Part shown: positions 1 to 64,000 of the stretch, piece after piece | Layout of the letters: each line of letters starts with the position of its first letter | Numbering within the stretch: position 1 is the first letter of the stretch | NCBI GenBank assembly: GCA_021826685.1 | Contig: JAKAYT010000004.1 | Location: forward strand, 9,462-73,461 | Reading direction: 5' to 3' | DNA: 64,000 nt | Source: Thermoplasmata archaeon | Lineage (GTDB): Archaea; Thermoplasmatota; Thermoplasmata; Lutacidiplasmatales; UBA184 | Made by a program: the position numbers and the translations under genes | The notes under the pieces: model-generated | What the model was told of the DNA's origin: nothing | The model's database searches: none | Seen by the model: the letters and a program-made list of their open reading frames with translations, nothing else

Positions 1-1829
1 ACGTCGAGCTAGAGGGACCTCACGTGGTCCTCTACACGAAGCAGCTCGACGCGTTCTTGGACGGGGGAGACCTCCTTCGTCAGGTCGCGCAGCGACTCCA
101 CCGGCGCGTCCTCGTCCGCAGCGACCCGGAGTCCCTCATCGACCCGAAGGAGGCGGAGAAGCTCATCCGGGAGGTCATCCCTACGGAGGCCGAGATCAAC
201 CAGATCTTCTTCGAGCCCGAGACCGGCGAGGTCACGATCGAAGCCGCGAATCCCGGCGTTGCGATCGGTCGCAGCGGCTCGGTGCTGAACGACCTCAAGC
301 GCCGGATCGGCTGGGTCCCGACGGTCGTGCGCACTCCCCCGATCCCCTCGAAGACCGTCGAGGAGGTCCGCACCCACCTGCGCAACGTCTTCGACGAGCG
401 CCGGACGTTCCTGCGGAAAGTAGGGGTCCGGATCGCCCGCGAACGCCTACCCGAGAAGATCTGGGCGCGGTCGACCGCGCTGGGCGGATACCGGGAGGTC
501 GGCCGGAGCGCGAGCCTCCTCTCCACCCAGAATTCGAAGATCCTGATCGATTGCGGCCTCGATCCGGGCTCGGACCGGACCCCGTTCTTCAGCGCGCCCG
601 AGCTCCTGCCGCTCGATTCGCTGGACGCGGTCGTCGTGACCCACGCCCACCTCGACCATTGCGGGCTCGTACCGGTCCTGTTGAAGTACGGCTACAAGGG
701 TCCGATCTATTGCACCGCGCCGACGCGCGACCTGATGACGCTGATGCTGCTCGATGCGATCAAGGTCGTCAACGCCGAAGCCCGCAAGGGCCTCTACGAC
801 TCGTCGCACGTTCGCGAGCTGGTCGCCCGAACGATCCCGTTGCGCTGGGGGGAGACGACCGACATCGCGCCGGATGTACGTCTCACACTCCACAACGCGG
901 GCCACATCCTAGGTTCCTCGGTCTGCCACTTCCACCTCGGCGATGGGGACTACAACCTTGCCTACACGGGGGACATGAAGTTCGAGAGGACGTGGCTCTT
1001 CAACCCGACCGCGAACCGCTTCCCCCGTCTGGAGACGCTCATCATCGAGTCGACGTACGGAGGGTTCCGCGATTTCCAACCGAGCCGACAGCAGGCGACG
1101 GAAGCCCTCTGTGCGCTCGCGACGAAGGTCCTCGAGCGCGGCGGCAAGTTGATCGTGCCCGTCTTCGCCGTGGGACGCTCGCAAGAGGTCATGCTGGTGC
1201 TCGAGGACAAGATGCGCGCGGGCAAGATCCCGCGCGTCCCCGTGTACCTCGACGGCATGATCTTCGAGGCGACCGCCATCCACACCGCCTACCCGGAGTA
1301 CCTCAACAGCCAACTGCGCACGCAGATCTTCCAGCAGGGGGACAACCCGTTCCTCTCCGACATATTCCACCGCGTCGACTCCCAGCAGATGCGCATGAAC
1401 ATCCTCGACTCGAAGGAGCCGTGCATCGTGCTCGCCACGTCGGGCATGATGAGCGGCGGGCCGGTGATGGAGTATTTCCGCAACTGGTCCGCCGACGAGA
1501 AGAACGCGCTCGTGTTCGTGGGCTACCAGGCCGACGGCACGTTTGGGCGCCGGCTCCAGCGGGGGGTCAGCGAGACGACGTTCATGGACGGTCCTCGCCA
1601 GGTGCCGATCCCGGTCCGCTTCGAGATGACGACGATCGAGGGCTTCAGCGGGCACTCCGACCGCGCCCAGCTGATGAACTACATCGCGTCGGTCGATCCC
1701 CGGCCGCAGCGCGTCCTGGTGAACCACGGCGACGAGTCGAAAGCGCTCGATCTGGCTTCGAGCCTGCACAAGCGGTTCAACATGGAGACCCGGGTCCCGT
1801 ACAACCTCGAGGCCGTGCGGCTCCTGTAG
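1..1829 (+). CDS. aCPSF1-type beta-CASP / metallo-beta-lactamase ribonuclease with N-terminal KH domains; 5' end lies outside the window
   Basis: The frame of ORF 24..1829 stays open back to base 3, so the GTG at 24 is only the first in-window start. KH-like GEVTIEAANPGVAIGRSGSVLNDL, MBL motif VVVTHAHLDHCG, beta-CASP C-terminal part with GFSGHSD. Confidence 0.9.
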   Translation, partial: VELEGPHVVLYTKQLDAFLDGGDLLRQVAQRLHRRVLVRSDPESLIDPKEAEKLIREVIPTEAEINQIFFEPETGEVTIEAANPGVAIGRSGSVLNDLKRRIGWVPTVVRTPPIPSKTVEEVRTHLRNVFDERRTFLRKVGVRIARERLPEKIWARSTALGGYREVGRSASLLSTQNSKILIDCGLDPGSDRTPFFSAPELLPLDSLDAVVVTHAHLDHCGLVPVLLKYGYKGPIYCTAPTRDLMTLMLLDAIKVVNAEARKGLYDSSHVRELVARTIPLRWGETTDIAPDVRLTLHNAGHILGSSVCHFHLGDGDYNLAYTGDMKFERTWLFNPTANRFPRLETLIIESTYGGFRDFQPSRQQATEALCALATKVLERGGKLIVPVFAVGRSQEVMLVLEDKMRAGKIPRVPVYLDGMIFEATAIHTAYPEYLNSQLRTQIFQQGDNPFLSDIFHRVDSQQMRMNILDSKEPCIVLATSGMMSGGPVMEYFRNWSADEKNALVFVGYQADGTFGRRLQRGVSETTFMDGPRQVPIPVRFEMTTIEGFSGHSDRAQLMNYIASVDPRPQRVLVNHGDESKALDLASSLHKRFNMETRVPYNLEAVRLL

Positions 1830-1841
1830 ACGGCGGCCGGT

Positions 1842-2807
1842 TCACTCCCACTCGATCGTCGCGGGGGGCTTGTCGCTCAGGTCGTAGAGGACCCGGACGA
1901 CCTCGCCGGCCAGCTCGCGGGTGATCCGCTCCGCGATCCGGGCGCCCACGGCGTGCGGGAGCGCGACGGAGCGCGCGGTCATCGCATCGATCGAGTCGAC
2001 GATCCGCACGCTCACGGCCTCGCCATGGAAGCGATTGTCGCCGAGGACGCCGACGGTCCGCACGGGCAGGAGCACGGCGAAGTACTGCCAGGGCCGCGCC
2101 AGTTCGTTCGAGCGGATTGCGCGCTCGACCTCCTCCTCGACGATCCGGTTCGCGACCCGGGCCCGGCGCAGCCGTTCCGCGGTCACTTCGCCCACGACGC
2201 GGACCGCGAGGCCCGGTCCCGGGAAAGGCTGGCGAAGCGGATCGGGGATCTTCAGCTCTTGGGCCACCGCTCGCACCTCGTCTTTGTAGAGGTCGCGCAG
2301 CGGCTCGACCAAGCGCAGCGTCGAGTCCTTCGGGATCCCACCGACGTTGTGGTGGGTCTTGATCGTGTCCCGCTTCGCCGAGCCGTCGCTGCCCGACCCG
2401 CCGCTCTCGATCCAGTCCGGGGCGATCGTTCCCTGGATGAGCCGGTCGGTGCGAATCCGCGCCGCTTCGTGCTCGAACAGACGGATGAACGTGTGGCCGA
2501 TCCGCACGCGCTTGTCTTCGGGATCCGTTACCCCTTCGAGGGCGCTGAGGAACTGGTCTTCCGCCGGGACGACCTGGACATGGGTTCCGCTCTCGCGGAA
2601 GTAGGCGCGCACCCGGTCGACCTCCCCATCACGCAGCAGTCCCGTGTCGACGAAGAGACAGCGAGCGCGGTCCCCGAGCGCGAGCTCGGCGAGGCGCGCG
2701 GCCACGGTCGAATCGATCCCCCCCGACGCCGCCACGATGGCGCGTTCCGGGACGTCCGCGCGCAACCGTTCGATCGCGTGCCGAACGAACTCGGCGGGAT
2801 CGTTCAC
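1842..2807 (-). CDS. guaA: GMP synthase, ATP-pyrophosphatase subunit (subunit B)
   Basis: PP-loop VAASGGIDSTV, conserved HHNVGG and C-terminal KPPATIEWE. GTG at 2807 overlaps the purE stop (GTGA). The first 162 codons of the 483-aa track ORF are Arg-rich and overlap purE out of frame. Confidence 0.9.
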   Translation of the reverse strand: MNDPAEFVRHAIERLRADVPERAIVAASGGIDSTVAARLAELALGDRARCLFVDTGLLRDGEVDRVRAYFRESGTHVQVVPAEDQFLSALEGVTDPEDKRVRIGHTFIRLFEHEAARIRTDRLIQGTIAPDWIESGGSGSDGSAKRDTIKTHHNVGGIPKDSTLRLVEPLRDLYKDEVRAVAQELKIPDPLRQPFPGPGLAVRVVGEVTAERLRRARVANRIVEEEVERAIRSNELARPWQYFAVLLPVRTVGVLGDNRFHGEAVSVRIVDSIDAMTARSVALPHAVGARIAERITRELAGEVVRVLYDLSDKPPATIEWE

Positions 2808-3265
2808 GCGCCGCTCCGGGCCGGCGGGGGGGCTTCCTCGCGCCACTTCGCGCGGTATCGGTCGAGGGAGGCGCGGAGCTCGGGGTACTTCAGCGCGAGG
2901 ATCTCGGTCGCGAGGAGCGCGGCGTTCTCCGCCGCATCCAGTCCGACCGCGGCCACGGGAACGCCCGGTGGCATCTGGACGACGCTCAGGAGGCTGTCGA
3001 GGCCTAGCCCGCGGTGCAGCGGAACGCCGATCACGGGCCGGACGGTGCGCGCGGCGATCGCGCCCGGCAAGGCCGCGGAGAGGCCGGCCATCGCGATGAA
3101 CACGTCCGTGCTCGGATCCTGGGCCATCCGATCGACCTTCTCGGGCGTGCGGTGGGCGCTCGCCACCGCGACCTCGCACGGGACGCCCAGGTCGGTAAGC
3201 CGGGTGCGGACTTTTTCGGCGATCTCGAGGTCGGACTTGCTCCCCACCACGACGGCGACCTTCAT
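2804..3265 (-). CDS. purE: N5-carboxyaminoimidazole ribonucleotide mutase
   Basis: MKVAVVVGSKSD...ASAHRTP...AGLSAALPG motifs typical of PurE. 153 aa. Confidence 0.9.
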   Translation of the reverse strand: MKVAVVVGSKSDLEIAEKVRTRLTDLGVPCEVAVASAHRTPEKVDRMAQDPSTDVFIAMAGLSAALPGAIAARTVRPVIGVPLHRGLGLDSLLSVVQMPPGVPVAAVGLDAAENAALLATEILALKYPELRASLDRYRAKWREEAPPPARSGA

Positions 3266-3319
3266 GGCGAGGTTCAGAAGCCGTCACGCACATAGCCGTC
3301 GCGGCCGGAGGGCGGAGTA

Positions 3320-3994
3320 ATGGCCCCCGGGCCTTCGGGGGAAGGTCCGATGCAGTTGCACCGCCAAGGTCGCTTCCGTAGCTGGCTCGGGAGCCGGTTC
3401 GGCGGAGATGCCGCTCTGGGGGGGCGACTCGGCCGGAGGTTCCTGCACGCGGGAGGCGCCCTGACCCTGATCTATTACGCGTTCCCGCCCCATCTACTGA
3501 TCGTCATCCCGAACTGGGCGATTCCGATCGCCGCCCTGGTCGCCCTCCTCGTCGTGGATGGGCTTCGCCTCGCCGGGCGGCTCGAGGTGCCCGAGATCCG
3601 GCCCCACGAGCGGGTGCGCCTCGCGAGCTACTCCTACTTCGGGATGGCGATCGTGGTCGCTCTGGTCCTCTTCCCGGAACCGATCGCCGTTGCGGTGATC
3701 CTCGGGACCGCGATCGTCGATCCGATCATCGGGGAGTCCCGCGGAACGGCCGCGGGCGCCGCCTTCTACCCCGCGCTTCCGTTCGTCGTCTACTTCGCAC
3801 TCGCTGCCGTTTCCTTGGCCTGGGTGGGCCATGCATCCCTGCTCACCGCATCCCTGTTCGCGGCGGCGGCGGGGGTCGTGGCGATCGCGTCCGAGCGCCC
3901 CCAATGGACCTACCTGGACGACGACCTCATGATGACGGTGATACCGGGCCTCGTGCTGCTCGGGCTTGGGCTGGCGTTCCCCGGATCGATCTAG
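3320..3994 (+). CDS. polytopic membrane protein, possibly polyprenol/dolichol-kinase-like (function tentative)
   Basis: About 6 hydrophobic helices and high GC3. The C-terminal YLDDDLMMTVIPG segment is reminiscent of the CTP-dependent polyprenol kinase / cytidylyltransferase superfamily. Alternative ATG at 3350. Confidence 0.6.
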   Translation: MAPGPSGEGPMQLHRQGRFRSWLGSRFGGDAALGGRLGRRFLHAGGALTLIYYAFPPHLLIVIPNWAIPIAALVALLVVDGLRLAGRLEVPEIRPHERVRLASYSYFGMAIVVALVLFPEPIAVAVILGTAIVDPIIGESRGTAAGAAFYPALPFVVYFALAAVSLAWVGHASLLTASLFAAAAGVVAIASERPQWTYLDDDLMMTVIPGLVLLGLGLAFPGSI

Positions 3995-6606
3995 TGGGAC
4001 CCTCGGCTCCCGGGTCCGGTCGGTTCCGCCTCCGAGGTCGGGGATCCGGCGAGGCGGCGCGCCTCGGCCCGGGCGTCCTCGAGCGCGGTGGCCAGCGGAG
4101 CGCCCGGCTCGCCCACCGCGGTGGCGGCCGACGCGCTACCCCCTCCCTTTCCCTGGAAGCGAGCCTTCGCGCGGTCGACCAACGCGTTCGCGGGGACGCG
4201 GGCAGCGGTGGAGCCGACGAACAGGGTTCCGCGCCCCTCCCGCTCGGCCGCGAGCAGGACCACCCGGTTCGGCTCGCGGGACAGCAGGCGGGAGAGCTCG
4301 GCCAGCTCGGTGCGATCGAGATCCACGCGCGCGCGCACGATCGTGACCCCTCCGACGGAGTCGAGGTTCTGGGCATCGGAGGCGAGGCGGCTCGCAACGG
4401 CCCCGAGGTCCTCCTTGCGCCGATCGCGTTGCGCGCGCCGAGCGCTCTCCATCTCTTCGTAGAGCCGATCCACTCCCTCCGGGGCCTTCTCGGGCGGGAC
4501 GCCCAACCGCCGCGCTACCTCGCGCAAGGCCCGGTCGCGCTGCTCCCGGATCTCGAGGGCGCGTTCGCCGCTCGCGTAGGTGAGACGGATGACCCCATCC
4601 TGGATGCGCTCGACATCGAGGATGTCGATCGCGCCGACCTCGCTCGTATGCGTGCAGTGCGTGCCTCCACACGCCTCTACGTCGACGTCGTCGATCTCGA
4701 CGATCCGCAGGTCCTTCCCCGGGACCGCGCCGCCCTGGTACAGGGAGAACCCGAACCTTCGCTCGGCTTCGCTTCGGGGCTCGAAGTAGCTTCGGACCGG
4801 GTGGTTCTCCCGCACGACCTGGTTGATGCGCCGAGCTACCGACCGGAGTTCTCCGTCGGACAGGGGCCGGTAGTGGGTGACGTCGATCCGTGCGAACTCG
4901 GGTCCCTTGTAGGCCCCGGCTTGCCAGACATGCGGGCCGAGGAGCCGACGGAGGGTGCCGTTGATGATGTGGGTTGCGGTGTGGTGCTGCATCAGTTGCG
5001 TCCGTCGGGCCGCGTCGATCCGGCCGTGGACGCGATCGCCGGCGCGGAACGGGCTCGGGCGGTCGAGCCGGTGGTAGATCCAGGGACCCTGGCGCTGGAC
5101 GTCGACCACCGGTACGTCTCCGAGGTGACCGGTGTCGTGGACTTGCCCGCCGCTGGTCGGATAGAAGTAGGTCCGGTCGAGGACGACCCACGGTCCCTCG
5201 GACCCGACGACATGCCCCTCGAACGAGACCGTGTAGGGGTCCATGTAGTAACCCACGTCCGTGGCCGGGGCCTGGACCGGAAGCTCCGGCAGCGCGTCGC
5301 GCCTCTCCGCATAGTCGTTCGTCGGGGTCTCGTTGACGTGTCGGTCCGCGACCCGAGAGTAGAAATCCTCCGGTACGGGAGGGGGATGCGCCAATATTCC
5401 CGCGGCCACATCGGGAGGGACGCCGAGGGAGTCGTACCACTCGATCAGCTCCTCCGTGCCCGGCGTTCGACCCTCGGAGCGGAGCCGCTCCTCCTGCCGG
5501 CGCAGGACGGGGCGGGCCCGGTCGATCGCTTCGTCGAACCGCTCGATCTCGGCCTGGAGCACGCGGTCGCGGTCCTCGCGGTTCTGTCCGACCTCGGGAA
5601 AGTGGCCGACCAGGTCCCGACTGACCCGCTCGATCACCCCGATCAGGTCGAGGGGCTCGCTCGAGCGGGCGAGGAGACGGATCGCGCGTCGGATCAACAG
5701 GCGCGCGAAATAGCCTTCCTTCGCGTTCGACGGAACGACGCCGTCGGTGAGCATGAGGCTGAGTGCTCGGGCGTGATCGATCACCACCGCCGACTCGTAG
5801 GGAGGCAGGCTTCGGCGCAGTTCGTCGTAGGTCGACCCGAAGACCGCTTCGTAGGCGTTCTTCGTTCCTTGGCTGATCCATGTGTACCGCTCGAGGCCGT
5901 ACCCGGTATCGACGACGGTCAACGGCATCGGTCTGAGGCGTTCGCCGTCGCGGGTGTACTCCATGAACACGAGGGTCGCCACTTCGAGGCCCTGGAGCCC
6001 GACGCTCAGTGAGGGGCCTAGGTTTCCCCCGCCCTCCCACTCCTCCTCCTTGTAGGTGATGAGGGCGGGATCGACCCCGAACTCCCCGGTCAGGAGCTCA
6101 TGGCAGAGCTCGGTGCAGCGATCCTTGAAGTAGACCTCGTGGTCGGGCCGGTTGAACGCGTGGTGCGCCATCATCTCGAACATCGTGAAGTGGCGGCCGC
6201 TGCGCCCCACCTCTTCGAGATCGATGAATCGCAGGCACGGCTGGGAGATCGTGAGCGGGTTCGCCGGCGGGGGGATCGCTCCGCTCGTGACCCATGGCTG
6301 GAAGTCGTAGATGCTCGCTTGCGTGAAGAACACGTCGTTGCGCCAGCGGGCGACCGTCGGATAGCGCGAGAGTCGCGTGTGGCCCCGTCGCTCGAAGAAG
6401 GAGAGGAACGCCTCTCGCATCTCGTCCAGTTGGTACGTTCGGCGAAACGGCGAATGGCCGACGAAGCCGTACGGGGCGCACGGGGCCTCCTGGCAGACGG
6501 TGTGCTCGCCGAGGGTCCAGAAGGCGCGCCCGCACTTCGCGCAGGCGCGACGGTGCATTCCCTCACGATGGAAGAAGGCGAGGTCGTACTCGCTCGCGTC
6601 CATCAT
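3991..6606 (-). CDS. alaS: alanine--tRNA ligase (archaeal type)
   Basis: 871 aa. N-terminal CAKCGRAFWT zinc motif, class II core, editing-domain HHTATHI, C-terminal DHHA1-like part. Confidence 0.95.
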   Translation of the reverse strand: MMDASEYDLAFFHREGMHRRACAKCGRAFWTLGEHTVCQEAPCAPYGFVGHSPFRRTYQLDEMREAFLSFFERRGHTRLSRYPTVARWRNDVFFTQASIYDFQPWVTSGAIPPPANPLTISQPCLRFIDLEEVGRSGRHFTMFEMMAHHAFNRPDHEVYFKDRCTELCHELLTGEFGVDPALITYKEEEWEGGGNLGPSLSVGLQGLEVATLVFMEYTRDGERLRPMPLTVVDTGYGLERYTWISQGTKNAYEAVFGSTYDELRRSLPPYESAVVIDHARALSLMLTDGVVPSNAKEGYFARLLIRRAIRLLARSSEPLDLIGVIERVSRDLVGHFPEVGQNREDRDRVLQAEIERFDEAIDRARPVLRRQEERLRSEGRTPGTEELIEWYDSLGVPPDVAAGILAHPPPVPEDFYSRVADRHVNETPTNDYAERRDALPELPVQAPATDVGYYMDPYTVSFEGHVVGSEGPWVVLDRTYFYPTSGGQVHDTGHLGDVPVVDVQRQGPWIYHRLDRPSPFRAGDRVHGRIDAARRTQLMQHHTATHIINGTLRRLLGPHVWQAGAYKGPEFARIDVTHYRPLSDGELRSVARRINQVVRENHPVRSYFEPRSEAERRFGFSLYQGGAVPGKDLRIVEIDDVDVEACGGTHCTHTSEVGAIDILDVERIQDGVIRLTYASGERALEIREQRDRALREVARRLGVPPEKAPEGVDRLYEEMESARRAQRDRRKEDLGAVASRLASDAQNLDSVGGVTIVRARVDLDRTELAELSRLLSREPNRVVLLAAEREGRGTLFVGSTAARVPANALVDRAKARFQGKGGGSASAATAVGEPGAPLATALEDARAEARRLAGSPTSEAEPTGPGSRGSH

Positions 6607-6701
6607 GACGTTCGGCGGACGGCGCCGGGCCCTTAAGGCGTTCGGAGGGAGCCGGCCCGTGTCGCTGGGCTGATGAGGGGCAAGGTCCCTTGCGCGGGCG
6701 C

Positions 6702-7994
6702 ATGAGTGGCGAGGTCGTCTCCCTCGCGGAGGGTCCCGCCACGCTCCCCGCGACCGGTCTTTCGGCCGCCTCCACCCGCCGCGCGACCACGATCATGATC
6801 GCGGTCCGGGCGGGATATGCGTACAACTGGTACACCGTAGGGCCGGCCCTCCCCGCCATCGGCGCCCAGTTCTCGGTGGGGCCGGCCGAGTGGGGCCTGC
6901 TCCTCGCCATCTTTCTCGTGGCCGCCGGGCTGCTGCAGGTGCCCGCCGGAGTGCTTTCGCAGCGATTCGGCTCGCGGCCGGTCGCTCTGGCCGGGGCCGC
7001 GTTGCTGGGAGTGGCAAGCATCGCCTCGGGCTTCGCGCCGACGTTCGCATCCCTCGTCGCGCTACGAGGGTTGGCCGGCGTGGGCGCGGCCCTGTTCTTT
7101 TCCCCGGCCATCGGGCTCGTGGGGAGCCTGTACCCGGAAGGAAAGCGCGGGCTGCCCGTCGGAATGTTCAGCTCGGCGTTCAGCGGAGGCGCGGCGGCGG
7201 GCGTGCTCTTGAGCGCGATCGCGGTCGGCCCGCTCGGCTGGCATTGGACCCTCGCGCTCGGCGGGGTCGGTCTCCTCATCCTCACGTTCGGGGCGGTACT
7301 CCTGATCCCCCGCGGCGTCGGGGCGGCGCCCCCGGCACCGGTCGCCCGGCCGAGGCTGCCGGCGGCCCTGCGACTCCCCGCCCTCTGGGCGATCGGCTTC
7401 GCGTTCATCGGCCTCGAGGGCGCAACCTTCGCCACGGGGCAGTTCCTGGTCCCGTATGGGACCGTCGAACTCGGATGGAGCGCCGCGGTCGCGGGAGGAG
7501 TCGGCATGGCCTTCGTCCTCCCGAGCATCGTCGGGGGCCCAGTCGGCGGCTACGTCACAGAACGAAGGGCCGACCGTCGGACGCAGTTCATCGTGGCCGG
7601 CGGCATCGCGACGGTCACGGTGGCTCTGATCCCGTGGGTCGGGCTCGTCCCGATCGTTTTCCTGGGGATCGCATTCTCGTTCGCCTACGGGGCAACCTAC
7701 GCGATCATGTACGTGCTGCCGAACTACCTACCCGGTCTCCCGGCCGGGGAGATCCCGATCGGGATCGGCCTGTTCAACTCCATCCAACTCGCCGGGGGAG
7801 CGATCGTCGCGTGGGCGTTCGGCCTCTGGGTCGCGTCCGTTGGCTACGCGTTCGCCTGGCCCCTGCTCGCGGTCGCGGTAGCGGTACCGCTCGCCCTCCT
7901 GATCTACGTCCCGCGGACGGGCGGCGGCCGACCCGCGGGCGCGCGTCGGCCGGGCGGGGCGGACGACGCCCCGCGGCCCGAGCCCGTCCCGTAG
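6702..7994 (+). CDS. MFS transporter
   Basis: About 12 predicted TM helices and an MFS loop signature around GVLSQRFGSRP. The track start at 6690 is TTG; the first in-frame ATG is at 6702. Confidence 0.85.
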   Translation: MSGEVVSLAEGPATLPATGLSAASTRRATTIMIAVRAGYAYNWYTVGPALPAIGAQFSVGPAEWGLLLAIFLVAAGLLQVPAGVLSQRFGSRPVALAGAALLGVASIASGFAPTFASLVALRGLAGVGAALFFSPAIGLVGSLYPEGKRGLPVGMFSSAFSGGAAAGVLLSAIAVGPLGWHWTLALGGVGLLILTFGAVLLIPRGVGAAPPAPVARPRLPAALRLPALWAIGFAFIGLEGATFATGQFLVPYGTVELGWSAAVAGGVGMAFVLPSIVGGPVGGYVTERRADRRTQFIVAGGIATVTVALIPWVGLVPIVFLGIAFSFAYGATYAIMYVLPNYLPGLPAGEIPIGIGLFNSIQLAGGAIVAWAFGLWVASVGYAFAWPLLAVAVAVPLALLIYVPRTGGGRPAGARRPGGADDAPRPEPVP

Positions 7995-8628
7995 CGCACC
8001 AGACCGCGATCGGGCATCGTTCGCACTGGGGTCCGATCGGCCGGCATAGGTTCTGCCCATGCTGGACCAGGAGCGGGTTGAGCGGGATCCAGTAGCGTCG
8101 GGGGACGGAGCGACGGAGCGCCTCTTCCGTCTGTTCCGGGGTGCGGGTGCGCACGAGCCCGAGCCGGTTCGCAATACGGTGGACGTGGGTGTCGACCGGG
8201 ATCGCCGGGATCCCGTAGCCGAAGACCAGGACGCAGTTCGCCGTCTTCGGCCCTACCCCCGGGAGGCTCGTGAGCTCGGCAAAGGTACGGGGGACGTCTC
8301 CATGAAAGCGCTCGAGAATCGCTCGAGCGCTCCGCGGCAGGACACGGGCCTTCGAGCGGTAGAACCCGGTCGACCGGATCAAGGGCTCGAGGTCGGACGG
8401 ACTCGCGCGCGCGAGGAGCTCCGGGTTCGGGTAGCGCGCGAATAGCCGGGCGCTGGCGACGTCGGTCGCCTCGTCCCGCGTCCGCTGCGATAGGATCGTG
8501 CCGATGAGCACCTGGAACGGGTCCTCGGCATGGTTCCGCAGGTACGGGACTCGCCAGTTCCCGGTCCCGTAGAACTCGCTGAGTTTGTCGAGCACCCGGG
8601 GCCAAGGGAACCCCGGCCGGCGCCTCAT
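7774..8628 (-). CDS. nth: endonuclease III (DNA glycosylase/AP lyase) with a 73-aa Arg-rich C-terminal read-through tail
   Basis: HhH-GPD motif LPGVGPKTANCV, catalytic VDTHV, 4Fe-4S motif CRPIGPQCERCPIAVWC. There is no in-frame stop until 7774. Confidence 0.9.
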   Translation of the reverse strand: MRRRPGFPWPRVLDKLSEFYGTGNWRVPYLRNHAEDPFQVLIGTILSQRTRDEATDVASARLFARYPNPELLARASPSDLEPLIRSTGFYRSKARVLPRSARAILERFHGDVPRTFAELTSLPGVGPKTANCVLVFGYGIPAIPVDTHVHRIANRLGLVRTRTPEQTEEALRRSVPRRYWIPLNPLLVQHGQNLCRPIGPQCERCPIAVWCATGRARAAGRRPPRPADARPRVGRRPSAGRRSGGRAVPLPRPRAGARRTRSQRTRPRGRTPTRRSLPRRVGWS

Positions 8629-10043
8629 CCCGCGGCTCCCGGAAGGCTCATCCGACCGGGGTCGGAGAGGTCGGGTTCCTCGATCGACACGCCCGCAGTC
8701 CCTCGCTTCAGCTCCCCGATGAGGTAATCGCTCCCGAGGGCGAGCAGGAGCCCGCCGTCGCCGGTCGCGGCCCGCGCCAGGCGGTAGCCCTCGAGCGCGG
8801 ACGGTGCGACGACCACTCTCGGAAATCGCCCCGTCGCGACCACCCTAAGCTCCGACGGGGCGAGGCCCCGCTCAGAACGCACGGGGACCAGAACGATCGT
8901 GCGGGCGAGCGGCCGCAGCGCCTCCAGGATCTCGGCGGCCGGCTTGTCCCTCAGGCAGCCGAAGACGATCGCGCTCTCCGCCGGTTCCGCGAACGGAAGC
9001 ACCTCGGCCAGGCTCCGCGCGACCGCGCGGGCGCTTTCGGGGGTGTGAGCGACGTCGAAGTACGTCGGGGGGTCGCGCGCGACCCGCTCCATGCGACCGG
9101 GGATCTCGAGGCGGGCGAGTGCCGAGCGGGAGCGCGTGACGCTCCAATGCGGCCCCTCCGAACCCATCTCGAGGAACCGGTGCGTTGCGGCGAGAGCGAG
9201 CGCGGCATTCGTCGCCTGGAAGTCTCCCTCGAGCCGAAGCCGCACCGGGAACCGTTCTCGGCCGGGCCAGGAGATCGCGAACTCCTGGTAGGCCCGGGTC
9301 CAGTGCCGGTCGCGGACCGCGATCTCCTCACCGAGGTGCCAGAGCGGTACTCCCAGCGATCCGGCGGCGGCATCGAGGACGGCACGACCTTCGTCGGGCA
9401 GCTGGCCGACGATCCCGTGCATCCCCGCGTGGAAGATCCCGGACTTCTCGCCCGCGATCGCCGCGAGGGTGGGGCCGAGGATCTGCACGTGCTCGAGCTC
9501 GAGCGTGGTGACGACCCCGATACGCGACGCGAGCAGGTTCGTCGCGTCCCAGCGACCCCCGATCCCCACCTCGACGACGAGCGCGTCGACGTTCTCGCGC
9601 CGGAACCAATCGAAGGCGAGGGCGGTCGTGACCTCGAAGAACGTAGGAGGCCGGTCGATCGCGCCGGTCCGCTCGAGCCGGCCCGCGACCTCTTCGATGC
9701 GATGGATTCCGTTCACCACCTCTTCCGGTGGGATCGGCGCGCCGTTCACCCGGATGCGCTCCCGGTAGCTGACAAGGTGGGGCGACGTGAACAGCCCGGT
9801 CCTCCGGCCATGCGCACGAAGGATCGCCTCCGACATCGCGGCGACCGATCCCTTTCCCTTGCTGCCGGTGATGTGGATGGACGGGGCGCGACGCTGCGGA
9901 TCGCCGAGCTCAAAGAGAAGGCGACGGGCCACCTCGAGCGTCGGCTTCATCCCAAAGCGGCGCCGGTGGAACAGGTCCTCCAGCACCCGGCGATACTCTG
10001 CGTTCGATCCGCCCTCGCTCGGGGCCGAGCGGGGGCGACCCAT
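8625..10043 (-). CDS. folylpolyglutamate synthase / dihydrofolate synthase-like Mur-ligase family protein
   Basis: P-loop ITGSKGKGS, FTSPHL, Mur-ligase middle and C-terminal domains. The ATG at 10043 avoids overlap with the upstream mutase gene (track start 10094). The stop overlaps the nth start (ATGA). Confidence 0.85.
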   Translation of the reverse strand: MGRPRSAPSEGGSNAEYRRVLEDLFHRRRFGMKPTLEVARRLLFELGDPQRRAPSIHITGSKGKGSVAAMSEAILRAHGRRTGLFTSPHLVSYRERIRVNGAPIPPEEVVNGIHRIEEVAGRLERTGAIDRPPTFFEVTTALAFDWFRRENVDALVVEVGIGGRWDATNLLASRIGVVTTLELEHVQILGPTLAAIAGEKSGIFHAGMHGIVGQLPDEGRAVLDAAAGSLGVPLWHLGEEIAVRDRHWTRAYQEFAISWPGRERFPVRLRLEGDFQATNAALALAATHRFLEMGSEGPHWSVTRSRSALARLEIPGRMERVARDPPTYFDVAHTPESARAVARSLAEVLPFAEPAESAIVFGCLRDKPAAEILEALRPLARTIVLVPVRSERGLAPSELRVVATGRFPRVVVAPSALEGYRLARAATGDGGLLLALGSDYLIGELKRGTAGVSIEEPDLSDPGRMSLPGAAG

Positions 10044-10056
10044 CCCTCGCCGACTC

Positions 10057-11766
10057 TCAGTACGTCGAGCGCTCGCGGTAGCGACCGTAGACATCCTGGA
10101 AGGCCCGGACGATCTCTCCGAGCGTCGCGCGCGCCTTCAGCGCGTCGAGCACGGCCGGCATCGTGTTCTCTCGCTCGGTCTCGGCGACGCGCCGGAGCCG
10201 GTCGAGCGCCGCGGCGTGGCGCGACGGGTTGCGGCGGCTCCGCAGCGCGGTCAGCCGGCGGGCCTGATCGCGCCGTGCGGCTTCCGAGATCTTGAGGCGC
10301 GGAACGCGCACCGGCTCGTCGATGGTGTACGCGTTCACGCCGACGACCTTCGCCTCGCCCCGCTCCACCGCGCGCTGATAGCGGAACGAGGACTCCTGGA
10401 TCTCGCGTTGGAAGAACCCGCGGTCGATCGCCGCGACGACGCCGCCCATCTCGTCGATCCGGTCGAAGTAACGGAAGGCCTCTTCCTCCATCCGGTCGGT
10501 CAACCACTCGACGTAATAGCTTCCCCCGAATGGGTCGATTGCCTTCGGGACCCCGCTTTCGTGCGCCAAGATCTGCTGCGTCCGCAGCGCGATGCGCACC
10601 GCGTCCTCGCTGGGCAGCTGCAGCGCCTCGTCGTAGGAGTTCGTGTGCAGCGACTGGGTCCCCCCGATCACGCCCGCGAGCGCCTGGATGGTGGTCCGCA
10701 CGATGTTGAGCTCGGGCTGTTGGGCCGTGCACGAGCACCCGGCCGTCTGGGTATGGAAGCGCATCCACCACGAGCGCTCGTTCTTCGCGCCGAAGCGATC
10801 GCGCATCACGGTCGCCCAGACTCGGCGCGCGGCGCGGAACTTCGCGATCTCCTCGAAGAAGTCGTTGTGGGAATTGAAAAAGAAGCTCAGGCGAGGAGCG
10901 AAATCATCGACCGGGATCCCGCGGGCGCGCGTCGCCTCGACGTACGCGATCCCATCCGCGAGCGTGAACGCAAGCTCCTGTACTGCGGTGGACCCCGCTT
11001 CGCGGATGTGGTAGCCCGAGATCGACACCGGGTTCCACTGGGGCATCTCTCGGGTCGCGAACTCGATGGTGTCGACGACGAGTCGGAGCGCGGGCGCGGG
11101 GGGGTACAGAAATTCCTTTTGGGCGGTGTACTCCTTCAGGATGTCGTTCTGCGTCGTGCCACCCAGCCGGGCGCGAGGCACGTGCGCAGCTTCCGCGCTG
11201 AGGACGTACATGCCCCAGATGATGTTCGCAGGTCCGTTGATCGTCATGCTGGTCGTGACGCGGTCGAGGGGCACGCCACGCAGAAGGCGCCGCATGTCCT
11301 CGAGGGAGCTCACGCTCACTCCGCACTTTCCGACCTCTCCGAGCGCCTCCGGGTCATCCGCATCGATCCCGTACAGCGTGGGGTCGTCGAAGGCGATCGA
11401 GAGGCCCGATTCACCGTGGGACAGCAGGTAGCGGAACCGCCGGTTCGTGTCTTCGGGGGTCCCGAATCCGGAGAACATCCGCATCGACCACAGGCGGCTG
11501 CGATACATCGTCGGGTGGATGCCGCGGGTGAACGGGTACTCGCCCGGCATCCCGAGACGCGACGGATCGCTCGAACCGGGAAGATACAGGCGATCGACCG
11601 GGATGCCCCCCATGGTGGCGAACGCGTCCCGACGCTCCGGGGACCTGGCCAGCGCGGGGCCCAGAACCTCCGCCTCCCACCGGGCGCGGGCGCTCGCGAT
11701 GCGGCCGTGCTCGGGAGCGCGGTCGTACGCGCCGGAGGGTTCCGGTCTCGGGCGGCTCGCGGCCAT
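10057..11766 (-). CDS. methylmalonyl-CoA mutase, large catalytic (TIM-barrel) subunit; no B12-binding domain in this ORF
   Basis: [39 protein letters not shown] and TAQQPELN motifs characteristic of the MCM N-terminal domain. Confidence 0.9.
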
Positions 11767-11829
11767 CGGTATCCGAGGCCCTCCGCGGGACTTAAACTTC
11801 CCGGGAGCGCCCTCGGCCTGCGCCTTGGG

Positions 11830-12627
11830 TCAGTTTGCGATGGCGCCCGACTCGGGTACCACCAAGCCCACCAAGTCGCTATGACCCCGCCGCCAGACCC
11901 TCGCCCCAACCCGCCGAGCGAACCGGGGGAACGCTTGCCCGGTCCAGACCGTGTTGTCGGCGAGCACGATCGCGCCCGGAGAGAGGCGGGGGGCCACGGT
12001 GGCGAGCTCGAAGGCGAGGTGGCCCGGAGTGTGACGGCTATCGTGCAGGAAGAGGCCGATGGACGGCAGCGACCGGACGAGTCGCGGGAGCAAATCCTCG
12101 CTCGGCCCGATTCGGAGGTCCCAGCCGGCCCGTAGCGCCTCGGGGACGGCCCAACCGCTCCTGCGCCCGGCCGGCAAGGCGACCGGGGTCTCTCTCGCTC
12201 CGAGCGTGGGGCCCCGCTGAGGCGTCGGGAGGTCGATCGAGTGGAGCACCCCCCGGCGGTTTCGCCTCAGGGCCAGCAGGATGTGGGCGCTGGAGACCCC
12301 GCTGCTGACGCCGGTCTCGACCACATGGTCCGGGCGGGTCGATCGAACGAGGGCATAGAGTTCGAGCGGAGCTCGGAACTGAGCATAGTTCGCCCGCCCC
12401 CCTTCGAGGTGCCGTCGACGGATGGCCCGATCCACTCCGGCGAAAGTGGAGGATTCCGCGAGAATGTCGCGGACGGCGCGAGGGGGCCTTCCGAGCAACT
12501 GCGAAAGCCATCGCACGTTCGGTCTCGCGCGGGGATCTCCGAGCCGGCGAGCGGCGGCCGCCCCCGGGACCGCGTGTCGTCCCGTCGTTCCCACCCGGGT
12601 CATCGGCGGGCGATATCGCCAGGGCAT
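11830..12627 (-). CDS. class I SAM-dependent methyltransferase (Methyltransf_24 / cephalosporin-hydroxylase-like fold)
   Basis: VVETGVSSGVSS glycine-rich SAM loop, and LFLHDSRHT / IVLADN segments. High GC3. Alternative ATG at 12603. Confidence 0.7.
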   Translation of the reverse strand: MPWRYRPPMTRVGTTGRHAVPGAAAARRLGDPRARPNVRWLSQLLGRPPRAVRDILAESSTFAGVDRAIRRRHLEGGRANYAQFRAPLELYALVRSTRPDHVVETGVSSGVSSAHILLALRRNRRGVLHSIDLPTPQRGPTLGARETPVALPAGRRSGWAVPEALRAGWDLRIGPSEDLLPRLVRSLPSIGLFLHDSRHTPGHLAFELATVAPRLSPGAIVLADNTVWTGQAFPRFARRVGARVWRRGHSDLVGLVVPESGAIAN

Positions 12628-12633
12628 TTGGAC

Positions 12634-13329
12634 TCAACCCACCGGGACCCCGTGCGGAACGAGATGGGCAGCTTCGACGGCCCATCGGGCCCATGCCCCG
12701 CGGCGCTCGATCCTCGCGCGATCGAACGACAGGCGCGAGCGCCAGAACGGCGCATCTACCACGAGCGTTTCGTATTCTCCTCCTTCCCCGGCCGGATGCA
12801 CCGCCGCACGGGAACGGGACAGGGCCGTGAGGCGTCGCGCCCGATCGGCATCGAGCCGCTCGCCCAGCCAATCCTCCCCGAGCGCTTCCGCCGCCACCTG
12901 CACGAGGCGGATCTCCAGCCCGGCCGCAATCTCCTCCGCGACCACGCGCCGGGGGTCGACCCGCCACAAGGGGGCGTAGACCCGTCGCCCGACGGCCTGG
13001 GCCGCTCTCAGCACGCGGGACCATTGGAAGGAAGAGGCGATCGCTCCCACCGAGACTGGGCCGCGGCCCCCCCCGCGCATCGCGTCCTCGAGCGCCCGGG
13101 TCTCCGCCTCCGCGTCCCCGGGTGCGACCGGATGGACGCGCAGCGCCTTGCCCCACGCCTCGGCCTGCCAACGCACGAGATCGAGGTTCGGAGTATGGAA
13201 CATCCACGAATCCGGATCCTCGGGTCTCATCACGAGGAGTTCGTGGACCGGCCACCCTTGGCACTCCGCGAGATAGGCCGCGTAGATCGAGTCCTTCCCG
13301 CCCGAAACGAGGGCCGTGGTGCGTTCCAT
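12634..13329 (-). CDS. Dph6-like (MJ0570 family) PP-loop ATPase, probable diphthine--ammonia ligase
   Basis: ALVSGGKDS PP-loop and GEGGEYETLV motif. The ATG at 13329 lies 14 nt below the purL stop. The upstream 70 codons of the track ORF overlap purL. Confidence 0.8.
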   Translation of the reverse strand: MERTTALVSGGKDSIYAAYLAECQGWPVHELLVMRPEDPDSWMFHTPNLDLVRWQAEAWGKALRVHPVAPGDAEAETRALEDAMRGGGRGPVSVGAIASSFQWSRVLRAAQAVGRRVYAPLWRVDPRRVVAEEIAAGLEIRLVQVAAEALGEDWLGERLDADRARRLTALSRSRAAVHPAGEGGEYETLVVDAPFWRSRLSFDRARIERRGAWARWAVEAAHLVPHGVPVG

Positions 13330-13343
13330 CCTCGACCGATGCC

Positions 13344-15671
13344 TCACTTCGCCGCGGGCGAACCCGGTCCTTCGCGCCAATGCGCGTACAGGGACGGGAG
13401 GTCGAGGCTCGCCCGGGTCTCCGATCCCCACGCCAGGCGCGCGGATCCCGCGGTGACGCTTCCCAGCCGGATCCAGGATCGGCGGCCAAACAGAGCCGAC
13501 AGTCTCGCGGTCTCGTCCGGGCGAACCTCGACGATCCATCGAGAGCCACCCTCGGCGGCGAGGGCCCGCGCGGCCGTCGCGAGGCCCAGGTTCTCCAGGT
13601 CAACGTCGAACCCGAGGCCGCCTCCGAACGCCATTTCGGCCAGGCAGACTGCGAGGCCACCGTCCGACACATCGTGGACGGCGCGGACGGCTCCGGAGCG
13701 GATCGCCCGGAGCAGGCGTTCCCCGTCCTCTCTCAGCCCGAGCGGATCGGTCGGGGGGAGAGGTGCGTTCGCGACCGCGTTGCTACGCGCCCACAGCGAA
13801 CCGCCGAGCTCGGGGCGGTTCGGGCCGAGCACGAAGAGCGGGTCCGAGGCGGACTTAAGATCGCTCGTGGCCGCGCGACGGAGGTCATCGACGATCCCGG
13901 TTGCCATCACCACCGGGGTCGGCAGGATCTCGCGGCCGATGCCCCCGTTGTACAGGCTCACGTTCCCGGAGGGTACCGCGAGGCCGAGCGCGCGGGCGCC
14001 GGCCGCGAGGCCCCGGACGACCCGATCGAAGTCTCCCAGCACGCGAGGGTCCTCGGGGTTCCCAAAGTTGAGGCAGTTCGTGAACGCGTCGGGCCGAGCT
14101 CCGACGGCATACAGGTTTCGAGCGGCCTCCTCGACCACCGCGATGCCGCCCGCGTACGGATCCTCTCGACAGAACCACGGCGCCGTGGCCACCGTCACCG
14201 CCAGTCCGCGGTAGCTCTCGGCTCGAGGGCGAAGAACGGCGGCATCGCCGTGGGAGGGAGACTGCGGGCGACCGTGGAGCGGTCGAATCGAGGTGCGTCC
14301 TTGGACCTCGTGATCATACATGCGGATGACCCCCTCGCGAGATCTCGATGCGGGGTCGAGGACGAGTCGCTCGAAGAGGCCCCGCAGATCCGCGTCCGCC
14401 GGGCCCGCGTCCCGCCGACGAACGCTTCTCCGCGGTCGGATCGGTCGGCGTCGCGTCGGGGGATCCACCCGGAAGGAGAGCCGCAAGCGCGCGGCGGGAC
14501 CGTCCTCGTACCGGATCTCCTCGTACGGGCTCCGTATCACGCTCCCGATGTCGGTGGCGGGGACGTCGTATTGGTCGAAGATGTCCAGCACACGGTCGAC
14601 GTGTCGGGGGGAAACATCCAGGATCATGCGCTCCTGGGATTCGCTGATCCAAATCTCCCACGGGAGCAGTCCTGCCTCCCGCCGCGGAACCTTCGCGAGA
14701 TCGATCGATTGGCCGAATCCACCGGCGTAGACAAGCTCGCCCGAGGCTGTCGCGAGACCGCCACCACCGAGGTCTTTCATCCCCGCGATCAGCCCCTCAT
14801 CCGCGGCTTCGAGGCACGCGTGGATTAGCGGCTCCTTCATGATCGGGTTCCCCAGCTGGACCGCGCCGCGCGACTCGGACTCGCTGCGCGGGGTGAGCTC
14901 GCGCGACGCGAACGCGACGCCGCCGATGCCGTCGCGGCCGGTCCGTCCCCCCGCGAGGATCAAGCGATCCCCCGCCCGTCGAGCGCGGTTGGGTATCAGG
15001 CGGCGGCGAGGAAGGAAGCCGACACATCCTACGTTCACGAGAGGGTTGACCGTGTAGCAAGGATCGAGATAGATCCCCCCGCTCACCGTGGGGACGCCGA
15101 CCCGGTTTCCATAGTCCCGGATGCCGGCTACGACTCCGGAGAACAGGTACTCGGGCGTGCGAACCCCCGTCGGCACCCGGTCGGCTACCGTGTCCAGCGG
15201 GCCAAAGAAGAGCGGGTCCGCGAGACCGATCGGCTTTCCTCCCACGGCGAGGACATCCCGTAGGATGCCCCCGATCCCCGTGGCGGCCCCGCCGTACGGC
15301 TCCACCGCGGACGGGTGATTGTGCGACTCGATGCGCAGCGCGTAGGCGAACCCCGCGTCGAAGCGCATCACGCCCGCATCGCCGGTCCCGAGGACTCGCG
15401 CGTTCGCGCGGAGCGGCCCGAAGTGACGGCGCAGGAACGGTCGGCTCGTCTTGTAGCTGCAGTGCTCGCTCCAGCTCTGCGCCAAACCCGCGAGCTCGAC
15501 GTCCGTGGGATCACGGTCGGCGTTGCGAAAGTAGCGCTGGATTCGGTCGAGTTCGATGGCGTCGAAGCCCCAGCTTCGTTCCCGGTTCGTCCGCACTAGG
15601 CTCGCTCGCGAGGCCTTCCGAACGGGGATCGACGAGACCCCGGGGCTCCAGTCGAGCTCCGACGCCGTCAT
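13344..15671 (-). CDS. purL: phosphoribosylformylglycinamidine synthase subunit PurL
   Basis: 775 aa. QSWSEHCSYKTS, NHPSAVEPYGGAATG and DVSDGGL motifs. Confidence 0.95.
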   Translation of the reverse strand: MTASELDWSPGVSSIPVRKASRASLVRTNRERSWGFDAIELDRIQRYFRNADRDPTDVELAGLAQSWSEHCSYKTSRPFLRRHFGPLRANARVLGTGDAGVMRFDAGFAYALRIESHNHPSAVEPYGGAATGIGGILRDVLAVGGKPIGLADPLFFGPLDTVADRVPTGVRTPEYLFSGVVAGIRDYGNRVGVPTVSGGIYLDPCYTVNPLVNVGCVGFLPRRRLIPNRARRAGDRLILAGGRTGRDGIGGVAFASRELTPRSESESRGAVQLGNPIMKEPLIHACLEAADEGLIAGMKDLGGGGLATASGELVYAGGFGQSIDLAKVPRREAGLLPWEIWISESQERMILDVSPRHVDRVLDIFDQYDVPATDIGSVIRSPYEEIRYEDGPAARLRLSFRVDPPTRRRPIRPRRSVRRRDAGPADADLRGLFERLVLDPASRSREGVIRMYDHEVQGRTSIRPLHGRPQSPSHGDAAVLRPRAESYRGLAVTVATAPWFCREDPYAGGIAVVEEAARNLYAVGARPDAFTNCLNFGNPEDPRVLGDFDRVVRGLAAGARALGLAVPSGNVSLYNGGIGREILPTPVVMATGIVDDLRRAATSDLKSASDPLFVLGPNRPELGGSLWARSNAVANAPLPPTDPLGLREDGERLLRAIRSGAVRAVHDVSDGGLAVCLAEMAFGGGLGFDVDLENLGLATAARALAAEGGSRWIVEVRPDETARLSALFGRRSWIRLGSVTAGSARLAWGSETRASLDLPSLYAHWREGPGSPAAK

Positions 15672-15676
15672 GTTCG

Positions 15677-15949
15677 CTAATCGGGCTGGGCCACGACGCG
15701 GACCGTATGGATCACCGGGTTCGCGAGCAGTCGATCGGCCGCTTCTTGGGCACGCGCCCGCGCGTCCTCCTCCGACAACCCTTCGAAGACGAGGTCGTAG
15801 ACCCGCGCGGTACGCACTTTCGGAGCGGGGCGGACGCCGAGGAGGCTCAACGACTTCTCGATATTCTCGGCTTCGGCGTCGAGCACTCCGGGCTTCAAGG
15901 CGACACGAACTTCCACCGTGACCGATGGTCGAGTCGGCGCTACCGCCAT
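15677..15949 (-). CDS. purS: phosphoribosylformylglycinamidine synthase subunit PurS
   Basis: 90 aa. VRVALKPGVLDAEAENIEKSL...ANPVIH pattern, directly upstream of purL. Confidence 0.9.
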   Translation of the reverse strand: MAVAPTRPSVTVEVRVALKPGVLDAEAENIEKSLSLLGVRPAPKVRTARVYDLVFEGLSEEDARARAQEAADRLLANPVIHTVRVVAQPD

Positions 15950-16116
15950 TCGCGGCGACGCGATGGGGCGGCCTCTCTTAAGGACCCGGACCCTGCGCGG
16001 TACACTCCAGCCCAGAGGAGAGGCGGAGACGATCTCGTTTCGAGGTTGGACGAAAGATTATGCGGAGTGGGCCCCCTGAAAGCCCGCCCTGGGGAAGGAT
16101 CGGGCGGGAACTTCGC

Positions 16117-19100
16117 ATGCGACCGGGGTCACGACGCGAAGGAATTCGTCCGTGGGCCGCGCTAGCCGCGGGCCTGATCGGAGTCCTTCTCGTGGGCAGC
16201 GGAGCTTCGCTCGTCGCCGGTGCCGCGTCGACGTCCGTCGGCGTTTCGGGCGGCGCGACAAGCCTTTCCCTATCGTCGTTGCTCGTGGCGCCTCGGCTGG
16301 AGGTTTCCCAACTCGCGGGGGGCCCGTCGGACCTCAGGCCCATCGCTCCGTACAACGGTAGCATCAGCGTCTTTGTGGCGTTTGCATTTTCGAACCAGTC
16401 CCAACTCGCCCATCTTCTCGAGCGCCTTTCAAACACTCCCGCGGGACCCGACCGCACGTATCTGACCGCGGCCCAATTCGACCGCGCGTTCGCCGCGAAC
16501 GCGAGCGCGTACGCAGCGGCGCGGGCGTACTTCGGCGCTCTGCGAGGGGTGAACATGACCACGTACGCCGATCGTTCCGGCGTTTTCCTGAGCGGGCCGG
16601 CGCCTACGATCGCGCGGGCTTTCGGTGTCCGCATCGCGGAGTACTACCAGCCGAGCCGGGGCTCGTACTACGCCGTGATAGGAGCGCCGACACTTCCCGC
16701 GCCGATCGCCTCGTCGGTGATCCAGGTGACCGGACTGTCGGATTACGTGGCGTACCACAGCGACATCGCGTCAAGGGCAAACCTCGGAGCTGCGGAAGCG
16801 CCGGTCCGGTTCGACGGCTATCCGGTGCCGAACGAGACCGCGGGCGCGCAGCTGCTCTACGGGTCGGACCTGCAGGTCGCCTACGACGAGCAGGCGCTCC
16901 TGAACATATCGGATGCGAGCGACGAAGTGGTCGCGACGATCCTGTGGGCGGGCTGCAGCGTCAATACCACGGCCAGTTGCCCCACGAACGATCTTACCGC
17001 GCCGTTCGATCCGTCCGACGTCTACGCCTACTTCAACGACACCATCCCCGCGGGCGAGTCGCATGCCACGGTGTACGGAGTTCCCTTGAATGGCGCCCCG
17101 CCGCCCGGGCCTTCGGCCGCTTTGGACCAGTCGGGTGCGGTCGTGGAGAACTCCCTCGATCTCGAGATGGTCGGCAGCACTGCGCCCGGCGCACAAATCT
17201 ACAACGTCTACGGTACCAACTCCGGGGTGTCCGAAACGGACAACGCGATGGCGTCCATCCTGAACCCGCCAGCCGGATCCCCGCTCGAGAACGTTCAGGT
17301 GGTCTCGAACTCGTGGGGAGGCCCCGATGAAGTGAACGCTGCCTGGAGCCAGGACATGGAGGAGGCGGCGGCTCGCGGAATCACGGTCCTCGCGGCGACG
17401 GGAGATTCGGGAGACAATACCGAATCCACGAGCTACCTCGGCACCACGGTCGAGTTCCCCTCCACGGTCGCCTACAACACCTACGGCGTCATAGCGGTCG
17501 GTGGCACTACCCTCCGGTTGGATCTCCAGCACGGGGCCAATTATCTTCACATGCTCAACCAGACGGCATGGTACGACGTCAATGCCGATGGTGGCACGAA
17601 CGTTCTTGGGAGCACGGGAGGCACGAGTTCCCTATACTCCGAACCCTCGTGGCAGGCGAACTCCGAAGCCAACTCCTACATCGTCTCCTATGCGAGCCAG
17701 CACGAGGCTACGAGCGGCCAGCGCGGCGTGCCGGACGTCGCGGCGATCGCGAACAATACCTACGTGTTCTACCCGACCCCGGGCGGACGTCCCACGCTCG
17801 GGGCGGTCGCCGGGACCTCCGTCGCCGCGCCGGTCACCGCGGGGCTCGTCGCGGAGATCGACGCGGTCCTCGGCCGGTACGGTCAACCTCCGCTCGGGTT
17901 CGCCGATCCCGCGATCTATCAGTGGGCGAACGAGTACGATCAGACACCGCCTCCGCTTGCCAATGGTGGCGCGACGGGAACAGATCCCGTGGGCTCTTGG
18001 ACCTCCATGTTGCCGAGTTCCCCCGTATCGTTCATCACGAGCGGACACAACCTCCTCTTCCCCGCCCAGGCCGGATATAGCCTCGTCACGGGATGGGGAT
18101 CTCTCGACGCGTACAACTTCACCGCGTATCTCCTCGACGATAACTACTCAGGATCGGGGTTCGCGCTCAACGGAGTCGGCGCCCAACTCTCCCTATCGGG
18201 GCTCTCCGTATACAGCCGCGGAGGGAGCTACAACGCGTCGGTCCAGTTGAACGCCGTCATCGCGAACAGCTTGGGAGCGCCGCTCTACTGGGTCCAGAAC
18301 GTGATCTATCTCAACGCGACGTCGGGTGGAGCGTGGGCCGCAAATTACACCGGCTGGATCTCCTACCCCTATTTTGGCCTCTATCCGGGAGCGACGATCT
18401 ACACCTACGACTTCCCGGTATCGGGAACGACGATCGTGACCCCGAAGGTCTGGTCGATGACGATCTCGTTGTCCGGCAGCGGAGCCGGTCGGACGCTCAC
18501 CTTCGGTGTCAACGGCCAGGTCCTTTCGCTCTCCGTCCCGGGCGCTTCGTTCATCATCGCAGGGTACAACTACGATTACTTCTGGCAAGGGCAGGAGTTC
18601 ACGAATGGACCGTTTGCGAACAGCGCGTTTGCCGGCGACTCGGGAGGGCTCGACCCGCAGCTGGCCTTGGTGGGAGGACCTACCCTCGGACAGGGCATCT
18701 TCGGCCCTTCGACGACGGGCCAGCTGACGCTCACGGTCCAGGAGACCGGCCGATCGGCCTTCGTCGATGCGCCCGGCGCCGCGGCGATCCACGGGAGCGT
18801 GAGCCAGACCGGGGAGACGGCCACGAACCTGACCTGGGTCGGTAGCGGGTCGAACTGGAACGTTTCGTACGAGGCGGGCGCGAGCGACCAGGGAGTGGTC
18901 CTGTACAGCGTGCTCGATGCCGGGAACCCCGCGCTCGTCGGTTCGGCGAGGTACTCGGTCAATTTCACCGAGACCGGACTGCCGAGGGACTCGACCTGGA
19001 CCCTCGCTCTCGAGGGCTCGGGCGCCCCGCCGGCCATCACGTGCGTCGTGGGGAGCGTCGGAGCCGGTTGCAACGGAACGACGATCTCGTTCGAGCTCGG

Positions 19101-19905
19101 TAACGGGACCTTCAATTTCGAAACCTGGACCTTAAGCAACTACCTGCCTCGGACGGGTTCGGGCGCCCTGAGCGTTCACGGGGCCGCTCTCAACGAATCC
19201 GTCGAATTTGCCATGCCGCCCACCGGCGAGTACGTGATCACGTTCGAGGAGTCCGGACTTCCCCGCGGTACGATTTGGGCGGTCACCTCGATCGGACCCA
19301 CCGGCCCGGACAACGGTTCCTCCCCGGGTCCGGTCGTTCAGTTCCCCTTGGCCCCAGGTGCCTACCGGTATGCGGTGGCCCCCACCGCCGGCTACGCGGC
19401 GACTCCCGCCTTCGGATCGTTCCGCGTGGTGAACTCCACGCAGGTACTGTCGATCTCGTTCGCGCCGATGGGGTCGTCGGGTTCAACGTTCGCCGACCTA
19501 GGCTCGCTGTGTGTCGCCGAGACCTGCGGATTTCCGCTCATCTACCTGTTGGTGGGTATCGCGATCGTGGCCGGAGCGATCGCCGCAATAGGATCGCGGT
19601 TGAGCCGCCGGGCCGAACGCCGGGAGCGAACCGCGCGTGCGGCCCGGGCGACGGCCTCCCCACCGGTCGGTCCTTCCGACGCGGCGGTCCCATCCACCAC
19701 GTGGTCGCCTCCCGGCCTTCGTCACCCCGCCGAGCCCTCTTCGCCGGGCCGGGACCCGGAGCTGGCGGCTCCGGGATCGCCGCCTCCCGCGGACCCTCCC
19801 CTCTCCATCGTCTGCCCGACGTGCGGGTCCTCGATCCCGACCACGGCCCGATACTGCCCCTCCTGCGGGACGGCCGCTCCGCCCTCGGTCCCTCCGCACC
19901 GCTGA
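16117..19905 (+). CDS. secreted S53 (sedolisin/kumamolisin-like) serine peptidase with pro-domain, long beta-rich extension, C-terminal TM helix and cytosolic zinc-ribbon tail
   Basis: Signal/anchor WAALAAGLIGVLLVG. Pro-kumamolisin-like activation segment (TYLTAAQFDRAF...). Catalytic motifs ENSLDLEM, SNSWGG, ATGDSGD, AGTSVAAPVTAG. Many N-x-S/T sequons. TM LIYLLVGIAIVAGAIAAIG. Terminal CPTCGSSIPTTARYCPSCG. The track start at 16060 sits inside a TATA-like AAAGATTAT, so the ATG at 16117 is preferred. Confidence 0.85.
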   Translation: MRPGSRREGIRPWAALAAGLIGVLLVGSGASLVAGAASTSVGVSGGATSLSLSSLLVAPRLEVSQLAGGPSDLRPIAPYNGSISVFVAFAFSNQSQLAHLLERLSNTPAGPDRTYLTAAQFDRAFAANASAYAAARAYFGALRGVNMTTYADRSGVFLSGPAPTIARAFGVRIAEYYQPSRGSYYAVIGAPTLPAPIASSVIQVTGLSDYVAYHSDIASRANLGAAEAPVRFDGYPVPNETAGAQLLYGSDLQVAYDEQALLNISDASDEVVATILWAGCSVNTTASCPTNDLTAPFDPSDVYAYFNDTIPAGESHATVYGVPLNGAPPPGPSAALDQSGAVVENSLDLEMVGSTAPGAQIYNVYGTNSGVSETDNAMASILNPPAGSPLENVQVVSNSWGGPDEVNAAWSQDMEEAAARGITVLAATGDSGDNTESTSYLGTTVEFPSTVAYNTYGVIAVGGTTLRLDLQHGANYLHMLNQTAWYDVNADGGTNVLGSTGGTSSLYSEPSWQANSEANSYIVSYASQHEATSGQRGVPDVAAIANNTYVFYPTPGGRPTLGAVAGTSVAAPVTAGLVAEIDAVLGRYGQPPLGFADPAIYQWANEYDQTPPPLANGGATGTDPVGSWTSMLPSSPVSFITSGHNLLFPAQAGYSLVTGWGSLDAYNFTAYLLDDNYSGSGFALNGVGAQLSLSGLSVYSRGGSYNASVQLNAVIANSLGAPLYWVQNVIYLNATSGGAWAANYTGWISYPYFGLYPGATIYTYDFPVSGTTIVTPKVWSMTISLSGSGAGRTLTFGVNGQVLSLSVPGASFIIAGYNYDYFWQGQEFTNGPFANSAFAGDSGGLDPQLALVGGPTLGQGIFGPSTTGQLTLTVQETGRSAFVDAPGAAAIHGSVSQTGETATNLTWVGSGSNWNVSYEAGASDQGVVLYSVLDAGNPALVGSARYSVNFTETGLPRDSTWTLALEGSGAPPAITCVVGSVGAGCNGTTISFELGNGTFNFETWTLSNYLPRTGSGALSVHGAALNESVEFAMPPTGEYVITFEESGLPRGTIWAVTSIGPTGPDNGSSPGPVVQFPLAPGAYRYAVAPTAGYAATPAFGSFRVVNSTQVLSISFAPMGSSGSTFADLGSLCVAETCGFPLIYLLVGIAIVAGAIAAIGSRLSRRAERRERTARAARATASPPVGPSDAAVPSTTWSPPGLRHPAEPSSPGRDPELAAPGSPPPADPPLSIVCPTCGSSIPTTARYCPSCGTAAPPSVPPHR

Positions 19906-19987
19906 CGGATCGCGATCGTCCGCGCTCCGCCGGCCGCCGCCGGGTTTGCGGCGGGGGTGGGAGTCCGCGAACTCGCTCGCCGCTTAG

Positions 19988-19997
19988 CATATATAGG
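19988..19997 (+). promoter_or_regulatory. TATA box candidate (CATATATAGG) for the small ORF at 20038
   Basis: The only AT-rich block in a GC-rich spacer, centred about 45 nt upstream of the ATG at 20038. Confidence 0.45.
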
Positions 19998-20037
19998 GGT
20001 CCTTTTTCGAGTCGCCGGCTCGGGGGTCCGGCCACTG

Positions 20038-20211
20038 ATGGAGGAGCTCATTTGCAACGTAGAATTCCTCCGAAGCGGCTCGGAGACCGTCGCTCGGGTT
20101 TCGAGCGAAGCCGGCGGCGTTCGCGAGTACCACGCCCCGTCGAGCAACGCCGTCATCGACCAAGTGATCAACGACCTCCAAGAGGAGTTCGAGTCGAGCC
20201 CCGAGACGTAG
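20038..20211 (+). CDS. hypothetical small acidic protein (57 aa)
   Basis: ATG preceded by the TATA-like box. Third-codon positions are mostly G/C, as in neighbouring genes. Balanced composition (MEELICNVEFLRSG...DLQEEFESSPET). No family recognised. Confidence 0.5.
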   Translation: MEELICNVEFLRSGSETVARVSSEAGGVREYHAPSSNAVIDQVINDLQEEFESSPET

Positions 20212-20282
20212 GTCACGGGATTGAGGCTGGCATTCGCGGGGAGAGGAGCGGAGCGTCGCGTCCGAGCGTACGGAGGAACAGG

Positions 20283-20621
20283 ATGAATAACCCAACGCCC
20301 AAAGGGCCGGTCAGCCGAACGGTCGAGAGCGCCTTCACGAAGGTCTGGGGCGACGAGCATGTGGTGGCCCTGATCGCGCTGAAGGTCGAGACGAGCGAGG
20401 CCGACACTGTGGCCAGCGAGGTCGCGAAGTTCACGGAGGTCGACGATGTTTTCCTCGTGACCGGGGACACCGACATCTTCCTCAAGGTCCGATTCCCCCG
20501 CTACGACGAGCTCAAGGAGTTCGTCCTGCACCGGCTCCCGGCCGTCCGCGGGATCCGCGAGACGCGGACGCTGCTGGTCGTTACGGCCTACAAGGAGAGT
20601 GGGGAGGTGAGCCGCCCATGA
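20283..20621 (+). CDS. stand-alone Lrp/AsnC ligand-binding (RAM) domain protein, no HTH
   Basis: ALIALKVE...VDDVFLVTGDTDIFLKVRFPRYDELKEFV...IRETRTLLV matches the AsnC_trans_reg fold. GGAGG lies 8 nt upstream of the ATG. Only the last 112 codons of track ORF 19275..20621 are credible. Confidence 0.8.
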   Translation: MNNPTPKGPVSRTVESAFTKVWGDEHVVALIALKVETSEADTVASEVAKFTEVDDVFLVTGDTDIFLKVRFPRYDELKEFVLHRLPAVRGIRETRTLLVVTAYKESGEVSRP

Positions 20622-20920
20622 GCGGACCGGCAAGCCCGCCGCCTTCGCTGGAGACGCTGCCCGCCGACGGCCGATCGGAGGAACTGGCCCGGATCGGCTC
20701 GTCGCTCGGTCAGCTCGCCGAGGATCTCTCGGTTCCCCGCAACGTCCGGCGCGGGGCCCAAGCCGCTCGCGAAGAGCTCGCCCGTCCTCGCGCGGCGCTA
20801 GACGTACGGATCGCATCCGCGGTGAGCGTCCTCGACGACCTCGCGAGCGATCCGAACCTTCCGACCCACGGGCGGACGGCGATCTGGTCCCTCATGTCCC
20901 AATTGGAGAGCATCCGGTGA
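20618..20920 (+). CDS. UPF0147-family small helical protein
   Basis: VPRNVRRGAQAAREEL...LDDLASDPNLPTHGRTAIWSLMSQLE matches the conserved UPF0147 pattern. Start overlaps the upstream stop (ATGA). Confidence 0.8.
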   Translation: MSGPASPPPSLETLPADGRSEELARIGSSLGQLAEDLSVPRNVRRGAQAAREELARPRAALDVRIASAVSVLDDLASDPNLPTHGRTAIWSLMSQLESIR

Positions 20921-21000
20921 ATCGCGTTGGGAATACCCTGAAATACGTTGACCCGGTCTCTCGCGCCGAGGGCAGGATCGGGCCCGTAGCTCAGCCCGGT

Positions 21001-21031
21001 AGGCCGCAGGCAGGCGCCTTCGGCCCGGGAC
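21001..21031 (+). other. tRNA intron 1 (31 nt) in the D-loop, about position 20/21, relaxed BHB
   Basis: Central helix CCCG(20995-98)/CGGG(21026-29), bulges GTA and ACA, inner helix GGCCG/CGGCC. The D stem acts as outer helix, offset by two unpaired nt. The exact cut is ambiguous within 1-2 nt. Confidence 0.7.
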
Positions 21032-21070
21032 AGAGCAGCTGGCTTTTAACCAGTTGGCCGGGGGTTCGAA

Positions 21071-21108
21071 CGCGGGTGCCGCTCGACGTGTCTCGGACCC
21101 GCCGAAAT
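21071..21108 (+). other. tRNA intron 2 (38 nt) in the T-loop, position 59/60, canonical BHB
   Basis: Outer helix is the T stem GGGGG/CCCCC. Central 4-bp helix TTCG/CGAA, 3-nt bulges AAC and ATT, inner helix GCGGG/CCCGC. Cutting after the second bulge nt restores TTCGAAT. Confidence 0.8.
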
Positions 21109-21152
21109 TCCCCCCGGGCCCGCTCCCCCCTCCGCATCCCCTCTGAGGTTCC

Positions 21153-21494
21153 ATGAGTCCTACTCGAGCCCGCGCGTCCTCGCGCTCCAGGAAGTCCGCC
21201 GCCAAGACCGCAACCCCGCCACGCCCGTTCGTGGCCCATCGTCTCGTCCCGCCGCACGAGCTGCTCAGCGAAGAGGAATCGAAGCGCGTGCTCGCGGAGC
21301 TCCGCACGGTGCCCGAACGGCTACCGAAGATCCTGCTACAGGATCCGGGCCTCAACACCGATCCCGAGTTCGTGAAGGCGAAGGAGGCGGGGATGCCGCT
21401 CGGAGGGCGCCTCGTGCGGATCCGTCGCCCCAGCGATACGGCCGGCCTCTCGATCGCCTATCGGGTGATTGTCGCAGGTACCGGGGGTCCGTAG
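21153..21494 (+). CDS. rpoH: DNA-directed RNA polymerase subunit H (Rpo5) with a basic N-terminal extension
   Basis: [22 protein letters not shown]...LPKILLQDP...[17 protein letters not shown] matches the Rpb5 C-terminal domain. Lies immediately upstream of rpoB. Confidence 0.85.
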
Positions 21495-21496
21495 CC

Positions 21497-24400
21497 ATGC
21501 GCGAGATCGTCGACGCCTTCTTCCGGGAGCGGTCGATCGTCAACCACCACCTCGCGAGCTTCAACGATTTCCTGCCGACGAACGACAACCCCAATTCGCG
21601 CATGCAGCGGATCGTCGACGAGTCGCGCGTGAGCGAGGACTCCACGGAGCGCGGGATCGTTCGCCTGGACGTGCAGAAGACGAAGAGTTCCATCTACGTG
21701 CGCGTCGGTCGGCGTCGTGACCCGCGCACCGGCCAAGTGAGCCCCTCGGCGGAACCGACGATCTTCGTGGGCCAGCCGTTCGTCAAAGAGCCGGTGGGCT
21801 CGAAGCCGACGCTCACCCCCATGGAAGCGCGACTGCGGAACCTCACCTACCAAGCGCCGATCTTCCTCAATGTGACGGTCGTCGAGAACGGCGTGGAGCG
21901 CGCGCCCGAGAACGTGCACATCGGCGATCTCCCGATCATGGTCAAGAGCCGGCCCTGCAACCTAAACCGAGTGAACATCGAGCGCGACTCCGGTTTCCCC
22001 ATCTCCGACGAGGAGTACCGCGCGAAGCTCGTCGAGTACGGCGAGGACCCGCTCGATCCCGGAGGCTACTTCATCATCGGCGGCACCGAGCGCGTGATCA
22101 TCAGCCTCGAGGACCTAGCGCCGAACCGGATCTTCGCGGAGTACAGCGAGCGGTACGGGACGCCGGTCGAGAGCGCGAAGGTCTTCAGCCAGCGCGGTGG
22201 CTACCGGTCCCTCACCGTCGTCGAGAAGAAGAAGGAGGGGATTCTCCAAGTCAGCGTCCCGACGGCGAGCGGCCAGATCCCGCTGGTCGTCCTGATGAAG
22301 GCCCTCGGGATGAAGAACGACGAGGAGATCTTCCAGGCGGTTCTGGGAGAGCTGCTCCCGTTGGACGAGCCATTCGTCCAGACGATGAAGCATCTCCTCA
22401 ACGTCAACCTCGAGGAGTCCCTCTCCAAGAAGACCTACCCTCCCGAGGGGATCCTGACGACCGAGGACGCGCTCCTCTTCCTAGAGAAGAAGTTTGCCAC
22501 GGGCCAAGCGAAGGAGTACCGTCAGCGCAAGGTCGATGGCATCCTCGACCGGTCGCTCCTCCCCCATCTCGGGGACACGAGGGCCGACCGCCTGAAGAAG
22601 GCCCTCTACCTCGCGCGCATGGCGCGTACGGTGCTCGAGCTCCACCTCAAGGAGCGCGGCGAGGACGACAAGGATCACTACGCGAACAAGCGCCTCAAGC
22701 TCGCGGGGGATCTTATGGAGGACCTGTTCCGGGTCGCCTTCAGCCTGCTGCTCAAGGATCTCAAGTACCAACTCGAGCGCTCGTTCGCCCGCAAGAAGGA
22801 CCTGAGGATCGCGAGCGCGATCCGGCCGGACCTCCTGACGCAGCGGCTCGTTCACGCGCTCGCCACCGGGAACTGGGTCGGCGGTCGCGCCGGCGTCAGC
22901 CAGGTGCTGGACCGGACGAGCCACATGTCGACGATCAGCCACCTGCGCCGGGTCACAAGCCCGCTCACCCGCACGCAGCCTCACTTCGAGGCGCGCGACC
23001 TGCATCCGACCCAGTTCGGACGCCTATGTCCGAACGAGACCCCCGAAGGGCAGAATTGCGGGCTCGTCAAGAACTACGCGCTCTGCGTCGACGTCAGTGA
23101 AGGCGCCGACGAGGACGAGGTCGCCCTCATCCTACGCGACCTCAACACGCGCGAGATCGGACCCGAGGTATTCCAAGAGGGAAACGCCCCGAAGGGCAAG
23201 CGCGCGGCGCGTATCTACGTCAACGGGAACCTCGTCGGCCTGCATTCGAGCCCCGTGGAACTCGTCCGCGAGATCCGCGAGCGGCGCCGAGCGGGCACGC
23301 TCAGCCCCGCGCTCGCCGACCGCACCGCGGAGGTCAACGTGCGCTACGACTCGGTGATGAACGAGGTCATCGTCAACTGCGACTCGGGCCGTCTCCGCCG
23401 CCCTCTCATCGTCGTCCAGGACGGAGTTCCACGCGTAACCCAGCCCGACCTCGACGACCTCCGCAACGGAGTGCGCAGCTACTCGGACCTTGTTCGCGGC
23501 GGGCAGGTCGAGTGGATCGATGCCGAAGAGGAAGAGGACGCGCTGGTCTCGATCGATTCCTTCGTCGCACCGGAGCGCTGCCCGAAGTGCAGCCACGCCC
23601 TGTCGCGCAGCGACGTCCGATGGACGGGCGTATCGCCCGGCGGCGGCAAAGCCACGGTGGAGTGTCGGCATTGCCACGCCGGCTTCTCGGTGGCGAGCCC
23701 GCTGGATTCCCGCTACACCCACCTCGAGATCGACCCGAACCTGATGCTCGGCGTCTGCACGGGGCTCATCCCGTACCCCGAGCACAACAGCGCTCCGCGC
23801 AACACGATGGGTTCGGCCATGGCGAAGCAAGCCCTCGGTGTCGAGTCGGTGAACTACCGCCGCCGTCCCGATACCCGCGGCCATCTTCTGCACTACCCCC
23901 AGGCGCCGCTCTTGCGCACGCAGACGATGCGCTACGTGCATTTCACCGAGCGGCCGGCGGGCCAGAACTTCGTCGTGGCGGTGTTGAGCTACGAGGGCTA
24001 CAACATGCAGGACGCTCTCGTCTTCAGCCGCGGCGCGATCGAGCGCGGCCTCGGCCGCTCGTCGTTCTTCCGGACGTACCGCGGAGAAGAGCGCAAGTAT
24101 CCCGGGGGCCAGGAGGATCGCTTCGAGATCCCCCGGCCCGACGTCGCGGGCGCTCGGGTCGACACCTCCTACCGTAACCTCGCCGAGGACGGTCTCATCT
24201 TCCCGGAACTCGAGGTCGGAGAGGGCGACGTGCTCATCGGTAAGACGAGCCCGCCCCGGTTCCTCGAGGAAAAGACCGACCTGCTCACCCCGCAAAAACG
24301 GCGCGAGACCAGCGTCACGGTTCGTTTCGGTGAGTCGGGTTGGGTCGACAACGTCGTTCTTACCGAAGGGGAGAACATCTCCAAGCTCGTCAAGGTCAAG

Positions 24401-25171
24401 GTTCGGAACCAGCGCGTACCGGAGCTCGGCGATAAGTTCGCGAGCCGGCACGGGCAGAAGGGAGTCATCGGTCTGATCACCCCGACCGAGAACCTGCCGT
24501 TCGCACGGAACGGCATGACCCCGGACCTTCTGATCAATCCGCACGCGATCCCGTCGCGCATGACGGTCGCCCACGTCCTCGAGATGCTGGGCGGCAAGGT
24601 CGGTGCGCTCGAGGGACGCACGATCGATGGAACGGCGTTCGGTGGCGAGCGCGAAGGCGCCCTGCGCGAGGCTCTTCAGGGCCTCGGCTTTCACCCGTCC
24701 GGCCGAGAGACGTTGTACGACGGTCTGACGGGCCGCCGGTTCGAGGCGGAGATCTTTGTCGGCGTGATCTACTACCAGAAGCTCCACCACATGGTTGCCG
24801 GTAAGATGCACATGCGCTCGCGGGGGCCGGTGCAGATCCTGACCCGACAGCCGACCGAGGGCCGCTCGCGCCAGGGCGGCCTACGGTTCGGTGAGATGGA
24901 GCGCGACTGCCTGATCGGCCACGGCGTCGCGATGGTCATCAAGGACCGCTTGCTCGACGAGTCCGACGGCACGGTGCAGTACGTCTGCGGGAACCCCGAG
25001 TGCGGGCACATCGCCATCCCCGACGCGCGGGCGGGATCGCTGCGCTGTCCCAGCTGCGGGAACACCTCGTCGATCTATCCGGTCGAAATGAGCTATTCGT
25101 TCAAGCTCCTCTTGGAGGAGCTGATCAGCCTCGGCGTGATCATGCGGCTCGAGCTCGAGGAGATGCGGTAG
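21497..25171 (+). CDS. rpoB: DNA-directed RNA polymerase subunit B (unsplit, 1224 aa)
   Basis: [48 protein letters not shown] and a C-terminal zinc ribbon CGNPECGH...CPSCG. Confidence 0.97.
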
Positions 25172-25182
25172 GGGGGATCATC

Positions 25183-27969
25183 ATGGCGCAGGGACTTTCC
25201 AAACGGATCAAGAGCCTCCAGTTCGCCTTCCTGTCCCCGGACGAGATCCGGCGGATGAGCGCGATCAAGATCATCACGGCGGACACGTACGACGACGACG
25301 GCTTCCCCATCGAGATGGGGCTCATGGACCTCCACCTCGGGGTCATCGAGCCGAACCTGCGCTGCCGCACGTGCGGGGGCCGCGTCAACGAGTGCCCCGG
25401 GCACTTCGGGATCATCGAGCTCGCGATGCCGGTGATCCATGTCGGCTACGCGAAGGAGATCAAGCGCCTCCTCCAGTCGACGTGCCGCGCCTGCGGCCGA
25501 CGCCTTCCCGACGCGCCGTCGAGCCGCGGCGATAGCTCGGCCGAGCCCGAGGACGGCGCACCGCGCACGCGCGGGCCTAAGGAGGAGCGTTCCTGCCCGT
25601 TCTGCCACGAGATCCAGCAGCGGATCCTGCTCGACAAGCCCACGACGTTCCGGGAGAACGGCCACAAGATCACGCCGAAGGAGGTGCGGGCCCGTCTCGA
25701 GCGGATCCCCGACGCGGACGTGCGCGACCTGGGCTTGAACCCGAAGTTCGGACGCCCGGAGTGGATGGTGCTGACGGTGCTGCCGGTCCCCCCGGTCCAG
25801 GTCCGCCCGTCGATCACCTTGGAGAGCGGCGAACGCAGCGAGGACGACCTCACCCACAAGCTCGTCGACGTGCTCCGGATCAACCAGCGCCTGCGCGAGA
25901 ACCGCGACATGGGCGCTCCCCAACTCGTCGTCGAGGATCTGTGGGAGCTCCTTCAATACCACATCACGACGTACTTCGACAACCAGACGAGCGGCATCCC
26001 ACCGGCGCGGCACCGCTCCGGTCGGCCCCTGAAGACCCTCGCGCAGCGCCTCAAGGGGAAGGACGGCCGGTTCCGGTCGAACCTGTCGGGCAAGCGGGTG
26101 AACTTCTCCGCGCGCACGGTCATCAGCCCGGACCCGCTCCTCTCGATCAACGAGGTCGGCATTCCCATGGAGGTCGCCCGCGGCCTCACCGTCCCGCTCG
26201 AGATCACCGCCCACAATCTGGAGGCCGCGAAGGAGCTCGTACGGCGGGGGCCGAGCCCGCCACCGACCGAGGAGGGGCGCTACCGATGCGGGGTCAACTA
26301 CCTCGTGCGCGAGGACGGGCAGCGGATCAAGGTCATGGAGAAGAATGCCGACGCGTGCGCCGAGCTCGTGACGCCCGGCGGCATCGTCGAGCGCCAGCTC
26401 ATCGACGGCGACATCGTCCTGTTCAACCGCCAGCCGAGCCTGCACCGGATGAGCATGATGGCCCACTTCGTCCGCATCCTACCGAACAAGACCTTCCGCT
26501 TCAACCTGTGCGACTGCCCCCCGTACAACGCCGACTTCGATGGCGACGAGATGAACCTGCATGTCCTCCAGAGCCAGGAGGCGCGGGCGGAGGCGAAGGT
26601 CCTCATGAAGGTGGAGGAGCACATCCTCTCGCCCCGCTACGGCGGACCGATCATCGGCATGCTGCACGACCACATCACGGCCGCGTTCCTGCTCACCTAC
26701 CAGAACCCGACGTTCACGATGAGCGAGGTCGCCTACCTGCTCTCGAAGCTGAACTACCCGACGCCGCCGCCCGCCGGGACCGACAAGAACGGCCGCCCCT
26801 ATTGGACGGGCAAGCAGCTGTTCAGTCTCACGCTGCCCCGCGACCTCACGCTCGAATTCCGCTCGAACATCTGGTCGAAGGGCGACGACGCGTCCCCGGG
26901 GAGCAAGGCCGATTCTACGGTCATCATTGAGAATGGGATTCTCAAGGCCGGTACGATCGACAAGAAGGCGATCGCCTTCGAGAAAGGCGCGATCTTGGAC
27001 GACATCGCGCGCAACTACGGCATGGCGCGGGCGCGCCAGTTCTTGGACGAGATGAGCCGGCTCGCGATCACCGCCATCGGCCTGAAGGGACTGTCGACCG
27101 GCATCGACGACGAGGACGTGCCCGAAGGGGCGCAGAAGGAGATCGCGAAGGCCCTCGAGTCCGCGCGCGTGAAGGTCAACGAGTTGGTGGCGCAGTACAA
27201 GAACGGGGAGCTCGAGCAGATGCCCGGGCGATCCCTCGAAGAGACGCTCGAGGTCATGGTCCGGCGCGAGCTCGGCATGGCGCGCGATCAGGCCGGCGAG
27301 ATCGCCGGTCGCTACCTGGGCCTCGAGAACCCGGCCGTGATCCTGGCGAAGTCCGGCGCTCGCGGCTCGATGCTGAACCTCACGCAGATGGCCGGCGCCG
27401 TCGGCCAGCAGTCGGTCCGAGGCGAGCGCCTGCTGCGCGGATACTACGACCGGACCCTCCCGCACTTCGCCCGGGGCGACCTCGGCGCCGACTCGCGGGG
27501 ATTCGTGAGCTCGAACTACAAGCACGGACTCTCTCCGACGGAGTACTTCTTCCACTCGATGGGGGGTCGGGAATCCCTCGTCGACACGGCCGTCCGCACG
27601 AGCCGATCCGGATACATGCAGCGCCGACTGATCAACGCGCTCGAGGACCTCAAGGTCGTCGACGACGGTACGGTGCGCAACACGGCCGGTACGATCATCG
27701 AGTATCTGTATGGCGAGGACGGGATCGACCCCACGCGTTCCTACCAAGGGCACGCGGTCGCGGTCGACGAGATTCTCGCCCGAGTGCTCGGGCGCCTCGT
27801 CCGGCCCGGTGCCGCGGAAGGCGGTGGCGCCGGCGGTGCCGGTCCACCCCCCGTCGCCGAGGAAGAGATGGACCTTCAGGCCGAGGCCCTGGCCGAAGAA
27901 GAGACCGAGGAAGAGGAGACCGAGGACGTGGGCACCCCCGAAGAGGGCGGCGAGTTCGGAGGGGAGTAG
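25183..27969 (+). CDS. rpoA1: DNA-directed RNA polymerase subunit A' (Rpo1N)
   Basis: [23 protein letters not shown], zinc motifs CRTCGG..CPGHFG, catalytic [10 protein letters not shown]. The ATG at 25183 lies 12 nt after the rpoB stop. Confidence 0.97.
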
Positions 27970-27976
27970 GCGACCC

Positions 27977-29254
27977 ATGCCCGAAGAGAAAGGAGCCCGC
28001 GAGACCCTCGCCACGCGCATCGAAGAGATCGCAAAGGACGAAGGGATCCGGTTTCCTCCCTCGCTCGCTTCCGAGCTCCGGGAAAAGATCTCCCGCCTGC
28101 GTCTCACCCCGGCCGAAACGACCCGCGCCGTTCGCGCGGTCGCCCAGCGGTTCGCGAAGGCCGAGGTCGACGCCCACGAATCCGTCGGGATCATCGCGGC
28201 GCAGTCGATCGGCGAGCCCGGGACGCAGATGACGCTGCGCACGTTCCACTACGCCGGTGTGGCCGAGATGAACGTGACCCTGGGCCTGCCCCGGCTCATC
28301 GAGCTCGTCGACGCGCGTCGCGTGCCCTCCACTCCGATGATGACGGTCTACGTCGATCCGAAGCTCCGCAAGGATCGCGACGCGGTCCAGAAGATCGCGC
28401 TCCAGATCGAGGTCACGACGGTCCCGGACATCGCGACGATCGGCACGGTCGTGGAAGAGCTCAAGGTCGTGATCACTCCCCAGGCCGCGCTGCTGAAGGC
28501 GCGGGGAATCACGCGTGACCACCTGGAGCGCGCGCTCACCGAGGGCGTGGATACGCGCCTCTTCGAGCTTCGCCCCGGATCGGGGTCGGGCGAGAGCCGA
28601 TCGTTCGCGATCCACCTGAAGGAGCGCGCCGAGCCGACGACCCGATCGAAGAAGGACGAACCGGTCGAGGAGATGCCGTTCCGCAAGCTCCTGCTCGCCA
28701 GCGAGGAGGCGAAAGGGATCCAGATCCAGGGTGTCCCGGGCATCAAGCGCGCGCTGATCCGGCGCGAGAAGGACGAGTATGTCATCTACACCGAGGGATC
28801 GAACCTCGAGAAGGTACTCGAGGTCCCCGGCGTCGACGGCGCTCGCACGACCACCAACTCCGTCTTTGAGATCTACCGGGTCTACGGTGTCGAGGCGGCC
28901 CGCGTCGCGCTGGTCCGCGAGGCGAATCGAACGCTCGCCGAGCAGGGCCTCGGGGTCGATATCCGGCACCTGATGCTCGTCTCGGACGTCATGACGAACG
29001 AAGGGGACATCCGCGCGATCGGCCGGCACGGTATCTCGGGCAAGAAGACGAGCGTGCTCGCGAGGGCGGCCTTCGAGATCACCGCCGCGCACCTTCTCCA
29101 CGCGGCGATCACCGGCGAGACGGACGAGCTCAAAGGGGTCGCCGAGAACATCATCGTCGGCCAGCCGATCACCCTCGGCACCGGCGCGGTGAACCTCGTC
29201 TATCGCCCGGGCCACCCCGAGACCGTCGAGCGCAGCCGCGAGGAGGCCGCGTAG
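27977..29254 (+). CDS. rpoA2: DNA-directed RNA polymerase subunit A'' (Rpo1C)
   Basis: [25 protein letters not shown] trigger-loop region. The ATG at 27977 lies 8 nt after the rpoA1 stop. Confidence 0.97.
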
Positions 29255-29545
29255 ATGGATCTCGCGCACGCGCTCAAGGTCGCGCTCGACACGGGAACGG
29301 TGCGCATCGGTCTCACGCAGACCCTCGAGGCCGCGGACGCGAAGAAGGCGCGCCTCGTGATCGTGGCGTCGAGCTGCCCGGACCCGCGCCTTGCGAAGGA
29401 GCGGGCGATCGGCCGGATCCCGATCTACCACTACGACGGCACGGCCGTCGAGCTCGGCCAGGCCTGCGGTCGACCGCATCCGATCAGCGCGATGGCGGTC
29501 ATCGACCCCGGCTCCAGCGCGATCCTTTCCCTCGAGACGTCGTAG
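29255..29545 (+). CDS. rpl30e: 50S ribosomal protein L30e
   Basis: 96 aa. ALKVALDTGTVRIGLTQT...ARLVIVASSCP...YHYDGTAVELGQACGRP pattern. Canonical position after rpoA2. Confidence 0.9.
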   Translation: MDLAHALKVALDTGTVRIGLTQTLEAADAKKARLVIVASSCPDPRLAKERAIGRIPIYHYDGTAVELGQACGRPHPISAMAVIDPGSSAILSLETS

Positions 29546-29582
29546 GGCCGGATCACCCCGGGGCCGGGAGCGTCTACCGACC

Positions 29583-30008
29583 GTGCCCGAGATCAGTCTT
29601 GATACCGAGACCCTCGGCTACCTGCGCCTCTTCGAGGAAGCCACCGGCGCCCACGTGCGCGACTGTTTCTTCGCCGAGGACAAGCTCATCTTCCTGATCG
29701 ATCCGGAGGGGCTGGCAAAGGCGATCGGACCCAGCGGAGTACGGGTCGAGCGGCTCAAGGAGCTCCTGAAGAAGGAGATCATGGTCGTCGCCTACTCGGA
29801 TGATCCGGGGACGCTCGCCCTCAACATCTTCTACGCCTACCACCCCAAGGATGTCGACATCCGTTTGAAGGGCCGGGCCCGCCACGTGACGGTGACCGTG
29901 GACCCGGCGTGGAAGGCGCGCGCGATCGGGAAGCAGGCGCGCAACCTGAAGATCGCGCGCGCGATCCTCGTGCGCCACACCGACCTCGAGAGCGTGAGCG
30001 TCGCCTAG
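29583..30008 (+). CDS. nusA: archaeal NusA-like transcription factor (two KH domains)
   Basis: LRLFEEATGAHVRDC...GLAKAIGPSGVRVERLKELL...ARAIGKQARNLKIARAIL. GTG start at 29583. Canonical position after rpl30e. Confidence 0.85.
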   Translation: MPEISLDTETLGYLRLFEEATGAHVRDCFFAEDKLIFLIDPEGLAKAIGPSGVRVERLKELLKKEIMVVAYSDDPGTLALNIFYAYHPKDVDIRLKGRARHVTVTVDPAWKARAIGKQARNLKIARAILVRHTDLESVSVA

Positions 30009-30102
30009 AGCTTCGCGCGCGAAGGTGCGCCCCCGCTCGCGGGCGCGAGAAGGCCAGGAGGCCGGAGGGTGCGAATCCGCGGCTCCGTGCGCCGGTCCGA
30101 AG

Positions 30103-30426
30103 TCAGTCGACCACGCGGAGCTCAACGTCGAGGCGGTCCGCGAGCTCGCGGAGGACCCGGATCTCGCTCTCCGAAACGGGAACCCGCGCGGTCGCGGTTC
30201 GGTAGGCCCGCGCGACGGTCGGCGGGATCAGGTTGCCGAAGACCGCCGCCCATGCGGTCTCGAGCGTCCAAACTCGAGATCCCAGATAGACGGCGAGAAG
30301 GTTCACCTCGGAGACCGGCCGATGGGGCCGCGCCGGATCGGTCCATCCCTTCCTCCGGCTCAGGTAGCAGACCTTGTGCGGCGGCGTCGCCGGCGGGCCG
30401 GAGGGCACCGAGGGAGCGCTGGTCAT
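30103..30426 (-). CDS. hypothetical protein (about 107 aa), orphan, convergent with nusA
   Basis: The only frame in 30010-30620 with balanced composition and G/C-rich third positions (…VNLLAVYLGSRVWTLETAWAAVFGNLIPPTVARAY…SESEIRVLRELADRLDVELRVVD). ATG at 30426, alternative GTG at 30438. No family recognised. Confidence 0.5.
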   Translation of the reverse strand: MTSAPSVPSGPPATPPHKVCYLSRRKGWTDPARPHRPVSEVNLLAVYLGSRVWTLETAWAAVFGNLIPPTVARAYRTATARVPVSESEIRVLRELADRLDVELRVVD

Positions 30427-30622
30427 CGTTCGTTGCACACGCCCGAGAGCTTTTACCCGCTCCCCCCGGTCCGGTGCCGGTCGATCGCATTCCCGTCTCT
30501 CCCTCCCCTCACGCGCTCTCGGGGGTCAAAGACGGCGCGCTGGGGGAGCCGGATCCCGGACCCGACCGAACGCCGAGGTCCGGGTCGCGACGGCTATCTA
30601 TGCCTCGCGAGGTCCCGGAGCG

Positions 30623-31342
30623 ATGGCAAACCCTCCCCCCCAGATCCGTGCGGTCTTCTTTGACCTTGGTGGAACGCTGGTCGACGAGCGCGATTATCTG
30701 GGCTGGACCGACACGGCGCGACGCCACTACCTCGAGTTCGAACCGGACGATCTCGCGCACGCGTTCCGCGATGTCGAGTCCGAGATGGACGGCGTGATCT
30801 CGGACCACTTCGTCGAGTTCTGGCAGAAGGTGCTCACCCAGGCGGCGCAGCACGAGGTCAGCCTTGCGACCGCGACCCGGTTCACCGAGGACATCCACCG
30901 GCAGCGTGCGCCGTACCGCCTGTTCTCCGATTCGCGCCGCTGCCTAGAGGAACTGCGCGAAGACGGCCGGAGGCTTGGAGTCATCTCGAACTCCAACTCG
31001 GAGGCGAGCGCGCGGCGGGTGCTGGATCAGACCGGCATCCTCGAGCTGTTCGATACCGTGACGAGTTCGGGGACCGAGGGAGTGCGCAAGCCCGATCCCG
31101 AGATCTTCCGTCGCGCGCTCGCCCGGGCGAAGGTTTCGGTTCACGAGGCATTCTACGTCGGGAACCTTCTCAAGACCGATGCACTCGCCGCGCGCGCAGC
31201 GGGCATTCCCTCGGTGTGGCTCCACCGCGACGGGGTCGCGTTCAACGAGGATCCCCCCGAGGTCACCTCTCTGCTCGAGGTCCCGAACTGGGTCCGCCGC
31301 CTCGAAGGGAGTCCCGAGAAATATCCCGCTCGCCGCCGTTAA
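30623..31342 (+). CDS. HAD-superfamily hydrolase (subfamily IA-like)
   Basis: Motif I VFFDLGGTL, motif II VISNS, motif III K in GVRKPD, motif IV YVGN...D. ATG at 30623. Confidence 0.85.
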   Translation: MANPPPQIRAVFFDLGGTLVDERDYLGWTDTARRHYLEFEPDDLAHAFRDVESEMDGVISDHFVEFWQKVLTQAAQHEVSLATATRFTEDIHRQRAPYRLFSDSRRCLEELREDGRRLGVISNSNSEASARRVLDQTGILELFDTVTSSGTEGVRKPDPEIFRRALARAKVSVHEAFYVGNLLKTDALAARAAGIPSVWLHRDGVAFNEDPPEVTSLLEVPNWVRRLEGSPEKYPARRR

Positions 31343-31646
31343 ATACCCCGCCCCTCTCCGTACCTCAAGCGCGAGGCGCTCCCTCACGGGGGCGTGCGTG
31401 CTCGGCGCTGCCACGGCGAGCCGGGGATCCATGATCCGGCCTCTTCCAAGGCGACGCCACACGATGGCCCGATGGGGCGTGGAGCCCCGAGATCCCCTCC
31501 CTCGCAAGGGGGAGTGACCTCTCGGGACCGACAAGGAAGAGACGAGAAACGTACGCGAATAGCTCATCCAGTAAGCAAAAGAGCAATTCCGCCAGTCAGT
31601 TCATCGGTTGCGATCCGTGCGTCCAACGCACGAATTAGTGTGCGAA

Positions 31647-33114
<1,468 letters not shown>

Positions 33115-33225
33115 AACGAGCGCCCTCCTTGGAGGGCCTCTCGACAGAGGTCGCAGCCGAGCCATGACGCGGTTCCGTCTCTTCCCGACCCATCGGCCAT
33201 CAACCCATATTTGGTTAGTTACGCA

Positions 33226-33235
33226 TTACTTATTA
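33226..33235 (+). promoter_or_regulatory. TATA box candidate (TTACTTATTA) for ribB
   Basis: AT-rich block centred about 30 nt upstream of the ATG at 33261, implying a leaderless or very short-leader transcript. Confidence 0.35.
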
Positions 33236-33260
33236 GGTGGGCATTCTCCTTGCCCGCGCG

Positions 33261-33986
33261 ATGCTAGCGGACCACCCAATTCGGCCGATTCCCGACGAGA
33301 TCGAGCGCGCTGCGGAGGCCCTCGATTCGGGCGAACCGGTGCTGATCTTCGACGCGCCGGATCGCGAGGGGGAGACCGACCTCGTCTTCCTCAGCGAGCG
33401 GGCGACCCCCGAGCTCGTTCGCCTTCTTCGTCACGACGCGGGGGGCGTGATCTGCACCGCGATCTCGGCCGAGTTGCGCAACGCCGTGGGCCTCCCGTTT
33501 GTGCGCGATCTCTTCGAGATATCCCGGCAGGAGTACCCCACGGTGGGGCGGCTCATCGAGAGCCCTCGATACGATCGCCGTAGCTCCTTCGGCATCACGA
33601 TCAACCACCGTGACAATTACACCGGCGTCACCGACAACGAACGCGCGCGCACGATCCGCTCGGTCGGCGAGATCGCCGCCCGGATTCGGTCGGTCGACGC
33701 GCCCCTCCTCCGAGAGGAATTCGTCGCGACGTTCTCCAGCCCGGGCCATGTCAGCCTCATCTACGCCGCGCCCGGACTCCTCGCCGAGCGAAAGGGACAT
33801 ACGGAACTGGCCGTCTCTCTTACCCGGATGGCCGGTCTGAGCGAGTCGGCGACCGTCTGCGAGATGCTCGGCGACTCGGGCGGCGCGCGGTCCCCCCAGG
33901 CCGCGCGGCGGTACGCCGACGACCACGGGTGGCTCTTCCTGGAAGGACGTTCCATCGTCGAGGCGTGGCGGTCATGGTCCGGGTGA
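33261..33986 (+). CDS. ribB: 3,4-dihydroxy-2-butanone 4-phosphate synthase (archaeal type)
   Basis: PVLIFDAPDREGETDLVF...RHDAGGVICTA...FSSPGHVSLI...GHTELAVSL motifs. The track start at 33237 is GTG; the ATG at 33261 fits the TATA spacing. Confidence 0.9.
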   Translation: MLADHPIRPIPDEIERAAEALDSGEPVLIFDAPDREGETDLVFLSERATPELVRLLRHDAGGVICTAISAELRNAVGLPFVRDLFEISRQEYPTVGRLIESPRYDRRSSFGITINHRDNYTGVTDNERARTIRSVGEIAARIRSVDAPLLREEFVATFSSPGHVSLIYAAPGLLAERKGHTELAVSLTRMAGLSESATVCEMLGDSGGARSPQAARRYADDHGWLFLEGRSIVEAWRSWSG

Positions 33987-34411
33987 TGGCCACGGGGGTC
34001 TTCGACCTCCTCCACCCCGGACATGTCTACTTTCTCACCGAATCCCACAAGCTCGGCGACGAGCTCGTGGTGGTCGTGGCGCGCGACCAAACGGTGCGAC
34101 GGCTGAAGCACGAGCCCTACGTCCCCGAGCAGATCCGCCGGGAGATGGTCGAGGCGCTCAAACCGGTCGACAAGGCCGTGCTTGGCAGTAAGACCGATAT
34201 CTATCAGACGGTCGTGGAACTCAAGCCCGACATCATCACCCTCGGCTACAACCAGGCCTGGAACGAGCAGGAGATCGAGCGCGAGTGCGCCCGACGCGGA
34301 GTTCCGGTGAAGGTCGTCCGCATCGGAGCGCTCCCCCATGACGGGCTCGCGACCCGCAAGATCGTGGAGCGGATCCTGGAACGGAGCGGCCGAAAGGAGG
34401 CGAGCGCGTGA
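33974..34411 (+). CDS. ribL: FAD synthase (CTP-dependent FMN adenylyltransferase, RibL)
   Basis: ATGVFDLLHPGHVYFL...LVVVVARDQTV...EQIRREMVEALKPVDKAVLGS closely follows the MJ1179-type RibL pattern. Alternative ATG at 33986 overlaps the ribB stop. Confidence 0.9.
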   Translation: MVRVMATGVFDLLHPGHVYFLTESHKLGDELVVVVARDQTVRRLKHEPYVPEQIRREMVEALKPVDKAVLGSKTDIYQTVVELKPDIITLGYNQAWNEQEIERECARRGVPVKVVRIGALPHDGLATRKIVERILERSGRKEASA

Positions 34412-34881
34412 AGCGGATCGGGATCCTCGACACGACTTTCGCGCGCGTCGACATGGCGGCCGCCGCGGTCCGCGCCCTGAACGAGCGAGGGACCGGCTTC
34501 CGGATCTTCCGCCGTACCGTGCCCGGGATCAAGGACCTTCCGGTCGCGGCACGTGAGATGTTCCGTCGTGAGGACGTCGACCTCGTGCTCGCCCTCGGGA
34601 TGCCCGGCCGCGCGGAGTACGATCGGACGTGCGCGCACGAGGCATCGCTGGGCCTCATCTGGGCCGGGCTGTTGGAAAGCCGGCCGATCGTGGAGTGCTT
34701 CGTCTTCGAGAGCGAAGCGTCCACCGACCGCGAGCTGGACCGGCTCGCTCGACGACGCGCCGAAGAGCACGCGCTCAACGCCTACGCGATGCTCTTCCGG
34801 CCTCAGGACCTCCACCGCGCGCGAGGGAGCGGCCTGCGTCAGGGATTCCCCGACGCGGGAGCCGTTCGACCGGTGCGCTAG
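34408..34881 (+). CDS. ribC: archaeal-type riboflavin synthase
   Basis: IGILDTTFARVDMA...VPGIKDLPVAA...ALGMPGRAEYDRTCAHEASLGL...RRAEEHA...GLRQGF closely follows the MJ1184 pattern. Confidence 0.9.
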   Translation: MKRIGILDTTFARVDMAAAAVRALNERGTGFRIFRRTVPGIKDLPVAAREMFRREDVDLVLALGMPGRAEYDRTCAHEASLGLIWAGLLESRPIVECFVFESEASTDRELDRLARRRAEEHALNAYAMLFRPQDLHRARGSGLRQGFPDAGAVRPVR

Positions 34882-34941
34882 GCCCCCCGGGCCGGTCCCA
34901 TGCCACCCCGTCACCAGAGAACCACACGGAGAAAGAACACC

Positions 34942-35385
34942 ATGAGTCCATCAGCGCAGAAGAAGGGCAGCGGAATCCGGATCGCGATCGCGGCGAGCGA
35001 GTACAACTTCGACATCACCTACGCGATGCTCGAGCGAGCGAAGGAGGAGGTGGCGTTCCTGGGAGCGACCCTGGGCCCCGTGGTCAAGACGCCCGGGGTC
35101 TACGACCTCCCCCTGGCGGCCAAGGTCCTCCTGGGCCGTTCGGACGTCGACGCGGTCGTCGCGCTCGGCGCGGTCATCGAAGGCGAGACGCAGCACGACG
35201 AGATCGTGATGCACCAGGCCGCACGGAAGCTGGCGGACCTCGCCGTCGACTTCTCGAAACCCGTCGGCCTCGGCGTCACCGGCCCCGGCGAGACCCGTCT
35301 GCAAGCCCAGGACCGGATCGAGAACGCGGCGAACGCCGTGCGCGCGGTCGTGAAGATGATCGGGCGCCTTCGCGAGCTCGGCTAG
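34942..35385 (+). CDS. ribH: 6,7-dimethyl-8-ribityllumazine synthase
   Basis: IRIAIAASEYNFDIT...VKTPGVYDLPLAAK...VVALGAVIEGETQHDEIV motifs. ATG at 34942. Confidence 0.9.
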   Translation: MSPSAQKKGSGIRIAIAASEYNFDITYAMLERAKEEVAFLGATLGPVVKTPGVYDLPLAAKVLLGRSDVDAVVALGAVIEGETQHDEIVMHQAARKLADLAVDFSKPVGLGVTGPGETRLQAQDRIENAANAVRAVVKMIGRLRELG

Positions 35386-35738
35386 AGCCCGAAGCGTCCG
35401 CGCAGGAACTCGAAGGCGGTTCGGCCCTTGCGGGTCCGCAGTTCGACCTCGAAGTCCGTGCGGCGCAACCCGGCGCCCCGTCCCTTCCTCAGCGCGGCGA
35501 GAAGCCTCTCTTGGGCCCCTCGGATTACCACATCGGCGGCGGGGTCCACCCCGTCGCGAACGGTCACGGTCCCGCCGGCGCTCACGGAGAGCGTCGCAGC
35601 GTCCGACGGGCTCTTGAGCGCCCAGGATTGGGGCAGGTAGCTGTGCAGGATGGCTCCCGTGAGTCCCTGGAGACGACCCCCGATCTCGGTCGAAAGGTTC
35701 GGGGCGATTTGTCGCAGCGTCTCCGTAAGCTCGCCCAT
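35382..35738 (-). CDS. small SCP2-like (sterol-carrier fold) protein, tentative
   Basis: 118 aa from the ATG at 35738. Pattern …ALKSPSDAATLSVSAGGTVTVRDGVDPAADVVIRGAQERLLAALRKG… resembles SCP2 domains. High GC3. Confidence 0.55.
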   Translation of the reverse strand: MGELTETLRQIAPNLSTEIGGRLQGLTGAILHSYLPQSWALKSPSDAATLSVSAGGTVTVRDGVDPAADVVIRGAQERLLAALRKGRGAGLRRTDFEVELRTRKGRTAFEFLRGRFGL

Positions 35739-35761
35739 CGCTCCCGCCGACCGCGCTATCG

Positions 35762-36580
35762 GTGCGGGTAGATGAACCTCGCGTTCTTCCCCCGGCGCCA
35801 ATCATTAACGAGCTCGGTGATGCCGCCGGGCAGGGCGTCCGCGTGATCCCGCGGGAATTCTACGAGACGATCGGTTCCACCCAGGACCGGGCGGTCGAGC
35901 TCGCCCGTGCCGGCACGCTACCGGGCACCCGGGTCGTCGCGCGCCATCAGACGAAGGGACGGGGCCGTCTCGACCACTCCTGGTGGTCACCCGAGGGACG
36001 GGGCCTCTACCTCAGCATCGTGCTGGAGGCCCCCCCTCCGCCCCGCACGCGCCTCGCCCTCGCGATCGGCGAGGAACTCGGAGGCGAGCTCGAGCGTCGC
36101 TTCGGGATCGGCACCGCATTGAAATGGCCGAACGATCTCCTCGTCGTGCGCGGCGACGCCGTCCGGAAGATCTCTGGGATTCTCATCGATGAAGTCGGGG
36201 GCCCCGATCGCCTTTACGAGATCGCTGGCATCGGCGTCAACGTCCGGTCGATCGCGCACGACGCGCCCGAGGAATTGCGTGCGCGCGTGACCGCGATCGA
36301 AGACCACGTACGGCCTCCCCCCTCGCTCGAGGAGGTGGAAGCGTGGACCTCGGCGGCGGCGATGCGCGCGGTCGAGGAGCTGAAGGACCCCACGCGCGCT
36401 TCCCTCCTTCTCGATCGGTGCCGGGATCGCCTGTATGGTCGCGGGCGGGCGGTGACGGTCGATGGAGTCCCGATGGGCCGCATCGATACCCTCGGTGACG
36501 AAGGCGAGCTCTGGATCGTCCGGGGGCGCGACCGGATAGCGATAAGGGCGGGCGATGTCGACGTCCTGGCGGGTCCATGA
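35762..36580 (+). CDS. birA: biotin--[acetyl-CoA-carboxylase] ligase (no HTH domain)
   Basis: GSTQDRA...ARHQTKGRGRLDHSWWSPEGRGLYLSIVL...KWPNDLLV...GILIDEV. The start is uncertain: GTG at 35762 or GTG at 35843. Confidence 0.85.
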   Translation: MRVDEPRVLPPAPIINELGDAAGQGVRVIPREFYETIGSTQDRAVELARAGTLPGTRVVARHQTKGRGRLDHSWWSPEGRGLYLSIVLEAPPPPRTRLALAIGEELGGELERRFGIGTALKWPNDLLVVRGDAVRKISGILIDEVGGPDRLYEIAGIGVNVRSIAHDAPEELRARVTAIEDHVRPPPSLEEVEAWTSAAAMRAVEELKDPTRASLLLDRCRDRLYGRGRAVTVDGVPMGRIDTLGDEGELWIVRGRDRIAIRAGDVDVLAGP

Positions 36581-38124
36581 GCGACGCGTTCGATCGTTGG
36601 GAGGTGCTCAAGCGCGCGACCCGCGAGGGCGGCGGCGCCGAACGGGTGGCGAAGCATCACGCGGCCGGCAAGCTCACCGCCCGCGAGCGGCTCGAGGCGT
36701 TCTTCGACTCCGGCACGTTCGAGGAGATCGGAGCCTACGTCACGACCCGCGCGACCTCGTTCGGAATGGCCGAGCGGAGGATCCCGGGCGACGGGGTGGT
36801 CACCGGCTGGGGCGAGGTCGACGCACGGCCGGTCTGCGCCTTCGCGCAGGACGCGACCGTCTTCGGCGGAGCGCTCGGCGAGGCCCACGCGGCCAAGATC
36901 GTCGCCGTGATGGAACTCGCCCGTAAGGCGGGAGTACCGATTGTGGGCCTGAACGACTCGGGAGGCGCCCGAATCCAGGAAGGGGTCGTCAGCCTCGGGG
37001 GCTACGGGGAGGTCTTCTGGCGCAACGTCAGCCTTTCGGGCGTGGTCCCCCAGGTTTCGGCGATCCTGGGCCCGTGCGCGGGCGGGGCGGTCTACTCTCC
37101 GGCACTCACCGACTTCGTGGTGATGGCCCACGGCACTTCGCAGATGTTCATCACCGGCCCGGACGTGGTGAAGGAGGTCACCGGCGAAGAGGTCTCGACC
37201 GAGGACCTCGGAGGGGCGGATGCCCACGCCCGCCAAAGCGGGGTCTCCCATCTCACCGCGGCGAACGACAAGGACGCGCTCGAACTGGTCCGCCGCTTGC
37301 TCGGATACCTCCCGCTGAACAACCTCGAGGAACCTCCCCGAGCCGAGAGCGTCGAGCCGGCCGCGAGCGCGGCCGCCGAGCTGGCGCGCACCGTTCCCGA
37401 GGACCCGAACGCACCGTACGATGTGCGCGAGGTGATCGATCGTGTGCTCGACCCGGGCTCGTTCCTCGAGATCCAGCCCGAGTGGGCGATGAACATCGTG
37501 GTCGGCCTCGCCCGGCTTTCGGGCCGCTCGATCGGGGTGATTGCCAATAATCCGTCGCAACTGGCGGGCACCCTCGATATCAACGCATCGGTGAAGGCCG
37601 CGCGCTTCGTCCGCACGTGCGACGCGTTCAACGTCCCGCTCCTGACGTTCGTCGACGTGCCGGGCTTCCTGCCGGGAACGGCGCAAGAGCACGGCGGGAT
37701 CATCCGCCACGGCGCGAAGCTCCTCTACGCCTACGCCGAGGCGACGGTCCCGATGATGACCGTGATTCTTCGCAAGGCCTACGGAGGCGCCTACGACGTC
37801 ATGTGCTCGAAGCACCTCGGCGGCGACCTCAACTTTGCCTGGCCCGGCGCGGAGATCGCGGTGATGGGGGCGGAAGGAGCCGCGAAGATCCTCTTCCGTC
37901 GAAGCGGGGAGGGCAACGGAGGCATGTCCGAGGAGGAGCGCGCCCGCCGCATCCGGGATTACCGGACCGAATTCATGAATCCGTTCCTCGCCGCCGAGCG
38001 AGGCTACATCGACGACGTCATCGATCCCACGACGACGCGCGCGCGCCTCGTCGCCGGGCTCAGGATGCTGTCGTCCAAGCGGGACGATCGCCCTCCGAAG
38101 AAGCACGGGAACGGGCCGCTCTAG
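36577..38124 (+). CDS. acyl-CoA carboxyltransferase (12S / PccB / MmdA family; methylmalonyl-CoA carboxyltransferase-like)
   Basis: HHAAGKLTARERLEAFFD, GVVTGWGEVDARPV, NDSGGARIQEGV, PGFLPGTAQEHGGIIRHGAKLLYAY. Confidence 0.92.
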   Translation: MSDAFDRWEVLKRATREGGGAERVAKHHAAGKLTARERLEAFFDSGTFEEIGAYVTTRATSFGMAERRIPGDGVVTGWGEVDARPVCAFAQDATVFGGALGEAHAAKIVAVMELARKAGVPIVGLNDSGGARIQEGVVSLGGYGEVFWRNVSLSGVVPQVSAILGPCAGGAVYSPALTDFVVMAHGTSQMFITGPDVVKEVTGEEVSTEDLGGADAHARQSGVSHLTAANDKDALELVRRLLGYLPLNNLEEPPRAESVEPAASAAAELARTVPEDPNAPYDVREVIDRVLDPGSFLEIQPEWAMNIVVGLARLSGRSIGVIANNPSQLAGTLDINASVKAARFVRTCDAFNVPLLTFVDVPGFLPGTAQEHGGIIRHGAKLLYAYAEATVPMMTVILRKAYGGAYDVMCSKHLGGDLNFAWPGAEIAVMGAEGAAKILFRRSGEGNGGMSEEERARRIRDYRTEFMNPFLAAERGYIDDVIDPTTTRARLVAGLRMLSSKRDDRPPKKHGNGPL

Positions 38125-38142
38125 CGGCCCTCGGGGCGCACG

Positions 38143-39672
38143 ATGGTCCAGATCACGGACACGGTGTTGCGGGACGGTCACCAGTCGCTGATCGCCACGC
38201 GGATGCGAACGCGCGACATGCTCCCGGCGGCGGAGCAACTGGACGCGATCGGGTACCGTTCGCTCGAGGTGTGGGGGGGCGCGACGTTCGACGTCTGCCT
38301 ACGCTTCTTGCGCGAAGATCCCTGGGAGCGACTCGCCCAACTCAAGCGCGCGATCCCGAACACCCCGCTCCAGATGCTCCTGCGCGGGCAGAACCTCGTC
38401 GGCTACCGGCACTATTCGGACGACCTCGTGCGCAAGTTCGTCGAGCATTCCGCGCGCACCGGCATCACGATCTTCCGGGTCTTCGACGCGCTCAACGACC
38501 CGGAGAACATGCGGGTCGCCCTGGAGGCGGTACGCCATGCGGGAGGCCGGGCGCAGGGCACGATCTGCTACACGCAGTCTCCGGTGCACACCCTCGAGTC
38601 GTTCGTGAACCTCGGCCGCCGCCTCGCCGAGATGGGGGCGGAAGAGCTCTGCATCAAAGACATGGCCGGGTTCATGCCGCCGTCCGATAGCGGCGCGCTG
38701 ACGCGCGCGCTCGTCAAAGAGGTCGGATTGCCCGTCGCGGTGCACACGCACTCGTCCAGCGGGATGTCGACGCTCTCCTGCCTCGCCGCCGCCGAGGCCG
38801 GCGCCACGTCGGTGGACGGTGCGCTGAGTCCTTTCGCCGGGGGAGCTTCGCAACCTCCGACCGAGACGCTCGTCGCCGCGATGCACGGCACGCCGTACGA
38901 CCCGCACCTCGACCTTAACGCGCTCGCCCGGCTGGCGGACTACTTCCGCACTGTGCTCGAGCACTATCGCCCTCTGCTCCAGCTGCGGGCCCTCCAGACC
39001 GATCCGGAGATCATCCTTCATCAGGTCCCGGGGGGGATGCTCTCGAACCTGCTCGCCCAGCTCGAAGAGCAAGGGGCCCTCGCGCGCCTCCCCGAAGTGC
39101 TCGCCGAGATCCCACGGGTTCGCAAGGACTTGGGCTATCCACCGCTCGTCACGCCGACGAGCCAGATCGTCGGGATCCAGGCGCTGCTCAACGTGCTCGC
39201 GGGCGAGCGCTACCGCACCATCACGCAAGAGGTGCACGATTACTTGCGGGGTCTGTACGGCACGCCGCCCGGCCCTATGGATCCTGCGCTCGTCGCGCGG
39301 GTCACGGCCGAGAAGCCGGCGATTCAGGGCCGGCCCGCCGACCGTATCCCTCCGGAGTTCGAGAAGATGACCGCCGAGGTCCGGGAGTTCCTTCCGAACG
39401 CATCCGAGCGCGACGTGCTCTCCTATGCCCTCTTCCCGTCGGTCTACCGGTCCTATCGGGCGACGATCGACCGCGGCCTCACGGACGACGTGCTCACGAG
39501 CGCCGCGCTCGGCATCGTCGGCGCGCTGCGAGCTCCGGTCGCGGCGCCCCCTCCACCCCCGGAGCGCGCGGGCGAGGAAGGAGGAACGAGTCCCTGGGCC
39601 CACGAGGGACGCGTGCGGACGCTCGGCCAACGGAGGTGGATGAATGCGGCTCAGCATCGTTCGCGCGGGTAG
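38143..39672 (+). CDS. pyruvate/oxaloacetate carboxyltransferase (5S / OadA / PycB family) without a biotinyl domain
   Basis: ITDTVLRDGHQSL, EVWGGATFD, LLRGQNLVGY, CIKDMAG, HTHSSSGM motifs of the HMGL-like carboxyltransferase domain. The C-terminus lacks an AMKM motif. Confidence 0.92.
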   Translation: MVQITDTVLRDGHQSLIATRMRTRDMLPAAEQLDAIGYRSLEVWGGATFDVCLRFLREDPWERLAQLKRAIPNTPLQMLLRGQNLVGYRHYSDDLVRKFVEHSARTGITIFRVFDALNDPENMRVALEAVRHAGGRAQGTICYTQSPVHTLESFVNLGRRLAEMGAEELCIKDMAGFMPPSDSGALTRALVKEVGLPVAVHTHSSSGMSTLSCLAAAEAGATSVDGALSPFAGGASQPPTETLVAAMHGTPYDPHLDLNALARLADYFRTVLEHYRPLLQLRALQTDPEIILHQVPGGMLSNLLAQLEEQGALARLPEVLAEIPRVRKDLGYPPLVTPTSQIVGIQALLNVLAGERYRTITQEVHDYLRGLYGTPPGPMDPALVARVTAEKPAIQGRPADRIPPEFEKMTAEVREFLPNASERDVLSYALFPSVYRSYRATIDRGLTDDVLTSAALGIVGALRAPVAAPPPPPERAGEEGGTSPWAHEGRVRTLGQRRWMNAAQHRSRG

Positions 39673-40201
39673 ATCCGAGACGGTCGACGTCGATCTCGAC
39701 GCGAAGACCGTACGGCTCGGCGAGCGGACCTACCCCTTCGAGGTGGTGGAAGCCGGTCCCCTCAAGGTCGAGCTCGAGATCGCGGGTGAAAAAGTCGTGG
39801 TCGACGGCTGGCCACAGGGATTCGCATCCCCTCCCGGACCGATCGATGTGAACGGCGAGAGGTGGACGGTCGGGGAGGTGCGTCGAGACGGGGGGACCCC
39901 GCCCGTCCCGCGGACCGCTCCCCGCCCTCGCGCCCACGGCGTTCCTGCTTCCCCGGGAACTCCCGGACTCGGTGACGGTCCCGGCGTGCCTATCGTGCCG
40001 CCGATGCCCGGCAAGGTGATCGAAGTGCGGGTCCAGGAGGGCGACCCGGTCCGAACCGGCCAGGTCCTCGTCGTCGTCGAGGCCATGAAGATGCGCAACG
40101 AGGTCACGAGCCCGATCGACGGCACGGTCGCGCAGCTCTCGGTCCGCGCGGGCTCGAACGTGCGGGCGAAGGAAGCGATGCTTCGCGTCGTCCCGGGGTG
40201 A
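39644..40201 (+). CDS. biotin carboxyl carrier protein (1.3S-like) with a roughly 100-aa N-terminal extension
   Basis: C-terminal biotinyl domain PMPGKVIEVRVQEGDPVRTGQVLVVVEAMKMRNEV. Overlaps the 5S stop by 29 nt. Confidence 0.88.
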   Translation: MRLSIVRAGRSETVDVDLDAKTVRLGERTYPFEVVEAGPLKVELEIAGEKVVVDGWPQGFASPPGPIDVNGERWTVGEVRRDGGTPPVPRTAPRPRAHGVPASPGTPGLGDGPGVPIVPPMPGKVIEVRVQEGDPVRTGQVLVVVEAMKMRNEVTSPIDGTVAQLSVRAGSNVRAKEAMLRVVPG

Positions 40202-40215
40202 GGTCACCGTCAGCA

Positions 40216-40629
40216 CTAGATCGCGTGGACCGGGTGGCCACACGCCGGGCAGAATTCGGCGTTCGGCGGAAGGTGCGAGCCGCAATAAATGCAAAAGCCG
40301 ATCGGCCCGGCGGTCGTGGACGCCGACGCGCTGGAAGCTGCCGGAGCCGAAGCCGCGCTGGCCGCGGCGGACGGGAGGGGGAGTCCGCCGGACGCCGTCG
40401 GAGCCCCCGTCGCGGGCGGGGCACTCGGTCCTGCGGGTGCGGTGGACGAACGGCCGATCCGCCGGCGGGATATCGGCAGGTAGAACAAGATGAGGCTCGC
40501 GAACATCCAAGCGATCAGGATGTAGAGAAACGTCGTCGCGATGGCCGGGGCGACAAAGTAGATCGCGATCGCCACGGCGAGCAGGGCGAAGTTGATCATC
40601 GTGAGCAAGCGCCCCAGGTACATCGGCAC
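40216..40629 (-). CDS. small membrane protein: two N-terminal TM helices, Ala/Ser/Pro linker, C-terminal zinc ribbon
   Basis: TM helices INFALLAVAIAIYFV and FLYILIAWMFASLILFYL. Terminal CIYCGSHLPPNAEFCPACG (zinc_ribbon_2-type). Confidence 0.7.
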   Translation of the reverse strand: MPMYLGRLLTMINFALLAVAIAIYFVAPAIATTFLYILIAWMFASLILFYLPISRRRIGRSSTAPAGPSAPPATGAPTASGGLPLPSAAASAASAPAASSASASTTAGPIGFCIYCGSHLPPNAEFCPACGHPVHAI

Positions 40630-40701
40630 CCTCTGCCACGACTACGAGGGCAGCGAAGCTACTTCACGCTTGGCTCAAGTTGAGGGCTGCGGCCCTCGAC
40701 C

Positions 40702-40709
40702 TTAATAGA
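40702..40709 (+). promoter_or_regulatory. TATA box candidate (TTAATAGA) for a leaderless rtcB transcript
   Basis: Centred about 25 nt upstream of the ATG at 40731. Confidence 0.35.
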
Positions 40710-40730
40710 CCCGTTCCGTCCCCGCGGGCC

Positions 40731-42182
40731 ATGGCGGCCCCGCTTCTCCTCGTCCCTCGCGACGAGTTCACGTACGACATCGAGGTCGACGCCGCGCGTG
40801 GCATGCGCGTGCCGGGTCGCTTGTTCTCGAGTCCGGCGCTGCTGGGCGATGTGGCGCACGATCCGGCGATCGACCAGCTGGCCAACGTCGCGACCCTTCC
40901 GGGCATCGTCGAGCGATCTCTCGCGATGCCCGACATCCACTTCGGATACGGCTTCCCTGTGGGAGGCGTCGCCGCCTTCGACCTCGACGAGGGGATCGTC
41001 AGTCCTGGCGGGATCGGGTACGACATCAACTGTGGGGTCCGACTGCTGCGCACCGATCTCACCGAGACGGAAGTGCGCCCGAAGCTCACCGAGCTCACCG
41101 AACAGCTTTACCGGGCGGTCCCCGCGGGCGTCGGCTCGAAGGCCGGCTCGCTGCTACGAGAGTCGGAGATGGACGAAGTGCTCGTCGGGGGGGCTCGATG
41201 GCTCGTCGAGAAGGGGGGCGGAACGCCGACGGACCTTACGGTCCAGGAAGAGAACGGATGCCTGGCCGGCGCCGATCCGCATCTCGTGAGCCCGGAGGCG
41301 CGCAAGCGCGGGAGCCGTCAGCTGGGCACCCTGGGGAGCGGAAACCACTTTCTCGAGGTCCAGAAGGTAGACCGGCTCTTCGACCCCGCATGCGCGAAGG
41401 CGTTCGGGCTCGAAGAGCGCCAGGTCGTCGTCATGCTGCATACGGGCTCGCGTGGGCTGGGTCACCAGGTCGCGACCGATTACATCCGGAAGATGGACCA
41501 GGATCTTCTCCAACGGGGAGTCAAGCTCGTCGACCGTCAACTGTGCTGCGCTCCGATCAGCTCGGACGGGGCGCAGAAGTACCTGGCGGCGATGGCGGCG
41601 GCCGCCAATTTCGCATGGGCCAACCGCCAGGCGATCACCGCGGGGGTTCGGCGCGCCTTCGAAGGAACGTTCGGGCGGTCGGCCGACGACCTGGGGATCG
41701 AGGTCGTCTACGACATCGCGCACAACATGGCCAAGTTCGAATCGCACGTTACCGAAAGCGGACCTCGGCGACTGCTCGTGCACCGCAAGGGCGCTACCCG
41801 TGCCTTCCCGGCGGGACGGGATGAGGTTTCCGAGGCGTATCGCTCGAGCGGGCAACCCGTGCTCATCCCGGGGGACATGGGAACGGCGAGCTACGTCCTC
41901 GTCGGCCTTCCGACCTCGTTGATCCGTTCGTTCGGCTCGTCCTGCCACGGCGCCGGCCGACGGCTGAGCCGGAGCGCGGCAGCCCGCACCTTCCGATTCG
42001 ACGAGGTGACCCGTTCCCTGCGGGGTCGCGGCATCGTGGTCCGCTCCTCCTCCCGGGAAGGGGTCACCGAAGAAGCGCCCGGTGCCTACAAGGACATCGA
42101 GGAGGTCGTGCGCGTGGCCGAGGGCGCAGGACTGACCCGGCGCGTCGCTCGCCTGACACCGATGGGCGTCGTCAAGGGCTAG
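40731..42182 (+). CDS. rtcB: RNA 3'-phosphate / tRNA-splicing ligase RtcB
   Basis: AMPDIHFGYGFPVGGVAAF, GGIGYDINCGVR, GSGNHFLE, HTGSRGLGHQ, CHGAGR motifs. Confidence 0.95.
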   Translation: MAAPLLLVPRDEFTYDIEVDAARGMRVPGRLFSSPALLGDVAHDPAIDQLANVATLPGIVERSLAMPDIHFGYGFPVGGVAAFDLDEGIVSPGGIGYDINCGVRLLRTDLTETEVRPKLTELTEQLYRAVPAGVGSKAGSLLRESEMDEVLVGGARWLVEKGGGTPTDLTVQEENGCLAGADPHLVSPEARKRGSRQLGTLGSGNHFLEVQKVDRLFDPACAKAFGLEERQVVVMLHTGSRGLGHQVATDYIRKMDQDLLQRGVKLVDRQLCCAPISSDGAQKYLAAMAAAANFAWANRQAITAGVRRAFEGTFGRSADDLGIEVVYDIAHNMAKFESHVTESGPRRLLVHRKGATRAFPAGRDEVSEAYRSSGQPVLIPGDMGTASYVLVGLPTSLIRSFGSSCHGAGRRLSRSAAARTFRFDEVTRSLRGRGIVVRSSSREGVTEEAPGAYKDIEEVVRVAEGAGLTRRVARLTPMGVVKG

Positions 42183-42292
42183 CGACCGGGGCGGCCACCG
42201 ACGCCGGCCATAGCGTATTTACCCCGAGCTGACTCGAGAACCGCGGGGGCAGCACGACGTCGTTCGCACTCAACGGATACGAGATCGCAGGG

Positions 42293-43612
42293 TTGGCCGT
42301 CCTGGCCTATGCGATCGTCGTCTACGCTCTGTGGAAGGCCGGCTGGATCGGAAAGGAGCGCACGCTCTCGCTCTTCGGCCCCGCCGTGATGATCAAGACC
42401 CGACGCGGTCGTGATTTCATCGACCGCGTCGGCCGGCGCGTGCGGGCGTGGTCGATCGCCGGGGACGTGGCGATCCTGCTCAGCGTGGTCGCGATGGGGG
42501 CGATGGTCGTCCTCCTCATCCTCGACGCCATCGTCAGCGTGCACACAAGCGCCGCGAGCGCGCCGACCGTTCAAGAGGCGCTCGGGATTCCCGGCCTCAA
42601 CCCGTTCATTCCGATCGGGTATGGTATCGTCGCGCTGGTCGTGGGCGTCGCGCTGCACGAGTTCTTCCACGGCTTCGTAGCTCGCTCGCAGAAGATCGGA
42701 GTGAAGAGCCTCGGGATCCTCTGGTGCGTCATCCCCATCGGCGCGTTCGTCGAGCAGGACGATGCGGACATGGAGGCGGCGAACCGGCGCCGGCGCGACC
42801 GCGTCGCCGCCGCCGGGATCCTCGCGAACTTCCTCATTGGAATGGTCTGTTTCTTGGTCATGAGCGGTCTGGTCGCATCGTCGGTAGCGCCGAACGCGAA
42901 TGGGGCCGGGGTGGTGGGTGTCCTTGGCGGGACGCCGGCGCAAACCGTCGGGATGGAAGCCGGCGACATCATCGTGATGGTGAATCACACGGCCACGACC
43001 ACGAACGCCGAGCTCCAGTCGGCCCTCGAATCCACGGCCCCGAACACGACGATACCGATCGAGTACTATTCACCCAGCGTAGGGGGTCTCGTGACTCAGA
43101 ACGTCACGCTCGTCGCCGAGTCGACCTACACGCACGAGGCCGCGGATGCCCACAAGGGCTTCCTGGGGGTCTCGCTCTCGTTCCTAACCCCGACACAGTT
43201 GACCGCTACGTTCGTGAACCCGCTCACGAGCTCCTCGAGCCCTCTGACCGGCGGTATCGATTGGCTCGTCCTCCCGATCGCCGGCCTCCAACCCATCTCC
43301 GGCGGGTCTCAGTCCTTCTTCCACCTCACCGGACCTCTGGCCGGCACGAACGCCGACGCGACTTGGATCGGCCTGAACCTGCTCTACTGGTTCGCGTGGA
43401 TGAACTTCCTATTGGGGGCGTCCAACGCGCTCCCCTTGATCCCCCTGGACGGGGGCCTGCTCGTCCGGGACTATGCCGCCAGCGTCGCCGCGCGGTTCAA
43501 GCGGGGGTGGAACAACCCCCGCCTCGACCAGTTCGGCGCTTCGGTGGCCGTGGTCTCCTCGCTGGCCATCGTCTTACTGATCCTATGGCTCTTCGTGGGT
43601 CCCCACCTATAG
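42293..43612 (+). CDS. site-2 protease family (M50) membrane metalloprotease with PDZ-like insert
   Basis: HEFFHG zinc motif in a TM helix, PDZ-like GTPAQTVGMEAGDIIVMVN, C-terminal NALPLIPLDGG. The track start is TTG. Confidence 0.85.
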   Translation: MAVLAYAIVVYALWKAGWIGKERTLSLFGPAVMIKTRRGRDFIDRVGRRVRAWSIAGDVAILLSVVAMGAMVVLLILDAIVSVHTSAASAPTVQEALGIPGLNPFIPIGYGIVALVVGVALHEFFHGFVARSQKIGVKSLGILWCVIPIGAFVEQDDADMEAANRRRRDRVAAAGILANFLIGMVCFLVMSGLVASSVAPNANGAGVVGVLGGTPAQTVGMEAGDIIVMVNHTATTTNAELQSALESTAPNTTIPIEYYSPSVGGLVTQNVTLVAESTYTHEAADAHKGFLGVSLSFLTPTQLTATFVNPLTSSSSPLTGGIDWLVLPIAGLQPISGGSQSFFHLTGPLAGTNADATWIGLNLLYWFAWMNFLLGASNALPLIPLDGGLLVRDYAASVAARFKRGWNNPRLDQFGASVAVVSSLAIVLLILWLFVGPHL

Positions 43613-44694
43613 ACGAGCTCGCGCTCTGGGGGGAATATCCCTTCCTCCCGGGGGCCGACCGTCTCACCGAGGACCTCTCGGTCTCGGTCCGTGACCTTGT
43701 GACCGAGCCTCGGTACGATCAAGTCCGTTCGATCGGCCGCGCCCGGGCCCTCGCGGGCGCCGACGATCCCCGAGGGACGGCGGCGCTCGAGGAGCTCGCG
43801 AACGCGCGGCCCCTAGAGCGCTACCTTTCCTTTCTCTTCGCGCGGCTGTTGCTCCAATCCACGCCCGCGCCAGGAGCCTTGCGCCGATGGGCGGTCGCCG
43901 AGGCGAAGCGGGCCTACGACCGGCTCTCGAGCGCGAGCGCGGAGGAACTCGCCGAGGTGGCGCGCCGCCTCGGGCGCCCCTTGGAGGTCGGCATGGGCGG
44001 TCGCCTTTCGATCGATCTCGTCGACTACGTGCAGCTCGCCGTACCCATCCGCGAAGCGGATTTCCGCCTCGCTGCTCAGCCGCTGGCGCACGGGCGGATC
44101 GCGCTCGCTCGCGCGCGCGCCGCCCGCCTGCTCGAAGAGGCCGTGCGCATCGAGCTCGCCCGGCCGCGTCCGATGGCGGCCGAGGTCGAGGCGCTCGTGC
44201 GCTCCCGAGAGTCGGCCGCGATCGAGGAGCTCGCGCGACGGGTCCCCGTTCCCCGGGCGCGCCCGGCCGCGGGACCGGCCACCCTGCGCCCGGAGCTCTT
44301 CCCTCCGTGCATTCGGAAGATGCGGCGTATGCTCGAGGCCGGCGAGAACCTCTCGCACTCGGGTCGGTTCGCGCTCGCCGCGTTCCTGCACCGGGTCGGG
44401 GCCGACGAGGAGACGATCGTCGACGCCTACCGCGGCGCGCCGGATTTCGAGGAGGCGATCACCCGCTATCAGGTCGAGCACATCACGCACCACGAGGGCG
44501 GCCGGGGCTACGAACCTCCGGAGTGCGCGACCTTGCGCTCCCACGGACTGTGCGTGCGGGAAGGCGATCCCACCGCCGCCGCGCCGGCCGACCGCGCGCG
44601 AGACCCGATATGCTTCGAACCGACGCTCCGCCACCCGTTGCAGTATTATCGGATCCGAGGCGGCCCGGTCGTGGAGGATCCGAGTCGCGGCTAA
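43585..44694 (+). CDS. priL: DNA primase large (regulatory) subunit PriL
   Basis: FPPCIRKM...NLSHSGRFALAAFL...ITRYQVEHI...YEPPECATL...GLC...DPICF...HPLQYY (Fe-S cysteines). Only the last 369 codons of track ORF 42448..44694 are credible. Confidence 0.88.
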   Translation: MALRGSPPIDELALWGEYPFLPGADRLTEDLSVSVRDLVTEPRYDQVRSIGRARALAGADDPRGTAALEELANARPLERYLSFLFARLLLQSTPAPGALRRWAVAEAKRAYDRLSSASAEELAEVARRLGRPLEVGMGGRLSIDLVDYVQLAVPIREADFRLAAQPLAHGRIALARARAARLLEEAVRIELARPRPMAAEVEALVRSRESAAIEELARRVPVPRARPAAGPATLRPELFPPCIRKMRRMLEAGENLSHSGRFALAAFLHRVGADEETIVDAYRGAPDFEEAITRYQVEHITHHEGGRGYEPPECATLRSHGLCVREGDPTAAAPADRARDPICFEPTLRHPLQYYRIRGGPVVEDPSRG

Positions 44695-44707
44695 CCCTCG
44701 GAGACGG

Positions 44708-45373
44708 TCACGTTGGCGGGGGAGGGAGGCGTGCGTAGGTCCGGCGCGCTCGAGAGAACGCGGTCCACTGCCCGGCGACGATGAAGTAGACGAACACGAC
44801 ATCGATCACGGTGAACGAGAACCCGTAGAGTGAGAAGTGGGCCCACGGCATACTCGGGGCCCACGGCCATGGTAGCGTCCAGAGGAACTCGAGGAACGCG
44901 GCGAGGCAGAGCAGAACGAGCCGGTCGGCGCGCGTGAGCAGGCCGCCGTAGAGCCGACCCTGGCCGACCGCCTCCGCCTGGGTTCCCATGTAGCTCGTCA
45001 ACAGGAGGCTCGCGAGCGCGAGGAGCGCGAGGATCGGGTTCGCGAATCCCGACACCGCGATCCCGATGACCAGGATCATGTCCGCGTAGCGGTCCAGCAC
45101 GTGGTCCAGGAAGTTGCCGCGCAGGCTCGCCCGGTTCGTGCGGCGCGCCACCTCGCCGTCGATCACGTCGAAGGCGCCTCCGACCAGGATGAGTCCCGCG
45201 ACCGGCAGGAAGAGGAGCGGCGTCGTCCAGCGCACGAGCGCGGCAAGGACCGCTGCCGCGACCAAGAGACCAAAGGCGAGCCAGCTCAGGGTGTTGGGCG
45301 AATAGGCGAGGTACGGCCGGCTGATCCGCTCGAGGTACGGCGCCAGCCGTCGGCGGTAGCCCTCGAGGACCAT
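44708..45373 (-). CDS. CDP-alcohol phosphatidyltransferase family protein (archaeal polar-lipid headgroup synthase-like)
   Basis: DVIDGEVARRTNRASLRGNFLDHVLDRYAD matches D-x2-DG-x2-AR...G-x3-D-x3-D. About 6 TM helices. ATG at 45373. Confidence 0.85.
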   Translation of the reverse strand: MVLEGYRRRLAPYLERISRPYLAYSPNTLSWLAFGLLVAAAVLAALVRWTTPLLFLPVAGLILVGGAFDVIDGEVARRTNRASLRGNFLDHVLDRYADMILVIGIAVSGFANPILALLALASLLLTSYMGTQAEAVGQGRLYGGLLTRADRLVLLCLAAFLEFLWTLPWPWAPSMPWAHFSLYGFSFTVIDVVFVYFIVAGQWTAFSRARRTYARLPPPPT

Positions 45374-45381
45374 GGCGCGGG

Positions 45382-45969
45382 TTACCGCGACCAGTCCAAA
45401 AGATGCTCGGCCACGTCCGCGTCCCCGAGCCAGTCGATCGGGCGGAGGGGTCGAGGCGGCATGCGACGTAGCCGGGCGAGGACAGAGCGCGCGACCGATG
45501 CCGCCGAGCGATCCGTGGTGTCGATCTCCACCCAGGGGATCCCGGAATCGCGGACCTCGGAAGCCACGATGCCCAGCGCCTCGGCGAGCGCGTTCTCCCG
45601 GCGGTCCTTCGGCGAGCCTCGGCGGGCCCGGGTCAACCGCCGGTACAGCTCTTCCGGTCGACACCGGAGCACGATGGCCCCCTGTACGGGAAGGAGGTGG
45701 GCGAGGTGTCCCACGATCACTTCCGTGCGCACCGGTCGGTCGCGCCGCATCGCGCGCGAGAGTCGGCGCAGGTCGATCTCCCAACCCGTACGTTGCTTCC
45801 GGGCGGCGCCGTACGATCGGGCGATCGCATACACCTCCGTCCACTGCACGGACGTCCCTTTAAGGGCCGCGACCGAGCTCTTGCCGGTGCCCGGCGTGCC
45901 CGTGAGGGCGATGCGGCGAGGGAGTGCCCGCGTTACACGAACTTGAGGCCGACGAAGGTTCTTCGCCAC
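45382..45969 (-). CDS. Fap7/AK6-type nucleoside kinase/ATPase; start codon unresolved
   Basis: P-loop IALTGTPGTGKSS and VLRCRPEELYRRL...ENALAEAL pattern. The nearest upstream start-like codon is the GTG at 45969, which overlaps the glyA 3' end by 37 nt. Confidence 0.75.
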   Translation of the reverse strand: MAKNLRRPQVRVTRALPRRIALTGTPGTGKSSVAALKGTSVQWTEVYAIARSYGAARKQRTGWEIDLRRLSRAMRRDRPVRTEVIVGHLAHLLPVQGAIVLRCRPEELYRRLTRARRGSPKDRRENALAEALGIVASEVRDSGIPWVEIDTTDRSAASVARSVLARLRRMPPRPLRPIDWLGDADVAEHLLDWSR

Positions 45970-47174
45970 GCGCGGACCTCCCGGGTCACCGTGGGGCGGC
46001 CCCGACTGCCCCGCTCGAGCAGATCGGCGAGGCGGGGCATGTCCCCGGGTGCCAGGCCGAGGCGCGCCGCCTCCGCGGTACCGATCCGGCCGACCAGGTC
46101 GATGAGAAGCCCCTGGCGCTCGAGGCGGCGGGCGAGAGCTCCGCTCCCATACCCGCGCTTCGCGTGCAGCTCGGACGCATCGATGTGGATCTGGTGGGAT
46201 CGGGTGTACCCGTGGTTCGCGGCCACGATCGGCCACCCCTTCTCGGCCAGCGCGGCGCCGAGCGCCTGGGCGTTCGCCACGGTCGTGCGCGCGTAGTCAG
46301 GTCCGAACCGCTCGAGTTCGAGGAGCGTCTGGGTCACTCCGGCGATCCGGTTCCAGTGCGCGTTATCGAAGATCCTCCAGACCAGCGCCGGGTCGATCTG
46401 CCGGAAGAGATCCTCCCGGTCGGTCACGAGCAACCCCCCTTGGGGGCCGGGGAAGGACTTGTGCGTGCTGCCGAAGAGCACGTCCACGCCGGCTCGCAGG
46501 GGGTCCTGGAACTCTCCGCCGGCAATCAACCCCAGGACGTGCGAAGCGTCGTAGAGGACGAGCGCCTCTACGGAGTGTGCGGCTTCGACGATCTCGGCGA
46601 GGGGATAGGGGAAGAGAAAGAAGCTCTGGCCCAGGATGACCGCCTGAGGCCGCTCGGACTGGATGGCGGCTACTGCGGCCTCCGCGTCGACGGAGTGGCC
46701 GACCCCGCCGGCCGGCAGCGGTCGCACGGTGTAGCCGAGCAGCGCCGGGATGAAGCCGGGAGCGTATCCGTCGTATCCGCCGTCCTTCGGCTCGATCGCG
46801 AGGACCTTGCTCTTCGCCGGCAGCAACGGCGCGAGCGCGCTCAGCGCCGCGATGTGGCCCGAGAGGGGACGAACGGTCGCGTAGCGTCCGTGGAAGAGGC
46901 GTGCGGCCGCCGCGTTTCCGAGCTTTTCGATCGCATCGGTGTAGCGCGTCCCGGTGTAGGAGTTGTCAATCCGCTCGCCGCGCCAGTCGGAGTCGATCGG
47001 GAGCGTGTAGCGCCCGGCGAGATCGCTTCCGAGGTATTTGCGCGCGGCGGGACTGACCGCGTTTTCGCTCGGAAGTAGATTGAAGACGGCGCGGCCCCGC
47101 CAGCGTTCGTGCGCGCGAACGAGGCGAGCCAGCTCGACCTCATCGGTCCCCGGGTCGGCGGGCACGTCGGTCAC
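45933..47174 (-). CDS. glyA: serine hydroxymethyltransferase-family PLP enzyme (divergent)
   Basis: NLLPSENAVSP, LYDASHVLGLIAGG and GSTHKSFPGPQGG (PLP lysine). GTG at 47174 overlaps the csl4 stop (GTGA). Confidence 0.85.
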   Translation of the reverse strand: MTDVPADPGTDEVELARLVRAHERWRGRAVFNLLPSENAVSPAARKYLGSDLAGRYTLPIDSDWRGERIDNSYTGTRYTDAIEKLGNAAAARLFHGRYATVRPLSGHIAALSALAPLLPAKSKVLAIEPKDGGYDGYAPGFIPALLGYTVRPLPAGGVGHSVDAEAAVAAIQSERPQAVILGQSFFLFPYPLAEIVEAAHSVEALVLYDASHVLGLIAGGEFQDPLRAGVDVLFGSTHKSFPGPQGGLLVTDREDLFRQIDPALVWRIFDNAHWNRIAGVTQTLLELERFGPDYARTTVANAQALGAALAEKGWPIVAANHGYTRSHQIHIDASELHAKRGYGSGALARRLERQGLLIDLVGRIGTAEAARLGLAPGDMPRLADLLERGSRGRPTVTREVRAWRRTFVGLKFV

Positions 47175-47752
47175 GAGGAGGTGGGAGCGGCGCGCGTCCC
47201 GGCGCCTTCGGCCCGCTTGCGGTGTTCGCGGTGGCCGCACCTCGGGCAGACGAGCTCGCGTCCCGCGGGGATGAGGAGGCCATGGCAGACCTGGCAGCGC
47301 GCGCTGATCACGCCGAGATCGGCCGGGGCGGTCGTGAGCTTGATCGACGGACGCGTTTGGAGGACCTTCGCGAGGAGGACATCGCCGACCGCGAACTCGT
47401 CGGCAAGAGAGTCGGTGAAGCCTTCCTTCGCTTTCGAGATATGCACGGTTCCCTCCGGCGTTCCAGGGATCCCGCGGCCCCCAGGGGCGACCGAGACGAT
47501 CGTGCAGATCGCCATCGCGCTCTTGAGTTCGTCCACGCGAGCGTAGACGATGTCCCCGTCTTGGAGCGTCGGGACCGCGTTGGCCGCATCCACCCGGATC
47601 GTTCGGTCTCGCGCGTCGATCGTCGGCCGCCCCGCCAGGCTCGCGAATATCCGCCCGGAGTTCTCGTAGGTGCCCCGACCGGGGACGAATTCCTCCGCGG
47701 CGCCGAGGTATTCCCCGGGGACGACGAACTTCGGGAGGTCGGTCGGTGTCAT
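47171..47752 (-). CDS. csl4: exosome complex RNA-binding subunit Csl4
   Basis: N-terminal VVPGEYLG..EEFVPGRGTY, S1 domain, C-terminal zinc ribbon CQVCHG...CPRCG. Confidence 0.9.
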   Translation of the reverse strand: MTPTDLPKFVVPGEYLGAAEEFVPGRGTYENSGRIFASLAGRPTIDARDRTIRVDAANAVPTLQDGDIVYARVDELKSAMAICTIVSVAPGGRGIPGTPEGTVHISKAKEGFTDSLADEFAVGDVLLAKVLQTRPSIKLTTAPADLGVISARCQVCHGLLIPAGRELVCPRCGHREHRKRAEGAGTRAAPTSS

Positions 47753-48360
47753 GATGGTACCTTGGTGCGGAGCACCCAGAGGTCGACGTCCAAGCGCACC
47801 TTCGCTCGGCGATGGTGCCCGAATACCCGGGGAAGCTCCCAGGGCACCGGTCGGCTCGCGTCGACGTGAGCAGCGTGCTCGACCGCAAGGCGTGCTATAA
47901 AGGTTCGGGACTCGGCCGAGGCGAACGCATAGACCGCGGAACCGGCGAGGGAGAACGCGCGGTCCCAGAACGGTCGGTCGGCGCCCCGGCGCTGGGCCCC
48001 GAACGGCGGATTCATCACGACGGTGTCGGCCCGCACGTCGGTCGACCGCACGTCCTCGTGGCGAAGATCGATCTCGACACCGGCTTCGCGAGCCGCGGCT
48101 CGGGCGATCGCGAGCGGAGCGGCATCGATGTCGACGCCGACCACGGGCCGGGCGCCGAGTATCGCCGCTCCGATTGCGAGCCGTCCGGTCCCACAGCCGA
48201 GATCGAGGACCGATCGCCCCGCGAGGTCGCCCCGCGAGTGGGCCGTTTCGAGGAGCAGGGCCGCCGCCTCCGCGGGGGTCGCAACCTGCTCGAGCTCGGG
48301 GCGCGCCCGGTCGAAGGGCGGGACCCGCTCGAGCGCACGGACGAGCTCGGCGTGGCGCAT
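47749..48360 (-). CDS. METTL5-like N6-adenine (NPPF) RNA methyltransferase
   Basis: SAM loop VLDLGCGTGRL, VGVDID, catalytic VMNPPFG. Confidence 0.8.
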   Translation of the reverse strand: MRHAELVRALERVPPFDRARPELEQVATPAEAAALLLETAHSRGDLAGRSVLDLGCGTGRLAIGAAILGARPVVGVDIDAAPLAIARAAAREAGVEIDLRHEDVRSTDVRADTVVMNPPFGAQRRGADRPFWDRAFSLAGSAVYAFASAESRTFIARLAVEHAAHVDASRPVPWELPRVFGHHRRAKVRLDVDLWVLRTKVPS

Positions 48361-48392
48361 GCGCTAGGCTCCGCCGGAGCGTCGGAGGCGGA

Positions 48393-48513
48393 TGCGGGGA
48401 GCCGGATTCGAACCGGCGTACGCCTTCGCGACAGGATCTCCGGTGCCAGGGACGCTCGGCGCGCCCACCGACGCTTTAAGTCCTGCGCCGTTGCCGGGCT
48501 TGGCTATCCCCGC
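48393..48513 (-). tRNA. tRNA-Leu (anticodon UAA), class II, with an intron of about 37 nt at or near 37/38
   Basis: Minus-strand read GCGGGGA-TA-GCC..GGC-G-CAGGA-CTTAAA[37 nt]A-TCCTG-TCGCGAAGGCGTAC-GCCGG-TTCGAAT-CCGGC-TCCCCGC-A. Intron at about 48438-48474. No encoded CCA. Confidence 0.85.
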
Positions 48514-48533
48514 GTCCGCGGAGCGACCGCCAC

Positions 48534-48836
48534 CTACTGGGCAGACGGCGCCTCGACCTCGGCGGCTGCCTTGGCGGGCCGGGCCGCGGCCTTCTTCAGC
48601 GAGACCCGACGGGGGAAGTACTTCAGCAGGACCACGTCGTTCACTGCGGAGACCCAGCGGTACGGCACATTGACCGGCCGAGGGTCCTCGACTAAAATCG
48701 GGCTGGCCTCGCTCAGGAACAGACCGTCGACCTTCGCGCTTTCGACGTCGACGACGACGTTGTCCACATCGCCCAAGAGTCGTCCGTCCGCGGTGTAGAT
48801 CTGTCGCCCCAGAAGCTCGGTCGCCTCCACCAACAT
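48534..48836 (-). CDS. PRC-barrel domain protein
   Basis: 100 aa from the ATG at 48836. LLGRQIYTADGRLLGDVDNVVVDVESAKVDGLFL is typical of PRC barrels. Confidence 0.7.
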   Translation of the reverse strand: MLVEATELLGRQIYTADGRLLGDVDNVVVDVESAKVDGLFLSEASPILVEDPRPVNVPYRWVSAVNDVVLLKYFPRRVSLKKAAARPAKAAAEVEAPSAQ

Positions 48837-48873
48837 GGAATTACCCGACGGCTCGATGAGCCGGGTCGGCTTC

Positions 48874-50676
48874 TTATGTCTTGTGGCGCACGCGGCGCTC
48901 GGCGGCAGCGGCGCGAGCGCCGCTTCGGTCCTGCATCCGGTACATCTCGACCAACTCCGCGCTCGTCGTCGCTTGGGTCGCCGCCTTGTCCGTGCGGTAG
49001 CGTCCGGTGAATCTCGGGAACCGCAACGCCAGCCCGGCATCGGGGCGGATGGCTCCGATCCCCGCGCGGTGGACCGGGCTCACGGTCAGCTCTGCGCCCT
49101 TTACCTCGAGGACGACGGACGGGCGGAACCACTGGTCCGGAGAAAGCCCCGTATCGACCTCGGGAGGAGCGTGATCGATCCGGAACGGTGCGAGCCGCTT
49201 CGGGAGCTCCGCGAGGGCCGAGTCATCGAAGCCGCTTCCGACCTTGCAGAAGGTCTCGAACCGATCCTTATCCGGCCGGTAGACGGCCAGGAGCAACGCT
49301 CCGTAGGCCCCCGCCCGGCGTCCCCGTCCGTAGAACGCGCCGACCACGACCCCGTCGATCGAGTCGGCGAGGTGCGTCACGTAGTCACGCTTGTACTTGA
49401 TCCACCAGAAGCCGCGAGCTCCGGGGTGATAGCGACTTCCGTCGGCGAGGGACTTCGCCATGACCCCCTCCGCGCCTTGGCCGACGACCTCCTCGAAGTA
49501 ATCATTGGCTTCCTCGACGCTCGAGACGATCTGCTCCTCGGCGATCCGGATGCGCTCGCTCGGCGTAACGAGCTTCTCGAGGATCGCGCGGCGCTCGGGA
49601 AATGGACGTTCGTAGACGCTCTCTCTGCCGGCGAGCAGCACGTCGAAGGTGAACAGGACGACCGGGACCTCCTCGAGCGCCCGTTCAAGGTCGTGTTTGC
49701 GTCCGCGGCGCGTGGCCACGTCCTGGAACGGGCGGATCGCACCGGTCTTGCGGTCGAATGGAACGCACTCCCCCTCGAGGATCGCGGGCCGCTCGCGGAT
49801 CGCCGAGGGAAGGGCTTTGGCGAGGTCCGGGAACTGAGGCCCGATCTCCTCGAGCCTTCGGGAGAAGAGCCGGACGCTCCCGTCCTTCGCGAGGTGCGCC
49901 TGGACCCTCAGGCCATCGTACTTGTACTCGAAGGCAGCTTTGCCGTCCATCCTCTGGAGGAGCTCTTCGAGGCTCTTCGCGCGTTCCGCGAGCATCGGCC
50001 GGATCGGCCGGCCCACCTCGAGATGGATGGACGCGAGGCTCGCGACCCCGCCGCTCGCCAACTTCTCCGCGATCAGGCCGAGGTCGCTGGTCAGGTTGAA
50101 CGCGGCCTCGATCCGCTCCCGGGCGTCCTTCTCCTGCGAGGCGAACGCGGCCGCGAGCGCGTCCAGAATCGTCATCTCGCGAACACCGACTCTCAGGGTT
50201 CCCATGACAAATCGAACGAGGTACTTTCCCTCGACCGGCGTCGCGCGTCGAAGGAGGTCGACGAGGATCTGGACCTTCGTCTCCTGGGACCCGGCCCCCG
50301 TGGCGCGCGCCATCCCGGTCAGCGCGTCGTAGACTTCGAGAAGTTCGAGCGGGCCCGTGTCCTCCAGGCGCCGGGTCGTGCGCAGGAGCTCGCCGGCCGT
50401 CGTGCCGAGATCCCCGCTCGTCCGCGTCCGCTCGCCGACGGTACCGGCCGATGTGCCGGTTGCCTCGGCGATCGCCTTGCGCGCGAGCGACTCGGCGACG
50501 CCGAGCTCGACCCCCTCGTATTCGGGACGGAGCGATCCCTGGGAGAGGTACAGCGCGCACGTCAGCTCGCGGCCCCGTAAGGGTCGCAGGAGATCGACCA
50601 AGATCGAACGCATCTCGAGGCGCTTCGTCGTGGCTTCGATCTTCTCGTAGACGTGCGCGAGCTCACGGTACTGCAC
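48874..50676 (-). CDS. lig: ATP-dependent DNA ligase
   Basis: Adenylation motif AFEYKYDGLRVQ, plus EGVMAKS and WIKYKRDY. 600 aa, GTG start. Confidence 0.95.
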   Translation of the reverse strand: MQYRELAHVYEKIEATTKRLEMRSILVDLLRPLRGRELTCALYLSQGSLRPEYEGVELGVAESLARKAIAEATGTSAGTVGERTRTSGDLGTTAGELLRTTRRLEDTGPLELLEVYDALTGMARATGAGSQETKVQILVDLLRRATPVEGKYLVRFVMGTLRVGVREMTILDALAAAFASQEKDARERIEAAFNLTSDLGLIAEKLASGGVASLASIHLEVGRPIRPMLAERAKSLEELLQRMDGKAAFEYKYDGLRVQAHLAKDGSVRLFSRRLEEIGPQFPDLAKALPSAIRERPAILEGECVPFDRKTGAIRPFQDVATRRGRKHDLERALEEVPVVLFTFDVLLAGRESVYERPFPERRAILEKLVTPSERIRIAEEQIVSSVEEANDYFEEVVGQGAEGVMAKSLADGSRYHPGARGFWWIKYKRDYVTHLADSIDGVVVGAFYGRGRRAGAYGALLLAVYRPDKDRFETFCKVGSGFDDSALAELPKRLAPFRIDHAPPEVDTGLSPDQWFRPSVVLEVKGAELTVSPVHRAGIGAIRPDAGLALRFPRFTGRYRTDKAATQATTSAELVEMYRMQDRSGARAAAAERRVRHKT

Positions 50677-51358
50677 GTTGGCTCCCCCGGACGAGCGCCG
50701 AGCGCAGCGAGCGGAGGTTGTCGGCGACCGTCCCCTGGCCGTAGACGCTGTTTCCGCATACGAAGAACGTCGCCCCGGCTCGGGCGGCAGGGACGGCGGT
50801 ATCGGGAGTGATCCCTCCGTCGACCGATAGGTCCGCTCCCGGGTTCCGCCGATCGAGCTCGCGACGGGCTGCCTCGAGCTTCGGAAGCACCGTGGGAATG
50901 AACGCTTGGCCCGAAAAGCCCGGCTGAACGGTCATCACCAGCACCTGGTCGACCCGGTCGAGCACGGGGTCCGCGCGATCGAGCGGTGTGTCCGGTCGCA
51001 AGGCGATGCCCACTTCGGCTCCCAGGTCGCGCGCCGCGCGGACGATCTCCACCGGGCTCCCGGACGCCTCCACGTGGAAGACCAGTGTATCCCCCCCCGC
51101 CGAGCGGAAGGCCGACAGGTAGCGGAGCGGCTCGGAGATCATCAGGTGGACGTCGAGCGGTAACCGGGTGCGCGCGCGCACGGCCTTCACGAGCGCCGGT
51201 CCGAAGGAGATATTCGGCACGAAATGCCCGTCCATCACATCGAGGTGAAAGGCATCCGCCCCACCCCTCTCCGCTTCTCGGATCGCCGTAGCCAGGTCGG
51301 CGAAATCCGCGCTCAGGAGGGAGGGAGCGAGCCGGAGCGGTCGTCGCGAAGTGCCCAC
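50663..51358 (-). CDS. rpe: ribulose-phosphate 3-epimerase
   Basis: APSLLSADFA, HLDVMDGHFVPN, DVHLM, VMTVQPGFSGQ, VDGGI. Confidence 0.92.
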   Translation of the reverse strand: MGTSRRPLRLAPSLLSADFADLATAIREAERGGADAFHLDVMDGHFVPNISFGPALVKAVRARTRLPLDVHLMISEPLRYLSAFRSAGGDTLVFHVEASGSPVEIVRAARDLGAEVGIALRPDTPLDRADPVLDRVDQVLVMTVQPGFSGQAFIPTVLPKLEAARRELDRRNPGADLSVDGGITPDTAVPAARAGATFFVCGNSVYGQGTVADNLRSLRSALVRGSQRAVP

Positions 51359-51400
51359 GCGCGGCCGAACGCGCCGGTATATTTGGAGGCTCGCTCGGAG

Positions 51401-51886
51401 CTACAGGAATTCGTCCGGAGTCGGTCCGCCCTCCGAGTCCGGCCGCCGTCCGTGGACGCGGATGTAGTCGGCCTCCGGCGTCCATCGTCCGACCTCGACC
51501 GGGCGGTACCACGTGCGCCGGAACGGGACGCGCCGTCGGGTCGAGGGCGGCGGGGGCCGGGTCCAGAGGTAACGATACAACAGGAACTCCACGTAGACGG
51601 CGGCGGCCAGCGAGAGTCCCAACCCGAGGTAGTTTCCCCAGACGAGCCACTGGACCACGAGGAGGCTGTCCGCGATCAGGAGGCCGATCGCGAGCCACCA
51701 CTTGATCGCGTCGTAGTAGACCCACTCGCGCCAGCTCGGGCCGGCCGCGAGGAGCGCGAGCCGCTTTTCCTCCGCAACGCGATCGAGGCGTTCCTGGAGC
51801 GCGTACTTGTCCTGCAGATCGTCGTCCTTCGAACGCTTGCGGTCCGGAGGGGGTGAGACCAGCGTGGGCGACGGCGAGGACGCCAT
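51401..51886 (-). CDS. hypothetical membrane protein (2 TM helices)
   Basis: ATG start and high GC3. TM helices WWLAIGLLIADSLLVV and LGLGLSLAAAVYVEFLL. No family recognised. Confidence 0.6.
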   Translation of the reverse strand: MASSPSPTLVSPPPDRKRSKDDDLQDKYALQERLDRVAEEKRLALLAAGPSWREWVYYDAIKWWLAIGLLIADSLLVVQWLVWGNYLGLGLSLAAAVYVEFLLYRYLWTRPPPPSTRRRVPFRRTWYRPVEVGRWTPEADYIRVHGRRPDSEGGPTPDEFL

Positions 51887-51907
51887 GGTCCCGGTACCGA
51901 CGCCTCC

Positions 51908-53146
51908 CTACGAGGCCACCCTGCCCGGGTCGGACTCGGAAGCGAGCGGTGCTTCCGTTGATTTCATGCTCAAAGGTCGGTCCGGGAGCGAACCCGTCGA
52001 GGTCCCGTCTCCGATGGGGGTCGGGTAGAGGTGGCAGGCGACGAAATGGCCCGCCCGCACCTCCAAGAGCTTCGGCTCGACCTTCGAGCAAATCGGCATC
52101 ACCATGGGGCACCGGGTGTGGAACCGGCATCCGCTGGGTGGCGCCGCCGGGCTCGGCACGTCGCCCGACAGTACGATTCGCTCGCGCTTGAGTTCTGGGT
52201 CCGGGATCGGGATCGCGGAGAGGAGCGCTTGGGTGTAGGGGTGTAGCGGGCGCTGGAACAACGGTTCCGTGTCCGCGCGCTCGACCACCTCGCCGAGGTA
52301 CATCACGACTACCCGGTGGCTGATCGACCGTACGACGGAGAGGTGGTGAGAGATGAAGAGGTAGCTGAGGCGCTGCTCGCGCTGCAGGTGTCGCAGGATG
52401 TTGAGGATCTGGGCTTGCACGCTCACGTCGAGCGCGCTGGTCGGTTCGTCGAGCACGATGAACTCGGGCCGGAGCGCGAGCGCCCGCGCGATGCAGATAC
52501 GCTGGCGCTGCCCGCCCGAGAACTCGTGCGGGAACCGATAGAGGTGCTCGGTGTTCAGCCCGACCTCGCGCAGGAGCTCGGCCGCGCGCTCTAGCCGCTG
52601 CGCGCGATTCCCCAGATGATGGATCTCGAGCGGCTCGCCGAGGATGTCCTTGACCATCATGCGGGGGCTCAGAGAGCTGAAGGGGTCCTGAAAGACGATC
52701 TGGAGCTTGCTGCGTAGCTCTTGGACCGAGCGCAGGCTGCGCCGATAGATGGAATACTGCTGGGCGAACTTATCGAGCTCGTTGAGGGTCGAGCGAAGCT
52801 CTGGGCCCTGCCCCTTCGACGCTTCGTCCGTCGCGAGAGCCTCGAGCGTTCCGTAGAGCGCATCGATCCGCGCCAACGCCTCCGGCGGAGGTCGATAGAA
52901 CGCATGACCGGACGTCGGATCGATGAGGCGCAGCAGCAACCGGCCGACGGTCGTCTTACCGCAACCCGACTCCCCGACGAGGCCGACGGTCTCTCCCTCG
53001 CGAACATCGAAGCTGACACCGTCGACCGCGTGCACGTCCCCGACATGCGACGAGAAGACCCCTCCGCGGATCGGGAAGAGCTTGCGGAGGTTCCTTGCGG
53101 CAAGCACCACCGAGACGGCGCTTGTGTCCGTACCGTTCGCTCCCAC
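51908..53146 (-). CDS. ABC transporter ATP-binding protein, OppF/DppF type, with an insertion of about 50 aa
   Basis: Walker [11 protein letters not shown]-loop IVFQDP, signature FSGGQRQR, Walker [13 protein letters not shown]-terminal oligopeptide-type CRFHTRCP. Confidence 0.9.
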
Positions 53147-53155
53147 GCGAACTAC

Positions 53156-54775
53156 CTACTCGGTGGCCACTGGTCCCTTGTATAAATAACAAGCCACTGT
53201 GTGACCCGGACCCTCGTTCGTTATCGGCGGTTCCTGCTGCGAACAGATCGGCATCGCATACGCGCACCGAGGATGGAATCGGCAGCCGGTCGGCGGTCGA
53301 AGGAGGTTCGGGACCGAACCAGGGATCGACGCCAGCTCCTTCTCCGGCCGCTCGAGGTGCGGGATCGAAGCCAACAATCCCTGGGAGTACGGGTGCAGCG
53401 GCCGTCGGAACAGTTCGCGGACCGGGGCCGACTCGACGATCCGGCCTGCATACATCACGTTCACCCGATCGGCGACCTCTGCGATGACCGCGAGGTCGTG
53501 CGTGATCAGGACGATCGCGGTCCCGACGCGCTCCTTGAGATTTCTCATGAGCGCGAGAATCTGCGCTTGGATCGTCACGTCGAGGGCGGTAGTCGGTTCG
53601 TCCGCGATCAGCACGTCGGGATCCGTCGAAAGCGCCATCGCGATCATCACGCGCTGCAGCATCCCTCCGGACAATTCGTGGGGGTAGCCCCGGGCGATCT
53701 GCACCGGGCTCGCGATCGACACGCCTTCGAGCAGGCTCACCGTTCTCCAGAAGGTCTCGCGGTCCAGGGGGTGACGGACCCGAGACCGGATCCCCCATAT
53801 CCTGTAGTAGAAGTGCGACAGGCGCTCACGACGGCGCGAGTTGTTCACCGCGATGCGGGCCATCGTCTCGCGCTGACCGACCTCCATCTCGTGCATCGAG
53901 ATGGCCCGCTGCCGTTCTTCGGTCTCCATCAGGCGACGCCGGTGGAGGAGGTAGCGACGCTGTCCCGGGCTCAGGCGGCGGCGCGCGACGATGGCGTGAA
54001 TCTCCTTCGCAGCCTGCTCCGGAGCGAGGTTCATCGGCCGCAGCTCGTGATACAGTTCGTAGCCGAGCGTCGGGAGGTGGGCCGCATCGCCCACGGCGGT
54101 GCACGCCGCTCGGAGGCGAGAAGGCTCGTCGTTCGCGACGACCTGGGCGAGAGCCTCGCAGGCCGCCTCCACGGCGGGCTCGTCCAGCGTCGCACCCAGC
54201 ATCCCGTCGACGACTTCGATTCCCCGATGGAGGAGAAGCGACTCCGAGATCTGGTTCGAGATCGAGAAGATGGGGTTCATCGCTTGTGACGGTTCTTGGA
54301 AGATCATCGCGATACGTCGTCCCCGCACCGCGCCCATCCGGTCGTTCGCCTGCTTGATACGACGGAACGAGCGACGGACCCGCACTCGATCCGTCTTCGG
54401 GTCGCGTCGGAACTTCGCTTCTTCCTCGAGCCCCCACAGAAGGTTCGCGGACCCGAGTCGCACGCTCCCCGAAACGATCCGGCCCGGGGGATCGGCGATC
54501 AGACGCGTGATGGAAAACGCCGTGACGCTCTTTCCGCAGCCCGTCTCTCCTACGAGCCCGGTGGTCTCGCCTCGGCGGACCTTCAGGTTGACCCCGTCCA
54601 GGGCGCGGACAATCCCGTCGTAGGTGAAGAAGTAGGTCCTCAAATCGCGGACCTCGAGGATGACCTGAGGATCGCGTGAAGCGCTGGTGGGGGCAGAAGC
54701 GGTCGATAGCGGAGCTGCCGGCGGTATCTCCCCTACCGACATCTCAATCGCGGTCGGTTCGACTCTCGCGCTCAT
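53156..54775 (-). CDS. ABC transporter ATP-binding protein, OppD/DppD type, with an insertion of about 150 aa
   Basis: Walker [10 protein letters not shown]-loop MIFQEP, signature LSGGMLQR, Walker [13 protein letters not shown]-terminal CRFHPRC. 539 aa, against roughly 330 typical. Confidence 0.9.
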
Positions 54776-54785
54776 CGTTGCGTCC

Positions 54786-55940
54786 TCACCGGCGCATCCT
54801 CGGGTCCAGCGCGTCGCGCACCCCGTCGGAGAACAGGTTGACGCTGATCGCGAACAGGAAGATCACGATGCCCGGGAAGAAGAGCTGCCACCACGGGATC
54901 GTGCACAGTCCGATCACGCAGTCGTCGAATATGCCGGTAATCAGGAACGGGTTGACCGCATTCGCGGCCATATCGCCCCACTCGGGGAAGTAGACCGTTG
55001 GGAACAGCTTGAACCCCAGGAAGATCAGCGTTCCAATCAGCAGCGGTATGGTTCCGACGTCCAGGGACATCTGAACGAACACCGGGTACACGCTGTTCGG
55101 GACGATGTGGCGTAAGATGATCCGACCCCGTTTCGCCCCGGAAGCCCGGGCCGCCTCGACGTACTTCTGCTCGCGGACCACGAGCACCTGACCACGCACG
55201 ATACGGGTATACGTGGGCCACCAGACGGCCATCAGCGCGACGATTAAAATGTAGATGCTCAGGTACGACGCCGAGATGACGGAACCTAAGTCCGTCGAGA
55301 CGACCGCGACGACGATGATAACCCACAAGATGAATGGAATCGAGAGGAAGATGTCGGTGAGACGCATGATCGTCTCGTCGACGAGCCCGCCCATGTAACC
55401 GGAGACCGCACCCAAGAGCAAGCCGATCAGGGCCCCTCCCGCCACGACGCTGAGGGAGATGAACAGCGACCAATCGGTACCGCGCAACAGGCCATCGAAG
55501 ATGTTGTAGAAGTACGGGGTTCCCCCGTCGGTCGTGCTGAGCGAACCGAACGGCAACGGTCCTAACGATAACGTAGAAAGCGAAATCGTCGGGGCCACGA
55601 ACGCGGGGAAGCCATTGGGCGTCGCGTAGCAGTTCGGTCCGGGAGGTGCGGCGGGAGGAGTGTACGTGCACACCTCGTTCGCGCAGGAAACGGTGCCTCC
55701 GCTCGTGCCGCAATAGAGCGTGAGCGCGTTCCAGGGGACCGGGGTCGCGATGGCATAGACTGCCACGATCACGAAGGCGAGGATGATTCCGAGGCCCACC
55801 ATCGCGAGCGTGTTTCGACGGAAGAAGTACCATGTGCGTTTGTACTCGTTCCACACCGGATGCCCCCGTCGGGACGCGCCCGTGATGGGGGCTGCGGGTA
55901 CCGGCGCGGAGTTCGTCGGAATCGTAGCGGTGGCCGGCAC
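54786..55940 (-). CDS. ABC transporter permease, OppC/DppC type
   Basis: BPD_transp_1 EAA-like region EAARASGAKRGRIILRHIVPN and a large extracytoplasmic loop after TM1. Confidence 0.9.
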   Translation of the reverse strand: MPATATIPTNSAPVPAAPITGASRRGHPVWNEYKRTWYFFRRNTLAMVGLGIILAFVIVAVYAIATPVPWNALTLYCGTSGGTVSCANEVCTYTPPAAPPGPNCYATPNGFPAFVAPTISLSTLSLGPLPFGSLSTTDGGTPYFYNIFDGLLRGTDWSLFISLSVVAGGALIGLLLGAVSGYMGGLVDETIMRLTDIFLSIPFILWVIIVVAVVSTDLGSVISASYLSIYILIVALMAVWWPTYTRIVRGQVLVVREQKYVEAARASGAKRGRIILRHIVPNSVYPVFVQMSLDVGTIPLLIGTLIFLGFKLFPTVYFPEWGDMAANAVNPFLITGIFDDCVIGLCTIPWWQLFFPGIVIFLFAISVNLFSDGVRDALDPRMRR

Positions 55941-55948
55941 GAGTCAAG

Positions 55949-57139
55949 TCACCCCAACCGGACCCTCGGGTCCAAGTACGCGTAGAGGACGTCGACGATG
56001 ATGTTCGCGGTGACGATGATGTACGTGAATAATATGACCGACCCGAAGATCACTCCGAAGTCGAACGAGCCGATCTGGTTGTCGACCGCGATTGCCAGAA
56101 TGTAGCCGATCCCGTTCAGGCTGAAGACAGACTCGATGACCGGGAAACCCGCCAAGAAACCGGCGAACGTGAGTCCCAACACCGTCAAGGTGACATTCAG
56201 CGAGTTCCGGCCCGCGTGCCGGTTGACGACCACCGACTCCTCGACGCCCTTCGCTCGCGCCGTGCGCACGAAATCGAGGTTCATCACCTCGAGCATGCTG
56301 TTGCGTACATACCGCAGCAATACAGCGATCGTTCCGAACGCAATCACGAGGGCGGGGAGGATGATCCGAATCAGTGTGTCAAGAGCGAGCCAATAGTTCC
56401 CGTGGATGAGAGCGTCAATGGTGGGGAAGCCGGTCGGCGTGCTCTGTAAGCCGGAGTGCAATAACCACGAAGGATAGATATCGCCCGCAAAGCAGGCGGT
56501 GGTCGGCCATGAACCCGAGAATTCGCTGTAGACCAGTTCGCCGCTGGGGCACCAAGGAGTATGAATCAGTCCGAAATTGATCAGGCTCCCTATTCCAATC
56601 ACGGCGCCGATGAGGATCAAGCTACCTAGTAAGAAGCTGGGAAGGGCGAACCCGGAGAACGATAACACGCGTGAGGCCTGATCGACGGGACGATTGCGGT
56701 TCACGGCGGCGAGGTTTCCGAGCGGGATCGCGACCGCGAGGATGATCGCGAGCGAGAGCAGCGCGAGCTCAAGTGTGTAGGGAAGGAGCCACGAGAAAAC
56801 CGTGGCGACGGGTACTCCCGCGGTGGCCACTCCGACAAGGAGGGACTTTCCTACAGAACTTTCGGCAGATACCGTGCCCCAATTGAACGTCAATGCGTGA
56901 AACATGTACACGGCCCATCGCGTGTATACCGGCTCACCGAATCCTAACGCAGCGTACGCCCGATTGTACAACGGTGAGCCGACGGTGTAGTCACACGCCT
57001 TGGGGGTACATCCATAGAGAGCCTCCATCTGGTCGACGATTGGAAGCGCGTTGATCAGCACGAAGGTGATCGTCATGACGCCGATGATGACGGGAAGAAG
57101 GAGCAGGACGCGGCGAATGATGTAGATCCACATCCGCAT
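55949..57139 (-). CDS. ABC transporter permease, OppB/DppB type
   Basis: N-terminal MRMWIYIIRRVLLLLPVIIGV and FVRTARAKGVEESVVVNRHAGRN EAA motif. Confidence 0.9.
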   Translation of the reverse strand: MRMWIYIIRRVLLLLPVIIGVMTITFVLINALPIVDQMEALYGCTPKACDYTVGSPLYNRAYAALGFGEPVYTRWAVYMFHALTFNWGTVSAESSVGKSLLVGVATAGVPVATVFSWLLPYTLELALLSLAIILAVAIPLGNLAAVNRNRPVDQASRVLSFSGFALPSFLLGSLILIGAVIGIGSLINFGLIHTPWCPSGELVYSEFSGSWPTTACFAGDIYPSWLLHSGLQSTPTGFPTIDALIHGNYWLALDTLIRIILPALVIAFGTIAVLLRYVRNSMLEVMNLDFVRTARAKGVEESVVVNRHAGRNSLNVTLTVLGLTFAGFLAGFPVIESVFSLNGIGYILAIAVDNQIGSFDFGVIFGSVILFTYIIVTANIIVDVLYAYLDPRVRLG

Positions 57140-57202
57140 GGTGAGCCCCCTCGTCCGACCTGTGCAATCCTCTCGGCGGCAAGGGAACGGACAGCGTTCC
57201 GG

Positions 57203-57226
57203 TATTTATTCATTCGAAAAATTCGT
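57203..57226 (-). promoter_or_regulatory. AT-rich promoter candidate for the ABC permease/ATPase operon
   Basis: The minus strand reads CGAATTTTTCGAATGAATAAATACC, 65-85 nt upstream of the ATG at 57139. A GAGGGGG Shine-Dalgarno-like run lies about 8 nt before the ATG. Confidence 0.35.
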
Positions 57227-57897
57227 ATCCGGTCGCGTCGCTGAAGCGGCACGAACGGCTTTGGAAACGGATGACCCGGGACATCTTCTTGTTCTGCCGG
57301 ACCCACCTCGCACCCTGCAAGGTACCCGCATCCTCGGATTCTGTACGGAATTTCCCAAGGCGCTGAGTGGGAGGGTACGGCGGAGCGAGCCGAGGACGAA
57401 GGAGGCCGATGCTTGGGGTCGGAAAGAACCGCATCCGTTCGAGTTCTTCTATTCCCAAGTCGTGACGGCCGAGGTTCACGTCCTCAACCAGCAACCGCCG
57501 AACCTACGTGCGCTGGGGAAGGTTTCCCTCCAGATCCGATCCGAATCGTTGCATCGAGCGACAGGGCAGGAAACCGGCGTCTACTGCGAGGAGGGACGAA
57601 GGCTGGTGCGGCTCCAAGTCGGTCCGGCTGCTCCGTACGGCTTGACCTCGTAATTAAGAGGGGGCCCTTCTCCCATGCCGTTGTGCGCCCAACGCCCAGG
57701 AGCCCGGCCTCTCAACTCGACGCCTTCGCAGCGCGAGGCGCCGACCCTCTCCGACGCGCGGTGAGCGGAATGGACCCTGTCATCCGGTCGAGCCTCAAAC
57801 AGGCCGGCGGAATCCTCCTTTCCCTCGTCCCTCTCTTCGCGTTGCGTTCTGGTTTATCTCGCTCGAAGGATCGTTGACCAGCGTCGAGATCGGCCTC

Positions 57898-57913
57898 CTA
57901 GTGTGCTGTCCTC
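57898..57913. repeat. IS630 terminal inverted repeat (stop-codon side)
   Basis: CTAGTGTGCTGTCCTC, compared with the reverse complement of 59028-59043, CTAGTGTAGTGTCCTC. Confidence 0.7.
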
Positions 57914-58986
57914 GACAGATCTACGTTTAACCGGTTCCAGCGGACTTTCTCGAGGATCTGGTCGGCGGTTGCCCTCCAGATTAAGGGCCGAGGGATCTCG
58001 TTGTACCGCTCGATGTACAGCTTCAGCGCCCCGATCAGCTCGAGCTCGCTGTGGAACGTCCCTCGCCTCACCCGTTTGTCCGTGAGCTCCTTGAACCATC
58101 GCTCCACCTGGTTCAGCCACGACGAACTCGTCGGCACGAAGTGAAAGTGGAAGCGGGGGTGCCGCAGCACCCACCGCTTCACTTTCGCCGTCTTGTGGGT
58201 GGCGAGATTGTCGAGGATCAGGTGGAGGTCCAACGCGGATGGCGTGGTCCGGTCGAGGGTGCGCAGGAAGGCGAGGAACTCCTTGGCCCGGTGCCGCTTG
58301 TGGCACTCCCCCACGATCTTCCCCGTCAGCACGTCGAGTGCCGCGAAGAGGTCGGTCGTCCCGTTCCGCCGATAGTCGTGGGTCTGACGCTCGGGAGTTC
58401 CCTCCCGCATCGGGAGGGTCAACTGGGTCCGGTCGAGCGCCTGGATCTGGGTCTTCTCGTCCACGCTGAGCACCAGCGCGTGCTCCGGCGGGTTGAGGTA
58501 GAGAGCCACCACATCGCGCAGCTTCTCCTCGAAGCGCTTGTCTCGGCTGAGCTTGTAGTGCTCCAGTCGATGGGGCTGGAGTCGTCGAGCGGTCCAGATC
58601 TGATGGACGGTGTTCGGGCTGACCCCATACTTCTCGGCCATCGAGCGGGTGGACCAGTGGGTGGCGTTCGGGGGCCGGGTGTGCAGCGTGTCGTGGACGA
58701 TCGCGCGGATCGTGGCATCGGGGAGACGAAGAGGGCCACCGGGACGCGGGGCGTCTTGCTCGATGCCCGCGAGTCGAAGGCGGTGGAATCGGTTCCGCCA
58801 GAGGGCGCAGGTGTTGCGCTGGGTGCCCAGCTCCTCGGCGATCTGCTTGTTCTGAGCGCCATCGGCAGCGCGCAGCACGATCTGAGCCCGGAGAACGAGG
58901 CGATGCGGAGTAGAACGACCGCGGGCCCAGCTCTCGAGCCGCTGACGTTCCTCCGAGGTTAGGGAGAGGGGCGGGGCCACGCGCAC
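57898..58986 (-). CDS. IS630-family DDE transposase
   Basis: N-terminal HTH (LTSEERQRLESWAR...NKQIAEELG), DDE core (LSVDEKTQIQAL, LILDNLATHK, FVPTSSSWLNQVERWF). The TAG stop lies inside the left end repeat. Confidence 0.9.
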   Translation of the reverse strand: MRVAPPLSLTSEERQRLESWARGRSTPHRLVLRAQIVLRAADGAQNKQIAEELGTQRNTCALWRNRFHRLRLAGIEQDAPRPGGPLRLPDATIRAIVHDTLHTRPPNATHWSTRSMAEKYGVSPNTVHQIWTARRLQPHRLEHYKLSRDKRFEEKLRDVVALYLNPPEHALVLSVDEKTQIQALDRTQLTLPMREGTPERQTHDYRRNGTTDLFAALDVLTGKIVGECHKRHRAKEFLAFLRTLDRTTPSALDLHLILDNLATHKTAKVKRWVLRHPRFHFHFVPTSSSWLNQVERWFKELTDKRVRRGTFHSELELIGALKLYIERYNEIPRPLIWRATADQILEKVRWNRLNVDLSRTAH

Positions 58987-59027
58987 AGAGCGCCATAGGT
59001 CTGCCCGGATATAAGCATAGTCAATTA

Positions 59028-59043
59028 GAGGACACTACACTAG
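59028..59043. repeat. IS630 terminal inverted repeat (start-codon side)
   Basis: GAGGACACTACACTAG, 14/16 inverted match to 57898-57913. Confidence 0.7.
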
Positions 59044-59149
59044 CCTGCTCGCCATCGACCCGCTGTCTTGGGGTTCGCTCTCGAAGAGGAGTTTGTCGGG
59101 TTCTGCCCGCACGCTCCGCCCTGACCACCGCCGTGGAGGAGGCGATCGG

Positions 59150-59525
59150 GTGTACGTAGGCATCGATGCCCATAACGCGAGTGTCACGCCACTGTGCTTG
59201 AACGAAAAGGGAGAGAAGCTCTCCACCGCCCGCTTCCCGACGAACCTGGGAGCGCTGACCGCTTGGGCAAGGACCCTGCCATAGGGGAGTGTGCTCGCCC
59301 TCGAGGCGAGCACCATCGCCAAGCGCGGCTCTACCGGCACCTCAAGGGGTTGGGGTGGGGGTTGGGCCGGGGTTGGTCCTCGACGTGCGGATGGCCCATC
59401 CCCTCGAGGCCCGTCGGATGGCCGGGTCGAAGAAGAAGACCGATGCGATCGACTCCTTCGAGCTCGCTGACCTGCTACGGATGAGCCGTCTCCCCGAGGC
59501 GTACGTCCCTCCGCCCGCCCTCCTC
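59150..59525 (+). pseudogene. IS110-family transposase remnant (N-terminal region of about 125 aa, in-frame TAG plus frameshifts, 3' truncated)
   Basis: VYVGIDAHNASVTPLCLNEKGEKLSTARFPTNLGALTAWARTLP-stop-GSVLALEAST. In another frame, VLDVRMAHPLEARRMAGSKKKTDAIDSFELADLLRMSRLPEAYVPP. Both match the DEDD N-terminal domain of IS110 transposases. No C-terminal domain follows. Confidence 0.65.
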
Positions 59526-59630
59526 ACCTCACGAGACTCGGCGGCAGCGAACTACCAGAGGAGGAGTGCCAGTTACAAGAATTCCCGGCGGAGAAATATC
59601 TCGGGCCCGAGCACTCGCGTTCGAGAGGGC

Positions 59631-59972
59631 TCACAGGAGTGGAAGTCCACCGGTGACCGGGTCGATTTCGAAATCCTGGGCCGGGCCCAGTGCGAGGCAG
59701 GTGCGGGTACCGGGTGGCACCTCGGTGAGGCCGGCATCCTCCACCCAAGCCGTAGGGATGCGGCGCGCACGCGCGCTACGATCGAGCTCCTCCATCTGGT
59801 CCAGGGTTCTCGCTTCGAGCACGATCTTGCGCTGGCCGTTCTTCCACCAGTCGGTGAATCGGGTCGGGCTCTCGCGTTCGATCCGGTGGGCCAACATCAC
59901 GGCCCCATGAGCGACCTGGGCGGCGACCTTGCCGGTGGTGAGGCGCAGCTCGCCCCGCACGACAAGGACCAT
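59631..59972 (-). CDS. pth2: peptidyl-tRNA hydrolase, archaeal Pth2 type
   Basis: MVLVVRGELRLTTGKVAAQVAHGAV...KIVLEA...VEDAGLTEVPPGTRTCLALGP. Confidence 0.9.
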   Translation of the reverse strand: MVLVVRGELRLTTGKVAAQVAHGAVMLAHRIERESPTRFTDWWKNGQRKIVLEARTLDQMEELDRSARARRIPTAWVEDAGLTEVPPGTRTCLALGPAQDFEIDPVTGGLPLL

Positions 59973-60003
59973 CTTGGGCCCGCCTCCCGCTCGTCTTCGA
60001 TCC

Positions 60004-60546
60004 TCAGCTCGCGTACTCCTGCTCCCGCTCTCGAAGAATCTCGGTGCGACGGCGGTCGATCTGTTTGATCTCCGCTTGGATCCGCGCGGACTCTCCGCTC
60101 CCTGCTTCCGAGCGTCGCAGCCGATGCGTCGCCCGGCGGCGATCCCGTTCCAGCCTGTCGAGCTCTTGCATCAACACCCAGGGGTCCTCCTCGGGAGTCG
60201 CCTCCACGTGGGTGGGAGCGCCCGGGGGCCTTTCCCGAAACGCGCCGCGCGCCCATGCTACGAGGAAGGCAACGAGCCCGATTGCTCCTAGGAAAGCCTC
60301 GAGAGCCGGATCGGTCCAGTATGCCTGGAATCCGGACGGAGATGCGGCCAAGAGGACCTCGCCCGCTATCACGGACAGAGCGACGCTGACCACGAACGAG
60401 AGAGTAATCGTCTCAAGCAAGCGGAGGCGACGAAGGGGATGCAGGACCCTCCATTCGGGGAACGTCGCTCGCGTGACGCAGTATCCGGGAGCGAAAAAGA
60501 TCAGCGCGCCCGCTAGCGCCGCCTCGCCTACCGACGCTCCGTCCAT
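60004..60546 (-). CDS. membrane protein (3 TM helices plus C-terminal charged coiled-coil), DUF1616-like N-terminus (tentative)
   Basis: ALAGALIFFAPGYCV... helices, then DRLERDRRRATHRLRR...EIKQIDRRRTEILREREQEY. The ATG at 60546 is preferred over the TTG at 60657. Confidence 0.65.
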   Translation of the reverse strand: MDGASVGEAALAGALIFFAPGYCVTRATFPEWRVLHPLRRLRLLETITLSFVVSVALSVIAGEVLLAASPSGFQAYWTDPALEAFLGAIGLVAFLVAWARGAFRERPPGAPTHVEATPEEDPWVLMQELDRLERDRRRATHRLRRSEAGSGESARIQAEIKQIDRRRTEILREREQEYAS

Positions 60547-60566
60547 CTTCGCGTGCGCCCCTCTCC

Positions 60567-60574
60567 GTATTATC
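60567..60574 (-). promoter_or_regulatory. TATA-like box (minus strand GATAATAC) for a leaderless transcript starting at 60546
   Basis: Centred about 25 nt upstream of the ATG at 60546. Confidence 0.35.
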
Positions 60575-60688
60575 GTTCCCGTAGCGGAACCCCATAGAAG
60601 GCTTGTTGGTCCGCGCGAAAGGCTCCTCCGGGCCGATGAGCTACCGCCGAAGGTCAAGGGCGTCGCGAGCGTCCAATGCTATCTCGAT

Positions 60689-60700
60689 AAAGTATATATT
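60689..60700 (+). promoter_or_regulatory. TATA box candidate (AAAGTATATATT) for the substrate-binding-protein gene
   Basis: The strongest AT block in the spacer, about 58 nt upstream of the ATG at 60754. GGTGGG lies 9-14 nt before the ATG. Confidence 0.5.
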
Positions 60701-60753
60701 CCGTGTCCAGTTCGCCACTGCGTGGGCCTTGCCCTAATCGGTGGGAACATCGT

Positions 60754-63700
60754 ATGATTGAGAGAAAGTGGGTAACACACGCGACGGTGATTGCGGCCGT
60801 GGCCATCGCGCTCGTGATGCTGTTCAGCGTCATGCTGCCGATCGTCGGCGGCGGAGCGTCGGCATCGAGCGGAACGACCGCGGTCGGGAGTACGGCGATC
60901 GCCTCCACGGCGGCGGACGCAACGGTGGCGGCTTCGGCGAGTAGCGCCGCGCCCGCCCCCGCGAGCGCCACCGACACCTCTTGTCCTAATGCTAGCCCCC
61001 ACTGTGGAACTATGTATGTTTACGAGGTCGCTCCGGGCGGAGCGACAACGGAGGACCCCAACGTTCTTTACGATACTGTTAGCGAAGAGCCAGCCATGAA
61101 CGTCTTCCAGACGCTCGTCACGTATGCTGGGAACACGGTCAGCTCGTACGTTCCCGAGGCCGCGACCTGCGTGCCAGGAACTTCGGCGTGCACGAGCCTG
61201 TACGGCTCGAACCTGATCGTCGACAACGCGACGACCGGCGCCCCGCAGTACTACACGTTCGTGATCGGCCCCTCGCACTTCTACAACCCAAAGACGGGCG
61301 CCTCGTGGCAGATGTACCCGTCGGATGTCCTGTTCTCCGTCGCGCGCTCGCTGACGTTCTTCGAGTACCTCGGCGTGGGCTCTACCGGCGGATGGGATAT
61401 TGGCCAGACCTTGCTGAACCCGGGGAACCCGTCGTTCGATAGCGGTCTCCACTATCCATACAACAACACTCCTCAGCAGATCCTGCTGAACGCGATGTAC
61501 GTCAACGACACGGTGTACTGTCCCTCCTCGGCGATGACGGGCAGCAGCTTCGGTTGCATCACCTTCAACGTCAATGGCGGCGGCCAATCCTGGCCGTTCT
61601 TCATGGAAGCGATGACCCAGATCTTCTCCAGCGCAGCGATCATGCCGTGCGGCTGGTACACCGCTCAGGGCGCCGGCCTTCCTGGCTTTACCGTCAGCGC
61701 CGCTAGTGGGGATGGTCCGTGCCAGTTCGGGGGCTCCACCATCTCGTCCACCACATCCGCCTCGTTCGTCAGCGCGGTGACCGCGATGGGTCCTACTGCA
61801 TGGGATAAGACGGCCGAGCTCATGGCGAACTACCCGGCTCCGGACCCCCAGGTCCGTTTCAACATCGTCGGGAGCGGTCCGTACTACCTCTCCTACGAGC
61901 TTCCCTCGGTGGGTTACCAGCTCATCTCGAGCCCCGGGTACGTCCAGCCGAACTGCGCCGGCTTGGCGGGCTGCCAGCCGGCACCCGACTCCTACGCGAA
62001 CCACATCCTCGTTTACTGGGAGGCCACCGACACGCAGGGGATCCAAGAGTACGCGGCAGGTCAAGCCGACCTTGCCGGTATCTTCTCGACCGATACCCCG
62101 ACGATGCTCGCCCTAACGGCCCAAGGGAAGATCAACTACGAGTCGTTCAACACGTTGGCCATCTTCTTCTGGACGTTCACGCTGAACTTCAGCGCGTCCG
62201 GGATGGACACGTTCATCCCGAGCGGGGACACGTTCAACATCCCACAGACCTTCTTCGCGAACGAGGCGACACGCCAACTCTTGGTCAGCTCTTGGCCGTA
62301 CGAGGCATACCAGAGCACGATCAACACGGTGGATGGGGTCGTGTACGGAGAGCCGTACGGTGGCGTGATTCCGGCGGGAATGGGCAACTATCTCCCGACG
62401 AACATCACTTGGCCGTACAACAATCCCGCGGACTCGCCGCAGAACTACTCGAACCCGAGCATTGTGGGGTCGGCGGCATGGTGGTGGACGCAGGGAACGA
62501 CGGTTGGGTCGCCCTACTACAACGCCACGCTCGCGGCGTGCAAGGTGACGGCGTGCGTCTTCCCGGTCTTTGGTCAGCAAGGGAATCCCGGCCTTGACGA
62601 GGGTATCGCTCTGTGGATCAGCCAGATTGAGACCGCTACCGGGCACAAGCTCCTGCCCTACGATGTAGATTTGCCGTTCTTTACGGAAGTGGTGGCCTCT
62701 GTGTCGTCCGGGCCAGGCACGAACCCGATGGACTTCTACACCTTGGGTTGGATTCCGGACTATCCGGATCCGTCGAACAACATCGCAGCGATGGCGGCCG
62801 CGAACGGGACGTACACCTACAGTAGCTCGCTGTGGCAGACGTTCAACACGCCCTACTACATGTCGAGCACGTGCTCCGCCGTCGGGCAGGCCTACAACAC
62901 TTGGGGCGCCCTCGCCTACTGGGCGGCTCAGGCCTACCCGCCGAACGGGACGGGGATCGCCGGCGACTGCCAGGGCTGGGCGTACGACACCATGAGCTAC
63001 TGGATGACCGGCCCCACCCTACACGAGACGAACGTCACCCAGCGTATCCTCGAGTACAACATGGAAGAGCACATCCTGTCGGGGCTCGCCCTGAACGTCT
63101 ACTTCTCCCAGTCGACCCAGATCTACTCGGCGTCGACATGGGTGAACCTGAGCTCGATCAACACGAACGTGATGGTCGGAGGCGGCGGCGACCAGTACTG
63201 GTACGCGATCACCTTCCTGCCGAAGGCGTACACGATGAGCTTCACTCAGTCAGGGCTGCCCTCGGGAACCAGCTGGTCGGTCACCGCGGACGGAGCGACA
63301 CACACCACGACCTCTTCGACGATCTCGCTTTCGCTGGTTCCCGGGACGTACTCTTACACGGTCTCGCTGGTACCGGGCTACAAGGTTACGACCGCGATCA
63401 GCGGCCAGGTGACGTTGTCGACCAAGTCGGTCAACACGGCGATCGGGTTCTCGGCGACGACGACGACCGCCTACCCGGTCACGATCACGGAGATGGGACT
63501 CGTCTGGGGGACGCCGACATCGCTCCTGATTTCAAGCACGGGAGCTGTGGCATTGGCCGGTGGTAGCACGACGACGGTCAATCTACCGGTCGGGACGTAC
63601 GACTACATCGTGACCACACCCGCGGGGTACACTTCCGTGACGCCCGTGACCGGTAGCTTCACGGTGACGAACACCAGCCACCCGCTGGTTTCGCTGGGCT

Positions 63701-64000
63701 TCAAGTCGAGCAGCAGTCTGGTCACGATCGTGCCGGTGACGCTCCAGCTCTCGGGAGGCGATGTTGCTGCAGGATTCAACGCACAGGTCACCGGGTTCGC
63801 GGATTCCGCGTATCCGAACAGCACGGCGGGCTCATCGATGACATTCTGGGAGATCTCCGGTGGCACGATGAGCTACTCGGCGATGGCCGGTGCGACGCTT
63901 GGGCCGGACAGCTTCCAGTACGGGATGGTGACGGGAACGGTGAGCGTGGGAAGCGGTCCGACGGTCGCGAACATCACCTTCACCGCGCTTCCGATCCCGA
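60754..64000 (+). CDS. ABC transporter substrate-binding protein, family 5 (Opp/Dpp type), N-terminally anchored, with C-terminal repeated beta-modules; 3' end lies outside the window
   Basis: Absent from the ORF track because no stop is reached. I translated frame 1 (position mod 3 = 1) codon by codon over 60754 to about 61390 and 62041-64000 and found no stop. For the stretch in between, the support is indirect: no other long plus-strand ORF is listed in that frame. Starts MIERKWVTHATVIAAVAIALVMLF (anchor). Has a YDTVSEEPAMNVFQTLVTY-type motif and the family-5 signature LGWIPDYPDPSNN. From about 63225 there are repeated modules (YTMSFTQSGLPSGTSWSV...). Confidence 0.85.
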   Translation, partial: MIERKWVTHATVIAAVAIALVMLFSVMLPIVGGGASASSGTTAVGSTAIASTAADATVAASASSAAPAPASATDTSCPNASPHCGTMYVYEVAPGGATTEDPNVLYDTVSEEPAMNVFQTLVTYAGNTVSSYVPEAATCVPGTSACTSLYGSNLIVDNATTGAPQYYTFVIGPSHFYNPKTGASWQMYPSDVLFSVARSLTFFEYLGVGSTGGWDIGQTLLNPGNPSFDSGLHYPYNNTPQQILLNAMYVNDTVYCPSSAMTGSSFGCITFNVNGGGQSWPFFMEAMTQIFSSAAIMPCGWYTAQGAGLPGFTVSAASGDGPCQFGGSTISSTTSASFVSAVTAMGPTAWDKTAELMANYPAPDPQVRFNIVGSGPYYLSYELPSVGYQLISSPGYVQPNCAGLAGCQPAPDSYANHILVYWEATDTQGIQEYAAGQADLAGIFSTDTPTMLALTAQGKINYESFNTLAIFFWTFTLNFSASGMDTFIPSGDTFNIPQTFFANEATRQLLVSSWPYEAYQSTINTVDGVVYGEPYGGVIPAGMGNYLPTNITWPYNNPADSPQNYSNPSIVGSAAWWWTQGTTVGSPYYNATLAACKVTACVFPVFGQQGNPGLDEGIALWISQIETATGHKLLPYDVDLPFFTEVVASVSSGPGTNPMDFYTLGWIPDYPDPSNNIAAMAAANGTYTYSSSLWQTFNTPYYMSSTCSAVGQAYNTWGALAYWAAQAYPPNGTGIAGDCQGWAYDTMSYWMTGPTLHETNVTQRILEYNMEEHILSGLALNVYFSQSTQIYSASTWVNLSSINTNVMVGGGGDQYWYAITFLPKAYTMSFTQSGLPSGTSWSVTADGATHTTTSSTISLSLVPGTYSYTVSLVPGYKVTTAISGQVTLSTKSVNTAIGFSATTTTAYPVTITEMGLVWGTPTSLLISSTGAVALAGGSTTTVNLPVGTYDYIVTTPAGYTSVTPVTGSFTVTNTSHPLVSLGFKSSSSLVTIVPVTLQLSGGDVAAGFNAQVTGFADSAYPNSTAGSSMTFWEISGGTMSYSAMAGATLGPDSFQYGMVTGTVSVGSGPTVANITFTALPIP

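Follow-up and report, generated by a model that had tools for sequence, protein, structure and literature searches.

Does the 143-nt segment that lies directly before rpoH encode a working tRNA-Lys(UUU) from which two introns are removed by protein enzymes? An earlier note had read the window (the whole 64-kb stretch of DNA analysed here) in this way, with bulge-helix-bulge (BHB) introns at positions 20/21 and 59/60 and none at 37/38. This reading is supported by the cloverleaf, the fold and deep conservation with compensatory changes. From the sequence data we give a probability of about 85% that the segment is a functional tRNA-Lys(UUU) gene of a GC-rich Thermoplasmata archaeon carrying two archaeal-type, protein-spliced introns.

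A BHB motif was defined as two 3-nt bulges on opposite strands with a 4-bp helix between them, each bulge being cut between its second and third nucleotides. In the strict form, hBHBh', which is the substrate of alpha4 and alpha'2 EndA, the outer helix borders directly on the 3' bulge and central helix, with an inner helix of 2 bp or more beyond. The five segments, of 21, 31, 39, 38 and 14 nt within 20980-21122 of the plus strand, have exactly the boundaries that the earlier note gave. The features are as follows, with a hyphen marking each predicted cut or junction.

20980-21000, plus strand, 21 nt: exon 1, with the acceptor 5' strand, U8 A9, the D-stem 5' strand and the D-loop A14-U20 (GGGCCCGTAGCTCAGCCCGGT)
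21001-21031, plus strand, 31 nt: intron 1, at D-loop position 20/21
20995-20998 and 21026-21029, plus strand: intron 1 central helix, CCCG with CGGG
20999-21001 and 21030-21032, plus strand: intron 1 bulges, GT-A and AC-A
21002-21006 and 21021-21025, plus strand: intron 1 inner helix, GGCCG with CGGCC
21032-21070, plus strand, 39 nt: exon 2, with A21, the D-stem 3' strand, the anticodon arm, the variable loop, the T-stem 5' strand and T54-A59
21043-21049, plus strand: anticodon loop CTTTTAA in exon 2, with the anticodon TTT at 21045-21047
21071-21108, plus strand, 38 nt: intron 2, at T-loop position 59/60, strict hBHBh'
21060-21064 and 21110-21114, plus strand: intron 2 outer helix, which is the T stem
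21065-21068 and 21103-21106, plus strand: intron 2 central helix, TTCG with CGAA
21069-21071 and 21107-21109, plus strand: intron 2 bulges, AA-C and AT-T
21072-21077 and 21097-21102, plus strand: intron 2 inner helix, GCGGGT with ACCCGC
21109-21122, plus strand, 14 nt: exon 3, with U60, the T-stem 3' strand, the acceptor 3' strand and the discriminator G73

The predicted exon junctions are GGT-AGAGC in the D-loop and TTCGAA-TCCCC in the T-loop, the latter reading GTTGGCCGGGGGTTCGAATCCCCCCGGGCCCG in the spliced tRNA. CCA is not encoded at the 3' end, where CTC comes next. The exons are collinear inside the 143 nt, so the gene is neither split nor permuted. Self-splicing group I or group II introns, which have hundreds of nucleotides and a ribozyme core and usually sit in the anticodon loop, were ruled out for inserts of 31 and 38 nt without any Rfam intron match.

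Removal of both inserts yielded a canonical cloverleaf. ARAGORN called the 74-nt join as tRNA-Lys(ttt), with an acceptor stem of 7 bp, a D stem of 4 bp, and anticodon and T stems of 5 bp each; the anticodon stem contains one G.U pair (27:43). The spliced product is 93% identical to intronless orthologues, which score 73.5 bits with the Rfam tRNA model RF00005. When the unspliced 143 nt were folded with RNAfold, the acceptor, D, anticodon and T stems and both intron hairpins appeared in a single minimum-free-energy structure of -78.4 kcal/mol (z = -2.7; none of 200 shuffles was as stable). Both BHBs were present in this structure, which is the outcome that the earlier note had proposed as a check.

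Both introns have the 3-4-3 geometry in the window sequence, and they differ in strictness, as had been claimed. The T-loop intron is strict, with the 5-bp T stem, the 4-bp central helix and a 6-bp inner helix stacked without extra nucleotides. The D-loop intron is of the relaxed form; its outer helix, the D stem, is offset by 2 nt, since the unpaired A14 and G15 separate it from the central helix. Sequence, fold and covariation all revealed that in the precursor the 3' part of the D-arm intron pairs with tRNA positions 16-18 and the 3' part of the T-arm intron with positions 54-57.

The unspliced gene was called neither by ARAGORN, by default or with -i, nor by Rfam at the gathering threshold; in E-value mode the sole Rfam tRNA match was mis-registered and scored 13.4 bits. 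The claim that default finders miss the gene was therefore upheld for ARAGORN and Rfam. It may well fail for tRNAscan-SE 2.0, because the archaeal mode of that program looks for non-canonical introns by default (PMC8450103). We then scanned both strands of the 64 kb blindly for BHB candidates, spliced each one and passed the products to ARAGORN. The 88,717 two-intron combinations gave five calls, every one at the tRNA-Lys locus. Two of the five were the two-intron tRNA-Lys in registers a and b, and three were mis-registered calls that included intron 2. The two-intron signal is above chance expectation. A BHB match at 46141-46210 was rejected for its poor cloverleaf and mismatched stems. ARAGORN -i also found one real tRNA in the window, at 48393-48513, and two further calls with 'introns' of 47 and 643 nt were spurious. 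Rfam matches to sRNA-Xcc1 (17.9 bits) and PyrR209 (17.2 bits) at the locus fell far under the gathering score and were attributed to chance.

All five genome relatives found via RpoH (88-61% identity), each a Thermoplasmata MAG, have the same 21/31/39/38/14 architecture. Several assemblies of the species, GCA_027378035.1 among them, encode the identical RpoH. Both introns were present in 103 complete copies from metagenomes or genomes, 94 of them unique, on contigs of 62-73% GC. Exons are 93-100% identical between copies and introns 61-69%. Among 79 aligned relatives, exon 1 is invariant except at D-loop positions 16-17a, and the mean pairwise identity of relatives is 97.6% for exon 2 and 99.8% for exon 3. 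Intron 1 has 31 nt in 94 of 94 unique relatives, and intron 2 ranges from 31 to 38 nt. The helices bear compensatory changes: in the 79 unique sequences 94.7% of cells are paired, versus 89.9% after shuffling (reached by 0 of 500 shuffles) and 37-56% with slid partners, and 16 pairs change on both sides, these counts being without phylogeny correction. In the D-loop motif, pairs 17:49 (UA/CG/UG) and 18:48 (AU/CG) covary with one and zero breaks, respectively. The T-loop central helix has 4 bp in 90 of 94 unique relatives and is paired in 99.4% of cells, with only A and G exchanging opposite U54 and U55; the inner helices of this intron are altered on both sides.

The exact D-loop junction deserves separate consideration. 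An intron cut 1 nt further in on each side (21002-21030, 29 nt), with the gene and the T-loop intron unchanged, would leave a 76-nt mature tRNA with two added D-loop residues, 20a and 20b, and would draw its central helix from tRNA positions 17-19 plus G19:C. The spliced D-loop is predicted to read ...GGUNNAGAGC in this case (junction CTCAGCCCGGTACAGAGCAGCTGG) and ...GGUAGAGC in the 20/21 register (junction CTCAGCCCGGTAGAGCAGCTGG). The shifted cut gives 93 of the 94 unique relatives a 4-bp central helix; with the 20/21 cut the helix has 4 bp in 39 and is reduced to 3 bp with a 16:50 mismatch in the other 55, and the 16:50 pair is absent from 51 of the 79 aligned relatives. RNAalifold picks the shifted register, ARAGORN also accepts the 76-nt product, and the two retained nucleotides vary across relatives, as 20a and 20b do in tRNAs generally. 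Against these points, C16:G50 also pairs in the window, which turns the shifted motif into a 5-bp helix with a 2-nt bulge, and its energy there is 3.4 kcal/mol worse (-23.6 vs -27.0). In 73 of 79 relatives' sequences the 20/21 register does at least as well; column 50 has G exclusively where position 16 is C and A exclusively where it is U; and the 20/21 junction restores the 9-nt D-loop AGYYNGGUA seen in intronless orthologues. On sequence comparison the shifted register is equally good in many relatives, and we regard it as rather unlikely for the gene in the window.

A decaying pseudogene or a chance cloverleaf, with a separate intact tRNA-Lys(UUU) doing the work, would be compatible with the lack of a call by standard finders and with a genome search confined to the window. 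Yet variation in the exons is limited to D-loop positions 16-17a even across lineages whose RpoH proteins are just 55-60% identical, the introns drift while their helices are kept, and all 109 GC-rich loci with this exon 2 carry the introns, without an intronless paralogue among them; the blind scan found nothing comparable elsewhere in the window. This explanation is strongly disfavoured, and we consider it very improbable. Equally improbable is retention of both inserts in the mature RNA as D- and T-loop expansion hairpins, which has nothing specific in its favour: it would destroy the G18/G19-U55/C56 elbow required by the ribosome and the synthetase, both inserts show the exact 3-4-3 geometry cut by EndA, their boundaries regenerate canonical loops, and, the inserts aside, orthologues that lack one or both of them have an unchanged tRNA.

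A spliced tRNA-Lys(UUU) is the preferred reading, and its relatives occur in three intron states. Both introns are found on contigs with a GC content of 0.62-0.73. The D-loop intron alone is present at loci L064, L066 and L070 (38-40 nt) and L018 (146 nt). Neither intron occurs in A-plasma-like and AT-rich Thermoplasmata, where an intronless tRNA-Lys(UUU) precedes rpoH at loci L008, L020, L030, L039, L096, L098 and L113. The D-loop intron, which occurs by itself in other Thermoplasmatota as well, is for this reason, on these sequences, the older of the two, with the T-loop intron gained in the GC-rich clade. No second copy of either intron was detected in the window by blastn, and introns 1 and 2 are mutually dissimilar. 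Default ARAGORN found no further tRNAs in the relatives' GC-rich loci.

The surroundings of the gene are shared as well:

20939-20946, plus strand: conserved TGAAATAC element, ~35-40 nt upstream of the tRNA
20958-20972, plus strand: covarying 5'-flank hairpin CTCTCG-CGC-CGAGGG (hyphens set off the loop)
21145-21148, plus strand: GAGG ahead of rpoH
21153-21494, plus strand: rpoH, RNA polymerase subunit H (Pfam PF01191), 30 nt 3' of the tRNA
21497-25171, plus strand: unsplit rpoB, after rpoH

The order tRNA then rpoH was observed in 89 of 89 testable two-intron loci, and the linkage is common to all three intron states. The tRNA gene probably lies within the leader of the rpoH-rpoB-rpoA transcript. 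Of 101 upstream regions, 60 have GAAATA beginning at -40 (consensus aTAggcTgAAATACg), and the TGAAATAC element is a candidate TATA-like promoter element. At the position of the flanking hairpin, relatives carry TCCGA/TCGGA and CCCCAG/CTGGGG. The unsplit rpoB and the unlinked 16S had been cited as Thermoplasmata-like organisation; the unsplit rpoB was confirmed, and Rfam gave no 23S rRNA match beside the 16S in the window. The remark that such introns are unusual for genomes of this kind agrees with reviews (PMC4090602, PMC4033280, PMC5829648) and with relatives labelled Thermoplasmata.

For the splicing machinery, the ligase named earlier was confirmed:

40731-42182, plus strand: RtcB, 3'-phosphate RNA ligase (Pfam PF01139, 573 bits, full-length match)

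RtcB is the ligase expected to join the three exons. EndA was searched for with M. jannaschii EndA (phmmer) and an HMM of five solved EndAs in six-frame ORFs of the window and of the related loci L001-L125; none was detected in the window or ~735 kb of related loci, except at L010, an intronless AT-rich contig. The EndA profile gave 5349 matches in a 5.8-billion-protein set, of which the best 120 listed came from Methanococci, Methanopyrus, DPANN and similar. Matches with a GC-rich amino-acid composition turned out to be from Methanopyrus sp. and were set aside. Synteny of EndA with trpS was also seen.

The processing route below is taken from the established archaeal pathway. EndA would make four cuts, one in each bulge just 3' of its second nucleotide, and free three exons whose splice-site termini carry 2',3'-cyclic phosphate or 5'-OH; RtcB would ligate these into the 74-nt tRNA; RNase P and RNase Z would then trim the ends before CCA is added. 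Both introns would sequester the tRNA elbow partners G18/G19 and U54-C56, making the L-shape impossible until both are gone, and this would keep both BHBs exposed on extended arms. Being strict hBHBh', the T-loop intron needs no relaxed EndA, and a relaxed specificity, predicted in the earlier note, is a reasonable expectation for the D-loop intron. Even a strict BHB is hardly cleaved by the wild-type alpha'2 EndA of A. fulgidus when it is placed in a D-loop (PMC3241643). The EndA of Thermoplasma acidophilum is also alpha'2 and is listed as 'narrow' (PMC6379350), so a fixed D-loop intron in a Thermoplasmata clade misfits the published co-evolution picture.

One tentative explanation, to which we give less than even odds, concerns an order-level Thermoplasmata clade, plausibly Lutacidiplasmatales/TMEG from habitat and GC, that keeps the two introns, with either a Cluster II euryarchaeal EndA that was independently broadened or introns that cooperate. 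In the first case, the 'Cluster II' EndA would have gained position-independent or wider specificity via a new loop or subunit arrangement. In the second, the elbow blocked by the paired introns would give an ordinary, narrow alpha'2 enzyme access to a BHB in the D-loop, a substrate that it otherwise hardly cuts. If true, either version would revise the published scheme of EndA-tRNA co-evolution.

Protein-spliced D- and T-loop tRNA introns are already known; what is new is their fixed conservation across a GC-rich Thermoplasmata clade, where they were not expected. A clade widespread in soil and peat has a pair of non-canonical introns fixed in a single essential tRNA, and the graded series in its relatives (none, D-loop only, both) offers a natural experiment on the co-evolution of EndA specificity and intron position. 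In practice, tools without a non-canonical-intron search will score tRNA-Lys(UUU) as missing in these MAGs, which affects MIMAG 'tRNA complement' quality calls.

The gene departs from published surveys. Euryarchaeota with alpha4 or alpha'2 EndA are described as having single introns at canonical positions only (PMC4090602), and multi-intron tRNAs are listed only for Crenarchaeota, Nanoarchaeum, M. kandleri, M. thermautotrophicus, Korarchaeum and ARMAN (PMC4033280). We found no published account of such introns in Thermoplasmata, in a literature coverage that is incomplete and no proof of absence. The closest parallel in the T-loop is ARMAN-2 (Ca. Micrarchaeum), whose pre-tRNA-Cys(GCA) and pre-tRNA-Pro(GGG) have non-canonical BHB introns at 59/60 (Fujishima et al. 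2011, PMC3239211). The insertion site and the use of the T stem as outer helix are alike, and the tRNA-Pro motif is likewise strict hBHBh', in a gene that has a second intron (PMC3239211). However, the tRNAs and the phylum are different, and the T-loop intron here, strict and of 31-38 nt, contrasts with the 13-nt relaxed hBH intron of ARMAN tRNA-Cys. In ARMAN-2 these introns go together with an epsilon2 EndA made of three units, whose broad specificity has been proven.

For the D-loop, Aeropyrum pernix pre-tRNA-Thr2(UGU) and Methanopyrus kandleri pre-tRNA-Glu(UUC) provide precedents (Hirata et al. 2011, PMC3241643; Kaneta et al. 2018, PMC5829648). Their introns also lie within the D-loop and are excised via a BHB or HBh' motif, and M. 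kandleri is likewise a euryarchaeon with a multi-intron tRNA. The enzymes of both species are (alpha-beta)2 EndAs, and the A. fulgidus alpha'2 enzyme hardly cuts either substrate. Thermoproteales, according to the papers that cite Sugahara et al. 2008 (PMC4033280, PMC8450103), have multi-intron tRNA genes with short BHB introns, up to three per gene, at D-, anticodon- and T-arm positions, similar in this respect to the gene studied here. Those introns are reported there at 0.84 per tRNA gene, are mutually similar and are thought to have spread by transposition, whereas the two tRNA-Lys introns are unrelated in sequence, have no further copy in the window, and are old introns that have become fixed in a single orthologous gene. 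A further comparison comes from AT-rich or A-plasma-like Thermoplasmatales with a GC content of 0.32-0.48, in which the same tRNA-Lys(UUU) occupies the same place directly before rpoH with no intron.

The earlier note had read the tRNA-Lys(UUU) gene as three exons that join into a 74-nt cloverleaf. The gene occupies 20980-21122 of the window and consists of the following segments.

Segments of the tRNA-Lys(UUU) gene, window 20980-21122 (+), in order
First segment, (+), exon 1, 21 nt: GGGCCCGTAGCTCAGCCCGGT
Second segment, (+), intron 1 (D-loop), 31 nt: AGGCCGCAGGCAGGCGCCTTCGGCCCGGGAC
Third segment, (+), exon 2, 39 nt: AGAGCAGCTGGCTTTTAACCAGTTGGCCGGGGGTTCGAA
Fourth segment, (+), intron 2 (T-loop), 38 nt: CGCGGGTGCCGCTCGACGTGTCTCGGACCCGCCGAAAT
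Fifth segment, (+), exon 3, 14 nt: TCCCCCCGGGCCCG

When the three exons were joined (74 nt), ARAGORN called tRNA-Lys(ttt) with all stems intact and a single G.U pair (27:43); CCA was not encoded in the gene. The unspliced locus was called in the window neither by ARAGORN, whether by default or allowing anticodon-loop introns, nor by Rfam at the gathering threshold, and the sole tRNA match in a permissive Rfam scan of the raw locus was mis-registered (13.4 bits). The expectation that default finders would overlook the gene thus holds for default ARAGORN and the Rfam gathering threshold. We then scanned both strands of the 64 kb blindly for 3-4-3 bulge-helix-bulge (BHB) motifs, spliced each candidate and each candidate pair, and ran ARAGORN. 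From 88,717 two-intron combinations, five calls were obtained, all at the tRNA-Lys locus, and the two with both inserts removed were tRNA-Lys. The two-intron tRNA-Lys is real and not a chance cloverleaf.

In the canonical archaeal BHB, the strand order is helix, 4-nt central helix, 3-nt bulge and helix, with the cut after the second bulge nucleotide; the rule derives from 37/38 introns, in which intron position -3 is the partner of nucleotide 32. The T arm matched this rule exactly. Its outer helix was the T stem (GGGGG/CCCCC), its central helix T54-G57 (TTCG with CGAA), its bulges AAC and ATT (predicted cuts after AA and AT) and its inner helix GCGGGT/ACCCGC, so that intron 2 lies at 59/60 in a strict hBHBh' motif, the textbook BHB on the T stem that had been described from the sequence. 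In the D arm, the central helix was C16-G18 (CCCG with CGGG), the bulges were GTA and ACA (predicted cuts after GT and AC), the inner helix was GGCCG/CGGCC, and the D stem served as the outer helix, with A14 and G15 unpaired between it and the central helix. Intron 1 thus lies at 20/21; its core is 3-4-3 and its outer side relaxed, in agreement with the relaxed, offset BHB of the earlier note. RNAfold, which the same note had proposed as a check, folded the unspliced 143 nt into one MFE structure (-78.4 kcal/mol, z = -2.7) that contained all four tRNA stems together with the two intron hairpins; in this free structure the D arm was shifted by one pair.

Genome relatives were fetched via RpoH, encoded 30 nt downstream of tRNA-Lys. 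All five genome matches were MAGs named 'Thermoplasmata archaeon' (RpoH identity 88-61%), and 5/5 carried a two-intron tRNA-Lys with segments of 21/31/39/38/14 nt. An exon-2 pattern scan of metagenome contigs gave at least 120 loci, with both introns in at least 103 complete copies (at least 94 unique). Among the matches listed, the GC content of two-intron contigs was 0.62-0.73. In each of the 94 unique two-intron copies listed, the D-loop intron measured exactly 31 nt, though with only ~69% sequence conservation (alignment columns 22-52); the T-loop intron ranged from 31 to 38 nt, with a length of 38 nt in 79 of these 94. The scan also picked up L040 (9516 nt, GC 0.47), a contig with a dense one-strand array of ~25 bacterial-type tRNA genes; it is unrelated, its tRNA-Lys sharing the exon-2 pattern alone.

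Pairwise identity was 93%, 98% and 99.8% for exons 1, 2 and 3 (100% for exon 1 once D-loop positions 16-17a were left aside), and 69% and 61% for the D-loop and T-loop introns. Covariation was assessed on a gapless alignment of 79 unique two-intron sequences, with counts that ignore phylogeny. BHB and cloverleaf cells were paired in 94.7% of cases versus 89.9% in column shuffles, none of 500 shuffles reaching the observed value, and sliding the partners by 1-3 columns gave 37-56%. Sixteen pairs were altered on both sides, again ignoring phylogeny; pair 17:49 was UA in 44 sequences, CG in 19 and UG in 15 with one break, and pair 18:48 was AU in 43 and CG in 36 with no break. The inner helices of both introns also changed on both sides. 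The exon side of the T-loop central helix cannot change; 99.4% of its cells were paired, and the sole variation was A<->G opposite U54 and U55. Invariant exons beside introns that drift yet keep pairing are, as judged from the alignment, the pattern that a spliced BHB intron should show.

Since G19, G23 and C46 are invariant in the alignment, the 5' bulge of the D arm is free to shift by one position, and the D-loop cut can be placed in two registers.

Registers of the D-loop intron (counts from the 94 unique relatives among the matches listed)
Register a: intron 21001-21031 (position 20/21), mature tRNA 74 nt, 4-bp central helix in 39/94
Register b: intron 21002-21030, mature tRNA 76 nt with two additional D-loop residues, 4-bp central helix in 93/94

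The central-helix counts speak for register b, which turns into a 5-bp helix with a 2-nt bulge in the 39 sequences with 16:50 paired, the window included. Constrained folding of 79 sequences, however, made register a better in 27, tied in 46 and worse in only 6, and in the window register a reached -27.0 versus -23.6 kcal/mol, a gap of 3.4 kcal/mol. Moreover, alignment column 50 is G opposite C16 only and A opposite U16 only, tracking the pairing used by register a, which also restores the 9-nt D-loop AGYYNGGUA of intronless orthologues. We therefore favour the 20/21 junction for the window, with a probability of about 0.7.

Among the matches listed, rpoH lay 3' of tRNA-Lys in 89/89 two-intron loci whose downstream sequence was long enough (their RpoH was 55-100% identical to that of the window, median 61%). 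The rpoH start codon followed tRNA-Lys at 22-31 nt and was preceded by a GAGG motif (window 21123-21155; related loci L001-L125); in the window, rpoH with this motif lies 30 nt 3' of tRNA-Lys. The linkage was also found in intronless and D-loop-only Thermoplasmatota and is thus wider than the introns, and tRNA-Lys is probably co-transcribed with rpoH-rpoB-rpoA. A TGAAATAC element was conserved ~35-40 nt upstream of tRNA-Lys (-41 to -34; window 20939-20972 region), and a 5'-flank hairpin (-22 to -8) changed on both sides among relatives (CTCTCG/CGAGGG, TCCGA/TCGGA, CCCCAG/CTGGGG). The rpoH ORF (window 21153-21494) encodes 113 aa, of which the N-terminal 26 form an extension rich in Arg, Ser and Ala; the product annotated in NCBI records of this RpoH cluster is 87 aa long. 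Since tblastn matches in relatives span residues 1-112, the extension is apparently conserved coding sequence.

Taxon labels of the loci came from exact RpoH look-ups. Seven loci among the matches listed had no intron (GC 0.32-0.48, tRNA-Lys directly before rpoH), and their RpoH clusters were labelled 'Thermoplasmata archaeon' or, for L098, 'Thermoplasmatales archaeon A-plasma'. A D-loop intron alone was present at the same 20/21 site in L064, L066 and L070 (GC 0.53-0.55; 38-40 nt; central helix CTAG/CTAG), the RpoH of L070 being that of 'Thermoplasmatales archaeon ex4484_6', and in L018 (L018:4358-4581; GC 0.47; 'Ca. Thermoplasmatota archaeon'; 146 nt). Both introns occurred in the GC-rich clade that includes the window. 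On the simplest reading, gain of the D-loop intron preceded that of the T-loop intron, which took place in the GC-rich clade; independent gains of the two are a possible alternative. No intron loss was seen among the 109 GC-rich loci listed. Window proteins carry the NCBI labels 'Ca. Thermoplasmatota archaeon' or 'Thermoplasmatales archaeon', and GCA_027378035.1, like many ENA assemblies, encodes an RpoH identical to that of the window. Judged from sample prefixes, the JGI metagenome relatives presumably come from peat and soil. From these relatives, the window GC of 67% and the unlinked rRNA, we infer a Lutacidiplasmatales/TMEG host. GC, habitat and unlinked rRNA were matched to the description by Sheridan et al. 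2022 (PMC9287336).

By the established archaeal pathway, the precursor would be cut four times by the splicing endonuclease EndA and its exons ligated by RtcB; end trimming by RNase P and RNase Z, followed by the CCA-adding enzyme, would complete the tRNA. RtcB is indeed encoded in the window (PF01139, 573 bits), as previously noted. The two introns would tie up the elbow partners G18/G19 and U54-C56 and thereby keep the precursor from taking the L-shape. This matters because wild-type A. fulgidus alpha'2 EndA hardly cleaved even a strict BHB in a D-loop, and the authors ascribed slow D-loop cleavage to steric hindrance from the tRNA core (Hirata et al. 2011, PMC3241643). The earlier note had predicted an EndA of relaxed specificity. 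The T-loop intron, its motif being strict, would not need such an enzyme, whereas the D-loop intron plausibly does, given its relaxed outer side and the 16:50 pair missing in most relatives. The two-intron clade fits poorly into the published picture: the EndA of T. acidophilum is listed as alpha'2 and 'narrow' (PMC6379350), 'Cluster II' Euryarchaeota are stated to be exclusively alpha'2 (PMC5829648), and Korarchaeum is called the sole alpha2 organism with non-canonical introns (PMC4033280). Profile and homology searches did not find the EndA of this clade in the window, in the related loci or among the 120 listed of 5349 hits in a 5.8-billion-protein set. In the fetched loci L130 (4001-5639), L131 and L132 (4001-5923), endA lies directly upstream of a tRNA-synt_1b gene. 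This neighbour is named trpS in the two Methanopyrus sp. loci, L131 and L132, and has no name in L130, a contig of 51% GC.

A second tRNA gene was found in the window.

48393-48513, (-), class II tRNA (Rfam 44.6 bits, 300-nt region search)

It carries a ~37-nt insert in the anticodon loop and received no call in the whole-window Rfam gathering scan or default ARAGORN. It is most likely tRNA-Leu(UAA), as suggested by its class II form with discriminator A73; ARAGORN -i called Ser(tga). No junction choice gave a 3-4-3 BHB, and the 37/38 option gave a BHL-like motif in which C32 pairs with intron position -3 and the 3' bulge has 3 nt. Each of the two tRNA genes detected within the 64 kb is interrupted, which, from a sample of two genes, hints at a lineage rich in tRNA introns. 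Elsewhere, the 1281-aa ORF at window 16060-19905 (+) encodes a pro-kumamolisin activation domain close to its N-terminus and a zinc ribbon at its C-terminus, and most of its length has no Pfam match.

The searched literature, of incomplete coverage, contained no prior account of these Thermoplasmata introns, and tRNAscan-SE 2.0 may already have annotated two-intron genes silently in GenBank records. This kind of intron is known: 59/60 introns, at the site of the window T-loop intron, from ARMAN-2, D-loop introns, in the same arm as intron 1, from A. pernix and M. kandleri, and multi-intron tRNAs from Thermoproteales. Measured against the literature searched, three points are new: Thermoplasmata as the host group, the presence of both as fixed introns of a single orthologous gene throughout a deep clade, and the graded occurrence among relatives (no intron, the D-loop intron alone, or D-loop and T-loop introns together).
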